Source: Anaerolineales bacterium
GTDB taxonomy: Bacteria; Chloroflexota; Anaerolineae; Anaerolineales; UBA4823
DNA length: 61,471 nucleotides
Direction of reading: 5' to 3'
Assembly: GCA_036507795.1 (NCBI GenBank)
Contig: DATCIL010000029.1
Location: 1-61,471 of the forward strand
A program made the position numbers and the translations under genes. This document shows positions 1 through 61,471 of the stretch, one piece after another. Under the pieces are notes generated by a model. It did no database searches, was not told the DNA's origin, and saw only the letters and a list, made by a program, of their open reading frames with translations. Position 1 is the first letter of the stretch. The number at the start of each line of letters is the position of its first letter.

Positions 1-1875
1 CGAATTGATGAAATCACCGGTTCGCCAGCGATAAATTTCGGATACGCCGTATTGGACGATAGTAATCAAGCTGAGGCGGTGCTGTTCGCGGCCCTAAATC
101 TAGACTGGTTAAACCAGCTGGTGAACCGATCCCAACTGCCAGAAGAAGCTGCACTGATCATGCTGGACATTAACAGCACTGTGCTTGTGAACTATCCAAA
201 CCCCGATTGGGTCGGACAGAGATTACCAGAAGAGCCTTTAATCAATACGATCCTCGCAGAGAAAATTGGGACGGAAGCACTTCCGGGCCTGGACGGCGTT
301 GAACGCCTCTATGCTTTTGTGCCCGTGAGGAGCATCTCTGGAGATCAATTTTATATCGGTGTTGGTCTTTCTGGGGAGAGTGCATCGGCGCAGGCTAACC
401 AAATCCTGGTCCGCCAGCTTGCCGGTCTCGGCGCTGTATTTGTGCTTGCAATAGCGGCGGCCTGGATTGGCAGCGATTTATTTATCCTGCGACGCCTGGG
501 TGATATCCTGAAGGCAACCAAAAGGCTGGAGTCGGGAGAGTTGGAAGCCCGCACCGGCCTACCCTATGGTCAAGGCGAGTTCAGCCAGCTAGCGCGCGCT
601 TTTGATCAAATGGCAGACGCATTGGCTCAACGAGAGAAGGCGCATCGCCTGGCAGAGGCCGAGATTACCCGCCACAATCGCGATTTGGCCGCACTAAACA
701 CAATTACGGCCACGGTCAGCTCCTCCCTAGATTTACCGGAAGTATTAGAAAGCCTGAAACAGCTTTTGGTTGAACAGCTTAATGTTCCTGGCGGCATTAT
801 TTTTTTCTATAATGAGTTTGACGATTCGCTGCATATCGAAGCTGCCTGGGGGGTCCCCGCTACCATTTTGGCCGAATTTAAGCATCTCCCTGCCAACACG
901 CTACATTACGAGAAAATTGTCAGGAATAAAGAATCAGCTTTACGCAAGGATTTAGACCAGGTTATTCCTTTTTTGGTGCTTGGTCTGAAGGATTATCGCC
1001 CTAAATGGTTGAGTTACCTGAGCGTGCCATTAGTAGCGAAGGGCAGCGTACAGGGCGTGCTCGATGTGTTCAGCCAATCACCAATCGAATTTACAAAAGA
1101 ACATGTCTCGCTCTTTACGGCGCTGGCACAACAAGTCGGTGTGGCAATACAGAATGCCCGGCTATTTGAGCAAATTTCGACAGGTAGACGGCGATTACAG
1201 ATGCTCTCTCAAGAATTGTTGGAAGTGCAGGAAGCGGAACGACGCCATATTTCGAGAGAATTGCACGATGAGATCGGCCAAGCCCTAACAGCGGTAAAGG
1301 TAAATCTACAGGCTGCCCTGCGCATGACAGGAGCGTCCTCATTAAATCCCTATTTGGAAGAAAGCATTTCCGTGGTCGAACGCACATTGGAACAGGTCCG
1401 AAACCTGTCCTTGGATCTCCGCCCATCCATACTCGATGATCTGGGTGTGGTCGCAGCTGTCAGGTGGTATATTGATCGCCAGGCCAACCGGGCTGGTTTT
1501 AAAGCACATTTTAGAGCAGACCTGCCGAAACTGCGCCTGCCGTCCGATTTAGAAACAACTTGCTTCCGAATCGTCCAGGAGGCGGTGACGAATGCCGTCC
1601 GCCACTCACAGGCCAAGAATGTGTGGGTCGTACTCGAGCAGAGCAATTCCGCCGAGTTGGAGCTGATCATCCGGGATGATGGCGTTGGTTTCGATGTCAA
1701 TTCCGCCATGCAACGAGCGGCTGGTGACCTGAGTTTAGGCCTGTTAGGCATGCATGAACGCGCCGAACTGATGGGTGGCTGGGTGCAGATCAGCTCTGAT
1801 CTGGCAGGCGGCACCGAAATCCGGGCAGTTTTTCCCCTTGAGCGGATTAGACCAGAAGTGATGAAATCGGTTTAG
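1..1875 (+). CDS. Sensor histidine kinase (sensor - TM - HAMP - GAF - HisKA_3 - HATPase_c), 5-prime end outside the window
   Basis: Frame 1 is open from nt 1, with no stop before the TTG at 52, so the ORF is cut by the window edge. TM segment LAGLGAVFVLAIAAAWIGSDLFIL is followed by a HAMP-like stretch (FSQLARAFDQMADAL). H-box ERRHISRELHDEIGQALTAVK is typical of HisKA_3. ATPase boxes EAVTNAVRHS, IRDDGVGF and GLLGMHERAELMGG are present. Confidence 0.85.
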   Translation, partial: RIDEITGSPAINFGYAVLDDSNQAEAVLFAALNLDWLNQLVNRSQLPEEAALIMLDINSTVLVNYPNPDWVGQRLPEEPLINTILAEKIGTEALPGLDGVERLYAFVPVRSISGDQFYIGVGLSGESASAQANQILVRQLAGLGAVFVLAIAAAWIGSDLFILRRLGDILKATKRLESGELEARTGLPYGQGEFSQLARAFDQMADALAQREKAHRLAEAEITRHNRDLAALNTITATVSSSLDLPEVLESLKQLLVEQLNVPGGIIFFYNEFDDSLHIEAAWGVPATILAEFKHLPANTLHYEKIVRNKESALRKDLDQVIPFLVLGLKDYRPKWLSYLSVPLVAKGSVQGVLDVFSQSPIEFTKEHVSLFTALAQQVGVAIQNARLFEQISTGRRRLQMLSQELLEVQEAERRHISRELHDEIGQALTAVKVNLQAALRMTGASSLNPYLEESISVVERTLEQVRNLSLDLRPSILDDLGVVAAVRWYIDRQANRAGFKAHFRADLPKLRLPSDLETTCFRIVQEAVTNAVRHSQAKNVWVVLEQSNSAELELIIRDDGVGFDVNSAMQRAAGDLSLGLLGMHERAELMGGWVQISSDLAGGTEIRAVFPLERIRPEVMKSV

Positions 1876-1889
1876 CAGCCGTACAGCCT

Positions 1890-2567
1890 ATGACGAATAC
1901 CCGTCTGTTGCTTGCAGATGACCACACCCTGGTAAGAGGCGGAATTCGCGCTTTGCTCAACCAGATCGACGGGGTCCGGGTAGTTGCAGAGGCGAATGAC
2001 GGGCGCGAGGCGCTTGAGCTAATCGAGAAACTCCATCCCGACATCGTGCTCATGGATATCGCCATGTCCGGCATGAATGGCCTCGAAGCGACGATGCGCG
2101 CTACGAGAGACCATCCTGACCTGCGCATTATCATCCTCTCGATGCACACCAATGAAGAATATGTGCTTCAGGCGCTGCGGGCAGGCGCGGTCGGATATCT
2201 GTTGAAAGATGCCGGAATCGCAGAGCTTGAAATCGCCATCGAGGCCGTAAAACGGGGAGAGACCTACCTCAGCCCGCCAGTTTCAAAACATGTCATCGCC
2301 GATTATGTACGCAGGGTAGGTGCAGATACGGGCGGACAAGAACTGGAATCCCAACCACCACTAGAAAGACTTACTATGCGCCAACGCGAAATCCTGCAAC
2401 TGGTCGCGGAAGGACATACCACGCAAGAAATATCTCAGATCCTGAACATCAGTGTGAAAACCGTTGAGACACACCGCATGCAATTGATGGAGCGTTTGAA
2501 TATTCACGACATCGCAGGACTGGTAAGGTTTGCCATCCGAGTAGGCTTGATCTCGGCCGAAGAGTAA
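1890..2567 (+). CDS. NarL/LuxR-family response regulator (REC + LuxR HTH)
   Basis: Acceptor context DIVLMDIAMSGMNG. C-terminal HTH LTMRQREILQLVAEGHTTQEISQILNISVKTVETHR. Starts 14 nt after the kinase stop. Confidence 0.9.
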   Translation: MTNTRLLLADDHTLVRGGIRALLNQIDGVRVVAEANDGREALELIEKLHPDIVLMDIAMSGMNGLEATMRATRDHPDLRIIILSMHTNEEYVLQALRAGAVGYLLKDAGIAELEIAIEAVKRGETYLSPPVSKHVIADYVRRVGADTGGQELESQPPLERLTMRQREILQLVAEGHTTQEISQILNISVKTVETHRMQLMERLNIHDIAGLVRFAIRVGLISAEE

Positions 2568-2604
2568 TGCAGTCCAATTTGCTCCAATAAAGCAAATGCT
2601 TTCT

Positions 2605-2670
2605 CAGGTGTTTCCCTGCGGGGAACTCGGGGTTTTCCTGATTGCCGATCCGTAATATTAAGTTTATAAT
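2605..2670 (+). promoter_or_regulatory. Two phased direct repeats (GGTGTTTCCCTG-like) abutting a sigma-70-like promoter of the lone receiver gene
   Basis: The repeats are caggtgtttccctg (2605-2618) and cggggttttcctg (2628-2640), with TTTCC cores 23 bp apart. They are followed directly by TTGCCG (2642-2647), a 17-bp spacer and TATAAT (2665-2670). GGAG RBS at 2713-2716. Confidence 0.4.
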
Positions 2671-2721
2671 CTGGCAGCATTTGCCCCAAAAGGGGTGAGA
2701 TTACTTGATTATGGAGCATGA

Positions 2722-3117
2722 ATGAAAGCTATTAACACACTATTGGTGGATGACAACCCCGAATTCATCGAAGCTGCCAAGCGTTTCTTATCCTCAGAAA
2801 AGCACTTCAATGTCATTGGAACCGCCCTCTCAGGCCAGGAAGCCATTGACCAGGTTAAGAAACTCAAGCCAGACCTTGTATTGATCGACCTGGCAATGCC
2901 AGGTATGAACGGCCTGGAAGCCACACAACGCATTAAGAGCGAACCGGGCTGCCCCCGTGTGATTATCCTTACTTTGCACAACACGCCCGCCTACCGTGAA
3001 GCCAGCGATTCAGTTGGAGCGGACGGATTCGTCACAAAATCGGATTTCGGCGTCCGGCTGTTGCCTCTCATCGAGATAATGTTCGGCGAGGTTGAAAGCG
3101 CGATCCCAACCTCCTGA
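2722..3117 (+). CDS. Single-domain (CheY-like) response regulator receiver protein
   Basis: REC domain only: LLVDDNPEF, acceptor Asp in LVLIDLAMPGMNGLEAT, conserved Lys in GFVTKS. No output domain. Confidence 0.85.
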   Translation: MKAINTLLVDDNPEFIEAAKRFLSSEKHFNVIGTALSGQEAIDQVKKLKPDLVLIDLAMPGMNGLEATQRIKSEPGCPRVIILTLHNTPAYREASDSVGADGFVTKSDFGVRLLPLIEIMFGEVESAIPTS

Positions 3118-3140
3118 TCATTCCCCCAGTATTCGTATTG

Positions 3141-3168
3141 ACCCGGCCTCTGCGCCGGGTGTTTTTTT
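3141..3168 (+). terminator. Rho-independent terminator after the receiver gene
   Basis: Stem ACCCGGC / GCCGGGT (3141-3147 / 3154-3160), 6-nt loop, then G plus T7 (3162-3168). Confidence 0.6.
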
Positions 3169-3170
3169 CT

Positions 3171-3260
3171 AAGGTGTTTCCCTGATGTAAATTCAGGGTT
3201 TTCCCCGAACCGATTTCAGGTTTTCCCTCGATTGTTCCAAAAAAGATATCAAGATAAACT
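3171..3260 (+). promoter_or_regulatory. Three phased copies of the same direct repeat abutting a sigma-70-like promoter of prkA
   Basis: The repeats are aaggtgtttccctg (3171-3184), cagggttttccccg (3194-3207) and caggttttccctcg (3217-3230). TTTCCC cores at 3177, 3200 and 3222 give 23- and 22-bp phasing. They are followed by TTGTTC (3232-3237), a 17-bp spacer and TAAACT (3255-3260). Confidence 0.4.
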
Positions 3261-3332
3261 AATGATTAAATCGAAGCAGACTAGCTGTTAACTGGTTCGA
3301 TTCGAATGTCATACGCGTTCTGGAGGTTTTTG

Positions 3333-5381
3333 ATGAGCGAAAATCAATCGATTCTGGCAAAAGTCGGTCAAATGCAAGACCTGGCCAGCTACCGTGACCT
3401 GCACTGGGAGGGAAGTTTCGACGATTATCTCGAAATTGTCCGCCAGGATCCGGCAGTAACGCGAGCCGCCTACCAGCGTTTGTACGACATGATCATCTGG
3501 CATGGTTGTGAGGAATATACGCGTAACCGAGAAACGCTCATCCATTACAAGTTTTTCGATGACCCCTTTGAGGATGGCCGGGATGCAGTTTACGGTCTGG
3601 ACAAACCAATCATGGATCTGGTACGGATTTTTAACTCCGCGGCTCGCAAATACGGGACAGAAAGGCGCGTTCTCCTGCTGCATGGACCGGTTGGGACTGC
3701 GAAGAGCACCATTGTACGGTTGCTCAAAAAAGGGATTGAGGCATACACAAGGACCGAGGAAGGCCGTTTATACACTTTTTATTGGCAGACCGACGACGGC
3801 CAGCGAATGCCTTGCCCTATGCACGAAGAGCCCCTTCATCTGATCCCGTTTGAATTCCGCTCGACGCTTCTAGGTGAAATCAACAACCGCGAGCAAAATG
3901 GGACCGAACCGGTCACCATCGAAGGCGATCTTTGCCCAGCCTGTCGATATATGTTCAATGACCTTCTACAAAGTGAGGCTGGTAATTGGCTAAGGGTTGT
4001 TGAGAAAGTGCGTGTCAAACGCCTGCTCTTATCCGAAAAAGATCGGGTTGGGATTGGCACCTTCCAACCAAAAGATGAGAAAAACCAGGATTCCACCGAA
4101 TTGACCGGCGACATTAACTACCGCAAGATTGCCGAGTATGGCTCCGACTCTGATCCTCGCGCCTTCAATTTCGATGGCGAATTGAATATTGCTAATCGAG
4201 GTCTGGTGGAATTCATCGAGATCTTGAAGCTGGACGTAGCTTTCCTGTACGATCTTTTGACCGCGTCGCAGGAACACAAAATTAAACCCAAGAAATTTGC
4301 CCATACAGATATCGACGAAGTCATCTTAGGACATACCAACGAAGCAGAATACAGACGCCTTTTGAATAACGAATATATGGAGGCGCTGCGTGACCGGACA
4401 ATAAAAATTGATATCCCCTATGTTACCCGATTCAGCGACGAAGTAAGAATTTACAAGCGCGATTTCAACGAAAGGCGCGTGGTCGGCAAACATATCGCTC
4501 CCCACACTCTTGAAATTGCAGCACTATGGGCCGTGTTGAGTCGACTGGAAGAGCCAAAACGCGCTGGGTTAACCTTGCTGCAGAAACTCAAACTGTACGA
4601 TGGGCGCTCCTTACCCGGCTTCACGGAAGACAGCGTGCTGGAACTGCAGAACGAAACCAAAAACGAAGGGATGGTGGGCATCTCACCCCGCTACATCCAG
4701 GATAAGCTCTCTAACGTGCTGGTCAGCGATCAAAGCATAACCTGTGTCAACCCATTTATGTTGATGCGAGAGCTGGAAAGCGGATTAAAGCACCATTCTT
4801 TGATCACCAGCGAGGAGCAGCGCAAACGCTACCGCGAACTTCTAACAGTAATCAGGAGCGAGTACGATGAAATCGTCAAGAATGAGGTTCAAAGAGCAAT
4901 TACAGCCGATGAAGCTGCCATAAAGAGGCTGAGCGCCAACTATATCGATAACATCAAAGCGTATACGCAGAAGCAGAAAGTCCGCAACCAATACACCGGC
5001 CAGGACGAGCCTCCGGATGAGCGGTTAATGCGGTCAATCGAAGAGAAAATCGAGATTCCAGAAAGTCGAAAGGACGATTTCCGCCGAGAAATCATGAATT
5101 ACATCGGCGCCCTGGCAGTAGACGGCAAGTCCTTCAAATGGGATTCGAATGACCGGTTACGCCAGGCCCTGGAGATGAAGCTTTTCGAAGATCAGAAGGA
5201 TTCGATTAAACTAACGAGCCTGGTTTCGAACGTAATCGACAACGAGACGCAAGAGAAGATCGAGGTTGTAAAGGGGCGCATGATTAAAAATATGGGCTAC
5301 TGTGATGTGTGCTCAACAGATGTGCTCAACTACGTCGCCAGCATATTCGCCAGAGGTGACACCATCCGATCGGAGAATTAA
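3333..5381 (+). CDS. prkA: PrkA/YeaG-family AAA+ serine protein kinase
   Basis: N-terminal [12 protein letters not shown] block, Walker [10 protein letters not shown], about 680 aa as in PrkA/YeaG. I chose ATG 3333 because GGAGG lies 7 nt upstream. The track start 3306 is an upstream in-frame ATG. Confidence 0.9.
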
Positions 5382-5392
5382 GGGACGAAGAT

Positions 5393-6487
5393 ATGGCTTT
5401 ATCAATCGAGAAGGATGCCAGCCGGTTCCGCAGGATCGTCCGGGGAAAAATTAAGCAGAATTTGCGAAAATATATGTCCAACGGCGAGTTGATCGGCCGT
5501 CAGGGGAAAGACATCGTAAGCATCCCGGTTCCTGAAATTCAGCTCCCTTACTTTCGCTTTGGCGGAAAGATCAAAGGTGTAGGACAGGGTGAGGGAGAGG
5601 ACGGAACACCGATCGGTAAAAACGGGGACAGCAGTGGAGGAGATAAAGCCGGAGACCAACCTGGCGCGCATATTCTGGAAGTTGAGGTAACCCTGGAAGA
5701 GCTGGCCCAGATTCTTGGCGAAGAACTAGAGCTGCCACGCATCGAGCCGAAAAGTAAGAACAACGTGGAAGGTCAGGTAACCCGTTATACCAGCATGCGA
5801 CGCGTTGGTCCTGAGAGCCTGAAATACTTCAAGCGTACTTACCGGGAAGCCCTTAAGAGACAGCTGGCTTCGGGAACTTATGATTACAAAAATCCCGCCA
5901 TCATCCCCATCAGGGATGACAAACGCTACCGTTCCTGGAAGGAATATCCCCGTCCGGATAGCAATGCGGTGATTATTTACATGATGGATGTTTCTGGAAG
6001 CATGTCTGACCGGAAGAAGGAATTGGTCAGATTAACCGCTTTTTGGATTGATACCTGGCTGCGAGCCAACTACAAAAACGTAACCACCCGCTATATCATC
6101 CACGATGCCATCGCGCACGAGGTGGATGCAAACGCGTTCTATTCGATCCGTGAGAGCGGAGGCACAAAAATCTCCTCAGCATACGACCTTTGCAGAAAGA
6201 TTATCCGCCATGACTACAACCCAGAGGCATGGAACCTGTACGCTTTTCATTTCTCTGACGGAGAGAATTTCGGAGCTGAAGACGACGAGCGCTGCATCCA
6301 GCTGCTGGAAGAAAAACTTCTGCCGGTACTAAACTTGTTCTGTTATGGACAAGTGAGGAGTTATTACGGCAAGCAATTCATCGATAATCTCGCAAAAATC
6401 GAAGACGAGAAACTGTCCATGGCAAAAATCAAGGATGATGAAGACATATACTCCGCCATACGAACGTTCCTCGGCAAAGGGCTTTAA
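5393..6487 (+). CDS. yeaH: DUF444 protein (YeaH/YhbH family, vWA-like)
   Basis: Starts 11 nt after the prkA stop. MIDAS-like block VIIYMMDVSGSMSD and the canonical position next to prkA. Confidence 0.85.
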   Translation: MALSIEKDASRFRRIVRGKIKQNLRKYMSNGELIGRQGKDIVSIPVPEIQLPYFRFGGKIKGVGQGEGEDGTPIGKNGDSSGGDKAGDQPGAHILEVEVTLEELAQILGEELELPRIEPKSKNNVEGQVTRYTSMRRVGPESLKYFKRTYREALKRQLASGTYDYKNPAIIPIRDDKRYRSWKEYPRPDSNAVIIYMMDVSGSMSDRKKELVRLTAFWIDTWLRANYKNVTTRYIIHDAIAHEVDANAFYSIRESGGTKISSAYDLCRKIIRHDYNPEAWNLYAFHFSDGENFGAEDDERCIQLLEEKLLPVLNLFCYGQVRSYYGKQFIDNLAKIEDEKLSMAKIKDDEDIYSAIRTFLGKGL

Positions 6488-6560
6488 TAACCAGATATAT
6501 CTTATAGGAATTAGACCGGCAAACAATTCCGCAGCCTTCGCCGGAATTGATTAGCCTGGA

Positions 6561-6586
6561 GGATGACAGCCCCACAGCTGTCATCC
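6561..6586 (+). other. Intercistronic 10-bp perfect stem-loop between yeaH and spoVR
   Basis: GGATGACAGC cccaca GCTGTCATCC. A second, weaker hairpin AATTCCG / CGGAATT lies at 6525-6548. No T-run follows either one. Confidence 0.4.
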
Positions 6587-6611
6587 CGCCATTATTAGAG
6601 AAGAGACCGCG

Positions 6612-8108
6612 ATGAACTTAATACCTCTGTCCATTGGATTGCAGAATTTACAGGCAACTTTGGAAGAATACGCCCGAGACTTCGGCCTGGACTTTTTCGA
6701 AACGCGTTTTCAAATGCTGGACTATGACATGCTGAACCAGGCAGCGGCTTATGATGGTTTCCCGGCGCGCTACCCTCACTGGCGTTTTGGCATGGAATAT
6801 GAGCGTCTGTCAAAATCATACTCCTATGGATTGCACCGAATTTATGAAATGGTGATCAATACGGATCCATGCTACGCTTACCTGCTGGCAAGCAACCAAT
6901 TGGTCGATCAAAAACTGGTCATGCTGCACGTCTTCGGACACAGCGACTTTTTCAAGAACAATATGTGGTTCGCGCACACGAACCGCAAGATGCTCGATGA
7001 AATGGCAAACCATGCGACCCGTGTCCGCCGGCATAGCGACCGGTATGGCATTGACCAGGTCGAAGATTTTATCGATGCTTGCCTTTCGCTGGACAACCTG
7101 ATCGACATTCATGCTGCTGGCATTCGCCGGCGCCCAATCAATGACGATGAGGGAACTGGCGAGCGGAGAGCGATCCATAAGATTCCGGCCAAGGATTATA
7201 TGGATGCCTTTATCAACCCGCGCGAATTCATTGAGCACCAGCAGCGCCAGTTGGAAGAGCAAGAAGAAAGGCGCCGGAAATTTCCGCTAGAACCGGAGCG
7301 GGATGTCCTGCTGTTCTTGCTGGAACATGCTCCCCTTGAAAACTGGCAGCACGATGTGCTGGATATCATCCGGGAGGAAGCTTATTATTTCAGCCCGCAA
7401 AGACAGACCAAGATTATGAATGAAGGATGGGCTTCTTACGTCCACTCAAAATTGATGACCGAGCGCGCTCTGGAACCCAACGAATTAATCGACTATGCGG
7501 AACATCATTCTGGCACGGTCGCAACCCATCCAGGAAGAATAAATCCCTATAAGATAGGGTTAGAGCTGTTTCGTGATATTGAAGATCGATGGAATCGCGG
7601 TGCCTTCGGCCCGAATTACGAGCGGTGCGACGATCTAGAGATCCGGCTGGAATGGGACAAAAAACTCGGCCTGGGTAAGGATAAGATCTTCGAGGTACGC
7701 AAGGTGTACAATGATATTGGCTTCATCGACGAGTTCTTAACAGAGGATTTCGCTAGGAGGCACAAACTCTTTACCTTCGACTACAACGATGTCACAGACC
7801 AGTATGAAATTTCCGGAAGGCGGTTTGCCGAGGTAAAACGCCGCTTATTATTTCAGCTAACCAATTTTGGACAACCGATTATTGAAGTTATCGACGGGAA
7901 TTATGGAAATCGCGGCGAACTTTATCTGGTCCACCGCTACGAGGGAGTAGACCTGGATATTCCATATGCCCAGGGCACATTACGCGGCTTGTATACCCTC
8001 TGGGGAAGACCAGTACATATCGAAACCGTTGTGGATAACGAAGTAAATATGTTATTTAGCTATGGTCCTGACGGGGATGGCCGGCAAAAACTTTCCGATG
8101 CATTATGA
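6612..8108 (+). CDS. spoVR: SpoVR/YcgB-family protein
   Basis: Conserved blocks HVFGHSDFFKNN and IMNEGWASYVH. It is the third member of the conserved prkA-DUF444-spoVR trio. Confidence 0.9.
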   Translation: MNLIPLSIGLQNLQATLEEYARDFGLDFFETRFQMLDYDMLNQAAAYDGFPARYPHWRFGMEYERLSKSYSYGLHRIYEMVINTDPCYAYLLASNQLVDQKLVMLHVFGHSDFFKNNMWFAHTNRKMLDEMANHATRVRRHSDRYGIDQVEDFIDACLSLDNLIDIHAAGIRRRPINDDEGTGERRAIHKIPAKDYMDAFINPREFIEHQQRQLEEQEERRRKFPLEPERDVLLFLLEHAPLENWQHDVLDIIREEAYYFSPQRQTKIMNEGWASYVHSKLMTERALEPNELIDYAEHHSGTVATHPGRINPYKIGLELFRDIEDRWNRGAFGPNYERCDDLEIRLEWDKKLGLGKDKIFEVRKVYNDIGFIDEFLTEDFARRHKLFTFDYNDVTDQYEISGRRFAEVKRRLLFQLTNFGQPIIEVIDGNYGNRGELYLVHRYEGVDLDIPYAQGTLRGLYTLWGRPVHIETVVDNEVNMLFSYGPDGDGRQKLSDAL

Positions 8109-8177
8109 TTTAAGTGGTGGGAAATTAGTCTAAACGTAAATTTAACATATAAACCAGCTGATAAATTCACATAACTG

Positions 8178-8206
8178 TTGACAGTCGCAGCCATTTGTTA
8201 TAAACT
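8178..8206 (+). promoter_or_regulatory. Sigma-70-like promoter of the ABC transporter operon
   Basis: TTGACA (8178-8183), 17-bp spacer, TAAACT (8201-8206). This implies a leader of about 215 nt before ATG 8427. Confidence 0.45.
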
Positions 8207-8220
8207 CTGGTTTGTTATCG

Positions 8221-8247
8221 GTCCTCCAGGCGTTTCGCGAGGAGGAC
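8221..8247 (+). promoter_or_regulatory. 5-prime leader stem-loop containing an anti-SD / SD-mimic pair
   Basis: GTCCTCC (8221-8227) pairs with GGAGGAC (8241-8247). The same GGAGGAC is the real Shine-Dalgarno at 8414-8420. Confidence 0.3.
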
Positions 8248-8426
8248 GACATCTTCAAAACAAGTGACTCGCAGGAGAAGTCAGCAATTTTGAGGAGGTG
8301 AATGCTCACGAATCCTTCAGATTGAGGGCGAATGTCAATATTAGGGCTGGCAACCCGCATCGGCTTGCAGACTTCGCCTACAACCAAACTCTCCAATCAT
8401 GCTCAATTCAACAGGAGGACGGAGAA

Positions 8427-9665
8427 ATGTGGAAGAAAGGTGAGATTAAGTTCATCAGCCTTTTGATTGTGGTTGGACTTCTTCTGGTGGCCTGTGCGCA
8501 GGCAACACCCGCCCCGCAGGAACCGGCGGCGGGAGAAACGACAGCGCCAGAACCGGCCACCAGTGGAGAAGCAACCCCGATTAAGATCGGTCTAAACATA
8601 GAGGTGACCGGCGATATTCCCAAAGTAGGCGAACATGCCAGGGTCGCCGCTGAGATGTATGCCGAAGAAGTCAACGCCGCAGGAGGGGTGGATATTGGCG
8701 GAACGATGCACCCGCTTGAACTGGTAGTCGAGGATAATAATGCTACGGCTGAAGGGGCGGCATCGGCTGCCAATAAGCTGATCACGCAGGATCAAATCCA
8801 GGTGATGGTTGGTCCAAATCCCAGCGCGGCGGCGGTGCCAGCAGGCGAGGTGGCTAACAACCTGGAAACGCCCATGATCAGCCCGTGGTCGACCAATCCA
8901 AACACAACGCTAAATCGTCCCTGGGTATTCCGTGCGCCGTTCCTGGATCCCTTCCAGGGACCCGTCGTAGCCAACTTCGCTACCGAAGAGTTCAGCGCAG
9001 ATCAAGCTTGTGTTTTGTTTGACATCGCCAGCGACTACCCAAAGGGCCTGGCGGATAACTTCAAGTCCGCCTGGGAGGGAATTCACGGCGCTGGTTCCGT
9101 GGTAGCATTCGAGTCTTTTACTACCAACGACCAGGATTTCAGCGCCCAGCTGACGAAGATTAAAGGCGCGGGCTGCGATATTCTGTTCACGCCGCAGTAC
9201 TACAATCAGGTTCCCTTGATTGTGGAACAGGCCAGCGATCTTGGGCTTACCTTCCCAATCGTAGGGAGCGACTCCTGGGGAGACCCACAGCTGCTGGAAC
9301 TCTGTGGCGAAGCATGCAATGACTACTACTTCAGCACACACTATGTCGCTTCCGGCGCCACCGGCGCGACCAAGGATTTCATCGATAAATTCGAAGCCCG
9401 GCATGGAGAAATTCCCAGCGATGTGGGCGCACTCACCTGGGACTCCATGCGCCTGGTCGAGCAGGCGTTGAAAAACTGTGGGCAGATTACGGGTGACCTA
9501 GCAGCGGATCGCCAGTGCATTCGAGACGGCATGGCCGCCATCAAGGACTTTGCCGGAATTACCGGCAATATGACCTTCGACGAACAGGGAGACCCGATTA
9601 AATGCGCTGTAATCGTCAAGATCGAGAATGGCGAGTTCACTGCCTACGATTCGGCCTGTCCATAG
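8427..9665 (+). CDS. ABC transporter substrate-binding lipoprotein, branched-chain amino-acid (type-1 PBP) family
   Basis: Signal peptide with lipobox LLLVAC, a Pro/Thr/Glu linker, then a Leu/Ile/Val-binding-type fold (IKIGLNIEVTGD, VMVGPNPSAAAV). Followed by livHMGF-type genes. Start moved to ATG 8427 because GGAGGA lies 7 nt upstream. Confidence 0.85.
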   Translation: MWKKGEIKFISLLIVVGLLLVACAQATPAPQEPAAGETTAPEPATSGEATPIKIGLNIEVTGDIPKVGEHARVAAEMYAEEVNAAGGVDIGGTMHPLELVVEDNNATAEGAASAANKLITQDQIQVMVGPNPSAAAVPAGEVANNLETPMISPWSTNPNTTLNRPWVFRAPFLDPFQGPVVANFATEEFSADQACVLFDIASDYPKGLADNFKSAWEGIHGAGSVVAFESFTTNDQDFSAQLTKIKGAGCDILFTPQYYNQVPLIVEQASDLGLTFPIVGSDSWGDPQLLELCGEACNDYYFSTHYVASGATGATKDFIDKFEARHGEIPSDVGALTWDSMRLVEQALKNCGQITGDLAADRQCIRDGMAAIKDFAGITGNMTFDEQGDPIKCAVIVKIENGEFTAYDSACP

Positions 9666-9727
9666 GCAAATCGAGGTCGCCTGCTCATAATCTATTAGAT
9701 TACCGGCAGAAGTGAAAGAGAAAACGT

Positions 9728-9764
9728 GGAGAGGTGAGGCTGTGGATGGATCCCTCATCTCTCC
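9728..9764 (+). other. Intercistronic 12-bp stem-loop after the binding-protein gene
   Basis: GGAGAGGTGAGG (9728-9739) pairs with CCTCATCTCTCC (9753-9764), with one G-U pair and a 13-nt loop. No T-run follows. This position is typical of mRNA-stabilising hairpins after SBP genes. Confidence 0.4.
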
Positions 9765-9805
9765 ATGTCGTAGTGAATACCAACAAAAATAAAGGGAGCA
9801 AGCCT

Positions 9806-10738
9806 GTGGATCCCAGCCTTCTCTTACAGCACTTCATCAACGCCATGCAATGGGGGAGTTTTCTTGCATTGATTGCCGTAGGCTATACAATGGTTTACGG
9901 AGTCCTATTGTTGATAAACTTCGCTCACGGCGACATCTTTATGGTGGGTGCCTATGTTGGCTATTTTATCGGCACTTTTTTGCTGAATGGATTTGATGTT
10001 CAGCTGCCCTGGGACTTACCTTCCTGGGTTGTTATTCCAGTTACCATCGTGTTGACCATGTTTTTTACCGCAATTGTCGGAGTGGCGCTGGAAAGGATCG
10101 CTTACAGACCGATGCGCATGCGCGGCGCCCATCGGCTCTACCTGGTTATTACAGCCTTGATGGCAGGCATTTTTCTTGAATATGCAAACCTGGCAACCCT
10201 GGGAGCTCGCGACCGGCAGTTCCCCACGTTGTTTGATAAAACCGTATATAACTTTGCCGGAATAAGTATAACTAACGTAAAAATACTGGTGATCCTGCTG
10301 TCAGTCGTTTTTATGGCTATCCTGTGGTTCATCGTTCAAAGGACCAAGTGGGGTATGGCGATGCGGGCAATATCTTACGACCGCCTGGTCGTGCCGTTAA
10401 TGGGCATATCCGTCGATAATATTATTGTTGTGACCTTTATTATCGGATCCTCGATGGCAGCGCTGGCGGGAATCATGTATGGCACAGCCTTTCCGATCTT
10501 AAGTTTTGATATGGGATTGTTCGTCGGCTGGCAAGCGTTTATCGCCGCTGTCGTGGGAGGGATCGGATCGATCCGGGGAGCCATGGCGGGCGGATATATA
10601 TTGGGTTTTACGCAAATCATGGTGGCTGCTTTCCTGCCATCCACCTACCGCGACCTGATCGCTTTTAGCGTACTTCTTTTGATCCTGGTGGTAAAACCTA
10701 CCGGTCTATTTGGCGTGGCTCGCAGAACCAAGGTGTAG
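9806..10738 (+). CDS. livH: Branched-chain amino-acid ABC transporter permease (LivH type)
   Basis: LIAVGYTMVYGVLLLINFAHGD block and a multi-TM protein. GTG 9806 has AAGGGAG upstream. The track start 9734 adds a non-hydrophobic extension. Confidence 0.85.
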   Translation: MDPSLLLQHFINAMQWGSFLALIAVGYTMVYGVLLLINFAHGDIFMVGAYVGYFIGTFLLNGFDVQLPWDLPSWVVIPVTIVLTMFFTAIVGVALERIAYRPMRMRGAHRLYLVITALMAGIFLEYANLATLGARDRQFPTLFDKTVYNFAGISITNVKILVILLSVVFMAILWFIVQRTKWGMAMRAISYDRLVVPLMGISVDNIIVVTFIIGSSMAALAGIMYGTAFPILSFDMGLFVGWQAFIAAVVGGIGSIRGAMAGGYILGFTQIMVAAFLPSTYRDLIAFSVLLLILVVKPTGLFGVARRTKV

Positions 10739-10809
10739 TGAACCTGGACTTACAAAACGTAACAGAACATTGAGCTTGATAAACCATTTATGAAACAAGG
10801 AGAACGCTC

Positions 10810-11856
10810 ATGAAACGATTGGCCATGCCGTTAGTGATCGCAATCGTTTTCCTCATCACGGTAGTCCCCTCATGGTTGGGCGTTTATAGCGGTTACTATC
10901 AATTTGTGCTAATGCTCATTGGCATCAACATCACCCTGACGGTCAGCCTGAACCTGATTAACGGATACATGGGAGAGTTTTCCGTCGGGCACGCGGCCTT
11001 CATGGGCGCGGGCGCTTACGTGGCGTCAATTATTAACGTATACCTGCTGGCTGATAGCAATTTCTTTGGCCAGGCAAGAATCGCACCCGGCTGGTCGATT
11101 CTGATCTTCCCCATTTCCTTGATCCTCGGTGGGATTGCAGCCAGTTTATTTAGCTTATTGGTTGCTTTTCCCTCCTTTCGAACCCGAGGTGATTACCTGG
11201 CTATTATCACCCTGGCGGTAAATTTTATCTTCAAGAGCGTGATCGAGAATATTGACAAGATCGGAGGACCGCGTGGGTTCATGGGGATGGGAGGGGTGGT
11301 CAAGGCCATGCAGGACGTCATTAATATCCCGTGGGTGATGATTTGGGTCTTCATCGTGATGGTCTTTTCGATTTATATTGTGCGAAATCTCGTGTCATCG
11401 ATCATGGGAAAAGGAATTGTCGCCATCCGCGACGACGAAATTGCGGCAGAATTAATGACCGTCAACACCCGGCGAATGAAGGTGATCGCATTTATGCTTG
11501 CCTGCGGACTGGCCGGCATGGCGGGGGGCCTGCATGCCCATGCGGTAAGTTTTATCAACCCCTCCAGCTACTTTATTATCCAATCTACCTTCATGTTGGT
11601 AATGGTTTATTTAGGAGGAATGGGATCTCTAAGCGGATCGGTCATCAGCGCGGTCCTTTTTACGATACTACTTGAACTGATGAAACCGTTGGGCCTCTAT
11701 CGATTCGTAGTGATCCCGGTGCTGTTCATCCTCCTGATGTTGCTCAGGCCAAGCGGATTAATGGGGAATCGAGAACTGTCCGATATCTTCCCGCCCTTAC
11801 GCAAGTTTTTTGGCACTGCCGAGGAAAGGATCTCCCATGTCCCTGCTTCAGATTGA
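10810..11856 (+). CDS. livM: Branched-chain amino-acid ABC transporter permease (LivM type)
   Basis: GYMGEFSVGHAAFMGAGAY block, multi-TM, second permease of the set. Confidence 0.85.
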   Translation: MKRLAMPLVIAIVFLITVVPSWLGVYSGYYQFVLMLIGINITLTVSLNLINGYMGEFSVGHAAFMGAGAYVASIINVYLLADSNFFGQARIAPGWSILIFPISLILGGIAASLFSLLVAFPSFRTRGDYLAIITLAVNFIFKSVIENIDKIGGPRGFMGMGGVVKAMQDVINIPWVMIWVFIVMVFSIYIVRNLVSSIMGKGIVAIRDDEIAAELMTVNTRRMKVIAFMLACGLAGMAGGLHAHAVSFINPSSYFIIQSTFMLVMVYLGGMGSLSGSVISAVLFTILLELMKPLGLYRFVVIPVLFILLMLLRPSGLMGNRELSDIFPPLRKFFGTAEERISHVPASD

Positions 11857-12604
11857 GAATCTAACTCTTTACTTTGGTGGTCTACGGGCGGTCGAAAACT
11901 TCAGCCTGGAGCTTCGGCAAGACGAAACGGTGGGCTTGATCGGACCGAACGGCGCCGGAAAATCGACTGTTTTCAACGTGGTTTGCGGTCTCTATAAACC
12001 CTCTCAGGGGACAATCAAATTCAACGGACATGATCTGGTGGGCCGACATCCGCATCAAATCACGTCCCTCGGGATCGGCAGAACCTTTCAAAACATTCGC
12101 TTGTGGAACGAGCTATCCGTCTTAGATAATCTGCGGATCGCCCATTTCTCTCAAATCAAATACGGACTGCTGGACGCCTTCTTTCTTACAAACAGGTTAA
12201 GAGTGGACGAAAGGGAGGTAACAGAAGAAGCGACCGAGCTGCTGGAGTTATTCAACTTGCAGCGTTTTTGGGAGGAAATTCCACGTAACCTGTCGTATGG
12301 CGTGCAGCGCCGGGTAGAAATCTGCCGGGCCCTGGTGATGAAGCCTCAGCTGTTGTTATTGGACGAACCGGCTGCCGGGATGAATCAGGGCGAGATTATC
12401 GAACTGATCGATCTGATTCTGTGGATCCGGAATAAATTTAATGTAACTGTCTGGATTATCGAGCACCAGATGCGCGTGATCATGGGCATTTGTGACCGAA
12501 TTAAGGTCATCGATTTCGGCAATACAATTGCGGAAGGCACTCCAGATGAGATCAGGAATAATCCAAGGGTTATCCAGGCCTATTTGGGCGAGGAGGTGCC
12601 CTGA
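11837..12604 (+). CDS. livG: ABC transporter ATP-binding protein (LivG type)
   Basis: Walker A GPNGAGKST, signature LSYGVQRRVEICRAL, Walker B LLLLDEPAAGM. ATG 11837 (MSLLQIENL) follows AGGAAAGGA. Confidence 0.9.
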   Translation: MSLLQIENLTLYFGGLRAVENFSLELRQDETVGLIGPNGAGKSTVFNVVCGLYKPSQGTIKFNGHDLVGRHPHQITSLGIGRTFQNIRLWNELSVLDNLRIAHFSQIKYGLLDAFFLTNRLRVDEREVTEEATELLELFNLQRFWEEIPRNLSYGVQRRVEICRALVMKPQLLLLDEPAAGMNQGEIIELIDLILWIRNKFNVTVWIIEHQMRVIMGICDRIKVIDFGNTIAEGTPDEIRNNPRVIQAYLGEEVP

Positions 12605-13329
12605 TGCTGCTCTCCATCAGAGATTTGGTTGTCCGCTATGGTGCCATCCAGGCCCTACATGGTATATCATTGGACGTGCGAGAAGGAGAAATTGTCACCT
12701 TGATCGGCGCGAATGGCGCGGGGAAATCCACCACCCTTTGGGCGATCATCCGCCAAATCAGCGAACTTGGCGGCAAGGTAACTTCCGGCAGCATAACCTA
12801 CAAAGACCAGGATCTTTTGGGCTACTCGGCCCACGAAGTTGTCAACAAATTTGGGATTTCGCTGGTGCCCGAAGGCCGGCGCGTATTTGGGAATCTAACG
12901 GTCTTAGAAAACCTAAGGTTGGCCACATTCTATCGTAAAGATCAGGATGGGATCAAGGAAGATCTGGAGCGCGTTTTCGGCGTGTTTCCCCGGTTAAATG
13001 AGAGAAAAGATCAACTTGCAGACCTGCTGAGCGGAGGAGAACAGCAAATGCTGGCTGTCGGGCGGGCATTGATGACGCGTGGATCCCTGATCTTGCTTGA
13101 CGAACCCTCGATGGGTCTCGCACCCGTCCTGGTACAGACTCTCTTTCAATCCCTGGCAGAGATCAACAAGATGGGAACAACGATGCTCTTGATCGAGCAG
13201 AACGCCAATATGGCTCTGAAATACGCCAGCCGGGCCTACGTCATTGAAACCGGCAATATCGTTCTTGCCGGACCTGCGAGTGAAATCGCTCAAAATTCTG
13301 AAGTAAAAAATGCCTACCTGGGAACTTAA
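12604..13329 (+). CDS. livF: ABC transporter ATP-binding protein (LivF type)
   Basis: Walker A GANGAGKST, signature LSGGEQQMLAVGRAL, Walker B LILLDEPSMGL. Its start overlaps the livG stop. Confidence 0.9.
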   Translation: MLLSIRDLVVRYGAIQALHGISLDVREGEIVTLIGANGAGKSTTLWAIIRQISELGGKVTSGSITYKDQDLLGYSAHEVVNKFGISLVPEGRRVFGNLTVLENLRLATFYRKDQDGIKEDLERVFGVFPRLNERKDQLADLLSGGEQQMLAVGRALMTRGSLILLDEPSMGLAPVLVQTLFQSLAEINKMGTTMLLIEQNANMALKYASRAYVIETGNIVLAGPASEIAQNSEVKNAYLGT

Positions 13330-14444
13330 TTCTGGAGATAGAACCGGGGCACCCGAGAACCAATTCCACAAACGACTTCATAATTAATCGTCCCCCAGGC
13401 GTCCGCGACGTCCTCAGCAGTGATATGGACGTCGCCTTGTTTTCCGATCAAAACAGCCTCATCGCCCAGCATTGCTTCCGGAACCGAATCCAGGTTTACC
13501 ATGACCTGGTCCATGCAAACCCGTCCTACTACCGGAACCCGCTGACCGGCGACAAGCACAGCATTCCCTGCAGCCCGGCGATAACCGTCGGCATAACCAA
13601 CCGGTAATGTGCCAATCCGCTCATTCTTCTGGGTAACGTAGACATGGCCATAGCTGATCCCGCGACCCGGCGGCATCATTTTTATGTGGCTGATCACGGT
13701 TTTCCAGGTTAGGGCGGGTGAAAAGCTGGATGGTAAGCGACAGTTTGGCGCGGGATGCAATCCGTAGATCGATACTCCAGCCCTAATCAGATTAAAATAG
13801 ACGCTGGGCCGCGTCAGGCTGGCAGCCGAATTCGAGGTATGGATCAGGTCCGGTCTGATTTTTGCTTCTGAAAGCTTGCTTAAGACCGTCAGAAATTGGC
13901 TTTCCTGGCTTTCGGTTGTGGTGGTATCTACCTCATCAGCCCGGGCGAAATGCGTAAAAATCCCTTCAAAGATCACATTTGGAGCGCGGCTGATTTGCAC
14001 AGCGAGTTCCAATGTCTCCTCGGGTTGGATCCCCAATCTACCCATTCCGGTGTCTACCTTAAGATGCACTCTACCCGGCTTACCCAACTGTCCGGCTAGC
14101 CTGGCAACATCCTGAAGCTGGCGCGTATCCCATAGCGTTAGAGACAGGTTATTCTCAATTGCAACGGAATATTTCGAGGGGGGCGTGTATCCCAACAAGA
14201 GGACTGGCGCGGAAATATCCGCCCGGCGAAGTTCAAGGGCTTCTTCGAGCCTGGCAACACCCAGCCAATTTGCGCCTCCGCGAAGCGCCGCCCGGGCAAC
14301 TGGTGCGGAGCCGTGACCATACGCATTCGCTTTGACGACCGCCATCACCTGAACCTGCGTCAGCTGACGAAGTTGAGCAATATTCGTCTCTATTGCCTTG
14401 AGATCGATCTCCACCCAACAGGAATAGGATGCTCCTGGACCCAT
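13326..14444 (-). CDS. alr: Alanine racemase
   Basis: PLP-lysine motif AVVKANAYGHG and the expected length (372 aa). Confidence 0.9.
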   Translation of the reverse strand: MGPGASYSCWVEIDLKAIETNIAQLRQLTQVQVMAVVKANAYGHGSAPVARAALRGGANWLGVARLEEALELRRADISAPVLLLGYTPPSKYSVAIENNLSLTLWDTRQLQDVARLAGQLGKPGRVHLKVDTGMGRLGIQPEETLELAVQISRAPNVIFEGIFTHFARADEVDTTTTESQESQFLTVLSKLSEAKIRPDLIHTSNSAASLTRPSVYFNLIRAGVSIYGLHPAPNCRLPSSFSPALTWKTVISHIKMMPPGRGISYGHVYVTQKNERIGTLPVGYADGYRRAAGNAVLVAGQRVPVVGRVCMDQVMVNLDSVPEAMLGDEAVLIGKQGDVHITAEDVADAWGTINYEVVCGIGSRVPRFYLQN

Positions 14445-14515
14445 GGAAGGGAGTATACCCAGAAATCGAAGCCAGGAAAAGAGGTTTGCGCCAAGCTGTG
14501 TTATATTAATTGATT

Positions 14516-17332
14516 ATGGACAATTGGAATAAATTTCACGGCCCAAACATTGGCTACGTCCTTGAACTCTATGAAAAATATCAACAAGATCCCAACTCCG
14601 TCGATGAAACGACCCGCAATTTCTTTAAACACTGGACTCCACCCAGCGAGGCAAGACGCAGGATCCCGGCCGGTGAAGCTCCCGAAATCCAGAAAATCAT
14701 TGGTGCAGTCAATTTAACCCTTGCGATCCGCGCATTCGGACATCTCGGCGCAAACCTCGATCCATTGGGGAGCCAACCACCGGGCGATCCATGGCTGGAA
14801 ATCAGGCATCACGGTCTCACCGAATCTGACCTTCAGACTCTGCCCGCGGATGTTGTCGGTGGTCCCATTGCGGAAGAAGCGGAGAATGCTTTGGATGCTG
14901 TCCAGGCGCTAAAAGACGTCTACATGGGCACGATTGGCTATGACTACGAACACGTTCATAATCCAGAGGAACGCCAATGGCTGCGCCATGCGGCCGAATG
15001 TGGAGAATTCAGACCGCCCGGCGATCCAATCGACCCCAAATCGCTATTGGAACGCCTGACCAGGGTAGAAACCTTCGAGCGCTTCCTCCACCGCATATTT
15101 CCTGGTAAGACACGCTTTTCGATTGAGGGCCTCGATATGCTGATCCCCGTGGTGGATGAAATCATCGGGGCAGCTGCGGAGGCCAATATCTGCATGGTCA
15201 TGCTCGGGATGGCGCATCGCGGGCGGATCAATTTCCATGCCCACATCCTCAACAAACCTTACGCCCGCATCCTGGCAGAATTCAAAGACCCAGGGGCCAA
15301 TTTCACCACTCGAAATGAGCTGGGTTGGACGGGGGACGTCAAGTATCACAAGGGAGAGCGCCATGCCATCAAAGGGGGTGAAATGACCCGAATTATCGTA
15401 TCCATGGCGCCAAACCCAAGCCATTTGGAACATGTAAATCCAGTCGTTATGGGTATGGCTCGGGCAGCCGGGAGCAAGATTGATGAGCCCGGCCCTCCCG
15501 AGTTGTTTCCAAATGCGGCCCTCCCCCTCCTCATTCATGGCGATGCATCTTTTACGGGGCAGGGCATTGTCGCAGAAACGTTAAATTTTTCTCAGCTTCC
15601 AGGCTACTCTGTTAGCGGTACCGTGCACATCATCGCTAACAACCAATTGGGCTTCACCGCAGACCCGCGTGAAGAACGCAGTACCCTCTATGCCAGCGAT
15701 CTGGCGAAGGGCTTCGAAATTCCGATAATTCATGTTAACGCGGATGATCCAGAAGCCTGTATCGAAGCGGCCCGCACCGCGTTTGCTTACCGGGACAAGT
15801 TTAAGAAAGATTTCTTGATTGATTTAATCGGATACCGCAAATATGGCCATAATGAGGGTGATGAGCCCAGCTTCACACAACCGTTGATGTATGAAAAAAT
15901 CAGAAGCCACCCTTCTGTAAGAGAGATCTGGGCCCACGAGCTGGTCCGGCGAGGAGAAATTGAAGACGATCTGCCCGAACAGCTGGTGCAGGAGGTGATG
16001 GATGAACTCCAGCAGGTTTTGGAAGACCTGGAGCCGGAGCAGGAGATCCTGAAACCGCAGTTGGAACCGCCGCCCGCCGGTGAGGCCAGGCGTGTAAAGA
16101 CGGCCGTACCTCTGAACAAGCTGCGCGAGCTCAACGAAGGACTTCTAAATATCCCGGAAGATTTCCACCTGCATCGCAAGATCGAACGCGTCATGCAGCA
16201 ACGGCGTAAGGTCTTAGACGATGCTGATGAAGCCAGCATTGATTGGGCGACGGCTGAAGAATTGGCGCTGGGCAGTATTCTGGCCGATGGTACGGCCGTT
16301 CGAATGAGTGGCCAGGATGTTGAACGCGGCACATTCAGCCAGCGACACGCTGTTTTTCATGATGTCGAAGATGGCAAGAAATTCAGCCCGCTACATTCAC
16401 TGCCAGCCGCTAATGCAGCCTTTGAGATTATTAACAGCCCGCTAACAGAAAGCGGCGCGATCGGGTTCGAGTTTGGTTACAACATCCAAAACCCCAGCAG
16501 TCTGGTAATTTGGGAGGCTCAATACGGGGACTTTATCAACATCGCCCAGGTCATGATCGATGAGTTTGTCGCATCTGCCCGGGCGAAATGGGAGCAAACG
16601 CCATCACTGGTGCTTTTGCTCCCGCACGGGCATGAAGGTCAGGGACCGGATCACTCGAGCGGGCGCCCCGAGCGGTTTCTGCAGCTGGCAGCGCAGACCA
16701 ACATGCGTATTGCCAACTGCACTACGGCGGCGCAGTTTTTCCACCTGCTTCGCCGCCAGGCGGCATTGCTTGAGTCAGATCCTCTTCCGCTGATTGTGAT
16801 GACTCCCAAGAGCCTGCTGCGCCACCCGAGAGTCGCCAGCACGCCCAGGCAATTGGCCGAGGGCAGCTGGCAACCCATCATCGATGATGAGCGAGCCAGC
16901 CGTGAACCTGAGAAAGTCCGCCGGTTGATTCTATGCAGTGGCAAGATTTTTGTGGATTTGGCGACCAGCCAGCATTTTGGTTCCAGTAATCACCTGGCCA
17001 TCGTGAGGCTGGAGCAGCTTTATCCCTTCCCGGCAACCGATCTCCAGCCAATCTTCGACAAATATGCAAATATTGAAGAGGTGGTCTGGGTGCAGGAGGA
17101 ACCGAAGAATATGGGCGCCTGGACCTTCGCTAAATCCCGCATAAGGGAAATGACTGGGGACCGCTGGCCCCTGCATTATATTGGACGCGTTGAGAATGCC
17201 AGCCCCGCCGAAGGATCGACAGCCTGGCATGCAGTCAACCAGCAAGCCATCATTGAGCAGGCATTTGATTTACAGGCCTTCAAGAAAGAGCCTGAAGCCG
17301 TTCAAGAAGGTGGAATTGTGGAAAGGGAATAA
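14516..17332 (+). CDS. sucA: 2-oxoglutarate dehydrogenase E1 component
   Basis: About 940 aa with E1o blocks [27 protein letters not shown] and [19 protein letters not shown] 14516 lies two codons inside the TTG of the track. Confidence 0.9.
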
Positions 17333-17334
17333 TT

Positions 17335-18624
17335 ATGGCCAGTGAGATAACTGTACCGGATCTAGGCGAGTCAGTATACGAGGCAACTGTTGCCAATTGG
17401 CTAAAAAAAGAAGGCGATCGGGTGGCGGTTGGCGAAGCTGTCGTCGAATTGGAGACCGATAAGGTGGATCTCGAGGTTGGCGCCACGGAGAACGGTGTGT
17501 TGAAGACCATCAAGGTCCAAGAGGGCGAGGATGTTCAGGTTGGGGAAGTGCTTGCGATCATTGAAGTAAAAGCGGCTGAGGAACCAGGGGAGCCAGAGGA
17601 ACCAGAGGCTGAAAAGGAGATGGCAAGGGAAGAAATCACGGAGGAGAAAGCTGCACAAAAAGCTAAAGTGGAGGAGGTCGAAAAAGAGGAGGAAGCCGGA
17701 AAGGTCACGCCGGTAGCCAGGCGCCTTGCGCAGGAGAGCGGCGTTGATCTCGAAAAGGTTACCGGCACCGGGGCAGGCGGGCGGATCACTAAAGAGGACG
17801 TCGGGCGTTACCTGGAAAAAGAGGAACGTAGACCAGGGCCGCAGGCCAGAGCAGAGCCTGAAAAGGAAGCCCGTCCAAAGCCAGCAGAACTGGTTGAACC
17901 AGGCCCGCCGGCGAGGCCGCTGGAGGAACTTGAGGAACGCGTGAGAATGTCGCGCCGCCGCAGAACAATCGCCGACCGGCTGGTGAAAGCCCAACAAAAT
18001 GCGGCCATGCTGACCACCTTCAACGATGTGGACATGTCCGCGGTGATTGACACTCGCCAGCGCCGTAGGGAGTCTTTCCAGGAAAAATACGGAATCAAAT
18101 TAGGCTTCATGTCTTTCTTCGTTAAGGCGTCGATTGGCGCTCTAAAAGAATTTCCCAGATTAAATGCAGAAATTGAGGGTGACGATATTATCCTCAAATA
18201 CCATTATGATATCGGCATTGCCATCGGGGCTGAAGAAGGTTTGGTAGTGCCGGTGCTGAGAAACGCCAACCGGATGACGTTTGCCGAGATTGAGAAGAAA
18301 ATCGCTGAATACATCGCAAAAGTCAGGGATAAAACTCTCACGATCGAGGATTTACAAGGAGGCACATTTACCATCACGAACGGCGGCGTATTTGGATCGC
18401 TGCTGAGCACTCCCATTCTCAACCCACCCCAGGTTGGCATCCTGGGTATGCACCGAATTGAAGACCGGCCGACGGCAAAAGATGGCCAGGTGATCATCCG
18501 GCCCATGATGTACCTGGCACTTAGTTATGACCACCGGATTGTCGACGGTCGTGAGGCAGTTCAGTTTTTATACCGGATTAGGCAATTGATTGAAGATCCC
18601 GTGTCCTTGCTGTTAGAAGGTTAA
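17335..18624 (+). CDS. sucB: Dihydrolipoyllysine-residue succinyltransferase (E2o)
   Basis: Lipoyl domain with [11 protein letters not shown], a Glu/Lys/Pro linker, subunit-binding motif [16 protein letters not shown], and catalytic DHRIVDG. Confidence 0.9.
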
Positions 18625-19472
18625 TGCGTGGTCATTGGTTTGTCCTGGCTGCGGCGCTGCTATGGGGTACCACCGGTACTGCCCAGGCATTCGCTCCAAC
18701 AGGCACGCAACCAGCCGCGGTAGGGGCAGTACGCCTGATTATCGGCAGCATGGTCTTATTGACATTCGCTCATTTCAGAGGAGTGCTGCATCGAGGAATA
18801 CCATGGCCGCTCGTTCCAACTGCGTTTGCCAGCATCAGCATAGCAGCCTACCAGTTATTCTTTTTTGCCGGCGTAGCCCGGACGGGGGTAGCGATCGGGA
18901 CAATTATCGCTATCGGCAGCGCACCCATTTTAGCGGGTCTTTTAGGATATCTATGGCGAAAAGAAAAGCCGCGCCAAAAGTGGGTCTGGGCAACTATGGT
19001 AGCCGTCACCGGATGTATATTAATTATGATTCCAAAGGGGGACGTTCAGATCGACCCGCTAGGTATCCTCTTGACCTTAGGCGCAGGCGCAGCTTACGCC
19101 ACTTATGCGGTTGCCAGTAAGGGCTTGTTGGATAGCCACCCGCCGGATGCTGTTGCAGCCGTCGTCTTCAGCTTAGGTGCAATTATTCTTTCGCCACTCT
19201 TGATAAAATCAAACCTGGCCTGGCTGGTCCAGCCCCGCGGCCTGGCTGTAGCGCTTCATCTGGGAGTTTTTGCCACGGCCGCTGCATATGTCTTGTTTTC
19301 CCGCGGACTGAGGTCTATCCCAGTTGCTTCCGCGGTGACATTATCCCTGGCGGAACCCGTAACTGCGGGCTTTTTGGGTCTCCTCTTGTTGGGTGAGCGG
19401 CTCACCCCGGCGATTTTAATCGGCATGGCTCTCGTACTAAGCGGCCTGGCGCTGCTCACCACTGGCCGTTAG
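18624..19472 (+). CDS. EamA/DMT-family transporter
   Basis: About ten hydrophobic helices in two repeated halves, with the LWGTTG N-terminal motif. TAATG overlap with the sucB stop. Confidence 0.8.
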   Translation: MRGHWFVLAAALLWGTTGTAQAFAPTGTQPAAVGAVRLIIGSMVLLTFAHFRGVLHRGIPWPLVPTAFASISIAAYQLFFFAGVARTGVAIGTIIAIGSAPILAGLLGYLWRKEKPRQKWVWATMVAVTGCILIMIPKGDVQIDPLGILLTLGAGAAYATYAVASKGLLDSHPPDAVAAVVFSLGAIILSPLLIKSNLAWLVQPRGLAVALHLGVFATAAAYVLFSRGLRSIPVASAVTLSLAEPVTAGFLGLLLLGERLTPAILIGMALVLSGLALLTTGR

Positions 19473-22400
19473 CTGAGCGTTTGCCGGATTGATCAATCTG
19501 TAAACCAGGATAATGGGATGGAGCGGCGCAGCACCGGTGCCATCTTCGATTTGCGATCGACAAGAGACGCCGGGAGCAGCGATAATCGCCCTTGGATTCT
19601 CCTTCAACGCTTTCCTTACCGCAGGAAAAAGTGCCTGTTCGCCGATCTGCATGGAAATCTCGTAATGCTCCGCCTCATATCCGAAGGCCCCCGCCATTCC
19701 GCAGCAACCCGATTGCACCACCTCGACTTCATAACCAACTGCCGTTAGCATTTGTACAGTGGCCGCTACGCCGGTTGGATAGCCGTCCGCCGCTGGCGGT
19801 TGGGTTTTTTGATAGCAGTGTCCATGGAGCAGAATTTTTTGTTGCTTTTCGGCTTGAGGTGAATTGGCTATGCGCACCGACCTTTTTAAATTGCCCTTAT
19901 CCGGGCGGACTACAAACTCGTCCAGCATGAAAGCCCGGGTAGCAAGCCGTTCAACTCGCTCATCCGCGGGGAGAAGATCCCGGTATTCATCTCGCAGGGT
20001 ATAAATTTCCGAAGGTTCTACGCCAATGACCGGCAGCTTGCCGCAAGGATCGGCCCGGTCGATCGCCTCAAGCACGCGAATTGCCTGCCTGCGAGCCGGG
20101 TCGATAAATCCCTTGGAAAGCAGCGTTCTTCCAGTTCCCACAACTGGTAAAACCTGGATGCTGCAGCCCCATTGCGTCAATATCTCCATCGCCGCCAGCG
20201 CTATCTCCGGCTGAAAATACTCGGTAAACGGGTCTGAGAGGAAAAGGCAGTCGACCTCACGATTTCCGGCATGCTGCTTTGAACCTTGCAGCTGAACACC
20301 ATTTAGTTTTCGTTTCGAAATTAAATCGTGTAGAGACCGGCGCTGCAAAGAAGGTAATTTTCTTTGATGAGCCAGACCGAACAACCGCTCCCCCAACCTG
20401 CCTGCCAGGTTTGACCTCAGGAGAGCATTTGCGAGAGGCGCAAACCGGCGTCCCCATCGACCAACAGGCTCTATGTATGAAAATAAATAGTCGCTGACCG
20501 ATCTCTTGTAATGTCTATGCGCAGTAGACCCGTAGTAATAATCTAGAAATTCGTACTTCAACTTGGCCATATCCACCGAGGACGGGCACTCCGCTTTACA
20601 GCCCTTGCACGCCAGACACAGGTCCAGGGCCGCGTACACTGTTTCCTCGGCACTTTCTTCATCCGGAAAACGACCGGAGATCATGGCACGCAGGAGGTTT
20701 GCCCGTCCCCGCGTGCTGTGCATTTCATCGGCGGTCACCTGGTAGGACGGGCACATGACCCCTCCGGCTTTACGGCACACGCCCGCGCCATTGCACATCT
20801 CAATGGCTCCATCCAAACCGGCCTGCCTCGAAAAATCCAGGTTAGATACCCACATATGAGCTGCGTAATCGGGCCCGTAGCGGAGATTCTCGGTCATCGG
20901 TGGGGCATCCGGCAGCTTACCTGGATTTAGAATGCCTTGTGGATCCGCAGCCTGTTTTAGATCTCTAAAAGCAGACACGATTTCTGGCCCATATGCAGGC
21001 AGGATCCACTGCGAGCGCACCAGTCCGTCCCCGTGCTCTCCGGTGACAGCGCCGCCCAGCTCAATGCAGAGAGCAGTAGATTCTTGAGCGATGGCGAGCA
21101 TTTCTTCAACACCCTGGCGTCTTTTCAGATTCAGCAGCGGCCGGATATGCAGGCAACCAGCGGAGGCGTGGCCGTAGAAATCCCCCTGAGTACCATGCGA
21201 TTGCAGGATGCCCTCGATTTCCCTCACAAACTCGCCCAGGCGCTCAACCGGAACAGACATATCCTCGATAAATGGCACCGGTTTCGGTTCCCCCGGGCGT
21301 GAGAGCAAGATCCCCAGGCCCATCTTGCGAACTCCCCAGACGCGCATCTGGTCGGCATACGATTCCGCAATCAAGACATCCTTCCCCAGCCTTTTGGCAC
21401 GCTGCAGCAGATTCGAAAGGTCATCACCGGCAAACTCCACGACAAGAATTGCTGCAGGATCAATCCCGGAGACGCTTATGGGATCCAGAAAGGAAATTTG
21501 GTGGGCATAGGCCGGGACTGAACGAGCCAGCTGAATTAGGCTGCGGGAGATCAGTTCAATGGCAGAAGGGTGGCTTTGCAGCAGCTCGGGCACTGCATCG
21601 CAGGCTGCCGCAAGGCTTGGATATGCCAGCACGCCCAAGACGGTCTTCTTGGGAATTGAAACCAGGCGGACGGTTGCCTGGCGGATGAAGGCCAAAGTTC
21701 CCTCCGATCCAGCAATCAGAGGCGCCAGGTTTAAGGAACCGGATGGCACCGGCGGATATCCGGAATTGGCTCCGTCGCCCAGGAACCATTTAGCAGGAGA
21801 GGCCGGCGACCAGGGAAGCAGGTAGTTGAGGTTATAACCGGAGGCACGCCGCCAGGTCCGGGGCCAATTCTGACGTATGGCGGGCGCATATTGATCACGA
21901 ATGTGTAAGGCGCTTCGATAGAGATTGGATTCGAGGGAATGTGTTGCGTGTTTCGTATTTCTTGAATCTCGGGTAGGAGGCTTTAGGCCGGCGCGGCGGC
22001 GGGCTTCCGGGAGCGATATCGTTTCAAAAGTTGCATGAGAGCCGTCGGCAAGGATGACGTCAACGGCATGCAAGTGATCGGCGGTCATACCGTATTCGAT
22101 CGAGTGAGCACCGCTGGCGTTGCTGGCAATGCTGCCACCCATGGTGGCGCGTTCAGCGGAAGCCGGATCCGGGCCGAACTGCAGGCCGAATTGGGCAGCC
22201 TGCTGATTTAAAGTGGACATAATTACTCCCGGCTGGACCTTCGCTGTTTTCTCCTGCGGATTAATCTCAATAATATGATCCAGGTAGCGGGAGCAATCTA
22301 TGACCAGGGCATTTCCTACTGCCTGCCCAGCCAAACTGGAGCCGGCGCCGCGGGCCAAGAGAGGAACCTGGTGATCAGCTGCAATCTCAACAACGGCCGA

Positions 22401-22580
22401 TAATTCATCCAATGTTCGTGGGAAAACGACGCCAAGGGGTTCGATCTGGTAGAGAGAAGCATCCGTGCTGTACAGCAGTCGCGACGCCAGATCAAAAGCT
22501 ACCTCACCAGTTATCGCTTTTTCCAGGTCGGCAATCAGATCCGGAATCGGTGATTTTTGTCGAAGATCCATATTATTCAC
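19437..22580 (-). CDS. Fused FAD-linked oxidase / 4Fe-4S dicluster / CCG-domain oxidoreductase (YdiJ-like, GlcD-GlcF fusion type)
   Basis: N-terminal FAD_binding_4 block (ARGAGSSLAGQAVG), ferredoxin-type CLACKGCKAECP and CNGAGVCRK..MCPSY, and C-terminal CCG motifs (HGHCYQK, CCGMAGAFG). At 1047 aa it is similar in size to E. coli YdiJ. Confidence 0.8.
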   Translation of the reverse strand: MNNMDLRQKSPIPDLIADLEKAITGEVAFDLASRLLYSTDASLYQIEPLGVVFPRTLDELSAVVEIAADHQVPLLARGAGSSLAGQAVGNALVIDCSRYLDHIIEINPQEKTAKVQPGVIMSTLNQQAAQFGLQFGPDPASAERATMGGSIASNASGAHSIEYGMTADHLHAVDVILADGSHATFETISLPEARRRAGLKPPTRDSRNTKHATHSLESNLYRSALHIRDQYAPAIRQNWPRTWRRASGYNLNYLLPWSPASPAKWFLGDGANSGYPPVPSGSLNLAPLIAGSEGTLAFIRQATVRLVSIPKKTVLGVLAYPSLAAACDAVPELLQSHPSAIELISRSLIQLARSVPAYAHQISFLDPISVSGIDPAAILVVEFAGDDLSNLLQRAKRLGKDVLIAESYADQMRVWGVRKMGLGILLSRPGEPKPVPFIEDMSVPVERLGEFVREIEGILQSHGTQGDFYGHASAGCLHIRPLLNLKRRQGVEEMLAIAQESTALCIELGGAVTGEHGDGLVRSQWILPAYGPEIVSAFRDLKQAADPQGILNPGKLPDAPPMTENLRYGPDYAAHMWVSNLDFSRQAGLDGAIEMCNGAGVCRKAGGVMCPSYQVTADEMHSTRGRANLLRAMISGRFPDEESAEETVYAALDLCLACKGCKAECPSSVDMAKLKYEFLDYYYGSTAHRHYKRSVSDYLFSYIEPVGRWGRRFAPLANALLRSNLAGRLGERLFGLAHQRKLPSLQRRSLHDLISKRKLNGVQLQGSKQHAGNREVDCLFLSDPFTEYFQPEIALAAMEILTQWGCSIQVLPVVGTGRTLLSKGFIDPARRQAIRVLEAIDRADPCGKLPVIGVEPSEIYTLRDEYRDLLPADERVERLATRAFMLDEFVVRPDKGNLKRSVRIANSPQAEKQQKILLHGHCYQKTQPPAADGYPTGVAATVQMLTAVGYEVEVVQSGCCGMAGAFGYEAEHYEISMQIGEQALFPAVRKALKENPRAIIAAPGVSCRSQIEDGTGAAPLHPIILVYRLINPANAQLTASGEQRQAA

Positions 22581-23145
22581 CCAGGGATTCTAAATCATTA
22601 ACCTCTTTCGCGCTCAGATATCGCCATTCACCTGACCGCAGCTCCCCGAGCGTTAGCGGACCAATTGCCACCCGAACCAGGCGCAACGTGGGAAAAGCAA
22701 CTGCGGCGGTCATCTTCCTGACCTGATGTTTTTTGCCTTCTCGCAAAACGATTTTTAGCCATGTTGTAGGATGGTAATCCCTGACCGGCTCCGGACGAGG
22801 AGGTAAGTACGGAGCAGGTATAAGCTCCGCTTTTGCAGGTTTGGTTTTATAACCACTGATGACTACGCCTTTCTCAAGTTGTTTCACTGCACTTTCCGTT
22901 ACAGTGCCTTCCACCTGGGCTAAATAGGTTTTTGGATGCTCGTATTTTGGATGGGTCAGCTTATGAATTAGCCCCCCATCATCTGTCAGCAGCAGCAGCC
23001 CCTCGCTTCTCAAATCTAAGCGACCAGCTGCGTATACACCGGGGACAGGCACGTAGTCGCTGATGGTCGGGCGACCCTCAGAATCAGTGAAAGTTGACAA
23101 GACACCGAATGGTTTAAAGAAAGCAATATATTTCATCGATGGCAC
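22573..23145 (-). CDS. RsuA/RluE-family pseudouridine synthase (no S4 domain)
   Basis: FFKPFGVLSTFTD, catalytic-Asp block AAGRLDLRSEGLLLLTDDG, and HPKTYLAQVEG. The true start is possibly MKYIAFF at 23136. Confidence 0.85.
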   Translation of the reverse strand: MPSMKYIAFFKPFGVLSTFTDSEGRPTISDYVPVPGVYAAGRLDLRSEGLLLLTDDGGLIHKLTHPKYEHPKTYLAQVEGTVTESAVKQLEKGVVISGYKTKPAKAELIPAPYLPPRPEPVRDYHPTTWLKIVLREGKKHQVRKMTAAVAFPTLRLVRVAIGPLTLGELRSGEWRYLSAKEVNDLESLGE

Positions 23146-23192
23146 TTCTGCCTTTTTCTCGAAATAGTGCGATGTTCAAGATAAAAGTCACA

Positions 23193-23221
23193 TTGACGCA
23201 ACTTTTAATTCGGGATACACT
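23193..23221 (+). promoter_or_regulatory. Sigma-70-like promoter of the aminotransferase-pckA unit
   Basis: TTGACG (23193-23198), 17-bp spacer, TACACT (23216-23221). Confidence 0.35.
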
Positions 23222-23267
23222 TTCCAGCGCATTCCTATCCACATTTGTAGGAGACACGTGAAATCTC

Positions 23268-24485
23268 ATGAGTATAAGCCAGCTGGCCAGGTCAATTGTT
23301 GACTCACCGACATTAAGACTCAACGAAGAAGCCCGGCTGTTACGTGAACGGGGCCAACCGGTCATCCATCTGGGGATCGGCGAACCCAAAAATAGGGCAC
23401 CGATCACGGCAATATTAAGTTCGGCCGCCAAATTAAGCAGTGGGGATGTCAAATATACACCCACTGACGGCATACCCTCACTCAAGAAAGCTATCATCAA
23501 GTATACCGAGGAGAATTACAACCGGCTGGTGGCACCTGAAAACATCATCGTAACTACAGGAGCCAAACAATCCCTTTATAATATCCTCTTTTCAGTCATA
23601 AACCCACAAGACGAGGTACTTATCCTAGTCCCCTACTGGGTCAGCTACCCGGAAATGGTCAAAATGGTGTATGGAGTACCCGTGATCGTGAGACCGGAGG
23701 ACGGTACTTTCTATCCACGCATGGAGGATATCCTTGAAGCAGTCACTTCGTACACGAAGGCTATCATCGTCAATAGCCCTAATAATCCTTCGGGAGTGGT
23801 ATATCCCAAGGACTTTATCGCTGAGATCGTCGAGTTCTGCGAAAAAAAGGGCATCTATCTCATCATGGACGATATTTATCATAAACTCGTGTTCGATGGG
23901 AAAACCGCCGTCCCTGGATATCAATTCACAAAAAAAGATGTCGAGAATACCAGGGTTATCCTGGTTAATGGAGTATCAAAAATCTACGGGATGACCGGTT
24001 TCCGCATTGGTTGGGTGATCGCAAGCCGGCGCATGGTGGAGGTGATGACCAACGTTCAGGCGCAGATGACGTCAAACGTCTCCGTAGTTCTGCAGGCGGC
24101 GGCCGAAGGAGCGCTTACCGGCATGCAGAGTGTAGTTGAGAGCTTGCGCCTGACTATTGAAAACAACCGCAATGTCATCATGCAGGAATTGAGAGGCTTC
24201 ACGGATATTCGCGTTACTAAACCTGAGGGTACATTTTACTGCCTACCAGATTTCCGTGCTTATGGCAAAGACTCGGTCGAGCTCTCGAAATACCTATTGA
24301 AAAAAGCCCTGGTAGTCACGGTGCCTGGAAAAGAATTTGGAATGGAAGGGCACCTTCGCCTGAGTTTTGCCGGATCGGTGAAAGATCTAACCGAAGGGAT
24401 CGCACGGATTAAGTGGGCCCTGGACCCCAACGCACCGAAAGAAATTTACATTGGAGATCGCAAACTTGTCCGAGATTGGCTATGA
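23268..24485 (+). CDS. Class I pyridoxal-phosphate aminotransferase (aspartate aminotransferase-like)
   Basis: NSPNNPSG block and PLP-lysine block VSKIYGMTGFRIGW. Confidence 0.85.
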   Translation: MSISQLARSIVDSPTLRLNEEARLLRERGQPVIHLGIGEPKNRAPITAILSSAAKLSSGDVKYTPTDGIPSLKKAIIKYTEENYNRLVAPENIIVTTGAKQSLYNILFSVINPQDEVLILVPYWVSYPEMVKMVYGVPVIVRPEDGTFYPRMEDILEAVTSYTKAIIVNSPNNPSGVVYPKDFIAEIVEFCEKKGIYLIMDDIYHKLVFDGKTAVPGYQFTKKDVENTRVILVNGVSKIYGMTGFRIGWVIASRRMVEVMTNVQAQMTSNVSVVLQAAAEGALTGMQSVVESLRLTIENNRNVIMQELRGFTDIRVTKPEGTFYCLPDFRAYGKDSVELSKYLLKKALVVTVPGKEFGMEGHLRLSFAGSVKDLTEGIARIKWALDPNAPKEIYIGDRKLVRDWL

Positions 24486-26128
24486 ACAACCTGCTTAACA
24501 TCAAAACACCTGCCCAAGACCAGGCAAAAGAGCTCATAAGCGATTTTGGTCTTGAGAATCATGGCTTGACCAATCTGCGAGCAGTCTACTGGAACTTGCC
24601 ATCCGAAGCACTTTATGAAGAGATCGTCTTCCGGAGCGAAGGAAACATTTCCCATCTTGGCCCGATACTTGTTTATACAGGAAAGCACACTGCCAGGGCT
24701 GCAAACGATAAATTTATTGTTAAGGAGCCTGCCACAGAAGATCATATCTGGTGGGGCCAATACAACCGCCCGTACAGCCGGGAAAAGTTCGAAGAGCTGT
24801 ATTCCCGGCTTCAAGGTTACCTGCAAGGAAAGGACGTGTTTATTCAAGACTGTTACGGCGGCGCAGATCCAGATTACCGTTTGCCGCTCCGGATTATCAC
24901 CGAGTACGCCTGGCACAGCTTGTTTGCGCGAAATATGTTCATTTTGCCCGAAACCGCGGAGGAGTACCGGTGGCATATGCCTGAATTTACGGTACTATGC
25001 GTGCCCTCCTTTAAAGGTTACCCACCCATCGATGGCACCCCATCGCAAACCTTCATCATAATCAATTTCGAACAAAAACTCTGCGTAATCGGAAACACGG
25101 CTTACGGAGGAGAGATCAAAAAATCCGTTTTCACGCTGCTTAACTACCTGCTCCCGCTGAAGGGCGTGATGACGATGCACTGCTCGGCAAATATGGGTAA
25201 GGATGGAGATGTTGCCTTGTTCTTCGGTCTCTCTGGAACCGGTAAAACCACCCTGTCCGCTGATCCAAATCGCCGGTTGATCGGAGACGATGAGCACGGT
25301 TGGAGCGATCAGGGCGTGTTCAACTTTGAAGATGGTTGCTACGCCAAGGTTATCCAGCTATCTCCCACTGCCGAACCGGAAATTTTTGCCTGCACCCGAA
25401 GATTTGGCACCATCTTGGAAAACGTGGTCTTTGATCCGGTCACCCGCTTTATTGATCTGGACGACGACGCCTTTACGGAAAACACCCGGGCTTCATATCC
25501 CTTGGATTACATCGATAATGCGGTGCCAGCAAAAATGGGAGGGCATCCCAAGAACATCCTACTTTTAACCTGTGATGCCTCCGGCGTCATGCCGCCAATT
25601 GCCAGGTTAACCCCAGACCAGGCCCTATATCACTTTATATCAGGATATACTTCAAAAGTGGGCGGCACTGAGATCGGATTGGGCGAGGAGCCGGAAATCA
25701 CCTTCAGCACGTGCTATGGCGCCCCCTTCATGGTACACCACCCCCGCTTTTACGCCGAGCTGCTGAAGCTCAAAATCTTGCGATATGGGGTAAACTGCTG
25801 GCTGCTCAATACCGGCTGGGTGGGTGGCCCATATGGTATCGGAAAGCGGATCAGCATCGGACATACGCGCGCCATGCTCAGCGCCGCTCTGGCAGGCGAT
25901 TTGTTGGAGGTCGAATATGCCATCGACCCCGTGTTCGGATTTGAAGTCCCCAAAACCTGTCCAAACGTGCCGGATGCCGTGCTTAGCCCGGCGGCCTCTT
26001 GGCCGAGCAGAGCGGAATACATAAAAAAGTATCGCGAACTGGCGGCCCGGTTTATCGACAACTTCCATAAGTTTACCGACCATCCGGCAGTAAAAGAATT
26101 GGAAGCAGCAGGACCCAGGCGCATTTAG
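24482..26128 (+). CDS. pckA: Phosphoenolpyruvate carboxykinase (ATP)
   Basis: Kinase-1a motif GLSGTGKTTLS, IGDDEHGW, and the expected length. ATG 24482 overlaps the aminotransferase stop (ATGA). Confidence 0.9.
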   Translation: MNNLLNIKTPAQDQAKELISDFGLENHGLTNLRAVYWNLPSEALYEEIVFRSEGNISHLGPILVYTGKHTARAANDKFIVKEPATEDHIWWGQYNRPYSREKFEELYSRLQGYLQGKDVFIQDCYGGADPDYRLPLRIITEYAWHSLFARNMFILPETAEEYRWHMPEFTVLCVPSFKGYPPIDGTPSQTFIIINFEQKLCVIGNTAYGGEIKKSVFTLLNYLLPLKGVMTMHCSANMGKDGDVALFFGLSGTGKTTLSADPNRRLIGDDEHGWSDQGVFNFEDGCYAKVIQLSPTAEPEIFACTRRFGTILENVVFDPVTRFIDLDDDAFTENTRASYPLDYIDNAVPAKMGGHPKNILLLTCDASGVMPPIARLTPDQALYHFISGYTSKVGGTEIGLGEEPEITFSTCYGAPFMVHHPRFYAELLKLKILRYGVNCWLLNTGWVGGPYGIGKRISIGHTRAMLSAALAGDLLEVEYAIDPVFGFEVPKTCPNVPDAVLSPAASWPSRAEYIKKYRELAARFIDNFHKFTDHPAVKELEAAGPRRI

Positions 26129-26135
26129 AAAGTAC

Positions 26136-27314
26136 ATGACAAGTTTGCGCGAACTCATCAGCCGCTGGTTTTCTAAGGTGGAGCCCTTACCGGCGGGGAT
26201 CTATAGCTTTAAGGCACCCAGGGATGCATCCAAACAATACCGTCTGCATCTGCGCCTGGAGCCAGATGGGCGAGGCCTGCTCTTGATCAATGCTGCTACA
26301 GTGCTACATCTCAACCCGACTGCAGCGGAATACGCGTACCACCTGGTGCAAAAGGCTCCCAGGGAAGAGGCTGCCCGGCAAGTCTCCAGGCGCTACCGAG
26401 TCAGCTATGAAATAGCCATGCAAGATTACGTGGAATTCAGCGAATTCGTGGAATCTCTGTTGGAGGTACCTGATTTAGAACCAATCAGCTCCTTCGAAAC
26501 AGGTCGACAACAACCTTACTCGGGGCGGATTTCGGCCCCCTACCGTCTGGATTGCGCCCTGACATACCGCCAGTTGGAGAGCTGTGCCGGCTCGCCTGGT
26601 TCGGTTTTTATAGAGCTAACGACCGCGGAGTGGAAATCAATCCTGGACAAGGCCTGGGCGGCCGGTATCCCTCACGTTATCTTGACCGGTGGAGAGCCCA
26701 CCCTGCGCCCAGACCTGGTAGAGCTGCTGGATCACGCCGAGCAGCTGGGCATGGTTACCGGGCTGCTCACCGATGGCCAGCGCCTGGGCGACTCGGCATA
26801 CCTGGACGCGCTACTCCAGGCTGGATTGGACCACACAGTGATTGTGCTAGAACCACAAAGAGACGAGAGCTGGGAAACTTTAATAAGTCTTACCTATTGG
26901 AAAGAAGCTTTAGAGGCTGACCTGCATATCGTCGCTCACCTGACAATCACCCCCGATAATGCCCCACAGGCTGGCGCGCTGCTGGAGGGGCTGGCGGGGA
27001 CCGGCGTCCACGCCGTTTCACTGAGCGCCAGCAATCCTTCCCTTGCCAGCGTCCTAAGCGCTGCCCGCGAGCACGCGGCTTTGCTCGGATTGACTCTTGT
27101 CTGGGACTTGCCGGTGCCTTATACAGATTTGAATCCGATCGCAATAGAAACCGCAGATGAAAGTCCGGCTCCGGGAGCCGGGCGAGCCTGGCTCTACGTT
27201 CAGCCAAATGGAGATGTTCTCCCCGCCCGGGGGCGGGATCGCGTCCTGGGCAATATTCTGAGGGATCCCTGGGAGGCAATTTGGGTTCAAACCAATAGAC
27301 CTCCGCACCTATAA
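26136..27314 (+). CDS. Degenerate radical SAM/SPASM paralog lacking all Fe-S cysteines (pseudo-rSAM) with an N-terminal PqqD-like domain
   Basis: Collinear with ORF 28391-30013. Compare HLRLEPDGRGLLLINAATVLHLNPTAAEYAYHLV, APYRLDCALTY, GIPHVILTGGEPTLRPDL and QPNGDVLP..LGNILRDPWEAIW. At the CxxxCxxC position it reads RQLESCAGSPG, and the SPASM cysteines are absent. Confidence 0.75.
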   Translation: MTSLRELISRWFSKVEPLPAGIYSFKAPRDASKQYRLHLRLEPDGRGLLLINAATVLHLNPTAAEYAYHLVQKAPREEAARQVSRRYRVSYEIAMQDYVEFSEFVESLLEVPDLEPISSFETGRQQPYSGRISAPYRLDCALTYRQLESCAGSPGSVFIELTTAEWKSILDKAWAAGIPHVILTGGEPTLRPDLVELLDHAEQLGMVTGLLTDGQRLGDSAYLDALLQAGLDHTVIVLEPQRDESWETLISLTYWKEALEADLHIVAHLTITPDNAPQAGALLEGLAGTGVHAVSLSASNPSLASVLSAAREHAALLGLTLVWDLPVPYTDLNPIAIETADESPAPGAGRAWLYVQPNGDVLPARGRDRVLGNILRDPWEAIWVQTNRPPHL

Positions 27315-27331
27315 TAGGAACTCCTTCGGAT

Positions 27332-28348
27332 TCATTTATTCCACGCCTGAGCATAAATGGCGCTAAAAAAATCGGCGGACAAGGGATCTTCTCCTCCGAT
27401 CATCAGGCGTTCTCCATCGATCGCGCGAACTTGAAGCGCGCCTGGGGGAACCGAACCGGCCAATTCGCTCTGAAGACATGCTACCCAGCTTTCCAGCCCG
27501 ATATCCACTTTGGGTAACCATTTCGGCTGATAATTCCGATACAGCCGGGCATGCTCTTCATCCAATACGAGCCACTCAAGGTGATGCTCCAGCAAGCGCA
27601 GGTCCGCGTTATTCGCAGTAATGCGAGCGACGTCATGACGAGCTCGTCCCAGGTGCTTCTGATAATAATCTCGGGTTGCATCTAAGTCATGACCGCCGAC
27701 CCTGCGAGCGGTATGGAGGACCAGGGCGCGCAGTGGTGCTGTGAAGTTTATTATGTTTAGCGGTTGGCCGTCACTCGCCTCCAGCAACTCAAGGAATGGT
27801 TCTTCGTAGGGTTGGAGAATGACTGCATGCTGCTGAGCTGCCTGGCGGCGAAGGGCAGCGCGGGTCTGAACATCGGCGGCAACACCGCGCGTGCGGTAAT
27901 CCGGATTTACGGTCATCACCAGATGCGATTGTCCAGCAGGTTGGAGAATACCCTTCTTTACCAGGCCAACCATGACGGCGGCCAGGACAGTATTGAGAGG
28001 CATTGCCAGGAGGCTGGCAGCTTCAGGTGCGGTTAACCCGCGCTTGATACCGCCGCCCTCAACGACAGCAACTGCAGGCTGATAAGCCGGTTTCTTCCTG
28101 CGAGCTGGCCTAAATGCAAATATGGATAAGACCAGCAGGGGGATAAAGGCTAAAAGTTGCGCTAAAGGACTGATCCAAAAGAGCATCGTGAGCCCGAGGC
28201 TGAGCAGGGCAAATACAACCCGACCGGTTCCTCGGCTCTTTCGAAAGAAAAAAAACCCGAAGAGGGCGAGAAATGAAAAGCCCGCCAAGAGGCGAACTTC
28301 GGGGTGCCGCATGAACCAAATGAAAAGATTCGTCAATGTATTCGTCAT
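27332..28348 (-). CDS. Hypothetical membrane protein (3 N-terminal TM helices plus a soluble domain of about 240 aa), no family recognised
   Basis: 338-aa ORF 42 nt downstream of the radical SAM gene on the same strand. Hydrophobic segments LLAGFSFLALFGFFFF, VVFALLSLGLTMLFWI and LLAFIPLLVLSIFAF. Confidence 0.65.
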   Translation of the reverse strand: MTNTLTNLFIWFMRHPEVRLLAGFSFLALFGFFFFRKSRGTGRVVFALLSLGLTMLFWISPLAQLLAFIPLLVLSIFAFRPARRKKPAYQPAVAVVEGGGIKRGLTAPEAASLLAMPLNTVLAAVMVGLVKKGILQPAGQSHLVMTVNPDYRTRGVAADVQTRAALRRQAAQQHAVILQPYEEPFLELLEASDGQPLNIINFTAPLRALVLHTARRVGGHDLDATRDYYQKHLGRARHDVARITANNADLRLLEHHLEWLVLDEEHARLYRNYQPKWLPKVDIGLESWVACLQSELAGSVPPGALQVRAIDGERLMIGGEDPLSADFFSAIYAQAWNK

Positions 28349-28390
28349 GCAGAATCGCCCACCGGCACAGGATAGTTGGCCAGCTCCGGC

Positions 28391-30013
28391 TTACTTTTGA
28401 GTATTCAACCTTGGGCTTGGGAATGAATCCAGGTCTTCCAGGGAAATTAGACCGGTCATATTGCCTGTCGATCGCCGGTCGGTCCGAACCATTCCTTCGG
28501 TGGGGATAAAACCAGCGGTGTGAAGCGGGTTGAGGTGATGATTGGTCCCGCACGCTCCACTGCATCCTGAGCATCCGCCGCCCGCACCTTCTGCAATACG
28601 ATTTCCTTCCCGGGCTTCCCGCTCGATACGACATCCACCCCCGCACAGGGGCAGGTCGGGGCAATCCCAACACTTCTCAGGGAGCCCGGCCCATTGCGGA
28701 TCCAGCTCACGATCGCGGAAGCTGCGGAAAAGCTCTCCGTTCCAAATCTGGTCCCAGGGATCCCGCAAAAGGTTCCCGGCCGACACATAGTAGGATTGGC
28801 ACGGCAGCACATCGCCATTTGGCTCGATACATAACGAATATTCGCCAGCGTTGCAGCGCTTGGCACCGATTTCTAACTCAACGGGGTTCATGCGGCAGTA
28901 TTCGGTAGGCGTGTACCACAGAAAACGCATGCCGAGTTCGGCAGCTCGATCCCTGACGCGAACCAGCAGTGGAGGCATATCTTCCTCTGGGATAGCGTTG
29001 GGATGAGCAAAACCGCCGCCAGAGTAGATCATCCCATTCATGGCAAAAGTGCGCACACCCAGTTCGTGCAGGAATTCCACGATCGCCTCAGCATGGTTCA
29101 TGTTGGTACGCATCAACGTGGTGTTGGTGATGGTGTAGACTCCGCTCTCTAAGGCATTCAGAATGCCTCGCACGGTCTGGTGGAAAGAGGCTGCGCCCAT
29201 CATGGCATCATGAACGGTAGGTATGTGGGAGCCAAGGGTAACCTGCACGTGGTTGAGTCCAGCTTCAGCCAGGGTTTGCATATAGGGTTTGTGTTGGATG
29301 CGGCGCCCGTTCGTATTCAGTCCCACAATCGGACCGAGGCGGTCTGCGTAGGCGATTATCTCAGGAAGGTCGGGATGGAGCGTGGCCTCCCCACCGGTAA
29401 GGATGATATGCGGAACGCCTACCTCAACAAGTTTATCAATGACCTGCTTCCATCCTTCCAGGGGCAAGGAGGGCATCTCCAAACGATCCGGCTCGTTGTA
29501 GCAATGCGGGCATTCATTATTGCAACCATATGTCAGGGCGATATCGACCTTATAGGGCGCATGGATTCGGGTGCTGAACATCGGCGCCTGGCCCAAGCTT
29601 TCTATTTCGCAGGTTGGGCAGCTCTCGCCGGGTGAAGAGAATCGCTCCACCATCGTGTAGATTTGGTCGATCTCCCGATCTAAATGGTCAGGTTCGGCGA
29701 TCTCGTAGTGCGCCAGCAGGCGTACTCGAGCTTGAGAACGAGGCACGCCATCCAAGGCTAACTTGGCCATCCAGGCCGCGGTGGGATTAAGGTGAATCAC
29801 ATCGGTGACATCCACGAACAGGACGCCGGCCCCATTTCGCTCTATCCGTAGATGGTTTCGAAATTTAATATCAAGGGAAGAAAAGCGGTAAGTGTAGAGG
29901 CCCGGCGCGGGAGGAGCTTGTTCAGGAAAGGCAGAAAATAGATTGCGGGAATCCTGCCATAAGCCATTCCATACCCGGCGAGCGAGGGCGGGCGAGTGTA
30001 ATATATCGGTCAT
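28391..30013 (-). CDS. Radical SAM/SPASM enzyme with N-terminal PqqD-like (RRE) domain and Cys/Gly-rich C-terminal tail
   Basis: CNNECPHC (nt 29501-29524), ILTGGEATLHPDL, and SPASM cysteines PCQSY...CWDCPDLPLCGGGCRIE. N-terminal HLRIERNGAGVLFVDVTDVIHLNPTAAWMAKLALDG. The tail contains GGGCSGCSGACG. Confidence 0.85.
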   Translation of the reverse strand: MTDILHSPALARRVWNGLWQDSRNLFSAFPEQAPPAPGLYTYRFSSLDIKFRNHLRIERNGAGVLFVDVTDVIHLNPTAAWMAKLALDGVPRSQARVRLLAHYEIAEPDHLDREIDQIYTMVERFSSPGESCPTCEIESLGQAPMFSTRIHAPYKVDIALTYGCNNECPHCYNEPDRLEMPSLPLEGWKQVIDKLVEVGVPHIILTGGEATLHPDLPEIIAYADRLGPIVGLNTNGRRIQHKPYMQTLAEAGLNHVQVTLGSHIPTVHDAMMGAASFHQTVRGILNALESGVYTITNTTLMRTNMNHAEAIVEFLHELGVRTFAMNGMIYSGGGFAHPNAIPEEDMPPLLVRVRDRAAELGMRFLWYTPTEYCRMNPVELEIGAKRCNAGEYSLCIEPNGDVLPCQSYYVSAGNLLRDPWDQIWNGELFRSFRDRELDPQWAGLPEKCWDCPDLPLCGGGCRIEREAREGNRIAEGAGGGCSGCSGACGTNHHLNPLHTAGFIPTEGMVRTDRRSTGNMTGLISLEDLDSFPSPRLNTQK

Positions 30014-30110
30014 CGAGTCACCTATAAGAGAATACGGTCCGCTTGGTAAAAAGTTGGTTAAGTATATCTAGATCCTGAAAGATATGCAAGCAAGAGCAAT
30101 CCGAAACCAC

Positions 30111-30347
30111 TTAAAGGGCCCAGGCCAACATCAAGCCGAATATTGCCAGAACGACTCCAAGATGTAAAAAAAGGTGGCTATTGCCCACCCAACCAGCCCC
30201 CGGGAAAAATTGCAGCACGCCATTGATAACCACAAACAGAATGCCGATCAAGGGCAAAAGACCTTTGCGGTGGGCGAAGAAATCTGAGAGCTTGTCCAGG
30301 ATTTTATTGATGCTTGGCTGCATGCGGACCCCAGCGATCAGGATCAT
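30111..30347 (-). CDS. Small two-TM membrane protein, no family recognised
   Basis: 70-78 aa (alternative start MQPSINK at 30323). Amphipathic N-terminus followed by LLPLIGILFVVINGVLQFF and LHLGVVLAIFGLMLAWAL. Sits between hflX and the radical SAM gene. Confidence 0.5.
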   Translation of the reverse strand: MILIAGVRMQPSINKILDKLSDFFAHRKGLLPLIGILFVVINGVLQFFPGAGWVGNSHLFLHLGVVLAIFGLMLAWAL

Positions 30348-30376
30348 TAATCCGACTGTTATTCACGTCTTACGCA

Positions 30377-31702
30377 TCATGTTTCACGGTTCAGATACGG
30401 CTTAAAACGTCCCAGTAACCGGCCAGGAATTCGACCTTGTATCTTTACTCCGCCGTTGCCGTGCTCAATTTTATCAACTTGACCCTGTTCATGAAAAAGG
30501 GCAATCAAACCGCCTTCGTCATAGGGTAAACGAACTGCGATAGAAGCGAAGTTCTCATACAAGTTTTCGCTCACAAGGTCCAGTAGGTCTGAGACACCCT
30601 CACCGGTGAGCGCGGAGATAGCCACGGCATTTGGGAAATTGGCGAGCACCTGGCGGGCGCGATCCGGATCACCTAATTTGTCAATCTTGTTTAGCGCGAC
30701 CAGAATCGGAACGTGATCGGCTTCAATTTCCACCAAGGTCTCGTGGACAGCCCGCGCCTGGGCGTGAGCGCTCGGATGGGTAATATCGACGACGTGCAGA
30801 AGCAGATCGGCCTCAGCAATCTCCTCTAATGTGGCGCGAAATGCTGCAATCAGGGTAGTGGGAAGCTTCTGGATAAAACCGACCGTGTCCGTGAAAAGCG
30901 CCAGATCGGCGTCTGGCAGTTCCACCCGGCGTGTCGTGGGATCCAGGGTTGCGAATAACTGGTCGGCAACATAAACATCGGCGTCTGCGAGGCGGTTCAA
31001 CAGGGTTGATTTCCCCGCATTGGTATATCCAACGAGGGCGACAACTGGGATGCGAGAGCGCTTACGGCGCGCACGATATTGCTTGCGATGGGTGCGCACT
31101 CTCTCAAGTTGATCTTTCAAATTGCTAATGCGCCGGCGAATGTCGCGGCGGTCGACCTCCAATTGGGTCTCACCGGGGCCACGCAAGCCGACCCCGCCAA
31201 CGCTGCCTGCCCGGCCGCCACCACCCCCTGCCTGCCGGGCAAGGTGGGTCCAGGCCCGCGTCAGTCGGGGCAAACGATATTCGTATTGCGCCAGTTCAAC
31301 CTGCAAAGCCCCCTCGCTGGTATTGGCGTGCTGGGCAAAAATATCAAGGATCAGCGCCGTCCGGTCAAGTATGCGAACGTTATCGCCAAAAGAACGCTCC
31401 AATTCACGCAGATGGCGTGGGGAGAGCTCCTCATCAAAAAGAACAACATCCGCCTGGGTCTCTTCGACCAGCGCTTTTACCTCATCCACTTTGCCAGGTC
31501 CAATAAACGTCTTTGGATTAGGGCTGTCGAATCTTTGGGTAGCCTCGCCAACCACGTCCAGGCCAGCGGTTTCTGAAAGAAGGGTCAATTCTGTTAGAGA
31601 ATCTTCTAAAGAAAGCAAATCGTCCTCTCTGCGCCATTCAACGCCAACCAAAAACGCGCGCTCGCGAGGACGAACGGTAGGTTCCGGGGTTTTAGGTGAC
31701 AT
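30377..31702 (-). CDS. hflX: GTPase HflX
   Basis: HflX N-domain followed by a G domain with G1 GYTNAGKSTLLN and G3 DTVGF. Confidence 0.9.
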   Translation of the reverse strand: MSPKTPEPTVRPRERAFLVGVEWRREDDLLSLEDSLTELTLLSETAGLDVVGEATQRFDSPNPKTFIGPGKVDEVKALVEETQADVVLFDEELSPRHLRELERSFGDNVRILDRTALILDIFAQHANTSEGALQVELAQYEYRLPRLTRAWTHLARQAGGGGGRAGSVGGVGLRGPGETQLEVDRRDIRRRISNLKDQLERVRTHRKQYRARRKRSRIPVVALVGYTNAGKSTLLNRLADADVYVADQLFATLDPTTRRVELPDADLALFTDTVGFIQKLPTTLIAAFRATLEEIAEADLLLHVVDITHPSAHAQARAVHETLVEIEADHVPILVALNKIDKLGDPDRARQVLANFPNAVAISALTGEGVSDLLDLVSENLYENFASIAVRLPYDEGGLIALFHEQGQVDKIEHGNGGVKIQGRIPGRLLGRFKPYLNRET

Positions 31703-31708
31703 ATATTC

Positions 31709-32977
31709 CTATGCAGATTTCTCCATTGATCGCGAGTACGATTCTCCTCTAATCTGATTTAACTGGATTAAAGGTTCGTATAATTTTGCGAATTTTTCGC
31801 CAGGTGGCTGCTTCCGGATCGGCAACAAGATGTGAAACTCCGAACCGGGACAGCTCACTTCATCACATCCGGGTGAATTTACCCAAATTGTACCACCATG
31901 CGCTTCAATAATTCCCTTTGTGATGGGAAGCCCTAATCCAGGGCCGCCACCTTTAAACTTTATTTTACCACTAGAGTGCAGGGAAACGTTTGCTGAACGG
32001 GAAAATTTTTCAAAAATCCTTTCATGATCTTCTGGTGCAATACCGATACCGGTATCGGCGACAATGATCTCAAAAAATCCAGGCAGCTGGCGCCCCGCCA
32101 CCGAGATCATGCCACCATCCGGCGTGTATTTGATGGCATTGGAAATCAGATTTCTAAAAGCCTGGTAAAGGCGTTCAGGGTCGACAAAGCTCATCTCGTC
32201 CCCGCCATCGATTGATGCAATTTTCAATGTCTGTTGGCGTAGTTCAGCCGATGAGCTGATATCGGCCTCAACGATCCTCAGTAAGCGATTCATCCATACC
32301 GGCTGATAATTCAGGAAAAGCATATTGTTGTCAATCAGAGACACATCGATCATATCCTTGACGATTTCTCGCAGGCGATGAGTTCCCTGCCCAATCCCAT
32401 CCAAATATTGGCTAAAGTGCCCGTCTCCATTAACCTTTTGAAGAACTTCACGGAGCATTGAGGCATAACCTTCAATTAAAGTTAATGGTGTTTTGAGCTC
32501 ATGAGCTGCCACCGCAATAAAATCTGATTTGCTCTTATCCAATTTTTCCAGAGAAAGTCGGGCATTTTCTGATTCCTTGGAATATTGGGCAATGAAAAGA
32601 TCCGCCTCACAATCAGCAACAAATTGGAAAACAGAAACAAATACAGGTAATAGGTAATCTATCAAATCAAGAGCCTGTTCAGGGTTCAGCTCTTCCCGAG
32701 TTACCTGGTGGGTAATCGATTGGATTTTGCTAAGAAGCGGGAAAAGGCTGGTATCCTTCTGGCGTATGTCGGATTCTGGCCGTGCATTCACCCACTCAGT
32801 TAAAAGTGGAGCCAGTGCCAGCGGATTATCGGAATCTAACGCCTCGAGCAGAAGATCATAGAATCTATCGAGCTCAAATGAAAAACTCTGGCGCACTCCC
32901 TCTGCTTGCGCCAGTTCCTGGGAAGCCCGAGCTAACCACTTCGATTTAATCTTCCCCAACAGCTCGACAGCAATCAT
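31709..32977 (-). CDS. Cytoplasmic sensor histidine kinase (HisKA + HATPase_c), no adjacent response regulator
   Basis: H-box FIAVAAHELKTPLT, N box FRNLISNAIKYT, G boxes ADTGIGI and GGPGLGLPITKG. I chose MIAVELL (32977) because the longer track ORF reads through a 17-bp palindrome. Confidence 0.8.
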   Translation of the reverse strand: MIAVELLGKIKSKWLARASQELAQAEGVRQSFSFELDRFYDLLLEALDSDNPLALAPLLTEWVNARPESDIRQKDTSLFPLLSKIQSITHQVTREELNPEQALDLIDYLLPVFVSVFQFVADCEADLFIAQYSKESENARLSLEKLDKSKSDFIAVAAHELKTPLTLIEGYASMLREVLQKVNGDGHFSQYLDGIGQGTHRLREIVKDMIDVSLIDNNMLFLNYQPVWMNRLLRIVEADISSSAELRQQTLKIASIDGGDEMSFVDPERLYQAFRNLISNAIKYTPDGGMISVAGRQLPGFFEIIVADTGIGIAPEDHERIFEKFSRSANVSLHSSGKIKFKGGGPGLGLPITKGIIEAHGGTIWVNSPGCDEVSCPGSEFHILLPIRKQPPGEKFAKLYEPLIQLNQIRGESYSRSMEKSA

Positions 32978-32993
32978 GTCAATAATTGGGCGA

Positions 32994-33038
32994 GGTGAGG
33001 GCTTGCAGGCGTGCATCGCAGGCCTGCAAGCCCTCACC
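32994..33038. repeat. Perfect 17-bp inverted repeat (GC-rich hairpin) between the M28 peptidase and kinase genes
   Basis: GGTGAGGGCTTGCAGGC (32994-33010), 11-nt loop, GCCTGCAAGCCCTCACC (33022-33038). No flanking T-run on either strand. Confidence 0.6.
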
Positions 33039-33106
33039 CTCCCACTTTCTGTAGAAGTTACATTCTTACCGTATACATAGATTAGAACGAAATAAGCCGG
33101 GTTTTG

Positions 33107-34060
33107 TTACCAGTTTTGGGTTAACCAAGCTGTAAGCACTTCCCCCACAATTTGCAGGCTCTGGTCAGAAACCTTGTCTACAGTATCTTCGGAAGTGTGC
33201 CAATAAGGATAGTCGAAATCGATAATATCAACTGCGGGAATTCCAGCATTTAGGAAGGGGGTGTGATCATCCAGAATCGAATACTTAGGTAGCGGAATGA
33301 AAGCTTCTGAATAACCCAGTTTGGCGGCCGTAGCCCAGATTTGAGCGGTCAATTCTGCATTGGAATTTCTCTCAATGTGGATGTTAAGATTTGCATCCCC
33401 AATCATATCAACAATAACCACCGCATCAGGCTGGCTCTCCAAATTATCAACAAAGGCGCGCGAGCCCAAGATCCAATCCCAACCCGGGATATTGCCATTA
33501 TCTTCTGCATCGAAGAAAACGAGCCAGATTTCTTTTTGAAGATCAGGCGATAACGTCCGAGCCAGTTCCATTAACACGGCCACGCCCGAAGCGCCATCGT
33601 TAGCGCCAGGCACTGGCTGGGAACGTTTTTGCGGATCCGGATCCTTATCTGCGATAAGGCGGGAGTCAAAGTGTGCGCCGATGATAATCCAGGGAGTGTC
33701 TGCATCCTGGTCTGGCAATCGCTTTGCGACAACATTTACGATGGGATGCCCCAGCATGACCGCATCCTGAACCTGGGTTTGCCAGCCGTGTTTTTCAGTC
33801 TCGGTTTGTATCCAATCGACCACGCGGCGGTGCGCTTCACTCCCAGGAACACGTGGGCCCAGCTCCGTCTGAAAGGCCACGTCTTGTAAAGCCCGTTGGC
33901 CATCGAAACTTTCAACGGTCCCGCCTCCGTCAAAAAAATAGAAAAAACCGATGCCCCCAATCGCTGCAATAAGGGCGATTAAGAACAAAACAATGAATAT
34001 TTTATTCCTGGTAGCACCAATCATGGCTTCGGCCGGTTCCTCCGCGGCTGGAGTATTCAT
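33107..34060 (-). CDS. M28-family metallopeptidase (aminopeptidase / glutaminyl-cyclase-like), membrane anchored
   Basis: N-terminal TM segment, metal-ligand blocks IIGAHFDS, GANDGASGVAVLMELAR and FFDAEDNG. Confidence 0.8.
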   Translation of the reverse strand: MNTPAAEEPAEAMIGATRNKIFIVLFLIALIAAIGGIGFFYFFDGGGTVESFDGQRALQDVAFQTELGPRVPGSEAHRRVVDWIQTETEKHGWQTQVQDAVMLGHPIVNVVAKRLPDQDADTPWIIIGAHFDSRLIADKDPDPQKRSQPVPGANDGASGVAVLMELARTLSPDLQKEIWLVFFDAEDNGNIPGWDWILGSRAFVDNLESQPDAVVIVDMIGDANLNIHIERNSNAELTAQIWATAAKLGYSEAFIPLPKYSILDDHTPFLNAGIPAVDIIDFDYPYWHTSEDTVDKVSDQSLQIVGEVLTAWLTQNW

Positions 34061-34066
34061 GAAAAC

Positions 34067-35428
34067 CTAAATAAACTGCAGTTCCCCCAATTTTAGCAGA
34101 TACTGATCCAATTCTTCAATGGCCCGTTCAGCATACGCGGCAGCTCGCTCGCGCTTGTTTCTGCGAGGTTTATCTTCAAGCGGAGGCAGGATTCCGAAGT
34201 TCGCCTTCATCGGTTGGAAATCGGCAGGGCTGGCGTGGGTCACATAATGACAGAGTGCGCCGAGCATGGTCGTTTTCGGCAACTCCACAGGTTTCGCACC
34301 GTGTACCCAGCGCGCCGCGTTCCATCCAGCAAGTAAACCCGTCGCAAAATTGCCAACGTACCCTTCTACGCCCGTGATCTGGCCTGCAAAGAACAGATCT
34401 TCCCTTTCTTTGAATTGGAGCGTAGGCATGAGCAACTCCGGAGAGTAGATAAACGTATTGCGATGCATCTGTCCGTACCGGACGAACTCAGCGTTTTCGA
34501 GGCCGGGGATCATGCGAAATACGCGGCGCTGCCCTGAAAACCTCAGATTGGTTTGAAAGCCAACGATATTGTAGAGAGTGCCGGCCAGATTGTCCTGGCG
34601 GAGTTGGACGACCGCATGAGGCCGCTTGCCGGTCCTGGGATCCGTCAGACCAACCGGCCGCAAGGGTCCGTATGCCAGGGACTTGTGACCGCGGCGTGCC
34701 AGGATCTCAACAGGTAAGCATCCTTCAAAGAATTGGTGAGCGCCGGCGCGAACGCCGGATTCCATATCCCTTTCGAATTCCTTCAATTCAATGCGATCGG
34801 CACTGGCAAGCGCATGCACAAAGGCGTCATACTCCGGTTCGGTCATAGGGCAATTAATGTAATCTCCTTCCGCTCGTTCATTGCGATCATAACGAGAAGC
34901 GCGGAATGCAACGCTCATATTGATCGATTCCGCGGTGACGATTGGCGCAATGGCGTCGTAGAAATACAACTGTCCTTGCCCGCTCAATCTCAGAATATCC
35001 TCGGAAAGCCGGGCTGAGGTGAGGGGACCAGAAGCGACGATTACTGGGCCGGATGGAATTTCGGTAGCCTCCCGACGAATCACCCGGATGTCTGGGTGCC
35101 CTTCAATTTTTTCTGTTAACCTCTGGGCAAAAAGTTGGCGATCAACCGCTAATGCGCTGCCGGCAGGAACGGCGGTTTCTTCTGCCACCCGGACAAGCAG
35201 AGAAGACAGGCGCCGTAACTCTTCTTTCAGTAACCCGGCGGCGCGATCAGGCAGGTTAGAACCGAGCGAATTAGAACAAACCAATTCGCCGAGGTAAGCC
35301 GTAGTATGCGCGCCCGTTTCAACTTGCGGGCGCATCTCATACAGGTCAACTTCTAGGCCTCGCTCAGCCGCCTGCCAGGCCGCTTCACAACCAGCCAATC
35401 CGCCGCCGATTACAATCAGATCAGTCAT
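34067..35428 (-). CDS. trmFO: Methylenetetrahydrofolate--tRNA-(uracil-5-)-methyltransferase
   Basis: FAD motif [13 protein letters not shown], short GidA-related form (453 aa), [11 protein letters not shown] block. Confidence 0.9.
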
Positions 35429-35702
35429 GGGTGTATTTTACCAAAACTATCCATCACAGAATGAATTATAATATCTACACGCAACGCACTCTCCTGTTAG
35501 GTTACAAATGTCACCCGCAATTAATTCAAAATAGGGTGGTAAATTTTCTTATTTGGTGCTATAAGTATATAGGAACGTATCATCTCAATAAATAAGAGGA
35601 ATGTTGGACTTTCCCGGCGGGCTTCGCCCGCACCGAAAGCCTGGTACCTCCCTTTTCTTGAGAAGATATAGAGGAACTTCACTTTGAAGAGGAGCAAAGA
35701 CT

Positions 35703-35894
35703 ATGTTTCATGGTTTCGGTGCACCCGAACTGATTATCATCCTGGTGATTGTCCTGGTTCTGTTCGGCGTTGGTCGAATCGGTAAGATCGCCGGAGAAAT
35801 GGGAAGCGGTATTCGCGCATTTAAGGACGGCTTACAGGGCTCTGACGAGCAGGAAGAGGGACAAGCTGAAAAAGAGGAGACAAAAGGAGCTTAA
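35703..35894 (+). CDS. tatA: Twin-arginine translocase subunit TatA/E
   Basis: 63 aa. TM segment ELIIILVIVLVLFG followed by the amphipathic helix GKIAGEMGSGIRAFKDG. Confidence 0.85.
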   Translation: MFHGFGAPELIIILVIVLVLFGVGRIGKIAGEMGSGIRAFKDGLQGSDEQEEGQAEKEETKGA

Positions 35895-35951
35895 CCGGCG
35901 CGGTTACACCTCCATTTTTTTGCCGCAGGCGACAACCTCTTGTTCCTGCGG

Positions 35952-35987
35952 GCCGTTTCCTTTCCCTGGAGACGGCTTTTCTCTTTT
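35952..35987 (+). terminator. Probable intrinsic terminator after tatA
   Basis: GCCGTTTCC / GGAGACGGC stem with one G-U pair and a 7-nt loop, followed by TTTTCTCTTTT. Confidence 0.45.
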
Positions 35988-36007
35988 ATCTCCCTTGTTT
36001 GGGCATA

Positions 36008-36610
36008 ATGATCACGTTAGATAAATATCTGGAGGCCTCGGCGGCCCAACACAGTCACCTGTGCCCGCGCCAGGTGCTGGGGATCCGCGCAGCCTTGGTG
36101 GCAACTGACCTCTTGGAGCTGGATACGCCGTGCCCGGATAAGCGCTTGCTGGTGATCTCAGAGACGGATGGCTGCTTCACGGATGGGGTTCGCGTTGTAA
36201 CCGGCGTCAGCGTGGGTCACCGCACGCTAAGAATTGAGGATTACGGAAAAATCGCGGCCACGTTTATCGACGTCAAACAAGGGCGCGCCATACGCGTTGC
36301 TCCCAGAGCGGGCGTGCGCGAGCAGGCCCGGAATTACAGGCCGGAGGAAAAACGGCGCTATTTTTCCCAACTCCACGCCTACCAGATCATGCCGGCGGAG
36401 GCGCTTTTCAAAATCCAGGAAGTGCGCTTAACCACGCCGCTGAGGGCCATCATCAGCCGGGCGGGCGTACGCACCGAATGCGATCAATGTGGGGAGGAGA
36501 TCATCAACGAACGAGAAATTCGGCGGGATGGCCTTACCCTCTGCCATAGCTGCGCAGGCAAAGCATACTACGTTGCGATCAACGAGTTGAAACCCACGAA
36601 GCAAGATTGA
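36008..36610 (+). CDS. FmdE-family protein with C-terminal zinc ribbon
   Basis: HLCPRQVLGIR and ETDGCFTDG blocks typical of the FmdE domain. C-terminal CDQCGEEI...CHSC. ATG 36008 lies within the TTG-initiated track ORF. Confidence 0.7.
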   Translation: MITLDKYLEASAAQHSHLCPRQVLGIRAALVATDLLELDTPCPDKRLLVISETDGCFTDGVRVVTGVSVGHRTLRIEDYGKIAATFIDVKQGRAIRVAPRAGVREQARNYRPEEKRRYFSQLHAYQIMPAEALFKIQEVRLTTPLRAIISRAGVRTECDQCGEEIINEREIRRDGLTLCHSCAGKAYYVAINELKPTKQD

Positions 36611-36628
36611 CAACATAAATATAATAGT

Positions 36629-37432
36629 ATGCCTTTGCTCCGCATCGGACCCCAATTGAGGATTCACTATCTAGACCTAAACCCAGGGGCGGACAAAATT
36701 GCATTATTACTACACGGGTTAGGAGCCACGTGCCAGTCCTGGCGGCTGCAGTTTCCACCACTGCTGTCTTCAGGTTATCGCATCTTGGTTCCAGATGCTC
36801 GCGGTTTCGGAAAATCCTCGTTTCCCGGAGGAGGAACAAGCATCCAGGCGATGGCTGGAGACATTGCAGCGCTGCTGCAACAGGAAAAAGTCACTCGGGC
36901 AGACGTAATCGGCATATCGATGGGCGGCGCATTAGCACTTCAGCTGGCTCTCGATCATCCGCACCGGGTTGACAGGCTGGTGTTGGTAAACACCTTTGCC
37001 AGGCTCCGGCCCAAACGAGTGAGGGCGTGGGCGTATTTCGTTCTTCGTTTCTTCCTCATTCACACGACCGGGCTTCCATTCCAGGCTCGCCTGGTTGCCA
37101 GGCGCATTTTTCCCCATCCGCAACAAGCACACCTCCGTGCAGAATTGCTCGACGAGATTCTGCAGGCTGATCCGAATGGCTACCGGGCTACGATGCGCGC
37201 CCTGGCCCGATTTAACGTTAGCAGACACCTCAATGAGATCTGCGCACCTACATTGATTATCAGCGGAGAAGTGGATACTACCATTCCGTTAGAGGATCAG
37301 CGGAAATTAGCCTCAGGAATTTCCATCGTCGAACACGTGGTCATTCCAGGCGCGGGTCATGCCGTCACCGCTGAAAAACCGATGGAATTCAACCGTGCTC
37401 TGATGGATTACCTGGCCAGAACAGGCTCCTAA
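36629..37432 (+). CDS. Alpha/beta-fold hydrolase
   Basis: LLHGLGAT oxyanion region, nucleophile elbow GISMGGALA, late His in GAGHAV. Confidence 0.8.
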   Translation: MPLLRIGPQLRIHYLDLNPGADKIALLLHGLGATCQSWRLQFPPLLSSGYRILVPDARGFGKSSFPGGGTSIQAMAGDIAALLQQEKVTRADVIGISMGGALALQLALDHPHRVDRLVLVNTFARLRPKRVRAWAYFVLRFFLIHTTGLPFQARLVARRIFPHPQQAHLRAELLDEILQADPNGYRATMRALARFNVSRHLNEICAPTLIISGEVDTTIPLEDQRKLASGISIVEHVVIPGAGHAVTAEKPMEFNRALMDYLARTGS

Positions 37433-38052
37433 ACATGTTTATTGCTTTCCCCGGTGTCCGCGTCGCGGTCCAACCACAACTCCCGATATTGGCGCCGCCA
37501 GTCCCCCAGAAAACGGAGAGCAATTACCAGGCCAACTGCTCCCGATACTGCTATTGTCTCAGCCTCCATATTGAAAAGCCACAATACGAGCGGGCAGATT
37601 AATCCGGCAATCACACTGGCTCGGGCAGCGTGATGCATCGTCAATGTGAGCGCCACCAATACTCCCAGGCAAAGCACAAATCCCAACGGTGAGCAGGCGA
37701 GGATCGTTCCACCTGCGGTCGCCAACCCCATGCCGCCGCGAAAACCGGCAAGAACAGGCCAGCAATGACCCGCAACGGCAAAACCGGCGGTTATTGCTGG
37801 GATCCAAACCGCGGATCCAAACTGAATCCCGAGGTATGTGGGCACGAAACCCTTAGCGATGTCCAGTGCAAAAACCACGGTACCGGGCATCAATCCTGCC
37901 TGACGAAATGTGTTTGTGGCGGTTGCGTGACCGGAGCCGGCCTTGCGGACGTCCACCCCCTTTACCAGGCGAGTAATCCATACCGCAAAAGGCAAGGATC
38001 CGCTCAGATATCCCAGCAGGCCAAATCCCAAAACTTGTAGCCAGAGGGGCAT
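37429..38052 (-). CDS. plsY: Glycerol-3-phosphate acyltransferase PlsY
   Basis: GYLSGSLPFA and GSGHATATN blocks, about 200 aa, multi-TM. Confidence 0.85.
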   Translation of the reverse strand: MPLWLQVLGFGLLGYLSGSLPFAVWITRLVKGVDVRKAGSGHATATNTFRQAGLMPGTVVFALDIAKGFVPTYLGIQFGSAVWIPAITAGFAVAGHCWPVLAGFRGGMGLATAGGTILACSPLGFVLCLGVLVALTLTMHHAARASVIAGLICPLVLWLFNMEAETIAVSGAVGLVIALRFLGDWRRQYRELWLDRDADTGESNKHV

Positions 38053-38059
38053 CTATTGA

Positions 38060-38377
38060 TCAACGATCATGATGATCTGTGGAAACGTCTTCGCCATATT
38101 CTTCCCTTGGCCTGGATAGCAAGCCAAAGATAAGCGCTCCGCCAACACCCATTGCCACAAGAATCAATTCGGTGATCCCAAATACCGACCTGCCTTGTTC
38201 GGGCGTTAATCCCCATCCTATCACCCTCCCGAGGAGGATTGCCAGCGGCAAAGGTGCAATGAGAAATAAGGCAGCCACTCTGGCTCGCCAACCGCGCAGA
38301 TCAAGATTCCCGGGCAAACGCAGTCTGCCAAAAACCAGGGTATATAAACCAACGATAAATATCAGCATTTCCAGCAT
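38060..38377 (-). CDS. Small hypothetical membrane protein
   Basis: 105 aa with three hydrophobic segments and an acidic C-terminus. No family recognised. Confidence 0.5.
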   Translation of the reverse strand: MLEMLIFIVGLYTLVFGRLRLPGNLDLRGWRARVAALFLIAPLPLAILLGRVIGWGLTPEQGRSVFGITELILVAMGVGGALIFGLLSRPREEYGEDVSTDHHDR

Positions 38378-38393
38378 ATTTGCAACACCTTAC

Positions 38394-38963
38394 TCAGGTT
38401 TTCTGAATAATTACCCAGGCCGTAGAGCCTTCCTTCTCAATCGATCGATTTGCGTTTGGGTAGAAAAACAGATCAAATATACTTTCCGGCGAAAGAAATT
38501 TGGACCGCATCAAGGCAAATCGCTCCATAATCGCGACAATTTTTACCGGAATTGTGCCGATATCTGGTTCTTCTACGACGATCCGGCCGCCCGGTATCAG
38601 CACGCGCCAAAGTTCCCTGGCAGTCAGCAACTGGTCATGCACGTGATGCATAGCGTCCACCAGAATGATCCGGTGGAAGAAATTGTCAGAAAACGGCAGG
38701 GCCTCGGTTTTTGAACAAACCGTCCATAATCCGTTCATAACCACTACCTGGCGCAGCATTCCAGACGACAGATCGACAACCACGACGGCCGACACTTTAT
38801 CTCTTAAAACCTTGGACACTCGGCCGGTTCCACCACCGGCATCCAAAAGTGTCCCTTTAACAGGAAGATCAGCGAGCTCGACCAAGCGGTCCGGCTCCGG
38901 CGGCGTGATGAATTTTTCATAGATAGGGGCAAACAGGTCAAAATGATTAAAGAGCGGCATCAC
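38394..38963 (-). CDS. Class I SAM-dependent methyltransferase
   Basis: Motif I LLDAGGGTGRV and post-I acidic residue VVVVDLS. Confidence 0.8.
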   Translation of the reverse strand: MMPLFNHFDLFAPIYEKFITPPEPDRLVELADLPVKGTLLDAGGGTGRVSKVLRDKVSAVVVVDLSSGMLRQVVVMNGLWTVCSKTEALPFSDNFFHRIILVDAMHHVHDQLLTARELWRVLIPGGRIVVEEPDIGTIPVKIVAIMERFALMRSKFLSPESIFDLFFYPNANRSIEKEGSTAWVIIQKT

Positions 38964-39033
38964 ACCAACAATTTACTTTCACAAAACAAATATTCGCTGC
39001 AGACATGGATGAATGCCTTGACCACGCTGCTCG

Positions 39034-39735
39034 CTATTGCTGAGAACTGTTAAATACCGCTGGCAGGAAAAACCGTGTCTGCACCTCAGAGAAGCTGAAT
39101 TCAACAAAGTTTACCAGCGCCAGGTTTCTTTGGCAATCAGCCAGCGTGTCAACAAATACTCTTTCCGAGAGAGGCAAACCTTGCAAATCATATACCTGTA
39201 CCCAGACCGAATCGTTCGATTCGATGACGTGATCCGAAAGTATGATCTCAAAACCACCGGGGCCGAAATTTTGTGTTATTCCAGACAGGGATAAGGCGAA
39301 CAGGTCGGTCCCCTGGAGAACACCTCCAGCTTCAACTACCAACATCTTAGCCGGCAAGCCATCCCGGTCAAAAATCTGACCGGCGATGCCAAGATAGTTA
39401 CAGCCTAATTCGGGATGCGAAAAATTGGGCAACCAGCGAGGTGAACCTGGCTGGACAACGTATTTTCTTGATGATTGTGAGGGAGCGGCTCCTACGGGAT
39501 CGGCGGGCAACCGTACTGGAGTAGCAAGTGCGATGGTCGGTGGGGCGATCACCGCCGTATTGGTAGCCAATGGAACCGGCGAAGGAGGCGAGCTGGCAAG
39601 GATTGTAGGCGCCGGGGTCCTGGTAGGAAGGATCACCTGCGGGGTATCCGTCTCAACAGCGACGATCTGTTGAATCAAACCGCAGCCGGCTAATAATGGT
39701 AATAGGAACAATGGAATGATTAATATACGTTGCAC
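39034..39735 (-). CDS. Hypothetical secreted lipoprotein
   Basis: Signal peptide with lipobox LLAGC, Pro/Thr-rich linker, then a C-terminal domain of about 140 aa with no recognised family. Confidence 0.6.
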   Translation of the reverse strand: MQRILIIPLFLLPLLAGCGLIQQIVAVETDTPQVILPTRTPAPTILASSPPSPVPLATNTAVIAPPTIALATPVRLPADPVGAAPSQSSRKYVVQPGSPRWLPNFSHPELGCNYLGIAGQIFDRDGLPAKMLVVEAGGVLQGTDLFALSLSGITQNFGPGGFEIILSDHVIESNDSVWVQVYDLQGLPLSERVFVDTLADCQRNLALVNFVEFSFSEVQTRFFLPAVFNSSQQ

Positions 39736-39850
39736 CGGCCTTTACTCCTGTTTTAAGCAAACTAATTATACAGTGCATATTGCAAGTTTTATCTTTCTAG
39801 ATTAAACTTTTGCTCAGATCCGCAAAATAGGAGGACTCTCGGCGTACACA

Positions 39851-41269
39851 ATGACAAATTTGTCCCTTCAAAACCACAAATCTGTTCTTTGGCTTGCCAT
39901 TATTTTCATATTTCTGATTCTTCTAATAATATCATTTCCCTTCAGAACAGCTGCATCCCCGGCAAATTCGCCAAGGGTAGGTTCATTTGATACATTTGCA
40001 TCGCCCACCGCCAGCGTTACTCTGTCCGCTCTACCAAACCTTCCGTCTACAGCCACTTCAACCCCATTTCAGCCGGATTTACAACAAACCACCACCCCAG
40101 CGAGCTTGTATATGCCAGTATTGTCAAAGTCGGTCCCTCCTACCCCAACACCCACGGCAACGCTACCGCCAGATCCAAACCCATCCACTGTCCTCTATTG
40201 CAATTCTCATGCCATTGATATTCCGGATAATGATTCCAGCGGTATTACCAGCAACATTCAAATTGGTGATGCCAAATATATTCTCGATCTGGAAATCCGC
40301 TTGGACATATCGCATTCATGGGTTGGCGATATCAAAGCCACACTCGCCCATGAGGACAACAGCTCCCAAATCACATTAGTCAACCAGCCGGGAATACCTG
40401 CCAGCGCATCTGGTTGTGACCAGGATAATATCGCAGCCATCCTTGATGACGATATCACCCTCCCCGTTGAGGAACGTTGCTCGGCAAATGTTCCCTCGAT
40501 ATCGGGGATATTCAGGCCCCAGCAACCCCTGTCCACATTTATCGGCGAAACCTTTAATGGAAACTGGACCCTGAAGGTTTCCGACAATTACGAGGGGGAT
40601 GCAGGCCGGTTACACGAGTGGTGCATTTCCGCCAAAATCAGCGACGTTGCGGCGACTCCGACACCGCCGCCAAGTGTCGGTTCGCTTCCATCCCACGCCC
40701 AGATTGCCAAAATATCCGGACAATCTCAGGCCCTGCCTTTAGACTGCGAATCCAGGTCGGCAGTAGATTGGGCCGCATATTTCGGGAAAAAAATTGATGA
40801 ATTTGATTTTTTTTACAGCTTGCCCGAATCGGATGACCCAGACCTGGGCTTCGTAGGAAATGTATACGGCTCGTGGGGTCAAATTCCGCCCTACTCTTAT
40901 GGTGTACATGCAGCGCCAATCGCTGCTGCGCTGAGGGATTATGGCCTGGAGGCTTACGCCCACCGCCCGCTTAGTTGGGACGAGTTGCGGGCTGAAATTG
41001 CTTCCGGACGGCCCGTTATTGCCTGGATTGCCGGCAATGTAATTAATGGTGTAGCTGTTTATGTCGTAAATGGTGTTCCGATTTACTACCAACCATCTGA
41101 AGGAGGCCACACCGTCGTGGCGCGATACGAGCACACGGTTATTGTCACTGGCTACACCACGGATTCTGTCAGTTATCTGAACGGCGGGGCCATCTATACC
41201 AAAAGCTTATCTCAATTCCTGGAGTCATGGTCTGCGCTGCGTAACATGGCAGTTACTGCCAGGCCATGA
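39851..41269 (+). CDS. Secreted protein with proprotein-convertase P-domain fused to a C39-like cysteine peptidase domain
   Basis: N-terminal TM/signal anchor and a Pro/Thr linker. P-domain signature ILDLEIRLDISHSWVGDIKATL ... GNWTLKVSDNYEGDAGRLHEWCI. C-terminal papain-like block with LDCESRSAVDWA (Cys) and EHTVIVTGY (His). Confidence 0.7.
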   Translation: MTNLSLQNHKSVLWLAIIFIFLILLIISFPFRTAASPANSPRVGSFDTFASPTASVTLSALPNLPSTATSTPFQPDLQQTTTPASLYMPVLSKSVPPTPTPTATLPPDPNPSTVLYCNSHAIDIPDNDSSGITSNIQIGDAKYILDLEIRLDISHSWVGDIKATLAHEDNSSQITLVNQPGIPASASGCDQDNIAAILDDDITLPVEERCSANVPSISGIFRPQQPLSTFIGETFNGNWTLKVSDNYEGDAGRLHEWCISAKISDVAATPTPPPSVGSLPSHAQIAKISGQSQALPLDCESRSAVDWAAYFGKKIDEFDFFYSLPESDDPDLGFVGNVYGSWGQIPPYSYGVHAAPIAAALRDYGLEAYAHRPLSWDELRAEIASGRPVIAWIAGNVINGVAVYVVNGVPIYYQPSEGGHTVVARYEHTVIVTGYTTDSVSYLNGGAIYTKSLSQFLESWSALRNMAVTARP

Positions 41270-41296
41270 ATGAAGAAAGCTCACTCAATATTAAAC

Positions 41297-41320
41297 AAAA
41301 AAAGCCTCTCGTGCAGAGGC
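41297..41320 (-). terminator. Intrinsic terminator of the moeA-VKOR-small-protein unit
   Basis: On the minus strand the stem is GCCTCT gcacg AGAGGC, followed by T7. Confidence 0.6.
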
Positions 41321-41345
41321 CTTAAGTAAATTCGATCTAAAGGAT

Positions 41346-41573
41346 CTAAAATTCGTCATCGTCAAGCCACAATTCCTCGTCTTCCTCCTCCAAATCCAGT
41401 TCATCCCACTCCTCCAATTCTTCTTCTTCCTCTTCCCAGACATCTTCGATCAAATCATCAGCGCGCGAATAGGTCATGCAACCTTCGTCTGGATCGATCT
41501 CGACCGCAGCAGCCCCACAATACCCATCATCGAGGAAGACACAATCAACATAATGGCAACGAATTCGAGGCAT
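41346..41573 (-). CDS. Mini-protein: 4-Cys N-terminal module (DUF1540-like) plus polyacidic Trp-containing tail
   Basis: MPRIRCHYVDCVFLDDGYCGAAAVEIDPDEGC followed by about 40 aa of almost only Asp/Glu/Leu/Trp. Starts 9 nt after the VKOR stop. Confidence 0.6.
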   Translation of the reverse strand: MPRIRCHYVDCVFLDDGYCGAAAVEIDPDEGCMTYSRADDLIEDVWEEEEEELEEWDELDLEEEDEELWLDDDEF

Positions 41574-41582
41574 GTTCTTCTC

Positions 41583-42032
41583 CTAGTTCACCATTTCCGG
41601 TCGATATTCATCCTGCTCCCGCAGGACGCGCTGAAGTGACAATACCAACAGCAAAACCAAGATAATTGCAGAAAGCACACAGTAAGGGCAGATCGCCTTA
41701 AGCACAGCGACTTCGATGTAGGTCAAATAAACCGAGTAAAGCACTCCCGCCAGACTGATACCAAAAACCAGGCTGGGACCATAGTCCAACCAAAAACCAC
41801 CGCGCGCCTCCACTAAAAGCAAGAGAATAATGACTAAATAGGCTCCAGCTCCCAAAAGCGCGATAGGAATCCCGTAGATTTCCGAATACTGGCTGGAATT
41901 CACTGATTCGCAATCACCAATGGGTCCGCATAATGCATAACGATTCGCCACCTTGACCCAGGTTAAATAGGCAGAATCCAGAAAGCCGAGAGCGGCTAAT
42001 ATTATCGAGAAGATTCGCAATTTATCCTTCAA
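41583..42032 (-). CDS. Vitamin K epoxide reductase (VKOR) family membrane protein
   Basis: Loop cysteines in YALCGPIGDCESV, a TM CxxC (ICPYCV), and four TM helices. Confidence 0.8.
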   Translation of the reverse strand: MKDKLRIFSIILAALGFLDSAYLTWVKVANRYALCGPIGDCESVNSSQYSEIYGIPIALLGAGAYLVIILLLLVEARGGFWLDYGPSLVFGISLAGVLYSVYLTYIEVAVLKAICPYCVLSAIILVLLLVLSLQRVLREQDEYRPEMVN

Positions 42033-43287
42033 TTTCCATCCAATTTCCTAGCGGCCAGGCGTCGATCTCCGCCTCAGCTGGCAAGGATTTTACCCCAGCC
42101 GGAATTATCAGTAAAGCATTTGCCTGAACCAAAGAACGCAGGTTTCCTGAGCCCTGGTGGCCGGTTAATCGGGCAAACCAATGACCATCCTCAGATTTAA
42201 CAAAAGCTCGCAAATAACTCTCCCGTCCATCCGAATTTACTGGTTCGAGCAATTTTACCTTGATTGATGGACGGGGTTGATCTGGAAGTCCTGACAATTT
42301 TATTAGTGCTGGGCGAACAAACACCTCATAGCCCACGAAAGCCGAAACGGGGTTTCCCGGAAGACCGACGATTGGTATCGATTGATATGTTCCGAAAGTA
42401 AGTGGTTTTCCCGGACGCATATTAACTCGCCAAAAATTTAGCTCGCCCCGCTGCTCAACAACCATTCTCACAAAATCAAAAGCCCCCACACTTACCCCGG
42501 CGGAGGAGAGGATCAGGTCAGCGCCACTGGCTACCGAGCGATCCAGGATTTCCCGGACAGCCTCTTCCCTGTCCGGAGCAATCCCGAGCTTGATGGCTTC
42601 TCCCCCATCCCGTTCAACAAGCGCTGAAAGAGTATAGGCATTTGCATCATGGATTTTGCCCGGCTCAAGTGGTTCTTCAACTGGAAGAAGCTCATCACCT
42701 GTGGAAAGCAATCCAACTCTTGGGCGGCGATAGACCGGTACCTGAGATACTCCCAGCATCGCCAGGAAGCCAACATCTTGAGGCCGCAATCGATTTTTCG
42801 AGGGCAGGACAACTTCTCCCTGAGATACGTCCTGTCCTTTCGGGCGCACATAATCTCCCGAACCGACGGATCGGTAGATTCTCACGTGCGAAGGACACCC
42901 GGCTTCCGTTATCATTTCATCCCGGTATTGGTCCGTCGACTCCACAGGTACCACCGCATCGGCGCCGCGCGGAAGAGGTGCCCCAGTCATGATGCGGACT
43001 GCCTCTCCCGGACCAACTTTGTCCTGAGAAACCTGTCCAGCTGGAATATCGCCAATGACGCGTAGTTCCACAGGTATATCCGGGTTAGCTGATGCAACAT
43101 CCGCTGATCTGACCGCAAACCCATCCATGCTGGAGTTGGCAAATAGCGGCAAGTCGAGCTCGGATACGACCGGTTCTGCCAACACTCGTCCCACGGCATG
43201 AGTTAATGGGATTCTTTCGGCGTCTACCGGGGTGAAGGCTCCCAAGAGACGATGGCGGGCTTCAGCTACGCTTAGCAATGGTGTCAC
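42022..43287 (-). CDS. moeA: Molybdopterin molybdotransferase MoeA
   Basis: SSMDGFAV, TGAPLPRGADAVV, STGDEL and AGVSVGAFD blocks. Confidence 0.9.
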   Translation of the reverse strand: MTPLLSVAEARHRLLGAFTPVDAERIPLTHAVGRVLAEPVVSELDLPLFANSSMDGFAVRSADVASANPDIPVELRVIGDIPAGQVSQDKVGPGEAVRIMTGAPLPRGADAVVPVESTDQYRDEMITEAGCPSHVRIYRSVGSGDYVRPKGQDVSQGEVVLPSKNRLRPQDVGFLAMLGVSQVPVYRRPRVGLLSTGDELLPVEEPLEPGKIHDANAYTLSALVERDGGEAIKLGIAPDREEAVREILDRSVASGADLILSSAGVSVGAFDFVRMVVEQRGELNFWRVNMRPGKPLTFGTYQSIPIVGLPGNPVSAFVGYEVFVRPALIKLSGLPDQPRPSIKVKLLEPVNSDGRESYLRAFVKSEDGHWFARLTGHQGSGNLRSLVQANALLIIPAGVKSLPAEAEIDAWPLGNWMEIEG

Positions 43288-43341
43288 AATTTTTTCTCCG
43301 GATTTGGCGCGGAATTATACCACTTTCACCTTCTGAATACT

Positions 43342-45588
43342 CTAACCAGGCCGGGAGCGGTTTGCTTCCAAAACATTAGGCAGATTTTCCAGGCGATCCA
43401 GAACTTTACTGAGCTGCGCCAAATCTCTGACCTCTAATATAAGCTCAAATACTGCCAGGTTCTTCTTATTTACGTCGACATTAACTTTGGCCATATTGAT
43501 GCCCTCTTCAGCAATAATCGTGGACACATCTCGCATCAGACCATCCCGGTCATAAGCCTTGATTTGTACAGGTATTGGGTAAGTGTCTTTTGGCTCGCCC
43601 CAGGAAACCTTTACCAAACGTTCGCGATCGCGAATACGCAAAATGTTCGGGCAATCTTGCCGGTGAATGGTCGCACCCCGTCCCCGGGTAATATAGCCAA
43701 CGATAGCATCCCCCGGCGCAGGGCTGCAGCACTTCGCCATCACCGTTAAGAGGCCTTTTAATCCTAATACCGATATGGAATCGCGCTCTGGAGTGATGGG
43801 CTCAGCAATCGGATGGGCAGTGAAACTTGCGTCCTCCTTTTCCTCTTCATCTAAGGTCAGGTGGTTGACAATCCTACCGATCGGAACATCGCCATTACCC
43901 ACGGCTTCGTACAAATCATCGACGCTGCGGAAGTCAAACTCCTTGGCCAACCGCTCCAGGTTTAGATTCAACAAGCCCAGCCGGCGAAGTTCCTTTTCCA
44001 TCAGAGCTTTACCTTGAGCGATATTCTGTTCGCGAGCCTGGCGTTTAAACCAGCGCCGGATCTTACTGCGCGCCCGCTGAGTTTTAACTAGGCCCAAGTT
44101 GGTATTCAGCCAATCTCGGCTCGGTCCACCCCGTTTTGCGGTCAGGATTTCAACTTTTTCTCCCGTATTCAGGATGTAATCCAGAGAGACAAGTTTTCCA
44201 TTCACCTTCGCTCCCCTGCAGCGATGACCGACATCCGTGTGGATATGATAAGCAAAATCAATGGGTGTGGATCCCGCGGGAAGATCGATAATATCTCCGC
44301 GCGGAGTAAATACATAAACCCGATCTTCAAAGACATCCGATTTTAGACCATCCACAAACTCACGGGCGTCTTCTACATCCTGCCGCCACTCCATCAGAGA
44401 ACGCAGCCAGAGTATCCTGCGTTCGTACTCGTCGTCGCGGCCGGCGCCTTCCTTGTAGCGCCAGTGGGCAGCGATGCCATACTCAGCATTCTGATCCATC
44501 TCCGGCGTTCTGATTTGAACCTCCAGGGTTCGACCATCATCGTAAATCACCGCGGTGTGCAAAGACTGGTAAAAATTGTCTTTTGGTGAGGCGATATAAT
44601 CATCAAATTCATTGGGGATCGGCCGCCACTGCGTATGAATAACGCCCAATCCAGCATAACAGCTTTGAATATCCGAAACCAATATGCGCACGGCGCGGAC
44701 GTCAAATACCATCTCGAATGGCACGCCTTTGCGATGCATCTTCCGATAAATCGAGTAGATGTGTTTGGGCCGGCCGCTAACTTCGGCGCGCACGCCGGAC
44801 TTCTCCAGCAAGGATTGCAGCCGATTGGTAATTTTTTGCATCTCGCGTTCTCGATCCGTCCGGCGTTCCGCCAGATTTTCAGCAATCTCCTTGTACGTTT
44901 CCGGATCGATGTAGCGGAAGGATAAATCCTCGAGTTCCCACTTAATCTGCCAGATACCCAGCCGGTTGGCCAGCGGGGCAAAGATGTCCATGGTCTGCTG
45001 TGCGATGCGCTTGCGCTTATTTTCCGGCATGTGGCTCAGCGTGCGCATATTGTGAAGCCTGTCGGCAAGCTTTATAAGCACCACTCGCACATCTTCGCCC
45101 ATCGCCAGGAAGGTCTTCCGGAGCGTTTCAGACACCAGGTCATAGCGGCGACTGCGCACCAGGCGATCGACCTCTTCATCCGGGTCCGGCTTGCCCCTGC
45201 GTTCAGCGATTTGACGCTCTTTCTCTTCCTTGGCCTCCTCTTCCGGGTGCTGATCTCCTCGAGAGACCCGCGGTAGCTGGGTTAGCTTGGTGACTCCGTC
45301 AACCAGATTGGCAATTTCATGCCCGAAGTCCCGATCGAGATCCTCCAAAGTAAGTTCGGTGTCCTCCACGGTATCGTGGAGCAAACCCGCAGCCACCACC
45401 GAAGGTGGGACATGCAATTCTGCCAGAATTCCTGCCACCGCCAGACAATGGCTGATATAAAGCTCTCCTGAAGCGCGAATCTGTCCGGTATGGGCGCGTT
45501 CAGCCACCCGATAGGCGCGCTGCACCAATTCGCGATCCGCAGGAGTATATGATTTCGGCAATGAGTCCATTAATTGTTCGATGCGCAT
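43342..45588 (-). CDS. rel: Bifunctional (p)ppGpp synthetase/hydrolase (RelA/SpoT homolog)
   Basis: HD hydrolase LLHDTVEDT, synthetase block YQSLHTAV, TGS and C-terminal ACT regions. Start taken at MRIEQLMDSL. Confidence 0.9.
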   Translation of the reverse strand: MRIEQLMDSLPKSYTPADRELVQRAYRVAERAHTGQIRASGELYISHCLAVAGILAELHVPPSVVAAGLLHDTVEDTELTLEDLDRDFGHEIANLVDGVTKLTQLPRVSRGDQHPEEEAKEEKERQIAERRGKPDPDEEVDRLVRSRRYDLVSETLRKTFLAMGEDVRVVLIKLADRLHNMRTLSHMPENKRKRIAQQTMDIFAPLANRLGIWQIKWELEDLSFRYIDPETYKEIAENLAERRTDREREMQKITNRLQSLLEKSGVRAEVSGRPKHIYSIYRKMHRKGVPFEMVFDVRAVRILVSDIQSCYAGLGVIHTQWRPIPNEFDDYIASPKDNFYQSLHTAVIYDDGRTLEVQIRTPEMDQNAEYGIAAHWRYKEGAGRDDEYERRILWLRSLMEWRQDVEDAREFVDGLKSDVFEDRVYVFTPRGDIIDLPAGSTPIDFAYHIHTDVGHRCRGAKVNGKLVSLDYILNTGEKVEILTAKRGGPSRDWLNTNLGLVKTQRARSKIRRWFKRQAREQNIAQGKALMEKELRRLGLLNLNLERLAKEFDFRSVDDLYEAVGNGDVPIGRIVNHLTLDEEEKEDASFTAHPIAEPITPERDSISVLGLKGLLTVMAKCCSPAPGDAIVGYITRGRGATIHRQDCPNILRIRDRERLVKVSWGEPKDTYPIPVQIKAYDRDGLMRDVSTIIAEEGINMAKVNVDVNKKNLAVFELILEVRDLAQLSKVLDRLENLPNVLEANRSRPG

Positions 45589-45741
45589 GTCCTGGCCTAT
45601 GTTGAGTTCTCTAAAGATTAGTATACCTACCGAAATGTCAGACAACAAGGGTATTTATAGAACATTTTTCATAAGAAAATCGTTATAATCAGGGTTTGGA
45701 CTGCGAGAGCCGGCAAGCCATCTGCAGTTCCAAAGAGAGAA

Positions 45742-47838
45742 GTGGTGGAAACAAAGATGATCCAAAATCCTTATAAATCAAGCAACATACTCTTTCGGAT
45801 CTCCAGAGTCTTCTGGCCCGAATTGAGGGAGATGAACGAACAGCGCAGACTCGTGGGCACGGGGGACGTAATCACTTTCCTTTATAGCCTACCCCTGGCA
45901 ATAGCAGGCGTGGCTTGGTTGCTGCAGACTACTGATTTTCATTTTTTCAGGCAGGAAACATTTATCTTCCTGTTGGTACTTGGGCTGTTCAGCATTTTCC
46001 AAGAGATAGATTACTTCATCATCATTGAAATTCGCCAGGATCGCTATGGAAGTGGCGATGGCTCACTGGGACTCATGGTTTTTTGGTCGGCTGTTTTCCT
46101 GTTTGGAGTGGAAGCTATCTGGATAGCTATCCTATGGCAATTCGTAAATTTAGCAAGAAGGCTGCCGCAATCTAACTCCACGGCAGCCCGTTGGAACCTA
46201 ATTCGCAATTTTACCTGCGAAACGGCTACCACCACGTTTGGGATTCTATTTGCCCTCTCTGTGTACCGATCGTTAGGAGGCCAAATTCCAATTTCTGGCT
46301 TATCCGTGGCAACGATCATACCTGCAATCACGGCTCTGACAATCCATTTCTTACTGGTTTTGCTGGTGTGGAGCGGTTACATCGCATACCACCTACACGT
46401 ACAAAGAAATCTTTCTGAAGGAAATTCATTTGGCCCAATACTGAAATTTTTCCTCCTGATAATTGGACTGCCTTACCTGGCAAATCCATTTGCCATCCTG
46501 GCGGCCGGTCTTTTTGTGCAAGATGGCGTGGCCATCTACCTGTTCTTCATTACTGGCATGTTATTAGTAGCCTATATGGCCAGGAGACTGAGCTGGTCCG
46601 TCGAGAGCGGTCGCCAACAGTTCCGCCAGCTCGAAAAGCTGGAGCAGCTAGGCCGGGCGATCATCGACGCTCCACCCGACGCCTCAGAACTCCCCGATAT
46701 TCTGAAAGATCACGTCCCGAATATGTTTCCCTCCGGCCGCGTTGCTGTTTGGCTCGCTCCCGACTATTTGATGTTCAATCATCCCGAGGATTGGGAGGCG
46801 CTTCCCGCTGGAGTTTGGGATTACTTGCTTCATCAGGAGGCACCACAAGCCTTTACTGCAAAAGACGAATTGCCCTGGGACAAAGATTCTGTGGACCACA
46901 ACGCGGTCATCTTGGCTCCCGTCCTAAATGTCAGGAGCGGTCGCGCTATCGGCGGTATTTATTTTGAGTTGCGAACATTGGTGAAACCTTGGGATGTCAG
47001 GAGTCTGAACAGTCTCTTTCCAGGCGTTCAATCTCTCGCAGCACAGATCGCCTCCGCTCTTCACCAATCCGAGGTCTACCACCAGACGCTAGAGTATCAA
47101 AAGGTCAGTCAGGAATTGCAGTTGGCGGGCAGGATACAAGCGAGCTTCCTACCGAATAAATTTCCCGCCATTCCAGGATGGCAATTAGCGGTTACTCTTT
47201 TGCCAGCCAGAGAAACTTCTGGAGACTTTTTTGACGTGATTGAGCTGAACCATAAACAATTGGGAGTACTGATCGCCGATGTAGCCGATAAAGGAGTCGG
47301 TCCTGCCCTCTATATGGCTCTCAGCCGCACACTCATCCGCACTTACGCAATTGAATATGACGCCGATCCCGAAGTGATATTCTACGCCGCAAATCAGCGG
47401 TTGCTAAAGGACGCCCGGGCGAATTTATTCGTCACCGCCTTCTATGGTGTTCTGGACCCCAGTGCTGGAACCCTCACTTACTGCAACGCCGGCCATAACC
47501 CGCCATACCTGTTTAAGAGTTCAGGTAATGGTCATGTACAGCCCCTTGAACGCACCGGAATGGCTCTTGGAGTTGAAGAAGGTGCAACCTGGTTGCAGGC
47601 AAGCGTTCAAATCCAGCCAGGAGATGTGCTGATACTGTTTACGGACGGAATACCTGACGCACAAAATGACCGGTATGAATTCTTTGATGAAGAGTCTTTA
47701 ATCGAGGTCGTCCAAGACAATCTCAATCTCAGTGCCCATGAATTACAATCTGCTATCCTAAAAGCTATCCAAGACTTTGCCGGAAATTCCCCCCAGTTTG
47801 ACGATATTACTTTGATGATCCTTGCAAGGGATCTCTAA
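45742..47838 (+). CDS. Membrane-bound PP2C-type (SpoIIE/RsbU-like) serine phosphatase
   Basis: About 8 N-terminal TM helices and a central GAF-like region. PP2C blocks TSGDFFDV, IADVADKGVGPALYMA, LFTDGIPDAQN and DDITLMIL. An alternative ATG lies at 45757. Confidence 0.85.
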   Translation: MVETKMIQNPYKSSNILFRISRVFWPELREMNEQRRLVGTGDVITFLYSLPLAIAGVAWLLQTTDFHFFRQETFIFLLVLGLFSIFQEIDYFIIIEIRQDRYGSGDGSLGLMVFWSAVFLFGVEAIWIAILWQFVNLARRLPQSNSTAARWNLIRNFTCETATTTFGILFALSVYRSLGGQIPISGLSVATIIPAITALTIHFLLVLLVWSGYIAYHLHVQRNLSEGNSFGPILKFFLLIIGLPYLANPFAILAAGLFVQDGVAIYLFFITGMLLVAYMARRLSWSVESGRQQFRQLEKLEQLGRAIIDAPPDASELPDILKDHVPNMFPSGRVAVWLAPDYLMFNHPEDWEALPAGVWDYLLHQEAPQAFTAKDELPWDKDSVDHNAVILAPVLNVRSGRAIGGIYFELRTLVKPWDVRSLNSLFPGVQSLAAQIASALHQSEVYHQTLEYQKVSQELQLAGRIQASFLPNKFPAIPGWQLAVTLLPARETSGDFFDVIELNHKQLGVLIADVADKGVGPALYMALSRTLIRTYAIEYDADPEVIFYAANQRLLKDARANLFVTAFYGVLDPSAGTLTYCNAGHNPPYLFKSSGNGHVQPLERTGMALGVEEGATWLQASVQIQPGDVLILFTDGIPDAQNDRYEFFDEESLIEVVQDNLNLSAHELQSAILKAIQDFAGNSPQFDDITLMILARDL

Positions 47839-47851
47839 GGTGGAGATTCAT

Positions 47852-48265
47852 CTACTCGGGAAGATGCTTTACCAAAGTCAATACGTTCCCTGATTTTTGG
47901 TTGAATTCAAACCGAATCTCGTCCATCAACTTTCTCATGAGAAATAGGCCTGCCCCGCGCGGCTTAAGCTCCTCGATCGGCGCACCAAAATTCGGCTCTT
48001 GTATTTTCTCAGGATCGAAAGGTTGCCCTTTGTCTCTCAATGTTATCGTCAGTCGGTTATTGGCGATGCTATAAGTACATTGAATATCACCTTTGTTCTC
48101 GCCCCCATAGGCATGCTCGATAATATTGGAACAGGCTTCATCAACGGCGAGCTGGACCGCATAAGTCGTGGAATCATCAACGCCAGCTTTTTTAGTCGCC
48201 CGTTCGATAAATTTTCCGATTTTTGCCAGACTGTCAAACCGAGCCGGGAAGGTCGCCGTAGGCAT
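47852..48265 (-). CDS. Anti-sigma-factor-type serine kinase (RsbW/SpoIIAB-like HATPase)
   Basis: 137 aa. DEACSNIIEHAY N-box and RGAGLFLMRKLMDE G-box. Confidence 0.85.
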   Translation of the reverse strand: MPTATFPARFDSLAKIGKFIERATKKAGVDDSTTYAVQLAVDEACSNIIEHAYGGENKGDIQCTYSIANNRLTITLRDKGQPFDPEKIQEPNFGAPIEELKPRGAGLFLMRKLMDEIRFEFNQKSGNVLTLVKHLPE

Positions 48266-48287
48266 CTGATCCTGCGTTTTAACAGCG

Positions 48288-48623
48288 TTAGAAGCTAGCC
48301 ACCGCTGAAGTCATATCATCATAGATTTTGAAGTATGATCCCATGCCGACGAGGTCGAGGGATTCCCGAATGCGATCTTTAACATTGGCAAGGACCAACT
48401 CACCACGATTATACCTGCGGCACTTCTTCTGGGTTTCGATCAACACCCACCAGCCCTTGCTGGACATGAAATCAACCTCGCTCATATCGAGCACGATTTT
48501 GTACTTACCATTGCCGGTAAGCTGGTTCAGGACTTCCTCCAGTTCGGGCGCAGTATAGCTATCGATGCGTCCATTCGCCTTAACGACCTCGCAACGCTTA
48601 TACTCGGTAGTTGTGATCTCCAT
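48288..48623 (-). CDS. STAS-domain anti-sigma-factor antagonist, copy 1
   Basis: 111 aa. GRIDSYTAPELEE and the phosphorylatable-Ser context VDFMSSKG. Confidence 0.85.
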   Translation of the reverse strand: MEITTTEYKRCEVVKANGRIDSYTAPELEEVLNQLTGNGKYKIVLDMSEVDFMSSKGWWVLIETQKKCRRYNRGELVLANVKDRIRESLDLVGMGSYFKIYDDMTSAVASF

Positions 48624-48742
48624 CCTTCAGCTCCGTTGGTTATGATCTATTGGTGACAACAAGGAAAAAATTCGGAGTGAGTATATCACAGATTTAATGA
48701 ATCTTGACGTGCAAAAGGGCCTGTGGTAAGCTTCAGCGGCTT

Positions 48743-48816
48743 GGTCCCGTGGTGTAGTGGCCAAACATGCAGCCCTGTCAAGGCTGAGATCGCGGGTTCG
48801 AATCCCGTCGGGACCG
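48743..48816 (+). tRNA. tRNA-Asp (anticodon GTC)
   Basis: Hand-folded cloverleaf. Acceptor GGTCCCG / CGGGACC, anticodon stem CAGCC / GGCTG with loop CTGTCAA, T-arm GCGGG TTCGAAT CCCGT, discriminator G. CCA is not encoded. Confidence 0.9.
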
Positions 48817-48826
48817 CTGCAACTAA

Positions 48827-48855
48827 AATCGCCCAACTCCGATCGGGCGATTTTT
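48827..48855 (+). terminator. Intrinsic terminator after tRNA-Asp
   Basis: AATCGCCC / GGGCGATT stem, 10-nt loop, T5 run. Confidence 0.6.
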
Positions 48856-48896
48856 GGCTTACACTATAATTCAACTTCCAACAGGAGCGACCAACA

Positions 48897-49232
48897 ATGG
48901 AAATATCAACTACCCGGTATAAACGCTGTGATGTTATCAAACCCGTAGGCCGGATTGACGCTTATACTGCGCCTGCCCTGGAAGAAGCGCTGGCGACGGT
49001 CACCGATGAGAAGCGATTCAATATCGTGATGGATTTGAGCGATGTGGACTTTCTATCCAGCAGAGGCCTATGGCTTCTCACCGAGGTCCAGAAAAAATGC
49101 CGCAGGTATAATCGCGGCGAATTAGTATTAGCCGGTGTCAAAAAAGAGATCCGAGATACTTTAAACCTCGCCGGCTTAGATGGATATTTTCAATTCTATG
49201 ACAATGTCACCGCTGCCGTCGCAAGTTTTTGA
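48897..49232 (+). CDS. STAS-domain anti-sigma-factor antagonist, copy 2
   Basis: 111 aa. Aligns without gaps to copy 1, with 69/111 identical residues by my hand count. Ser context VDFLSSRG. Confidence 0.85.
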   Translation: MEISTTRYKRCDVIKPVGRIDAYTAPALEEALATVTDEKRFNIVMDLSDVDFLSSRGLWLLTEVQKKCRRYNRGELVLAGVKKEIRDTLNLAGLDGYFQFYDNVTAAVASF

Positions 49233-49245
49233 GATTTCGATTCGT

Positions 49246-50748
49246 CTAGTGCCGGAAGTGCCGCACACCTGTAAATACCATCGCCAAATTGTGTTGGTTG
49301 CAAGCTTCAATTGATAGATCATCGCGGACCGAACCACCTGGCTGAATGATAGCAGTGATCCCCCATTTCGCCGCGGCCTCCACGACGTCGGGGAATGGGA
49401 AAAAAGCATCTGAGGCCATGACCGCACCTTTCGACCGTTTGCCGGCCCGATCGGCAGCAATCTTTACACAATCTACTCGATTGGGCTGACCGCCGCCGAT
49501 ACCGACCGTTGCTTCCCCGGCGGCAAAGACAATGGCGTTGGATTTTACCGACTGGCACGCTTTCCAGGCAAAGCGCAGCCCGACCCACTCTTCGTCTGTT
49601 GGCTCTCGTTTCGTTGCGACCCGCCACTCCGTGCCCTGCGGATCCCCAAGATCGATTGTCTGGCGTACCATCCCCCACACGATTGAGCGATATTCGTATC
49701 GGTCTCCCGGTTTCGCCGAGCCCATCTCCAAAACTCGTAGATTCTCCTTCTTGGAGAGGATGTGCGCGGCTTCAGAGGTAAAACTGGGGGCCGCAATGCA
49801 TTCGACGAAGAGATTCCCTAATTGCAGCGCTATCGCTTCATCAAATGGGCGGTTGACGGCAATCACGCTGCCGAAGGCAGACACGGGGTCTGAATTCAAT
49901 GCGGGCTGATAGGCGGAAGCCAGATTATCTGCGGACGCAATTCCGCAAGGAGAAAGATGTTTGACGATACACACTGTCGGCCGCTCAAATAAATTGACGG
50001 CGCGCCAGGCAGCATCGAGATCCAGGAGATTGTTGTAAGATAAAGGTTTTCCTTGCAGTTGCTGCCCACCCATCGGACCGCTGCCTGGTACAAACCCATA
50101 GACCCGGGCTTCTTGATGCCAATTTTCTCCATAGCGGAGAGTCTGAATAGGATACAGGTGCAGCTCCACCATCCCTTCCTGGTGCAGAAATCTAGCGATC
50201 GAGGCATCATAGGAGGCAGTATGAGCAAAAGCCTTTTCCGCCAGTGCCCTTCGAGTTTCGAAATGTACAGCACCGTTCGCTTTTAGTTCAGCCAAAACCG
50301 TTCCATAGTCTGCTGGAGAGGTAATCACAACAGCCCGCTGAAAATTTTTCGCTGCTGCTCTCAGGAGTGTCACTCCTCCAATATCGATATATTCGAGTGC
50401 ATCCTCGAAGGCAACGCCTTCACGGGAAATGGCGCTTTGAAATGGATACAAATTACAGGCGACCAGGTCGATAAATCGAGCATTTATGCGTGAAAGGTCA
50501 GCTGCATCCTTATCCGTGTTACGGGCAAGTAATCCACCTGCTACGGCCGGATGCAAGGTTTTAACCCTGCCATCCAGAATCTCAGGAGATCCGGTATAAT
50601 CCGCAACCTCGACGACAGATAGGCCAGCATCACGCAAGACTCGGGCAGTGCCGCCGCTGGCTAAAAAATCCCAGCCTAGCTCCTTAAGTCCCCCAGCAAA
50701 TTCCAGTAATGCAGTTTTGTCCGATACAGAGAATAACGCCAATGGCAC
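49246..50748 (-). CDS. purH: Bifunctional AICAR transformylase / IMP cyclohydrolase
   Basis: SVSDKT...LASGGTA MGS-like N-domain, DGRVKTLHP block, about 500 aa. Confidence 0.9.
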   Translation of the reverse strand: MPLALFSVSDKTALLEFAGGLKELGWDFLASGGTARVLRDAGLSVVEVADYTGSPEILDGRVKTLHPAVAGGLLARNTDKDAADLSRINARFIDLVACNLYPFQSAISREGVAFEDALEYIDIGGVTLLRAAAKNFQRAVVITSPADYGTVLAELKANGAVHFETRRALAEKAFAHTASYDASIARFLHQEGMVELHLYPIQTLRYGENWHQEARVYGFVPGSGPMGGQQLQGKPLSYNNLLDLDAAWRAVNLFERPTVCIVKHLSPCGIASADNLASAYQPALNSDPVSAFGSVIAVNRPFDEAIALQLGNLFVECIAAPSFTSEAAHILSKKENLRVLEMGSAKPGDRYEYRSIVWGMVRQTIDLGDPQGTEWRVATKREPTDEEWVGLRFAWKACQSVKSNAIVFAAGEATVGIGGGQPNRVDCVKIAADRAGKRSKGAVMASDAFFPFPDVVEAAAKWGITAIIQPGGSVRDDLSIEACNQHNLAMVFTGVRHFRH

Positions 50749-50822
50749 GAAAGACCTCCTCTTGCAAACATCACGAATTTTAATTCCGTAATAGGGTAAA
50801 ATTCTCCCGAAAAGGAGGAGAC

Positions 50823-51695
50823 ATGAGCAACGCGATTATACAACTATATCCCTTACCCACCCAGGAGGTTCCACTCCAGGGTCTTTATTTGAGCCATCAT
50901 CTGCGAGAAATAACCCCGGGAAACGCCAAAACTCTCGTATACAGCAACTACATCAGCAGCATTGATGGGCGCATTGCCATCCCTCACCCCACAAAACGTG
51001 GCATGATGGTCCCACAACAGATCGCAAACCCTCGTGATTGGCGTTTATTCCAGGAACTGGCGGTCCAGGCCGACATCCTGATTACCAGCGGTCGATATCT
51101 ACGCGATTATGCCGATGGTCGCGCTCAAGAGATTCTGCGCGTTTATGATGATCCCCAATTTGCTGATCTAAAAGATTGGCGCGCTGACCAGGGACTAAAG
51201 GACCAGCCCGATCTGGCTGTCATTAGCGGCAGCCTTGATTTTCCTGTTCCGGAAGTACTGACCAGAGGTGGTCGTTCTCTTTATATTTTTACGATTGATA
51301 AGGCTGACCCTGATCGGATAAAAATGTTGGAAGCGCAGGCAGGAAAGGTGATCATCGCCGGCGAGGATAGCGTGGATGGTCGCCGCCTGGTCGATTGCCT
51401 GGCGGAATACGGTTATCGAGTTATCTACAACTCAACCGGCCCAAAAGTGCTACACTTGCTCTTGTCCGGTGGCGTATTGGACCGGCTATATTTGACAACC
51501 GCGGCGCGCATATTAGGAGGTAACCCGTTTTCGAGCATAGTTGAAGGGGATTTATTTGATCCACCAATAGATTTTCAGCTCAAAATGGTATATTTTGATC
51601 CCCACGCCCTCAACGGCGTTGGACAAATCCTGACTTCCTATGATCGCAGTCTAATTACTTACAGGCCCGAATCCGAAACAAACCGATTAAGTTGA
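50823..51695 (+). CDS. RibD C-terminal-domain (dihydrofolate-reductase-like) family protein
   Basis: ISSIDGRIA and GPKVLHLLLSGGVLDRLYLTTAARILGG blocks. No deaminase domain. Confidence 0.7.
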   Translation: MSNAIIQLYPLPTQEVPLQGLYLSHHLREITPGNAKTLVYSNYISSIDGRIAIPHPTKRGMMVPQQIANPRDWRLFQELAVQADILITSGRYLRDYADGRAQEILRVYDDPQFADLKDWRADQGLKDQPDLAVISGSLDFPVPEVLTRGGRSLYIFTIDKADPDRIKMLEAQAGKVIIAGEDSVDGRRLVDCLAEYGYRVIYNSTGPKVLHLLLSGGVLDRLYLTTAARILGGNPFSSIVEGDLFDPPIDFQLKMVYFDPHALNGVGQILTSYDRSLITYRPESETNRLS

Positions 51696-51773
51696 AGTTG
51701 GTTCCGATTCGCTGGCGGCACCCCGATCCAAACCGAGCCATCGCCGGAATTCCTGCTGAGCTCTGAATGCTGT

Positions 51774-52373
51774 CTACGGAGCTAAGGGCTCCGGTGCACG
51801 ATTGCGGTTTTGTTTTACGAAGAGAAGAAACTCCTCTCGATTAAATGTCTCCGCCCGGTACAGCTTGCCCCAACTGGTATAGGTAATCAAATATTCCATT
51901 CCTGGTCGGGGCACGGCCGCAATTTTTAGGGTTCGAGTTGATGGCACCACGCCAGCAGCATCCATGGCCTGGCGAATTCCATCCTTAAGCTCTTCACAAG
52001 CCGTATCCGATAAACCCGAGCAGTTGTAGTAAACAACGATGTGCCCATGTTCCAGGTTGTGCACCAGTCTTTCATCCGGTGGCGCCTCTTCATAAAATCC
52101 AGCTTCGGCTGGTTGGGCATAGTGCTGGCCTGAAGTCGGCGGATCGGAATTGTAATCGACAGCTCTCTGCCCTTCCGGGATATGCTCTGCGCCGGCAATT
52201 GGAATTTCCTCGCCCAGAATCGGCTCGGGCTGCATCGCCGCCCAGACCGCATAAACCAGTAACGCCAGGAAAGCAATCGCCGCAACTCCCGCCAATGAGA
52301 TGATGGCAATCCGGCGCCTGTTAGATTGTGGTCTGAAACTCTTTGAAGTCTTCTTTGCCATGATTAATATCAA
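51774..52373 (-). CDS. DUF3105-family membrane-anchored protein
   Basis: N-terminal TM anchor, then YNSDPPTSGQHY ... LVHNLEHGHIVVYYN, which matches my memory of DUF3105. An alternative start MAKKTSK lies at 52361. Confidence 0.65.
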   Translation of the reverse strand: MILIMAKKTSKSFRPQSNRRRIAIISLAGVAAIAFLALLVYAVWAAMQPEPILGEEIPIAGAEHIPEGQRAVDYNSDPPTSGQHYAQPAEAGFYEEAPPDERLVHNLEHGHIVVYYNCSGLSDTACEELKDGIRQAMDAAGVVPSTRTLKIAAVPRPGMEYLITYTSWGKLYRAETFNREEFLLFVKQNRNRAPEPLAP

Positions 52374-52555
52374 TGCATATGGTGCATATCTCTGCCGGTG
52401 TCCGTCCCAGCTTGATCAAGATACTTTTCCGGATCTTTCTCAAAAGCAGATTTGCATCCTGGAGCACAAAAGTAATAGGTCTTTCCTCTGTACTCATAGG
52501 TTGCCGCAGCGGACTGTTCATCAACTTCCATACCACAAACGGGGTCGATTGCCAT
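52370..52555 (-). CDS. YHS/TRASH-domain metal-binding mini-protein
   Basis: DPVCGMEVDE...YEYRGKTYYFCAPGCKSAFEKDPEKY is the YHS signature. His-rich C-terminus DMHHMH. Confidence 0.8.
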   Translation of the reverse strand: MAIDPVCGMEVDEQSAAATYEYRGKTYYFCAPGCKSAFEKDPEKYLDQAGTDTGRDMHHMH

Positions 52556-52777
52556 AATCTGTAACCTCCTATGAAAATAATTAGATAGATATAAATCGGC
52601 CCGACTATTTCTGACAAGTTGCGTCTACTCTTCTATTTTACTATATACGCGATGCGAACTTTGAAATGCTTAGAATCTTTACATAAACTAATTGCTTTTG
52701 GGTACAATCAGTTAAAATTTATCAGAGAAACACGCTAAATATATTGCCCTGGAGAGGGTTGCAATCTTAGATAGCTC

Positions 52778-54184
52778 ATGGACTTCATCCGTAATTTTTT
52801 TGTAATTAACCGGGACATTATATACTTTGCCTATGGCTTGGTGTTTTTCGTGCTTGGGTTGGCTATTGCGCTGCAATCAAGAAACTATTCGCGGTTGGAC
52901 CTGGCCCGCAGCTTGAAGTGGCTGGCAGCTTTTGGGTTCACGCATGGTCTTAATGAATGGGGAGATCTTTTTATTCCGATCCAGGCAAATTACCTTAGCC
53001 CTCAAACCATCAAAATCCTGCATGAAGTCCACCTGCTGCTGCTTGCCACTTCCTTTGCCTTTCTTTTTGAGTTCGGCGTAAACCTTTTGAGATCGCTGCA
53101 ACGCGCCCGGTGGCTGCATGGCTTCTCGGCCGGATTGACGGCGCTCTGGTTCTTTATCGTATTCTTCCCTTTGCCCAGGCTCCTACCTGAATTCGATGTC
53201 TGGCACAATACGGCCAATGCATTGGCCCGTTACTTTATCGGATTTCCCGCTGGCATTTTGGCCGCCGCGGGCCTGCGGCAGCATACCCTGGAGAGAATTG
53301 TGCCCTTGCAGGTACCTCAAATCGTGCGTGTGCTCCAATTTGCCGGTATCATGCTTTTCTTCTATGCCATGTTCGGGGGACTCATTCCGCCGCCCATACC
53401 CTTTTTTCCCGGAAATATCCTCAATTCCGAAACATTGGAACAACTTTTGGGAGCCCCGCCTCCGGTTTTCCGCTCCATCATCGGTTTAGGTCTTTCAATT
53501 GCTATCATTCGCGGCCTGGAAGTATTTGATGTTGAAACCGACAGGATGATCGAAGCAATGGAACAACAACAGATTCTTAACGCCGAACGCGACCGCATCG
53601 CTCGCCAGCTCCATGATGGCGCAATCCAGAAGGTTTATACAGCCGGGCTGCTGGTCGAGTCCGCCCGTCATCTGGCCAAGGAGGAAACGGATGTCGTGAC
53701 TAGCAGATTGGAAAAGGCGCAGAACGTGCTCAATGACGCCATCAGCGATTTACGGCGCAACCTGGGCGAGCTGTACATCAGTCCTCCGGAAGAACCCTTT
53801 GAAGAAGCGATTCAAAAACTCTCGAATGACCCTAGATTCAGGTCATTGGTTAATGTTTCGTTGGAGGTCGAGCTACCTGAATCAGAATCCCTCTCACCAA
53901 TCCGTTCAGACCACGTATTAGCGATTGTACAAGAGGCCCTCTCAAATGTCATCAGGCACAGCCGCGCCAGCGAGGTAAGAATTTCAGCGCGAAAATCTGA
54001 TGGAGAATTGAAAGTGACGATTAAGGATAATGGAGTTGGTCTGCCGGCAGAAATACAGGCAGGCTATGGACTGCGAAATATGCGGGATCGAGCCAGGTTA
54101 TTGGGGGGGCAAATCGACATCCGCAACAACAACGGCAGGGGCTCCCTGGTCGAACTTAGTATTCCCTGGAAAGACGAAAGATAA
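52778..54184 (+). CDS. Polytopic membrane sensor histidine kinase (HisKA_3 + HATPase_c)
   Basis: About 6-7 TM helices, H-box ERDRIARQLHDGAIQKVY, and boxes EALSNVIRHS, IKDNGVGL and GYGLRNMRDRARLLGG. Confidence 0.85.
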   Translation: MDFIRNFFVINRDIIYFAYGLVFFVLGLAIALQSRNYSRLDLARSLKWLAAFGFTHGLNEWGDLFIPIQANYLSPQTIKILHEVHLLLLATSFAFLFEFGVNLLRSLQRARWLHGFSAGLTALWFFIVFFPLPRLLPEFDVWHNTANALARYFIGFPAGILAAAGLRQHTLERIVPLQVPQIVRVLQFAGIMLFFYAMFGGLIPPPIPFFPGNILNSETLEQLLGAPPPVFRSIIGLGLSIAIIRGLEVFDVETDRMIEAMEQQQILNAERDRIARQLHDGAIQKVYTAGLLVESARHLAKEETDVVTSRLEKAQNVLNDAISDLRRNLGELYISPPEEPFEEAIQKLSNDPRFRSLVNVSLEVELPESESLSPIRSDHVLAIVQEALSNVIRHSRASEVRISARKSDGELKVTIKDNGVGLPAEIQAGYGLRNMRDRARLLGGQIDIRNNNGRGSLVELSIPWKDER

Positions 54185-54187
54185 ATC

Positions 54188-54853
54188 ATGGCCAAAACCC
54201 GCGTTTTGCTGGTAGATGATCACGAAATTGTCAGGCTTGGTCTGATGACGCTAATCGATGACCAACCTGACATGAAAGTCGTAGGGGAGGCCGGTACTGC
54301 TGCCGAGGCTGTTCGCCTGGTTGAACGCCTGGATCCCCATGTCGTGTTAATGGACGTCAGGCTGCCCGGCGAAGGTGGCATCGAAGCCACCCGCACGATG
54401 ACGACCCGCTTCCCAAACACGCACGTGGTTATGCTGACTTCCTTTGCAGACGAAGACCTGGTCATCCGCGCAATAAGAGCTGGAGCAGTAGGATATGTAC
54501 TAAAACAGGTCGGCAATGAAGAACTTATCCGGGCCATCAGAGCGGCTGCTCGCGGCAAAGCCCTCCTGGATCCCTCCACAACCGTCCGGCTTTTGTCACG
54601 CGTTCGCGAAGCGGAAAGGAAAGCAGATTCAAACGCTTTCAGAGATCTCTCTGAACGTGAGTTGGATGTCTTGGCGGAAGTTGCCCGAGGAAAAACCAAC
54701 GCCGAGATTGGGAGCACTCTCAATCTCAGTGAAAAAACTGTGCGAAATTACGTCAGCACGATTCTCAGCAAGATGAACCTCTCCAACCGCATCGAACTGG
54801 CAACTTATGCCATCGAGCATCACCTGTTCGACCGGCTGAGGAGGGATGAATAG
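54188..54853 (+). CDS. NarL/LuxR-family response regulator
   Basis: VVLMDVRLPGEGG acceptor context and LuxR HTH LSERELDVLAEVARGKTNAEIGSTLNLSEKTVRNY. Confidence 0.9.
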   Translation: MAKTRVLLVDDHEIVRLGLMTLIDDQPDMKVVGEAGTAAEAVRLVERLDPHVVLMDVRLPGEGGIEATRTMTTRFPNTHVVMLTSFADEDLVIRAIRAGAVGYVLKQVGNEELIRAIRAAARGKALLDPSTTVRLLSRVREAERKADSNAFRDLSERELDVLAEVARGKTNAEIGSTLNLSEKTVRNYVSTILSKMNLSNRIELATYAIEHHLFDRLRRDE

Positions 54854-54915
54854 GTTAAGGATTTACCAAGGAGGTTCTTGCGAGCAGGAAAATTTTCCAC
54901 CTTACGTGTTATAAG

Positions 54916-54952
54916 AAAAACGGGACGGTGCACAAGACCGTCCCGTTTTTTC
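54916..54952. terminator. Bidirectional intrinsic terminator between convergent genes
   Basis: A5 run, stem ACGGGACGGT (54920-54929), 7-nt loop, ACCGTCCCGT (54937-54946), T-run. Confidence 0.7.
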
Positions 54953-54966
54953 TGTATCAGGGTTTG

Positions 54967-55584
54967 CTAATCGCCGGTGGCTGGTTCAGCAACCGGGGAG
55001 GTAGCCCTGCCATGGTCCGCTGGCGCAGGTGCTTCTTTCCCAGCTCCCCAGGGAGTACCCAGGAAGCGCAGGAGGAAGTAATCGGCGCCAAGGTAACCGG
55101 ACACCTTCCAGGCCAGGATCAAACCCACTGCGATGACGAAGAGCAACGGGTTCGTGCTGGCAGAACCTGCCATCATGAAATTCCAGTTCATCAAGCCGCT
55201 AAATAGGGCTGCAATTCCTGTGAACGCGCCCAGAACCAAGGCAATACCGATCAACAGTTCACCGTAAGCGACCAGCTTGGCAAACCAGGTATAGGCCTCT
55301 GCATCCAGAAGCGTTTGGATGAAACCGCGGTACCAATCAAAGGCGATGGGAGGGCGTCCTTGCTCGGGAATGGAAACTGCATGGGTCCAGAAGCCCTTCA
55401 GCGCTTCTCCACCGCCGACCCAGGCAGGATCAGTGATCTTGTGCTGAGCAGCCTCGATCCACTGCCACCCAAGCCATACCCGCAGTGCGAACCAAAGCCA
55501 GCCGGCGCGGGTGTCGCTCAACAGTTTTTGAACCAAAGGGGGATCCTGGATTACACTACCTTTATAAGTTGTTACGTTAGCCAT
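54967..55584 (-). CDS. DoxX/DoxD-like membrane protein
   Basis: Four hydrophobic helices. FAKLVAYGELLIGIALVLGAFTGIAALFSGLMNWNF resembles DoxX-family proteins. The assignment is tentative. Confidence 0.55.
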   Translation of the reverse strand: MANVTTYKGSVIQDPPLVQKLLSDTRAGWLWFALRVWLGWQWIEAAQHKITDPAWVGGGEALKGFWTHAVSIPEQGRPPIAFDWYRGFIQTLLDAEAYTWFAKLVAYGELLIGIALVLGAFTGIAALFSGLMNWNFMMAGSASTNPLLFVIAVGLILAWKVSGYLGADYFLLRFLGTPWGAGKEAPAPADHGRATSPVAEPATGD

Positions 55585-55677
55585 TTCTAATCTCCTTTAT
55601 GGATTTATCTATGAATTTGACTTATTGATCTCTTGATCTTATGCTCTCTATTCTATTGAATTGCAGCGAAAAAGGCA

Positions 55678-55715
55678 GGGACAGCTGTCACCAATTTAAC
55701 GGTGACAGCTGTCCC
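55678..55715. promoter_or_regulatory. Perfect 15-bp-arm inverted repeat containing two copies of the palindrome GACAGCTGTC (candidate operator)
   Basis: GGGACAGCTGTCACC aatttaac GGTGACAGCTGTCCC. It lies in the divergent region between the DoxX-like gene and ORF 55845. Confidence 0.5.
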
Positions 55716-55844
55716 AAACTAGACCAAATTACCCTAATTCGTCAACTCTGCCTTGACCTCGCTCGGGAACGGCGCTCATATTCATGCCAAACCTGTTTTC
55801 GTAAATTTCGATCTACGACAAAGATAACAAACAAAATATGATTT

Positions 55845-56459
55845 ATGACGCTACCCAAAACAGATCTTTTAATATTTAATATACATATCATGGAAAATTA
55901 TCCACAAATCGCTGCGGAAGCGGGTAAAAGGATGTTGCAGAATGGACCGGAGACGGCAAGCGTGCGCAAATGGTTAAGGATACTGCGCTGGCTATTGCCT
56001 GTGAGCATGCTCCTTCTCGTCGTCGCTTACCAACTGGTAGCCGCACGCTGGTTTCAAAACAATGTCGGGGAGCAATATCATTACCTCGCAGAAATCCTGT
56101 TCTACGGCACGATCGGACCAGCGTTCGCTTTCATGTTGCTGCATTTTCTCGGCCGGTGGTTGGAAGAAAAAGAAACCAGCGACCTCCAGGCAAAATTACT
56201 GGCCCAGGCCAGAGAGTACGCCGGGATAAGCAACAAGCTGAATGATGATGCTTTGCAAACCTTATTTGCAGCCCGGGTCCTGATCAACTCTATTGAAGCT
56301 GGCCTGGAGAAACAAGATCAAGGAGCAGCAGCACTTTTAAAGAGAACAGAAACTGCTTTAGAGGTCGCGATAAAGGAACTTCGTGAACACCTGGAATACC
56401 AGGGCAGTAACGGGTCGAAAATCCAATTCAACGGTTCAAAGGCACAGGAAGAAAAATAG
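55845..56459 (+). CDS. Hypothetical membrane protein with C-terminal coiled-coil-like region
   Basis: Two hydrophobic helices (LLPVSMLLLVVAYQLVA, ILFYGTIGPAFAFMLLHFL) followed by a helical Ala/Leu/Glu-rich segment. No family recognised. An alternative start MENYPQ lies at 55890. Confidence 0.5.
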   Translation: MTLPKTDLLIFNIHIMENYPQIAAEAGKRMLQNGPETASVRKWLRILRWLLPVSMLLLVVAYQLVAARWFQNNVGEQYHYLAEILFYGTIGPAFAFMLLHFLGRWLEEKETSDLQAKLLAQAREYAGISNKLNDDALQTLFAARVLINSIEAGLEKQDQGAAALLKRTETALEVAIKELREHLEYQGSNGSKIQFNGSKAQEEK

Positions 56460-56551
56460 CTGGAAATAATGGTGATAAACATCCTGATGAAGTACGATGA
56501 AGATCACTGAACATTTTATCCAAACCCATTTATTATTTTTTTGATTATTAC

Positions 56552-56566
56552 TGCAAATCATTTGCA
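56552..56566. promoter_or_regulatory. 7-1-7 Fur-box-like inverted repeat upstream of fur
   Basis: TGCAAAT c ATTTGCA compared with the TGATAAT n ATTATCA consensus gives 5/7 matches per half-site. Flanked by AT-rich TTGATTATTA. Lies 17 nt before the fur ATG. Confidence 0.5.
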
Positions 56567-56582
56567 ATAAGGGCCGCAGACA

Positions 56583-57023
56583 ATGAGTAATCTTGTGGAA
56601 GAAGCGATTGATCTATTGCAAGTTTACGGCGGACGGATGACAGATCAGCGTCGCTTGATCTTGGAAACGTTGGAGACCCTCGATTCCCATCCATCTGCCG
56701 AGGAATTGCATTTTATTGTCAGAGAACAAGATCCGAAAATCCACCTGTCTACGATCTACCGGACGCTGCGTTGGTTGGAGCAAGAAGGCTTGGTAAGCTC
56801 TCGCTGGTTCGAAGAGGATCGCCGTCAAGAGCGCTTCGACCCTGCCCTTCCAATCGAGCATCACCATTTTCTCTGTACACAGTGTAAGAAAGTAATTGAG
56901 TTTGATGATCCCATGGTTAGATCCATTATGGATAGATTCGAAGAAGCCTTCGAGGCCCAAATTAAGGAAACTACAATTGTTCTCTATGGGATCTGCTCCA
57001 AGTGCAAAAAAAAGTCTAAATAA
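56583..57023 (+). CDS. fur: Fur-family metalloregulator
   Basis: RMTDQRRLILETL, HPSAEELH and LSTIYRTLRWL winged-helix blocks. HHHF and paired CxxC motifs (CTQC, CSKC). Confidence 0.9.
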   Translation: MSNLVEEAIDLLQVYGGRMTDQRRLILETLETLDSHPSAEELHFIVREQDPKIHLSTIYRTLRWLEQEGLVSSRWFEEDRRQERFDPALPIEHHHFLCTQCKKVIEFDDPMVRSIMDRFEEAFEAQIKETTIVLYGICSKCKKKSK

Positions 57024-57050
57024 CAGCACTTATCCTGGAGGCGTCGCCGC

Positions 57051-59024
57051 ATGCATTGCCATGATACAGCCAGCAGTTCGATCAGTCTAAACAACGGCAA
57101 CATTGCCTTGATAGGACAGCCAAACGTCGGTAAATCGGTGATCTTTCAGCGCCTGACCGGCCTACATGTTGCGGTTGCCAATTATCCAGGCACCACTGTT
57201 GAAATTGCCCGAGGGACAGCTCGCAACCTGCCAGAGGCTACCCTGGTTGATACTCCTGGGGTGATAACTCTCCCGCCTTTCACAGAAGATGAAAAAGTAA
57301 CGGAACGTTTGCTGCTGGAAGAACCACTGCGGGCCGTTATCCAGGTTGGAGACGCCAAGAATTTGCGGCGAACACTGCTGCTCACCGTCCAGCTGGTCGA
57401 AATGGGTTTACCGATGGTCCTCGTCCTTAATATGATGGATGAAGCGCGGGCCAGAGGGATCACCATAAACCACGCCACCCTCTCAGCCCATCTGGCCATA
57501 CCGACGATTCCCGCAACGGCAATCCACGGTGAAGGCGTTGAAGAACTGATTGGCGCACTGAAAACACTCGCTCCAGGCCAATTTCGACTGAATTATGCCC
57601 CCGAAATCGAAGCGGCCGTTGCTGAGGTTTGTGCCCGAATCCCCCAAGCGCCGGTTGCCGGTCGCGCTTTAGCCCTTCTGTGGCTCAGCGCCGACCCGGT
57701 TGCAGAGAGTTGGCTGAAGGACAGGCTGGAGGATCGCAGCTATGTAGCTTTGCTTGCCCAGAGAGAGACCCTTCAATTATCGTTTATCGAACCTATCGCG
57801 AACATTATCCAAAAAACGCGGATAGATTACGTTGACCAGATTAATCAGGGAGTGATGAATGATGCCGGCGAGGGTTGGCGGGGATTGTCAACCATATTGG
57901 GGCGTCTTACAACTCATGCGATTTGGGGGGTCTTAATTCTGGGTTTGGTGCTCTATGTTCTATATTGGTTTGTAGGTATCTTCGGCGCCGGAACACTGGT
58001 GGATATTATGGAAGCGAAACTCTTCGGCGAAATCATAAACCCGCGCGTCGTTGAGATTGCTCAGCGTGTTTTGCCATTTCCATTCCTTCGAGATCTTTTT
58101 GTTGGAGAATACGGATTGTGGACGATGGGCATGACCTACGCATTGGCATTAATTTTTCCCATCGTATCCACCTTCTTTTTGGCATTCGGAATACTTGAGG
58201 ATTCCGGCTATTTGCCACGGCTGGCCGCGCTAAGCAATCGTTTATTTACGGCAATTGGGCTGAATGGAAAAGCCGTGTTGCCCATGGTGCTCGGCCTGGG
58301 TTGCGTCACAATGGCAACGTTGACAACGAGGGTATTGGAGAGCAAGCGTGAACGCCTTCTCGTTACTTTGCTCTTGGCTCTGGCTATTCCTTGCTCCGCC
58401 CAGCTGGGCGTTATCATGGGGATGCTGGCGGGCGTCTCGCTGAACGCAACCATAATCTGGGGAGGCGTAGTGTTATTAGTGCTGTTAACCGTTGGCTGGC
58501 TGGCCTCACGCCTGGTACCCGGCGAACGATCTCATCTGCTGGTAGAATTGCCGCCATTGCGGTTGCCGCTGATTTCCAATGTACTCCTCAAAACCCTGGT
58601 GCGCCTGGAATGGTACATCAAAGAAGTCGTGCCTCTCTTCCTGTTCGGAACCCTGGTCATGTTTTTGCTCGATAAAATCGGAATTCTATCCATCCTCATC
58701 GAGGCTGGCGAACCGCTGGTGAGCGGCTGGCTGGGCTTGCCGGCTGTTGCCAGCGCAGCCTTTCTTATGGGCTTTTTACGGCGGGATTTCGGCGCCACCG
58801 GTTTATTTCTGATGCAATCCCAGGGCCTCCTCACCCCTCTTCAAGTGGTTGTTGCCATGGTTACCATCACGCTGTTCATTCCGTGTATCGCCAGCGTGAT
58901 GATGATCGCAAAAGAGCGCGGATGGCGCTCGGCGATTGGAATCATGGTTTTGGTCTTCCCGCTGGCATTCCTTGCTGGAGGCCTGCTAAACAGGATCCTG
59001 ATTTATATTGGTTGGGGCTTATGA
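57051..59024 (+). CDS. feoB: Ferrous iron transporter FeoB
   Basis: G domain IALIGQPNVGKSVIF, DTPG, NMMD, followed by a polytopic membrane domain. Confidence 0.9.
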   Translation: MHCHDTASSSISLNNGNIALIGQPNVGKSVIFQRLTGLHVAVANYPGTTVEIARGTARNLPEATLVDTPGVITLPPFTEDEKVTERLLLEEPLRAVIQVGDAKNLRRTLLLTVQLVEMGLPMVLVLNMMDEARARGITINHATLSAHLAIPTIPATAIHGEGVEELIGALKTLAPGQFRLNYAPEIEAAVAEVCARIPQAPVAGRALALLWLSADPVAESWLKDRLEDRSYVALLAQRETLQLSFIEPIANIIQKTRIDYVDQINQGVMNDAGEGWRGLSTILGRLTTHAIWGVLILGLVLYVLYWFVGIFGAGTLVDIMEAKLFGEIINPRVVEIAQRVLPFPFLRDLFVGEYGLWTMGMTYALALIFPIVSTFFLAFGILEDSGYLPRLAALSNRLFTAIGLNGKAVLPMVLGLGCVTMATLTTRVLESKRERLLVTLLLALAIPCSAQLGVIMGMLAGVSLNATIIWGGVVLLVLLTVGWLASRLVPGERSHLLVELPPLRLPLISNVLLKTLVRLEWYIKEVVPLFLFGTLVMFLLDKIGILSILIEAGEPLVSGWLGLPAVASAAFLMGFLRRDFGATGLFLMQSQGLLTPLQVVVAMVTITLFIPCIASVMMIAKERGWRSAIGIMVLVFPLAFLAGGLLNRILIYIGWGL

Positions 59025-59242
59025 CGACAAAAATATTCAACTGCCCGATGTGCGGCTACCGATTTGACCCTGCAGAACATACGGCTTGCCAATCTTGCCC
59101 ACTGAACAGGGGCTGCCACCTGGTGTGCTGCCCGGCATGCGGGTATAACACCATCGATCCAGATAGTTCGTCTATCCTAAGGTTTACCAGGAGATTGCGC
59201 GAAGGATCTCTAAGGCTGGCCAAGCAAGGACGAGAGCAATGA
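59021..59242 (+). CDS. Cys-rich double zinc-ribbon mini-protein translationally coupled to feoB and feoA
   Basis: MTTKIFNCPMCGYRFDPAEHTACQSCPLNRGCHLVCCPACGY (8 Cys) followed by a basic tail. ATGA overlaps occur at both ends (59021-59024 and 59239-59242). Confidence 0.6.
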   Translation: MTTKIFNCPMCGYRFDPAEHTACQSCPLNRGCHLVCCPACGYNTIDPDSSSILRFTRRLREGSLRLAKQGREQ

Positions 59243-59559
59243 AGCCTTTTAGAAGGAGATTTAGGTCAAGAGGTAGATTCCAACAGGCAAGAGAAGGCCA
59301 TCATTTCTCTTGTCCGCCCTGTTCGCGATCGACGTGCACCCTGGCCGACGTGCCTGCAGGTTGCCAGGCCAGGATTACCAGTTTTGCCAGTCAGCTAAAC
59401 TCCGGTCGGGGCGCTCAATTGAATGCCTATGGACTGGCACCCGGGCGCTGGATTCGTGTAATCCAGAGCTCACCTGTTATCGTTGTGCAGGTCGACCTGA
59501 CAGAAATTGCACTGGAACAAGACCTGGCGCGCGGCGTTAACGTTCAGGATATAAAGTAA
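59239..59559 (+). CDS. feoA: FeoA-domain protein with Arg-rich, CPPC-containing N-terminal extension
   Basis: The SH3-like FeoA core is TLADVPAGCQARITSF...LNAYGLAPGRWIRVIQSSPVIVVQVDLTEIALEQDLARGVNV. Confidence 0.8.
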   Translation: MKPFRRRFRSRGRFQQAREGHHFSCPPCSRSTCTLADVPAGCQARITSFASQLNSGRGAQLNAYGLAPGRWIRVIQSSPVIVVQVDLTEIALEQDLARGVNVQDIK

Positions 59560-59733
59560 GATATACGACAGAACCAGGGGCATTCGGTTCAGGTAATCGA
59601 TTGCGATTTCGTTGAAAACCCACCCATCGGAGCAGCAGTGCGGACCCGAGTTCGGCAAATCTGCTATTGCAGCGATGCTCGACGATAATATCGGTATAAT
59701 AATCAAAGTGAACTGCTGGAAAAGTCGTTAAAG

Positions 59734-60906
59734 ATGATGATGACAAGAAATATCACGCTTTCGGATACCGAAAAACTTCGTCTTCGCAATCGAGAACTGT
59801 CCATCCTCAACGCTATCGCCGAAGCGCTCAACCGCTCAGTCGATCTGAATCAGGCCCTGGAAGCGGCTTTGGCGCAGGTCGCCGGTTTGCTCGACCTGCA
59901 GACCGGCTGGGTCTGGTTGCTGCATGAGGATAGCAATGATTCATACCTGGCAGCAGCTCAGAACTTACCGCCAGCCCTGGCGAACAACCCCCGGCGTATG
60001 GAAGGTCGTTGCTACTGCCTGGATACGTTCCGGGCGGGCGATATGGATGGTGCCGCGAACGTAAATGTGGTCACGTGTAGCCGATTATGGGGTTTGGTAG
60101 ACGGAACGGATGGACTGCGTTATCATGCCAGCATCCCGCTATATGCACATGGAAAACAATTGGGCCTTCTCAACGTCGCCAGCACAGACTGGCGAGAACT
60201 GACCGAAGATGATTTGCGGTTGCTTTACACAATCGGCGACCTGCTCAGCATCGCCATCGAGCGCGCCCGATTGTATGCGCGCAGCGCCGAATATGGCGCG
60301 GCCGAGGAACGCAATCGCTTAGCCCGTGAAATCCATGACACCCTGGCCCAGGGATTGGCAGCCATTTCGATGCAGTTAGAAACCGCAGAAGCTTTGCTGG
60401 AATCAGCGTCCGACCGGGAGAGCATCCAGAGGACTATCCACCAGGCGCTCGCTCTCACGCGGACAAACCTCGAAGAAGCTCGGCGCTCAGTCCTTGACTT
60501 GAGAGCCGCTCCCCTCGAAGGGCGGAATCTCGGCGAGGCCCTGGAGGCAATTGCGCGGCGGATCGCTGAGGAACACGGCCTGATCCTGGATTTTTCTGTG
60601 AACGCGAGCGTACGTCCCCTGCCGGTTCGAGTGGAAACCGGGCTCTTCCGGATCGCACAGGAAGCGCTTACCAACATCGCGCGGCACGCCCATGCAAAAA
60701 ATGTCACCGTCAAATTATTGGTCTTAACGAATAAGATCAAGCTGATCGTGATAGACGATGGCCGCGGTTTCGATCCCGATCAAGTTCACCCTGATCGTTT
60801 CGGACTGCGCGGATTGCATGAGCGCGCTAAACTCCTGGGCGGAAAATTAAAGGTCGAAAGCAGCCCCGGCTGCGGTACCCGGGTTGAAGCATCCATCCCA
60901 GTATAG
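59734..60906 (+). CDS. Soluble GAF-domain sensor histidine kinase (HisKA_3 + HATPase_c)
   Basis: No TM segment. GAF region, H-box ERNRLAREIHDTLAQGLAAI, and boxes EALTNIARHA, VIDDGRGF and FGLRGLHERAKLLGG. Confidence 0.85.
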   Translation: MMMTRNITLSDTEKLRLRNRELSILNAIAEALNRSVDLNQALEAALAQVAGLLDLQTGWVWLLHEDSNDSYLAAAQNLPPALANNPRRMEGRCYCLDTFRAGDMDGAANVNVVTCSRLWGLVDGTDGLRYHASIPLYAHGKQLGLLNVASTDWRELTEDDLRLLYTIGDLLSIAIERARLYARSAEYGAAEERNRLAREIHDTLAQGLAAISMQLETAEALLESASDRESIQRTIHQALALTRTNLEEARRSVLDLRAAPLEGRNLGEALEAIARRIAEEHGLILDFSVNASVRPLPVRVETGLFRIAQEALTNIARHAHAKNVTVKLLVLTNKIKLIVIDDGRGFDPDQVHPDRFGLRGLHERAKLLGGKLKVESSPGCGTRVEASIPV

Positions 60907-60929
60907 GTATCCTCTTTGAGCGAGACGCC

Positions 60930-61471
60930 ATGAGCCAGACCATCCACATTCTTGTGGCCGACGACCATCCAGTCGTGCGAGATGGCCTGGTAGCCATGCT
61001 GAGCACGCAGGTCGATTTTCAGGTTGTAGGAGCATCTTCAACCGGAGCCGAAACCGTGGATCTGGCTGCAAGCCTGCAACCGGATGTGATCCTTCTGGAC
61101 TTAGAAATGCCCGAGATGGATGGCGTAGAGGCGCTGAGAAGAATCCGGGCCAACAGAAGCGATGCAAAGGTGATCGTATTTACTGCCTTTGATACTGACG
61201 AGCGAATATTGAACGCTGTGAGAGCCGGTGCGCGCGGCTATCTGCTGAAGGGCGCGCCCCGCGAGGATATCTTCCGAGCGATTCGAGTGGTTAACGAAGG
61301 AGGATCTCTGTTGGAACCGGTGGTTGCGACAAAGTTAATGCAACAAGTTGTAGAAGCCGGCAAATCAGATCGAGATCCCGGACTCGTGGAACCCTTAACG
61401 CCTCGGGAGGAAGAAGTCCTGCAGCTGCTGGCGCAAGGGAAAACCAATAAGGAAATCGCTTCCGAGCTGGT
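60930..61471 (+). CDS. NarL/LuxR-family response regulator, 3-prime end outside the window
   Basis: Absent from the ORF track because no stop codon is reached. ATG 60930 gives MSQTIHILVADDHPVVRDGL..., acceptor context VILLDLEMPEMDG, and HTH onset LTPREEEVLQLLAQGKTNKEIASEL at the window edge. Confidence 0.85.
   Translation, partial: MSQTIHILVADDHPVVRDGLVAMLSTQVDFQVVGASSTGAETVDLAASLQPDVILLDLEMPEMDGVEALRRIRANRSDAKVIVFTAFDTDERILNAVRAGARGYLLKGAPREDIFRAIRVVNEGGSLLEPVVATKLMQQVVEAGKSDRDPGLVEPLTPREEEVLQLLAQGKTNKEIASEL

Follow-up and report, generated by a model that had tools for sequence, protein, structure and literature searches.

An RRE-bearing radical SAM/SPASM enzyme and its cluster-less paralog from Anaerolineae: part of a candidate system for modifying the cysteine tail of a membrane protein

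The joining of an RRE to a radical SAM (rSAM)/SPASM enzyme is the signature architecture of RiPP maturases, and RRE-bearing enzymes of this kind are known mainly for acting on small secreted peptides. The SPASM domain has a pattern of 7-8 cysteines and holds two auxiliary clusters. Thioether cross-links are made by sactisynthases, ranthipeptide synthases and QhpD, the last of which installs them within a protein, and the anaerobic sulfatase-maturing enzyme (anSME) acts on the substrate motif C/S-x-P/A-x-R. Repeats of C-x-C are also classic ligands of thiolate clusters. For QhpD, action on the crosslinked subunit protein QhpC has been discussed; the enzyme was modelled on the sactionine-forming CteB and docked with crosslinked QhpC (PMC7876137). 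Another rSAM/SPASM enzyme, SbtM, turns Gly-Cys motifs into thiooxazole (PMC9204691). Finally, TIGR04222 membrane proteins with Cys-rich C-terminal tails have been proposed as MNIO substrates (PMC12452194).

The window analyzed here (the whole stretch of DNA, 61,471 nt) holds a locus that the initial annotation presented as an orphan peptide- or protein-modifying module with a non-obvious substrate. Taken for the genes in the window, the description of the module is fair, and our ORF check recovered all four of its ORFs with unchanged coordinates. Three of them, called A, B-short and A' below, have stayed intact and together in relatives with 52-86% identity in A':

28391..30013, minus strand: A, rSAM/SPASM enzyme of 540 aa with an N-terminal RRE (Pfam, NCBIfam, Foldseek)
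27332..28348, minus strand: B-short, membrane protein of 338 aa, starting 42 nt downstream of A (homologs, AF2)
26136..27314, plus strand: A', cluster-less paralog of A, 392 aa, with an RRE-like domain and the TIM-barrel core kept (alignment)

The fourth, a 78-aa ORF, has no Pfam or NCBIfam match and no homolog in any relative outside its species, and is thus not a member of the system; the expected co-occurrence holds for A, A' and the 338-aa protein but not for this ORF. Two genes had been said to converge on that of the 338-aa protein. A' does so, but A lies on the same strand as B-short, and only A' converges on the pair. The intergenic gaps measure 17, 42 and 97 nt, which leaves no space for a precursor gene, as noted before. 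The flanking pckA and hflX genes, whose identity is borne out by Pfam PEPCK_ATP and HflX domains, are outside the system. Beyond the species itself, pckA keeps its place next to the locus in one 86% relative alone; in L001 and L002, A' is preceded by a 562-aa gene that does not encode PckA. Around the locus, no Rfam match to an RNA element was found at E values up to 0.1.

A has the following elements:

29636..29902, minus strand: RRE (PqqD-like) domain of A, residues ~38-126 (AF2 topology, family profile, Pfam PqqD)
29609..29620, minus strand: CPTC motif (C132, C135) in the linker between RRE and core (nearly invariant in alignment A3)
29501..29524, minus strand: CX3CX2C SAM-cluster motif, C164-x3-C168-x2-C171, CNNECPHC (sequence; invariant or nearly so in alignment A3)
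28631..28855, minus strand: SPASM auxiliary-cluster region, residues 387-461 (Pfam SPASM)
28394..28630, minus strand: lineage-specific C-terminal extension with GGGCSGCSGACGT and TAGFIP motifs (conserved in A3, predicted disordered)

Sequence and Pfam confirm the canonical motifs first read in A. The protein has the CX3CX2C, GGE, TIM-barrel core and C-terminal SPASM of the rSAM/SPASM superfamily: Pfam Radical_SAM matches residues 160-315 (8e-25) and SPASM residues 387-452 (1e-12), the SAM-binding TGGE lies in an ILTGGEATL block, and the SPASM cysteines are C387/C405/C448/C451/C457/C461. CX3CX2C is found in 55/55 A proteins and CxxCx5Cx3C in 54 of the 55, while a CxxC in the N-terminal part occurs in 46/55 A proteins and in no A'. 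The PqqD-type N-terminus is below threshold when the window protein is searched alone (E 0.095) and stands at family level. More precisely, a profile of 38 N-terminal domains of A and A' (alignment A4) matches the lasso-peptide RRE TfuB1 (6jx3_B) at 1.8e-5, and 28 of these 38 domains match Pfam PqqD (best 7e-6), the domain of RRE-dependent maturases. The AF2 model of A has low confidence as a whole (pLDDT 64), and residues 38-126 form 3-4 beta strands followed by 3 helices at pLDDT 73-92. The top Foldseek matches of A are SkfB, SuiB, CteB, anSME and PqqE. Anaerolineae are rich in A orthologs, at 60-80% identity. No curated family claims A, A' or B-short.

A' was correctly described as a collinear paralog without the cofactor site: it shares 32% identity with A over 410 columns (E 1e-61), and YRQLESCAGSPG stands where A has the CX3CX2C triad. 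The window protein stops ahead of the SPASM cysteines and has 2 Cys in total; it thus lacks the cysteines of both cluster types and keeps the core (Pfam 7e-9). Its N-terminus is also RRE-like:

26166..26489, plus strand: RRE-like N-terminal domain of A', residues ~11-118 (PqqD 0.0069, below threshold alone; within profile A4, which matches TfuB1)

Orthologs of this A' are 52-58% identical in L001, L002 and L008, and 86% identical in L088. In the window's clade even the SPASM motif is lost, whereas CxxCx5Cx3C is kept in 65 of the 73 canonical A' proteins.

The 338-aa protein had been called impossible to place. We found no Pfam or NCBIfam match either, and Foldseek against the PDB gave no fold assignment (best E 3.4) for an AF2 model of pLDDT 93. 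It nevertheless has a place, as the form without tail and without ectodomain of the B family, whose longer members (B-long) are the candidate substrate. Two of its features are:

28115..28303, minus strand: three transmembrane helices of B-short, residues ~16-78 (AF2 helices 16-38, 43-59, 61-78)
28031..28060, minus strand: EGGGIKRGLT motif of the B family (invariant or nearly invariant columns E97-T106)

B-short and B-long have a common core that includes the invariant block EGGGIKRGLT.PEA, and a six-frame translation of the window contains EGGGIKRGLT a single time. All 178 B homologs are annotated as hypothetical. Hydropathy supports the transmembrane helices of B-short, with a basic stretch (K+R = 5) after the last one. 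The B proteins have a winged-helix-like cytoplasmic domain, joined in B-long by an ectodomain, and the positive-inside rule predicts that the core and the tail of B-long are cytoplasmic, within reach of an rSAM enzyme. B-short has no conserved cysteine. It directly follows A in L001-L003, L007, L008, L087 and L088 and is confined to the window's clade among the loci compared. Membership of TIGR04222 was rejected for the family, as the window's B-short has no match and two of 56 B proteins match weakly over the B core (E 0.049 and 0.0032), below the 43-bit cutoff.

Since its relatives share a set of five genes, the locus is not an orphan; it appears as a derived subset of a system spread over several phyla and endowed with an obvious candidate substrate, whose gene neighbors A/A' in most relatives. 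The set comprises C (a small protein with two transmembrane helices and a zinc ribbon), A, A', B-long and a class I SAM methyltransferase (MT), and our scan of a genome collection covered the best 80 of 300 loci. The order C-A-A'-B-long(-MT) is found in Chloroflexota, Planctomycetota, Sumerlaeota, Zixibacteria and deltaproteobacterial MAGs. Four loci (L097, L100, L106 and L110) have the order C-B-long-A-A'-MT, and L001 and L002 have a split arrangement, A-B-short plus C-B-long-A'. A' is immediately upstream of B-long in 65 of the 69 loci with upstream sequence. Where 6 kb or more of upstream sequence is available (52 loci), 41 loci contain A and 39 contain C, and the 11 B-long loci without A have none within 10 kb; the methyltransferase is present in 56/75. 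As the loci were chosen by homology to B, the association of B with A' is measured better than the reverse. The estimated gap between C and A has a median of 27 nt and that between A and A' is at most 120 nt in 31/50 loci, so these tightly packed or overlapping cassettes have no space for a small precursor gene. For the gap between A' and B we used ORF coordinates; the best alignment lands in the B core there, which makes an alignment-based estimate unreliable. One lineage has A' and B-long fused in frame, and the fusion persists in two proteins whose identity is as low as 41%. Neither B-long nor C nor the methyltransferase was found within the 61-kb window, or near A/A' in L003, L007, L008 and L088. 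A lead towards DVU_1556/DVU_1557/TrsS was dropped: the matches are weak and the literature gave no function.

B-long (~560-630 aa) adds to the B core the ectodomain and a C-terminal tail of the form (CA)2-3-G-(CA)4-GGGR, the only conserved Cys-rich element of the gene set. The motif of 17 residues (CACACAGCACACACAGGGR) is identical across at least five phyla, and it is the same in 84 proteins from 84 distinct DNA sequences, where all differences are synonymous. It is carried by 86 of the 95 B-long ORFs and by 112 of 137 library representatives. Of the nine other ORFs, five are truncated by contig ends, one is masked and three have another C-terminus, probably through frameshifts or split genes. 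Literature searches on the tail string and on rSAM enzymes in Anaerolineae returned nothing, and no publication on the system was found. The C-terminal extension of A (~79 aa, three spaced cysteines, pLDDT below 40) might suggest that the tail moved from B to A in the B-short clade. We rejected this idea because the extension, which occurs in a subset of Chloroflexota, is also present in canonical cassettes with tail proteins (L009, L012 and L016).

Our preferred reading, to which we give a probability of roughly 0.55, is that a five-gene system for protein modification, so far undescribed, gave rise to the window genes as a derived subset, and that in this system A modifies the cysteines of the cytoplasmic B-long tail with the help of A'. 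The synteny kept despite the shuffling of gene order across phyla counts in its favor, as do the A'::B-long fusion, the invariance of the tail and the presence of an RRE on both A and A'. Further support comes from the lack of space for a precursor gene, the predicted cytoplasmic side of the tail, the precedents of SbtM, QhpD and TIGR04222, and the joint retention of A, A' and B-short in relatives. A' would have no catalytic role of its own; it would bind B, at the cytoplasmic domain or at the segment before the tail, and would present the flexible, Gly/Ser-linked tail to A. The latter would then modify the tail cysteines by means of a 5'-deoxyadenosyl radical and two auxiliary clusters, with thioether cross-links or thiooxazoles as candidate products, and the methyltransferase may contribute another modification. 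In the Anaerolineaceae lineage of the window, A would be paired with B-short instead, next to an A' further shortened and devoid of all cluster motifs. The most likely role of B-short is to hold A/A' at the membrane or to regulate them there, and the tail-bearing substrate, if the organism retains one, would be encoded outside the 61-kb window. It is possible, and we say so tentatively, that the invariant (Cys-Ala)n tail becomes a new protein-borne structure (a thioether ladder or a run of thiooxazoles, binding metal or carrying electrons), that the rSAM/SPASM enzyme needs its pseudo-enzyme paralog as substrate presenter, and that B-short replaced the substrate in the window's lineage.

The C-x-C repeat resembles a metallothionein-type metal site, so the invariance of the tail alone does not prove enzymatic modification. 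The tail could be an unmodified metal- or Fe-S-binding element, metallothionein-like or redox-sensing, of a membrane sensor, to which A and A' would be linked by building or delivering a tail-borne cluster or cofactor, or by acting on a lipid or small molecule sensed by B. Besides the repeats, typical of thiolate clusters, this would suit the winged-helix-like domain and ectodomain of B, as a signalling protein might have, the zinc ribbon of C and the SPASM motif of most canonical A' proteins, which may still hold a cluster; modification of the tail is, moreover, so far a prediction. We consider this alternative unlikely, since both A and A' carry peptide-binding RRE domains, the nearest structural relatives of A are peptide-modifying enzymes, and the non-ligand Ala and Gly and the terminal GGGR are invariant beyond the normal needs of metal ligation. 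Still less probable is a repurposing in the window's lineage, where A would target its own Cys/Gly-rich C-terminal extension, or another protein via B-short. Given the lack of B-long, C and methyltransferase near the locus in the window and in L003, L007, L008 and L088, the substrate may indeed be absent and A may act on another target, and the conserved, disordered extension with its cysteines, the loss of the SPASM motif from A' and the restriction of B-short to this clade all agree with such a change. However, L001 and L002 hold B-short and a truncated A' alongside B-long and C in the same locus, the extension is shared with tail-protein cassettes, and B-long could be encoded beyond the window.

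A classical RiPP cluster with an unannotated short precursor gene is very improbable, in spite of the architecture of A and of the 44-aa ORF that was called immediately upstream of it in L003. This ORF is Cys-free and was rejected as a precursor, the 78-aa ORF of the window is restricted to its species, and neither the window gaps nor the packed canonical cassettes have a short precursor gene next to the maturase; A is also unusually conserved across its class for a natural-product maturase. That A diverged from within a known cofactor-biosynthesis family (AhbD/NirJ, PqqE, MftC or anSME) is largely refuted. Its top NCBIfam and PDB sequence matches do belong to such families, but no NCBIfam equivalog reaches its cutoff, the profile check proposed at the outset giving scores 3-5 times too low: 109 bits against 500 for AhbD (TIGR04545), 93.5 against 515 for NirJ (TIGR04051), 103.6 against 381 for PqqE (TIGR02109) and 90.6 against 265 for MftC (TIGR03962). 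These matches are limited to the generic rSAM/SPASM core; the Pfam-annotated neighbors in the inspected loci include none of the pqq, mft, ahb/nir or sulfatase genes, and the conserved partners of A are A', B, C and the methyltransferase.

If the preferred reading is true, the system would be a new protein-modification or protein-derived-cofactor pathway in the poorly studied Anaerolineae, Planctomycetota and Sumerlaeota, built around an enzyme/pseudo-enzyme pair that is rare among rSAM proteins. Its tail is among the most strictly conserved short peptides and offers a ready, testable candidate substrate for an uncharacterised enzyme family. Sactisynthases (AlbA, SkfB, CteB) and ranthipeptide/SCIFF maturases resemble A in their CX3CX2C, full SPASM and N-terminal PqqD-like RRE, and their substrates have a Cys-rich C-terminal region like the candidate here. 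However, they act on short secreted peptides, whereas the same machinery here is apparently devoted to the cytoplasmic tail of a large, conserved membrane protein, with an obligatory cluster-less paralog, a zinc-ribbon membrane protein and a methyltransferase, with housekeeping-level conservation and with a "core peptide" invariant across phyla.

QhpD resembles A, as proposed here, in that its target cysteines belong to a protein subunit and not to a RiPP. That subunit, QhpC, is small and soluble and carries Cys-Asp/Glu links, whereas our tail consists of Cys, Ala and Gly apart from the terminal R and sits on a membrane protein. The Gly-Cys substrate of SbtM/GeoRSP recalls the Gly-Cys and Ala-Cys steps of the B-long tail, but GeoRSP_rSAM (TIGR04303), the second-best NCBIfam match of A, scores 106.8 bits for a cutoff of 400, and the selenocysteine peptide is missing and the partners differ. 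Similarly, the tail has no CxPxR or CxAxR motif as anSME would require, no sulfatase is among the conserved neighbors, and anSME is a mid-rank fold match; none of the partner genes of PqqE (pqqA-D) or MftC (mftA/B) is among the listed neighbors. Like A', the haloarchaeal TIGR04347 "pseudo-SAM/SPASM" proteins are rSAM/SPASM homologs without the SAM-cluster cysteines, and their model matches both A and A', albeit at 47-94 bits for a cutoff of 525 and in other lineages and gene contexts. TIGR04222 proteins follow the same logic, being polytopic in the membrane and having a Gly/Ser/Cys-rich C-terminal tail that an adjacent enzyme is proposed to modify (PMC12452194). Their proposed partner is an MNIO, and their tail is variable, of low complexity and predicted to be periplasmic (PMC12452194), whereas B-long has an rSAM/SPASM partner and an exact, invariant motif predicted to be cytoplasmic. 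If A does modify B-long, the system would parallel the recently proposed MNIO modification of Cys-rich membrane-protein tails.

All four reading frames that the initial annotation had proposed for this locus were recovered in the ORF listing. The features relevant to the analysis are the following.

26136-27314 (+), A', the cluster-less paralog of A, 392 aa, collinear with A (32% identity, E 1e-61)
27332-28348 (-), B-short, a membrane protein of 338 aa
28391-30013 (-), A, the radical SAM/SPASM enzyme, 540 aa (Pfam Radical_SAM 8e-25, SPASM 1e-12)
28394-28630 (-), C-terminal extension of A, predicted to be disordered, with a conserved Cys motif GGGCSGCSGACGT and a TAGFIP motif
29609-29620 (-), CPTC motif of A, conserved, in the linker from the RRE to the core, outside the radical SAM and SPASM sites
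30111-30347 (-), hydrophobic 78-aa ORF (70 aa from an internal Met), between hflX and A
30377-31702, hflX, directly adjoining the locus

Enzyme A has all the expected residues, i.e., C164x3C168x2C171, TGGE, and the SPASM cysteines, and its homologs at 60-80% identity are abundant in Anaerolineae. Dozens of NCBIfam radical SAM/SPASM models match it, always in the generic core and far under their curated cutoffs (109 bits versus 500 for AhbD, 107 versus 400 for GeoRSP, 104 versus 381 for PqqE, and 91 versus 265 for MftC), which places A outside every named subfamily. A score typical of a known enzyme with a non-RiPP role would have contradicted the initial annotation, and A does not reach one. 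The proposal that A' is a collinear paralog devoid of cofactors was borne out: A' of the window lacks the Cys triad and the SPASM cysteines, and ends ahead of the SPASM C-terminal motif. In canonical A', the SAM-cluster triad is missing in 72 of 73 sequences and the SPASM CxxCx5Cx3C motif is kept in 65 of 73. The A' proteins of the window and of three related loci (L001, L002, and L008) are truncated and lack any cluster motif.

The suggestion that these proteins start with a PqqD-type peptide-recognition domain (RRE) holds at the level of the family, but not for the single sequences of the window, which remain below the threshold of Pfam PqqD (E 0.095 for A and 0.0069 for A'). We collected 127 N-terminal domains from A and A' of related loci and aligned 38 of them into a profile, whose sole significant sequence match in the PDB is TfuB1, a lasso-peptide RRE (1.8e-5). 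Pfam PqqD is matched by 28 of these 38 domains (best 7e-6). AF2 modelled A with low overall confidence (pLDDT 64) but with values of 73-92 in the N-terminal domain, where residues 38-126 form four strands followed by three helices. The top Foldseek ranks for this model are SkfB, BlsE, SuiB, HydE, CteB, anSME, and PqqE, and the alignments with SuiB cover 458-479 columns. Together, these results support the presence of an RRE in both paralogs.

B-short matches no Pfam or NCBIfam model. Its AF2 model is confident (pLDDT 93), with three predicted TM helices, a basic linker with an invariant motif, a winged-helix-like element, a helical bundle, and a beta hairpin, and Foldseek found no matching fold in the PDB (best E 3.4). 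When used as a query, B-short retrieved 178 homologs, every one annotated as hypothetical, which come in two forms. The short ones lack a tail, whereas the long ones (B-long, about 490-590 aa) consist of a signal peptide, an ectodomain, one or more TM segments, the common core, a Gly/Ser linker, and a C-terminal Cys-Ala tail. The core of both forms includes the invariant block EGGGIKRGLT.PEA. An exhaustive profile search found 985 clusters of the family among 1.84 billion representatives. In five B-long variants (P0279, P0295, P0297, P0301, and P0307), which are about 770-840 aa in length, the ectodomain is duplicated. In three relatives, an ortholog of B-short directly follows A, and two of these have A' close by, with a 562-aa and a 117-126-aa protein preceding it. 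The identification of the former as PckA was rejected; it shows homology to B-short throughout its C-terminal half, and its last residues read ...SSCACACAGCACACAGGGR. Among the loci mapped, B-short is restricted to the Anaerolineaceae clade of the window and always directly follows A.

We scanned species-representative genomes with the B alignment, which gave 300 encoding loci, and took the best 80 of these 300 for a census. They belong to Chloroflexota (Anaerolineae, Thermoflexales, Ardenticatenaceae, Caldilineales, and Promineifilaceae), Planctomycetota, Sumerlaeota, Zixibacteria, and one deltaproteobacterium. Local ORF calling and BLAST mapping revealed a recurrent same-strand order C-A-A'-B-long, identical in independently found loci, where C is a protein of about 113 aa with two TM helices, a zinc ribbon, and a C-terminal EEAPKW. 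A' lies directly upstream of B-long in 65 of the 69 census loci with at least 1.5 kb of upstream sequence; where at least 6 kb are available, A is present in 41 and C in 39 of 52 loci. A class I SAM methyltransferase (MT; Methyltransf_11, 4e-16), mostly directly downstream of B-long, occurs in 56 of the 75 census loci with downstream sequence. A metagenome scan with the A' of the window found the same organism (99-100% identity, L087), a relative at 86% with the arrangement of the window, and, at about 50% A' identity, a third gene order, C-B-long-A-A'-MT. The persistence of the linkage despite reshuffled gene orders argues for a functional unit. Furthermore, A' and B-long are fused in frame in L050 (8180-11167, (+)) and P0255, proteins of 995 and 948 aa with 41% mutual identity from Planctomycetaceae-type MAGs, in which A' is cut ahead of the SPASM end and joined to the signal-anchor of B. 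Such a fusion in two diverged proteins points to a physical partnership between A' and B.

Some loci show additional features. Tandem B-long pairs, usually both tailed, follow A' in L010, L023, L024, L026, L032, L035, L046, L048, L068, L075, and L083, loci in which 1-3 kb separate A from A'. Between these two genes, L032 encodes a 237-aa protein (5438-6151, (+)) with a weak, below-cutoff match (4e-5) to Met_synt_B12, the activation domain of B12-dependent methionine synthase, and homologous ORFs were found in 11 loci. The DVU_1556 family is the best NCBIfam match of the methyltransferase of L049 (11192-11959, (+)), at 62 bits against a cutoff of 155; the zinc-ribbon protein of L001 (14547-14900, (-)) weakly matches the DVU_1557 family, and A matches TrsS. 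Judging from their locus tags, DVU_1556 and DVU_1557 are presumably neighbouring Desulfovibrio genes, and these sequence matches might reflect a distantly related system of a radical SAM enzyme, a methyltransferase, and a CxxC protein. A literature search found nothing on the function of the DVU_1556/DVU_1557 lead. Upstream of A, L001 and L002 share an ECF-type sigma factor with a 255-aa protein next to it, a UbiA prenyltransferase, and a DUF1684 protein. These two Anaerolineales genomes are related, and the shared genes probably reflect synteny at the local level.

The tail is present in 86 of 95 B-long ORFs. Of the nine others, five are cut by contig ends, one is masked, and three have a different C-terminus, probably because of frameshifts or split genes. 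Among new representatives of the B family, 112 of 137 have the tail. In a set of 87 tails, CACACAGCACACACAGGGR occurs in 59 and GGCACAGCACACACAGGGR in 19, with variation confined to the first positions. The last 17 residues are common to 84 tails, each of which has its own coding sequence (84 in total), and all differences between these sequences are synonymous, indicating selection on the tail peptide and not a DNA repeat. Hydropathy and the positive-inside rule predict that the ectodomain is outside and that the core and tail are cytoplasmic, consistent with a tail reachable by a cytoplasmic Fe-S enzyme.

The most economical reading of these data is that the genes form a system for protein modification: A would modify the tail cysteines of B-long, assisted by the pseudo-enzyme A' as a non-catalytic helper. 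It draws on the RRE domains of both paralogs, on the A'::B fusion in a diverged lineage, on the invariance of the tail, on the precedents of SbtM, QhpD, and the TIGR04222 tails, and on the lack of space for a precursor gene in the gaps of the cassette (C to A, estimated median of 27 nt; A to A', no more than 120 nt in 31 of 50 loci). Its main rival takes the C-x-C tail as a simple metal or cluster site.

The window has a derived three-gene version of the locus. Its 61 kb contain no tail-encoding sequence and no gene for B-long (the candidate substrate), for the zinc-ribbon protein, or for the methyltransferase: either other parts of the genome encode the missing partners, or the enzyme pair was put to a new use around B-short in this lineage. 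The proposed co-occurrence of four genes stands for A, A', and B-short, which are found together in relatives, but not for the 78-aa ORF, which has no Pfam or NCBIfam match and no homolog in any related locus outside the species. Gene callers do predict this ORF in other samples of the species; it could encode a small membrane protein specific to the species, or be no gene at all. The window shares no synteny with L003, L007, and L008 beyond A, B-short, and A'. In five loci of Anaerolineae (L017, L034, L036, L045, and L077), hflX is 6-8 kb from B-long, a proximity that probably represents residual lineage synteny and not function. Elsewhere in the window, a 1047-aa ORF (19437-22580, (-)) resembles, by eye, an FAD-linked oxidase fused at its C-terminus to a Cys-rich Fe-S region like that of GlpC/HdrD.

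B, C, and the A/A' subfamily are covered by no model of Pfam or NCBIfam, and the literature searched had no mention of the tail string and no account of such a system. Radical SAM/SPASM enzymes that carry an RRE and act on Cys-rich ribosomal substrates are a known kind of system; the membrane-protein tail as candidate substrate, the dedicated pseudo-enzyme partner, and the motif invariant across phyla are new. Among the precedents, the chemistry of QhpD is that of thioether formation. This enzyme is discussed as acting on a protein subunit, QhpC (PMC7876137), and SbtM forms a thiooxazole at Gly-Cys motifs (PMC9204691). The TIGR04222 membrane proteins, whose Cys-rich tails were proposed as substrates of MNIO enzymes (PMC12452194), have an architecture analogous to that of the B family, even if the model search rejected B as a member.

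Follow-up and report, generated by a model that had tools for sequence, protein, structure and literature searches.

The radical SAM-SPASM maturases PqqE and MftC each work with a separate RRE chaperone, PqqD and MftB respectively, which presents the substrate and is non-catalytic; these chaperones are stand-alone RREs of about 90 aa. Radical SAM homologs without cluster cysteines have also been given curated families. NCBIfam TIGR04347 is a 'pseudo-SAM/SPASM protein' with the model name pseudo_SAM_Halo, and TIGR04150 is the 'pseudo-rSAM protein, GG-Bacteroidales system'. We know of no such database family with a tested function. The concept of a pseudo-radical-SAM (pseudo-rSAM) partner is thus already in the databases, and the precedent that the initial annotation of the gene described here named does exist as a concept, in TIGR04347. 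TrnC and TrnD, the paired radical SAM/SPASM sactisynthases of thuricin CD, form a tight complex in which leader binding falls mainly to TrnD; modification is still complete when TrnD is mutated so as to lack its radical SAM cluster (PMC12093266). StsB, acting with the RRE protein StsC, cross-links Cys2, Cys4 and Cys6 of StsA to Gly15, Gly13 and Gly11 (PMC10288494).

The window that we analysed is a stretch of 61,471 nt from an Anaerolineales genome, and holds the gene of a pseudo-rSAM beside an active enzyme of the RRE-radical SAM-SPASM type (Table 1). Proteins of this kind are already in databases, but the Anaerolineales family and its cassette, which is built around a Cys-Ala-tailed membrane protein, are undescribed. 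We found no curated family covering the Cys-less radical SAM paralogs of Anaerolineales, and literature searches on pseudo-rSAM, on TIGR04347 and TIGR04150, and on pseudoenzymes with SPASM found nothing on this family. We think it rather likely that the protein is a maintained pseudoenzyme, descended with loss of the cluster cysteines from an RRE-radical SAM-SPASM peptide maturase, and that it serves as a non-catalytic substrate-holding or scaffolding partner in the modification of the tail.

Table 1. Features in and around the pseudo-rSAM gene, in positions of the window.
Feature	Position	Strand	Remarks
pckA (ATP-dependent PEP carboxykinase)	24482..26128	+	Pfam PEPCK_ATP, E = 1.2e-208
Pseudo-radical-SAM gene, copy A	26136..27314	+	392-aa ORF, intact frame
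RRE-like (PqqD-like) N-terminal domain, residues 1-112	26136..26471	+	weak Pfam PqqD, AF2, Foldseek
Strand beta-1 and degenerate former cluster-binding loop, YRLDCALTYRQLESCAGSPGSVFIE	26541..26615	+	includes 26556-26600
GGE motif region, VILTGGEPTLRPDL	26676..26717	+	kept; aligned orthologs and active paralogs
Cys-free remnant of first part of SPASM/twitch region, PNGDVLPA ... DPWEAIW	27204..27311	+	alignment
338-aa three-TM membrane protein	27332..28348	-	convergent with pseudo-rSAM
Active RRE-radical SAM-SPASM enzyme, 540-aa type	28391..30013	-	Radical_SAM 88 bits, SPASM 49 bits

Loss of the cluster ligands across the family

The pseudo-rSAM is 32% identical to the active paralog in the window over 410 columns (BLASTP, E = 1e-61). 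Nucleotides 26556-26600 translate to ALTYRQLESCAGSPG (residues 141-155), and at the aligned place the active enzyme, which has CNNECPHC and CWDCPDLPLCGGGC, reads ALTYGCNNECPHCYNE (nt 29492-29539); taken as a whole, the former cluster loop YRLDCALTYRQLESCAGSPGSVFIE pairs with YKVDIALTYGCNNECPHCYNE. Towards the end, PNGDVLPA (nt 27204-27227) pairs with PNGDVLPC and DPWEAIW with DPWDQIW. The C-terminus is reached 28 aa past PNGDVLPA and not after about 35 aa as first estimated, and the stop-to-stop gap to the convergent gene is just 17 nt, so that no SPASM remnant can be hidden downstream. In Pfam the active paralog matches positions 3-166 of the Radical_SAM profile and has SPASM as well; the match of the pseudo-rSAM to Radical_SAM (PF04055; 36.5 bits, cut-off 29.5) is limited to positions 25-104 of 166, and SPASM (PF13186) was not found on it. 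Translation, alignment and Pfam thus bear out the original observation that the paralog has lost CxxxCxxC and every SPASM cysteine.

The loss is a property of the whole family. None of the 120 orthologs retrieved (51-99% identity) has a Cys in a ligand column or retains CxxxCxxC, and the same is common to the 21 best full-length representatives of 50%-identity clusters. At the three ligand columns the family mostly has Leu, Ala/Ser and Glu/Asp, and the loop of the window copy has R, a non-conserved C, and S/P; the CxxCx5CxxxC block is missing family-wide, and all aligned SPASM Cys columns are non-Cys or absent. Most of the 120 orthologs have exactly one Cys. The initial annotation counted one Cys in the loop instead of three, and C150 is indeed there, but it is not conserved (His in an 85%-identical ortholog; Ala, Ser or Val elsewhere). 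The sole family-conserved Cys is instead C140, in RLDCALTY (117 of 121 sequences), and since active enzymes have Ile or Leu in that column, C140 is not a ligand position. Judged from the aligned sequences, neither the [4Fe-4S] cluster of radical SAM enzymes nor the auxiliary clusters of SPASM can be bound by canonical ligands in the pseudo-rSAM.

The protein consequently has neither the three-Cys motif of a functional radical SAM enzyme (CxxxCxxC or a variant) nor the seven-Cys pattern of SPASM, which holds one or two auxiliary clusters, and is a radical SAM protein by homology and fold, with a partial (beta/alpha)6 TIM barrel. What it keeps is an RRE-like domain, the remodelled partial barrel with GGE, and a Cys-free SPASM stub. 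The RRE-like N-terminus and GGE, noted as retained from the beginning, are both among the invariant positions of the family: R36, L39, R40, T55, L57, H58, N60, A63, E65 and A67 in the former, and T184, G185, G186 and E187 in the latter, where they are invariant in 67 aligned orthologs and common to active paralogs. RRE or PqqD-like domains bind peptides and have a winged-helix-like fold of three strands and three helices. The Pfam PqqD match of the window copy (PF05402, E = 0.0069) is 17.1 bits and below the cut-off of 23.4; a precomputed PF05402 match is present on many orthologs.

By sequence the window copy belongs to the Anaerolineales family of Cys-less radical SAM paralogs (family profile E = 2e-186; length class 380-400 aa; placed inside the pseudo clade). 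In the tree the pseudo-rSAMs form a clade with support 100/100 and the active enzymes a separate one, also 100/100, in which the 540-aa type and the 454-aa type of the order fall together (100/98). The pseudo-rSAM clade probably arose by duplication of the 454-aa active maturase. Genes for a relative are present in more than 574 species-level genomes, and the family is nearly confined to one Chloroflexota order (Anaerolineales, according to the names in the source records); of the two paralogs, the cassettes of two Chloroflexota from outside it include only the active one.

The Cys-Ala-tail cassette and the two copies in this genome

The cassette consists of a Zn-ribbon membrane protein, a 550-aa tail membrane protein, an active radical SAM enzyme, the pseudo-rSAM and a class-I methyltransferase. 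The 550-aa protein is a type-I membrane protein and ends in the invariant CACACAGCACACAGGGR, a Cys-Ala tail of 17 residues that is identical in 119 of 120 homologs, has seven or eight Cys in a CxCxC pattern, and is predicted to be cytoplasmic by the positive-inside rule. Pseudo-rSAM and tail protein occur both in the same 31 of 41 related genomes; at the phylum level each of them is found in 24 of 301 genomes and both in 23. About 54 of 80 named genomes have the order active 454-aa enzyme, pseudo-rSAM, methyltransferase, and about 13 have the tail protein followed by the pseudo-rSAM and then, on the opposite strand, the genes for the 338-aa protein and the active 540-aa enzyme. To call the protein a partner of the neighbouring active enzyme, as was done at first, is therefore to see only a part, since the family belongs to a five-gene cassette whose tail protein lies outside the window. 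Two other associations were considered and rejected. For an anti-phage defence system PADLOC gives generic viperin-type radical SAM similarity only, and nothing for the membrane proteins. The suf operon flanks the canonical cassette only within the family of this organism (L029, G001, G004, G021), and is not beside it in L001, L003, L004, G054 or G059.

Unusually, there are two pseudo-rSAM genes in this genome, copy A in the window and copy B on another contig, in a canonical cassette that has no active enzyme (C400/L029). The 4.6-kb contig C400 was assigned to the same organism by binning and by its sister relation to a copy from the same genus (97/86), and an active enzyme of the 454-type was not found in the assembly, which is a MAG of 82% completeness in 726 contigs. 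Copy A is located outside a cassette, behind pckA, and still adjoins a 338-aa/540-aa pair as in Type-2 cassettes. The 338-aa protein is a paralog of the cytoplasmic domain of the tail protein, with 557-562-aa tail proteins matching nt 27494-28156 (tblastn, E = 2e-10 to 4e-15), and always adjoins the 540-aa enzyme type in the loci compared. The 540-aa enzyme itself is 64-78% identical to counterparts in other lineages. Another genome, G021, likewise has two pseudo genes and one 540-type enzyme, and in the unrelated lineage G033 a 540-type enzyme is paired with a different Cys-poor paralog. A 78-aa two-TM ORF (30111-30347) was rejected as a cassette member or precursor, as it is missing beside the 540-type enzyme in L001, L003 and L004. 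In a check for horizontal transfer the GC content of the module in the window was 57.5% against 51.7%.

The stop codon of pckA (TAG, 26126-26128) is separated by a 7-nt spacer from the ATG at 26136, which agrees with the distance of 8 nt from stop to gene start given in the initial annotation, and a scan of the spacer for consensus promoters and terminators gave nothing convincing. The order aminotransferase, pckA, pseudo-rSAM is also found in the relative with the 85%-identical ortholog (L007) and in assemblies L033 and L034, but the adjacency is present in none of the 80 named genomes examined. The place of copy A behind pckA is a lineage-specific relocation, and the suggested link to carbon metabolism must be abandoned as a general feature, because the adjacency is confined to this lineage and is not evidence for it.

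Selection, predicted fold and rival explanations

Against the 85%-identical ortholog the pseudo-rSAM has a dN/dS of 0.20 (NG86) or 0.30 (YN00), compared with 0.08/0.11 for pckA and 0.21/0.28 for a neighbouring oxidoreductase, and the gene is under purifying selection. The barrel is the most constrained part (0.11), followed by the RRE-like domain (0.17), and residues 113-160, which include the former cluster loop, have the highest value of the gene (0.50). The window copy agrees with the family at 122 of its 127 conserved columns and copy B at 120; the family mean is 3.6 deviations (sd 3.1). An AF2 model has a pLDDT of 81 and a pTM of 0.82, with pLDDT below 50 at residues 147-156 in the former cluster loop, and four predicted N-terminal strands (residues 21-59) are followed by three helices (residues 61-110). 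The best folds in the PDB are SuiB 5v1s, PqqE 6c8v and SkfB 6efn (Foldseek), with BlsE and MoaA also among the matches, and the alignments to the RRE-bearing SuiB and SkfB cover about the whole model. The family sequence profile has its best PDB match in PqqE (E = 1.8e-16).

The strong constraint on the barrel also fits a different reading, in which it has been remodelled for a new cluster-free catalysis, e.g. a step on the tail that is of the lyase type or uses SAM without radicals. The polar barrel residues D139, E187, D232, H233, H268, T270, S295 and D360 are invariant in the family and are situated, together with S297, on or next to predicted barrel strands; they could mark a new ligand or catalytic site and so more than a scaffold. 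Cys140 has been gained and conserved, and GGE is kept. However, neither Pfam, NCBIfam nor PADLOC recognises a known catalytic motif, the cassette already has a dedicated methyltransferase, and we know of no precedent for a cluster-less radical SAM barrel with catalytic activity, which makes us regard such a new enzyme as unlikely. We give less credence to a sensor or regulator that would bind SAM, SAH or another nucleoside by the GGE region and tune the maturase or the methyltransferase. The invariance of GGE and the place of the gene in an aminotransferase-pckA operon in this lineage would be in line with it, but none of the 80 other genomes examined has the pckA linkage, it is the tail protein rather than any metabolic gene with which the family strictly co-occurs, and further barrel elements that active paralogs conserve have been exchanged or lost. 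Only 54 of 117 columns conserved in active paralogs survive in the pseudo-rSAM, and the NTN, TNTT and IYSGxG elements are replaced or deleted, so SAM binding may have been lost despite GGE.

A retained Fe-S cluster or other metal, held by non-canonical ligands or in trans by the seven-Cys substrate tail docking at the former loop, is in our view even less probable. Cys140 is conserved on strand beta-1 beside that loop, and the CxCxC pattern of the seven or eight Cys in the tail is potentially metal-binding; on the other hand, a single Cys is all that most orthologs have, most of the invariant His are also His in active paralogs, which suggests a structural role, and the loop shows little conservation and predicted disorder. 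That the window copy would be a strain-specific decay product or a redundant duplicate being lost, as its removal from the cassette and the second copy at the canonical site might suggest, is hardly credible given its intact frame, the 122 columns, the ortholog with the same synteny and a Cys loss that dates to the origin of the family, and a decaying pseudogene is ruled out by the 120 Cys-less orthologs and the dN/dS of 0.20, in agreement with the initial annotation.

Proposed role and comparison with known systems

We infer that the likeliest role of the pseudo-rSAM is that of a non-catalytic substrate-binding or scaffolding partner. As a subunit that holds the substrate or provides a scaffold, it would carry out no radical chemistry and would work in complex with an active enzyme. 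Its RRE-like domain and former active-site face would bind the protein with the tail, or that protein's 338-aa paralog, and the active enzyme would modify the Cys-Ala tail, possibly by thioether cross-links. In this genome copy A would then work with the 540/338 module, and copy B with the tail protein. The active enzymes have an RRE-like domain of their own, and it is not evident why they would need a further subunit for recognition. Copy B persists with no active enzyme beside it, so the pseudo-rSAM may be tied to the tail protein or the methyltransferase rather than to a radical SAM partner. In a more specific and rather doubtful version, the pseudo-rSAM would be an obligate subunit, free of clusters, in a heteromer of active and inactive radical SAM proteins. 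This heteromer would mature the cytoplasmic Cys-Ala tail of the membrane protein, and would here have been duplicated into a second module. This module would comprise pseudo-rSAM A, the tail-less 338-aa paralog and the 540-aa enzyme with its own GGGCSGCSGACG tail, and would have taken over once the original active enzyme of the cassette was lost. If so, the heteromer would be an evolutionary end-point of the division of labour in TrnC/TrnD, and a natural experiment showing that each type of active enzyme needs its own dead partner.

The substrate-holding partner that we prefer is worth pursuing for several reasons. The family is large, its conservation is strong, and it is linked to a single clear candidate substrate, which makes it a tractable system for the function of cluster-less radical SAM paralogs. 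Two pseudo copies, one divergent active enzyme and a canonical cassette without an active enzyme are a useful contrast for partner specificity, and the cassette, taken together, suggests that the tail of a whole protein undergoes a modification not yet described.

Among the described systems, the pseudo-rSAM families TIGR04347 and TIGR04150 resemble it in being radical SAM/SPASM homologs without cluster cysteines, encoded near active radical SAM enzymes, but differ in taxon, cassette and architecture, as the RRE-like domain is fused and the SPASM truncated here. TIGR04347 gives 46.7 bits (cut-off 525), over residues 155-291 only, and TIGR04150 is outside the 25 best NCBIfam matches and thus has an E-value worse than 1e-4; no GG-leader precursor or its radical SAM maturase was found in the neighbourhood. 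Membership in the TIGR04347, PqqE, NirJ, MoaA, StsB and GeoRSP families was rejected, all of them being far below their cut-offs. PqqE is the closest solved sequence relative, but its model TIGR02109 gives 66.3 bits over residues 160-247 (threshold 381), and no pqq genes are near. Unlike PqqD and MftB, the helper here keeps a whole remodelled radical SAM barrel, beside an active enzyme that has its own RRE-like domain. StsA resembles the Cys-Ala tail in its CxCxC pattern with nearby Gly residues; it is however a small peptide, the tail is the end of a membrane protein and its chemistry is putative, and the active paralog reaches 90 bits against the StsB model NF045574, far below the cut-off of 625.

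The likeness to TrnC/TrnD is that two paralogous RRE-type radical SAM proteins are co-encoded, which in TrnC/TrnD act as a complex on one substrate and here would do so. TrnD has all its clusters and cleaves SAM, whereas the pseudo-rSAM is without every ligand and without the second half of SPASM, and the substrate of the thuricin CD pair is a small precursor peptide, whereas here it is presumed to be the tail of a 550-aa membrane protein. TrnC/TrnD shows that binding can depend on a radical SAM partner even though its radical chemistry is not required, and the pseudo-rSAM family would be a fully degenerate natural version of such a partner.

Loss of the cluster ligands in a conserved paralog

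The initial annotation held that the radical SAM paralog of the window (copy A of the pseudo-rSAM) has lost every Fe-S ligand, and translation, Pfam scans and alignment with the active 540-aa enzyme bear this out. The two proteins share 32% identity over 410 columns (E = 1e-61); the motifs of the active enzyme are ALTYGCNNECPHCYNE, PNGDVLPC and CWDCPDLPLCGGGC, and nucleotides 26556-26600 of the paralog translate as ALTYRQLESCAGSPG (residues 141-155). In copy A the Pfam Radical_SAM match is limited to profile positions 25-104 of 166, the PqqD match is sub-threshold, and the scan gives no SPASM match. The protein does end early without a SPASM domain, but 28 aa past PNGDVLPA and not about 35 as first counted, and its stop lies 17 nt from that of the convergent gene. 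The single cysteine reported in the flagged segment is present (C150) but strain-specific, and the sole conserved cysteine of the family is instead C140 in RLDCALTY, where active enzymes have Ile or Leu. The pseudo-rSAM is unable to hold the canonical clusters.

A search of 5.8 billion proteins gave relatives in the thousands, and the best 120 were aligned (51-99% identity, 381-423 aa, the named sources being Chloroflexota, Anaerolineales or Anaerolineaceae). This alignment, which had been proposed as a check, shows that the loss is common to all of them: none of the 120 has a Cys at any position that is Cys in the active paralog, and 92 have exactly one Cys. In a library clustered at 50% identity, the CxxxCxxC motif and the SPASM block are missing from every one of the best 21 cluster representatives of full length (E <= 1e-88), and Cys-bearing relatives start at about E = 1e-86. 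At least 574 species-level genomes have a pseudo-rSAM relative, and the best 80 of these are without exception MAGs assigned to Anaerolineales, Anaerolineaceae or Chloroflexota, with Ornatilinea, Longilinea and Anaerolinea among them.

The family is conserved. There are 127 columns with at least 90% conservation, of which copy A deviates at five (family mean 3.6, sd 3.1), and copy B, from contig C400 of the same assembly, retains 120. The dN/dS of copy A, also proposed as a check, is 0.20 (NG86) or 0.30 (YN00) against the 85%-identical ortholog on L007, compared to 0.08/0.11 for pckA and 0.21/0.28 for a neighbouring FAD/Fe-S oxidoreductase. By region it is lowest in the barrel (0.11), followed by the RRE-like domain (0.17) and the C-terminus (0.30), and highest (0.50) in residues 113-160, where the former cluster loop lies. 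Copy A is a maintained gene and not a decaying pseudogene, as had been argued.

Coordinates of the features at the loci compared
Feature	Location	Strand	Remarks
Pseudo-rSAM copy A	window 26136-27314	+	392 aa
Three-TM membrane protein	window 27332-28348	-	338 aa; paralog of the cytoplasmic domain of the tail protein
Active rSAM enzyme	window 28391-30013	-	540 aa; Pfam Radical_SAM full match and SPASM
GGGCSGCSGxCG in the extension of the 540-aa enzyme	window 28547-28582	-	residues 478-489
Two-TM ORF	window 30111-30347	-	78 aa; between hflX and the 540-aa enzyme
Tail protein (own-genome contig C400)	L005 1498-3144	-	548 aa
Tail protein (canonical locus, 18.6-kb contig)	L029 5784-7430		548 aa
Canonical cassette with flanks	L029 87-15666		pstSCAB-phoU on one side, Rieske-SufU-SufS-SufDBC block on the other
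Degenerate rSAM paralog of genome G033	L030 6264-7664	-	466 aa; between 540-type enzyme and tail protein

The tail-protein cassette and two loci in one assembly

On long contigs with orthologs, a conserved gene set that is absent from the window surrounds the pseudo-rSAM. It consists of a membrane protein of about 120 aa with a C4 zinc ribbon, a tail protein of about 550 aa (signal peptide, one TM helix and the C-terminal end CACACAGCACACAGGGR), an active RRE-rSAM-SPASM enzyme, the pseudo-rSAM and a class-I methyltransferase. The 17-residue tail, two CACACAG heptads and GGR, is identical in 119 of 120 tail-protein homologs that are just 58-99% identical overall. These are "hypothetical" in every source giving a name, and the tail protein matches no Pfam or NCBIfam model. 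In its AlphaFold2 model the ectodomain is a beta-sandwich that resembles ribophorin I and the M1-peptidase N-domain, and the TM helix leads to a cytoplasmic domain of helices and then to a disordered tail, which by the positive-inside rule is predicted to be cytoplasmic. Some homologs are 770-790 aa long instead of the usual length, and two genomes (G008, contig C126, and G017, contig C5) each have two full-length tail-protein genes in tandem. The pseudo-rSAM belongs to the tail-protein system: rSAM-family matches and tail protein are found in the same 31 of 41 related genomes, and at phylum level each of pseudo-rSAM and tail protein is found in 24 of 301 genomes, 23 of them with both.

The window has aminotransferase, pckA and copy A in one direction and the 338-aa protein and 540-aa enzyme in the other, an order that is repeated in two other assemblies and matched by L007 up to its contig end just past the pseudo-rSAM. 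Contig C400 has zinc-ribbon protein, tail protein, copy B (384 aa) and methyltransferase, and on L029, which is 99% identical to this canonical locus, the cassette lies between pst-phoU and the suf operon. The suf block flanks the cassette also in G001, G004 and G021, the last with pst/phoU, and not in L001, L003, L004, G054 or G059. Only about 50 nt separate the tail gene from copy B in L029, and the 454-aa active enzyme usual for the cassette is therefore missing from the canonical locus; no 454-type gene was found in the whole assembly. Genome G001, of the same genus, has a 454-aa enzyme at precisely this site, and its pseudo-rSAM is the sister of copy B (97/86). In G021, from another genus of the family, the pattern is the same: the 454-type enzyme is absent, there are two pseudo-rSAMs, and a single 540/338 pair lies elsewhere. 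From this layout, the window encodes a paralogous three-part module (copy A, 338-aa protein, 540-aa enzyme) alongside a canonical cassette from which the original active enzyme has been lost, the co-residence of both loci in this fragmented, 82% complete MAG resting on binning and same-genus phylogeny.

The 338-aa protein has the motif GGGIKRGLTAPEAA in common with the tail protein (tblastn E down to 4e-15) and has neither ectodomain nor tail; a protein of this type, of about 335 aa, always accompanies the 540-aa enzyme type. The 540-aa enzymes have an extension of about 80 aa past the SPASM domain, absent in the 454-aa type, and its GGGCSGCSGxCG recalls the Gly/Cys-rich substrate tail. The 78-aa ORF recurs in another assembly (L033), and is not beside the 540-type enzyme in L001, L003 and L004.

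Co-transcription with central carbon metabolism genes had been suggested from the proximity to pckA. The spacing is tight, a 7-nt spacer with no promoter- or terminator-like signals, and compatible with co-transcription, but the two genes are neighbours in this lineage alone, which is uninformative on general function. The longest pckA ORF, from a GTG at 24413, shares 73 nt (24413-24485) with the aminotransferase gene; with the ATG at 24482 (MNNLLNIK) the protein has 548 aa, the length seen in relatives, and the overlap with the aminotransferase stop shrinks to 4 nt.

Two architectures and their origin

Among the loci of the 80 best genomes, about 54 have the order tail protein, 454-aa active rSAM, pseudo-rSAM and methyltransferase (Type 1). 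In about 13 (Type 2), tail protein and pseudo-rSAM are followed by a convergent pair, the approximately 335-aa membrane protein and approximately 540-aa active rSAM, and then by the methyltransferase. Outside the order, the Chloroflexota G054 and G059 have tail protein and 454-aa active enzyme and lack the pseudo-rSAM; the zinc-ribbon ORF was seen only in G059, which also has the methyltransferase. In a maximum-likelihood tree the pseudo-rSAM family and the active enzymes form separate clades (100/100 each), and within the latter the 540-aa type, on a long branch, groups with the 454-aa enzymes of the order (100/98). The simplest reading of this tree, for which only midpoint rooting was used, is that the maturase was duplicated at or near the base of the order and one copy lost all clusters, and that in some lineages the active copy later gave rise to the 540-aa type.

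Genome G033 pairs the 540-aa enzyme with another degenerate paralog, which has lost CxxxCxxC and GGE and kept CxxCx5CxxxC. Either an inactive partner arose independently here, or one has diverged very far. Cys-less forms of 440-460 aa occur also among the distant representatives of the 50%-identity library, and the pairing of active and degenerate enzymes thus recurs.

Remodelled fold and possible role

The AlphaFold2 model of copy A, built from an alignment of 67 orthologs, has a pLDDT of 81 and a pTM of 0.82, with low confidence only in residues 114-127 (the linker), 147-156 (the former cluster loop) and 330-349, the last being aligned with the positions where the active enzyme has its first SPASM cysteines. 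The closest PDB folds are those of SuiB and SkfB, which are RiPP maturases with an RRE, and that of PqqE, which is the top PDB match to the family profile. Twelve active paralogs have 117 conserved columns in common, and the family retains 54 of these; the GGE block (FTGGEPTLR.DL), GLDH, GDVLP and the RRE-like motif HLR.E..G.L..NA..LHLN.TA are kept. Lost are the three cluster cysteines with the adjacent aromatic residue, all SPASM cysteines and the entire CxxCx5CxxxC block, a 14-residue IYSGxG loop is deleted, and NTN(G)R and TNTT are replaced by L-T/S-D-G and H.T.

We propose that the pseudo-rSAM would have no catalytic role and would act as a subunit binding the substrate protein, the active enzyme or both. 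That the remodelled barrel, the region with the lowest dN/dS, has gained a catalytic activity that needs no cluster is rather unlikely. The kept GGE block might suggest a SAM sensor, but the remodelling goes beyond the clusters and GGE alone is therefore no warrant for SAM binding; we consider such a role improbable. That the Cys-rich tail completes a metal site in trans, in a family with one conserved cysteine, is very improbable.

The initial annotation pointed to a precedent for pseudo-rSAM partners, and rightly so; NCBIfam already curates such families, so the concept itself is not new. Copy A scores far below their cut-offs, the present family has no model of its own in Pfam or NCBIfam, and a full-text literature search found no paper on it. 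The best published analogy for the pairing of pseudo-rSAM with active rSAM is TrnC/TrnD, rSAM paralogs in a tight complex where TrnD chiefly binds the leader, and where modification is still complete with a TrnD mutant that lacks the rSAM cluster (PMC12093266). For the chemistry of the tail the nearest characterised case, by analogy only, is StsB, which forms sactionine bonds between the Cys residues of a CxCxC core and Gly residues close by (PMC10288494).
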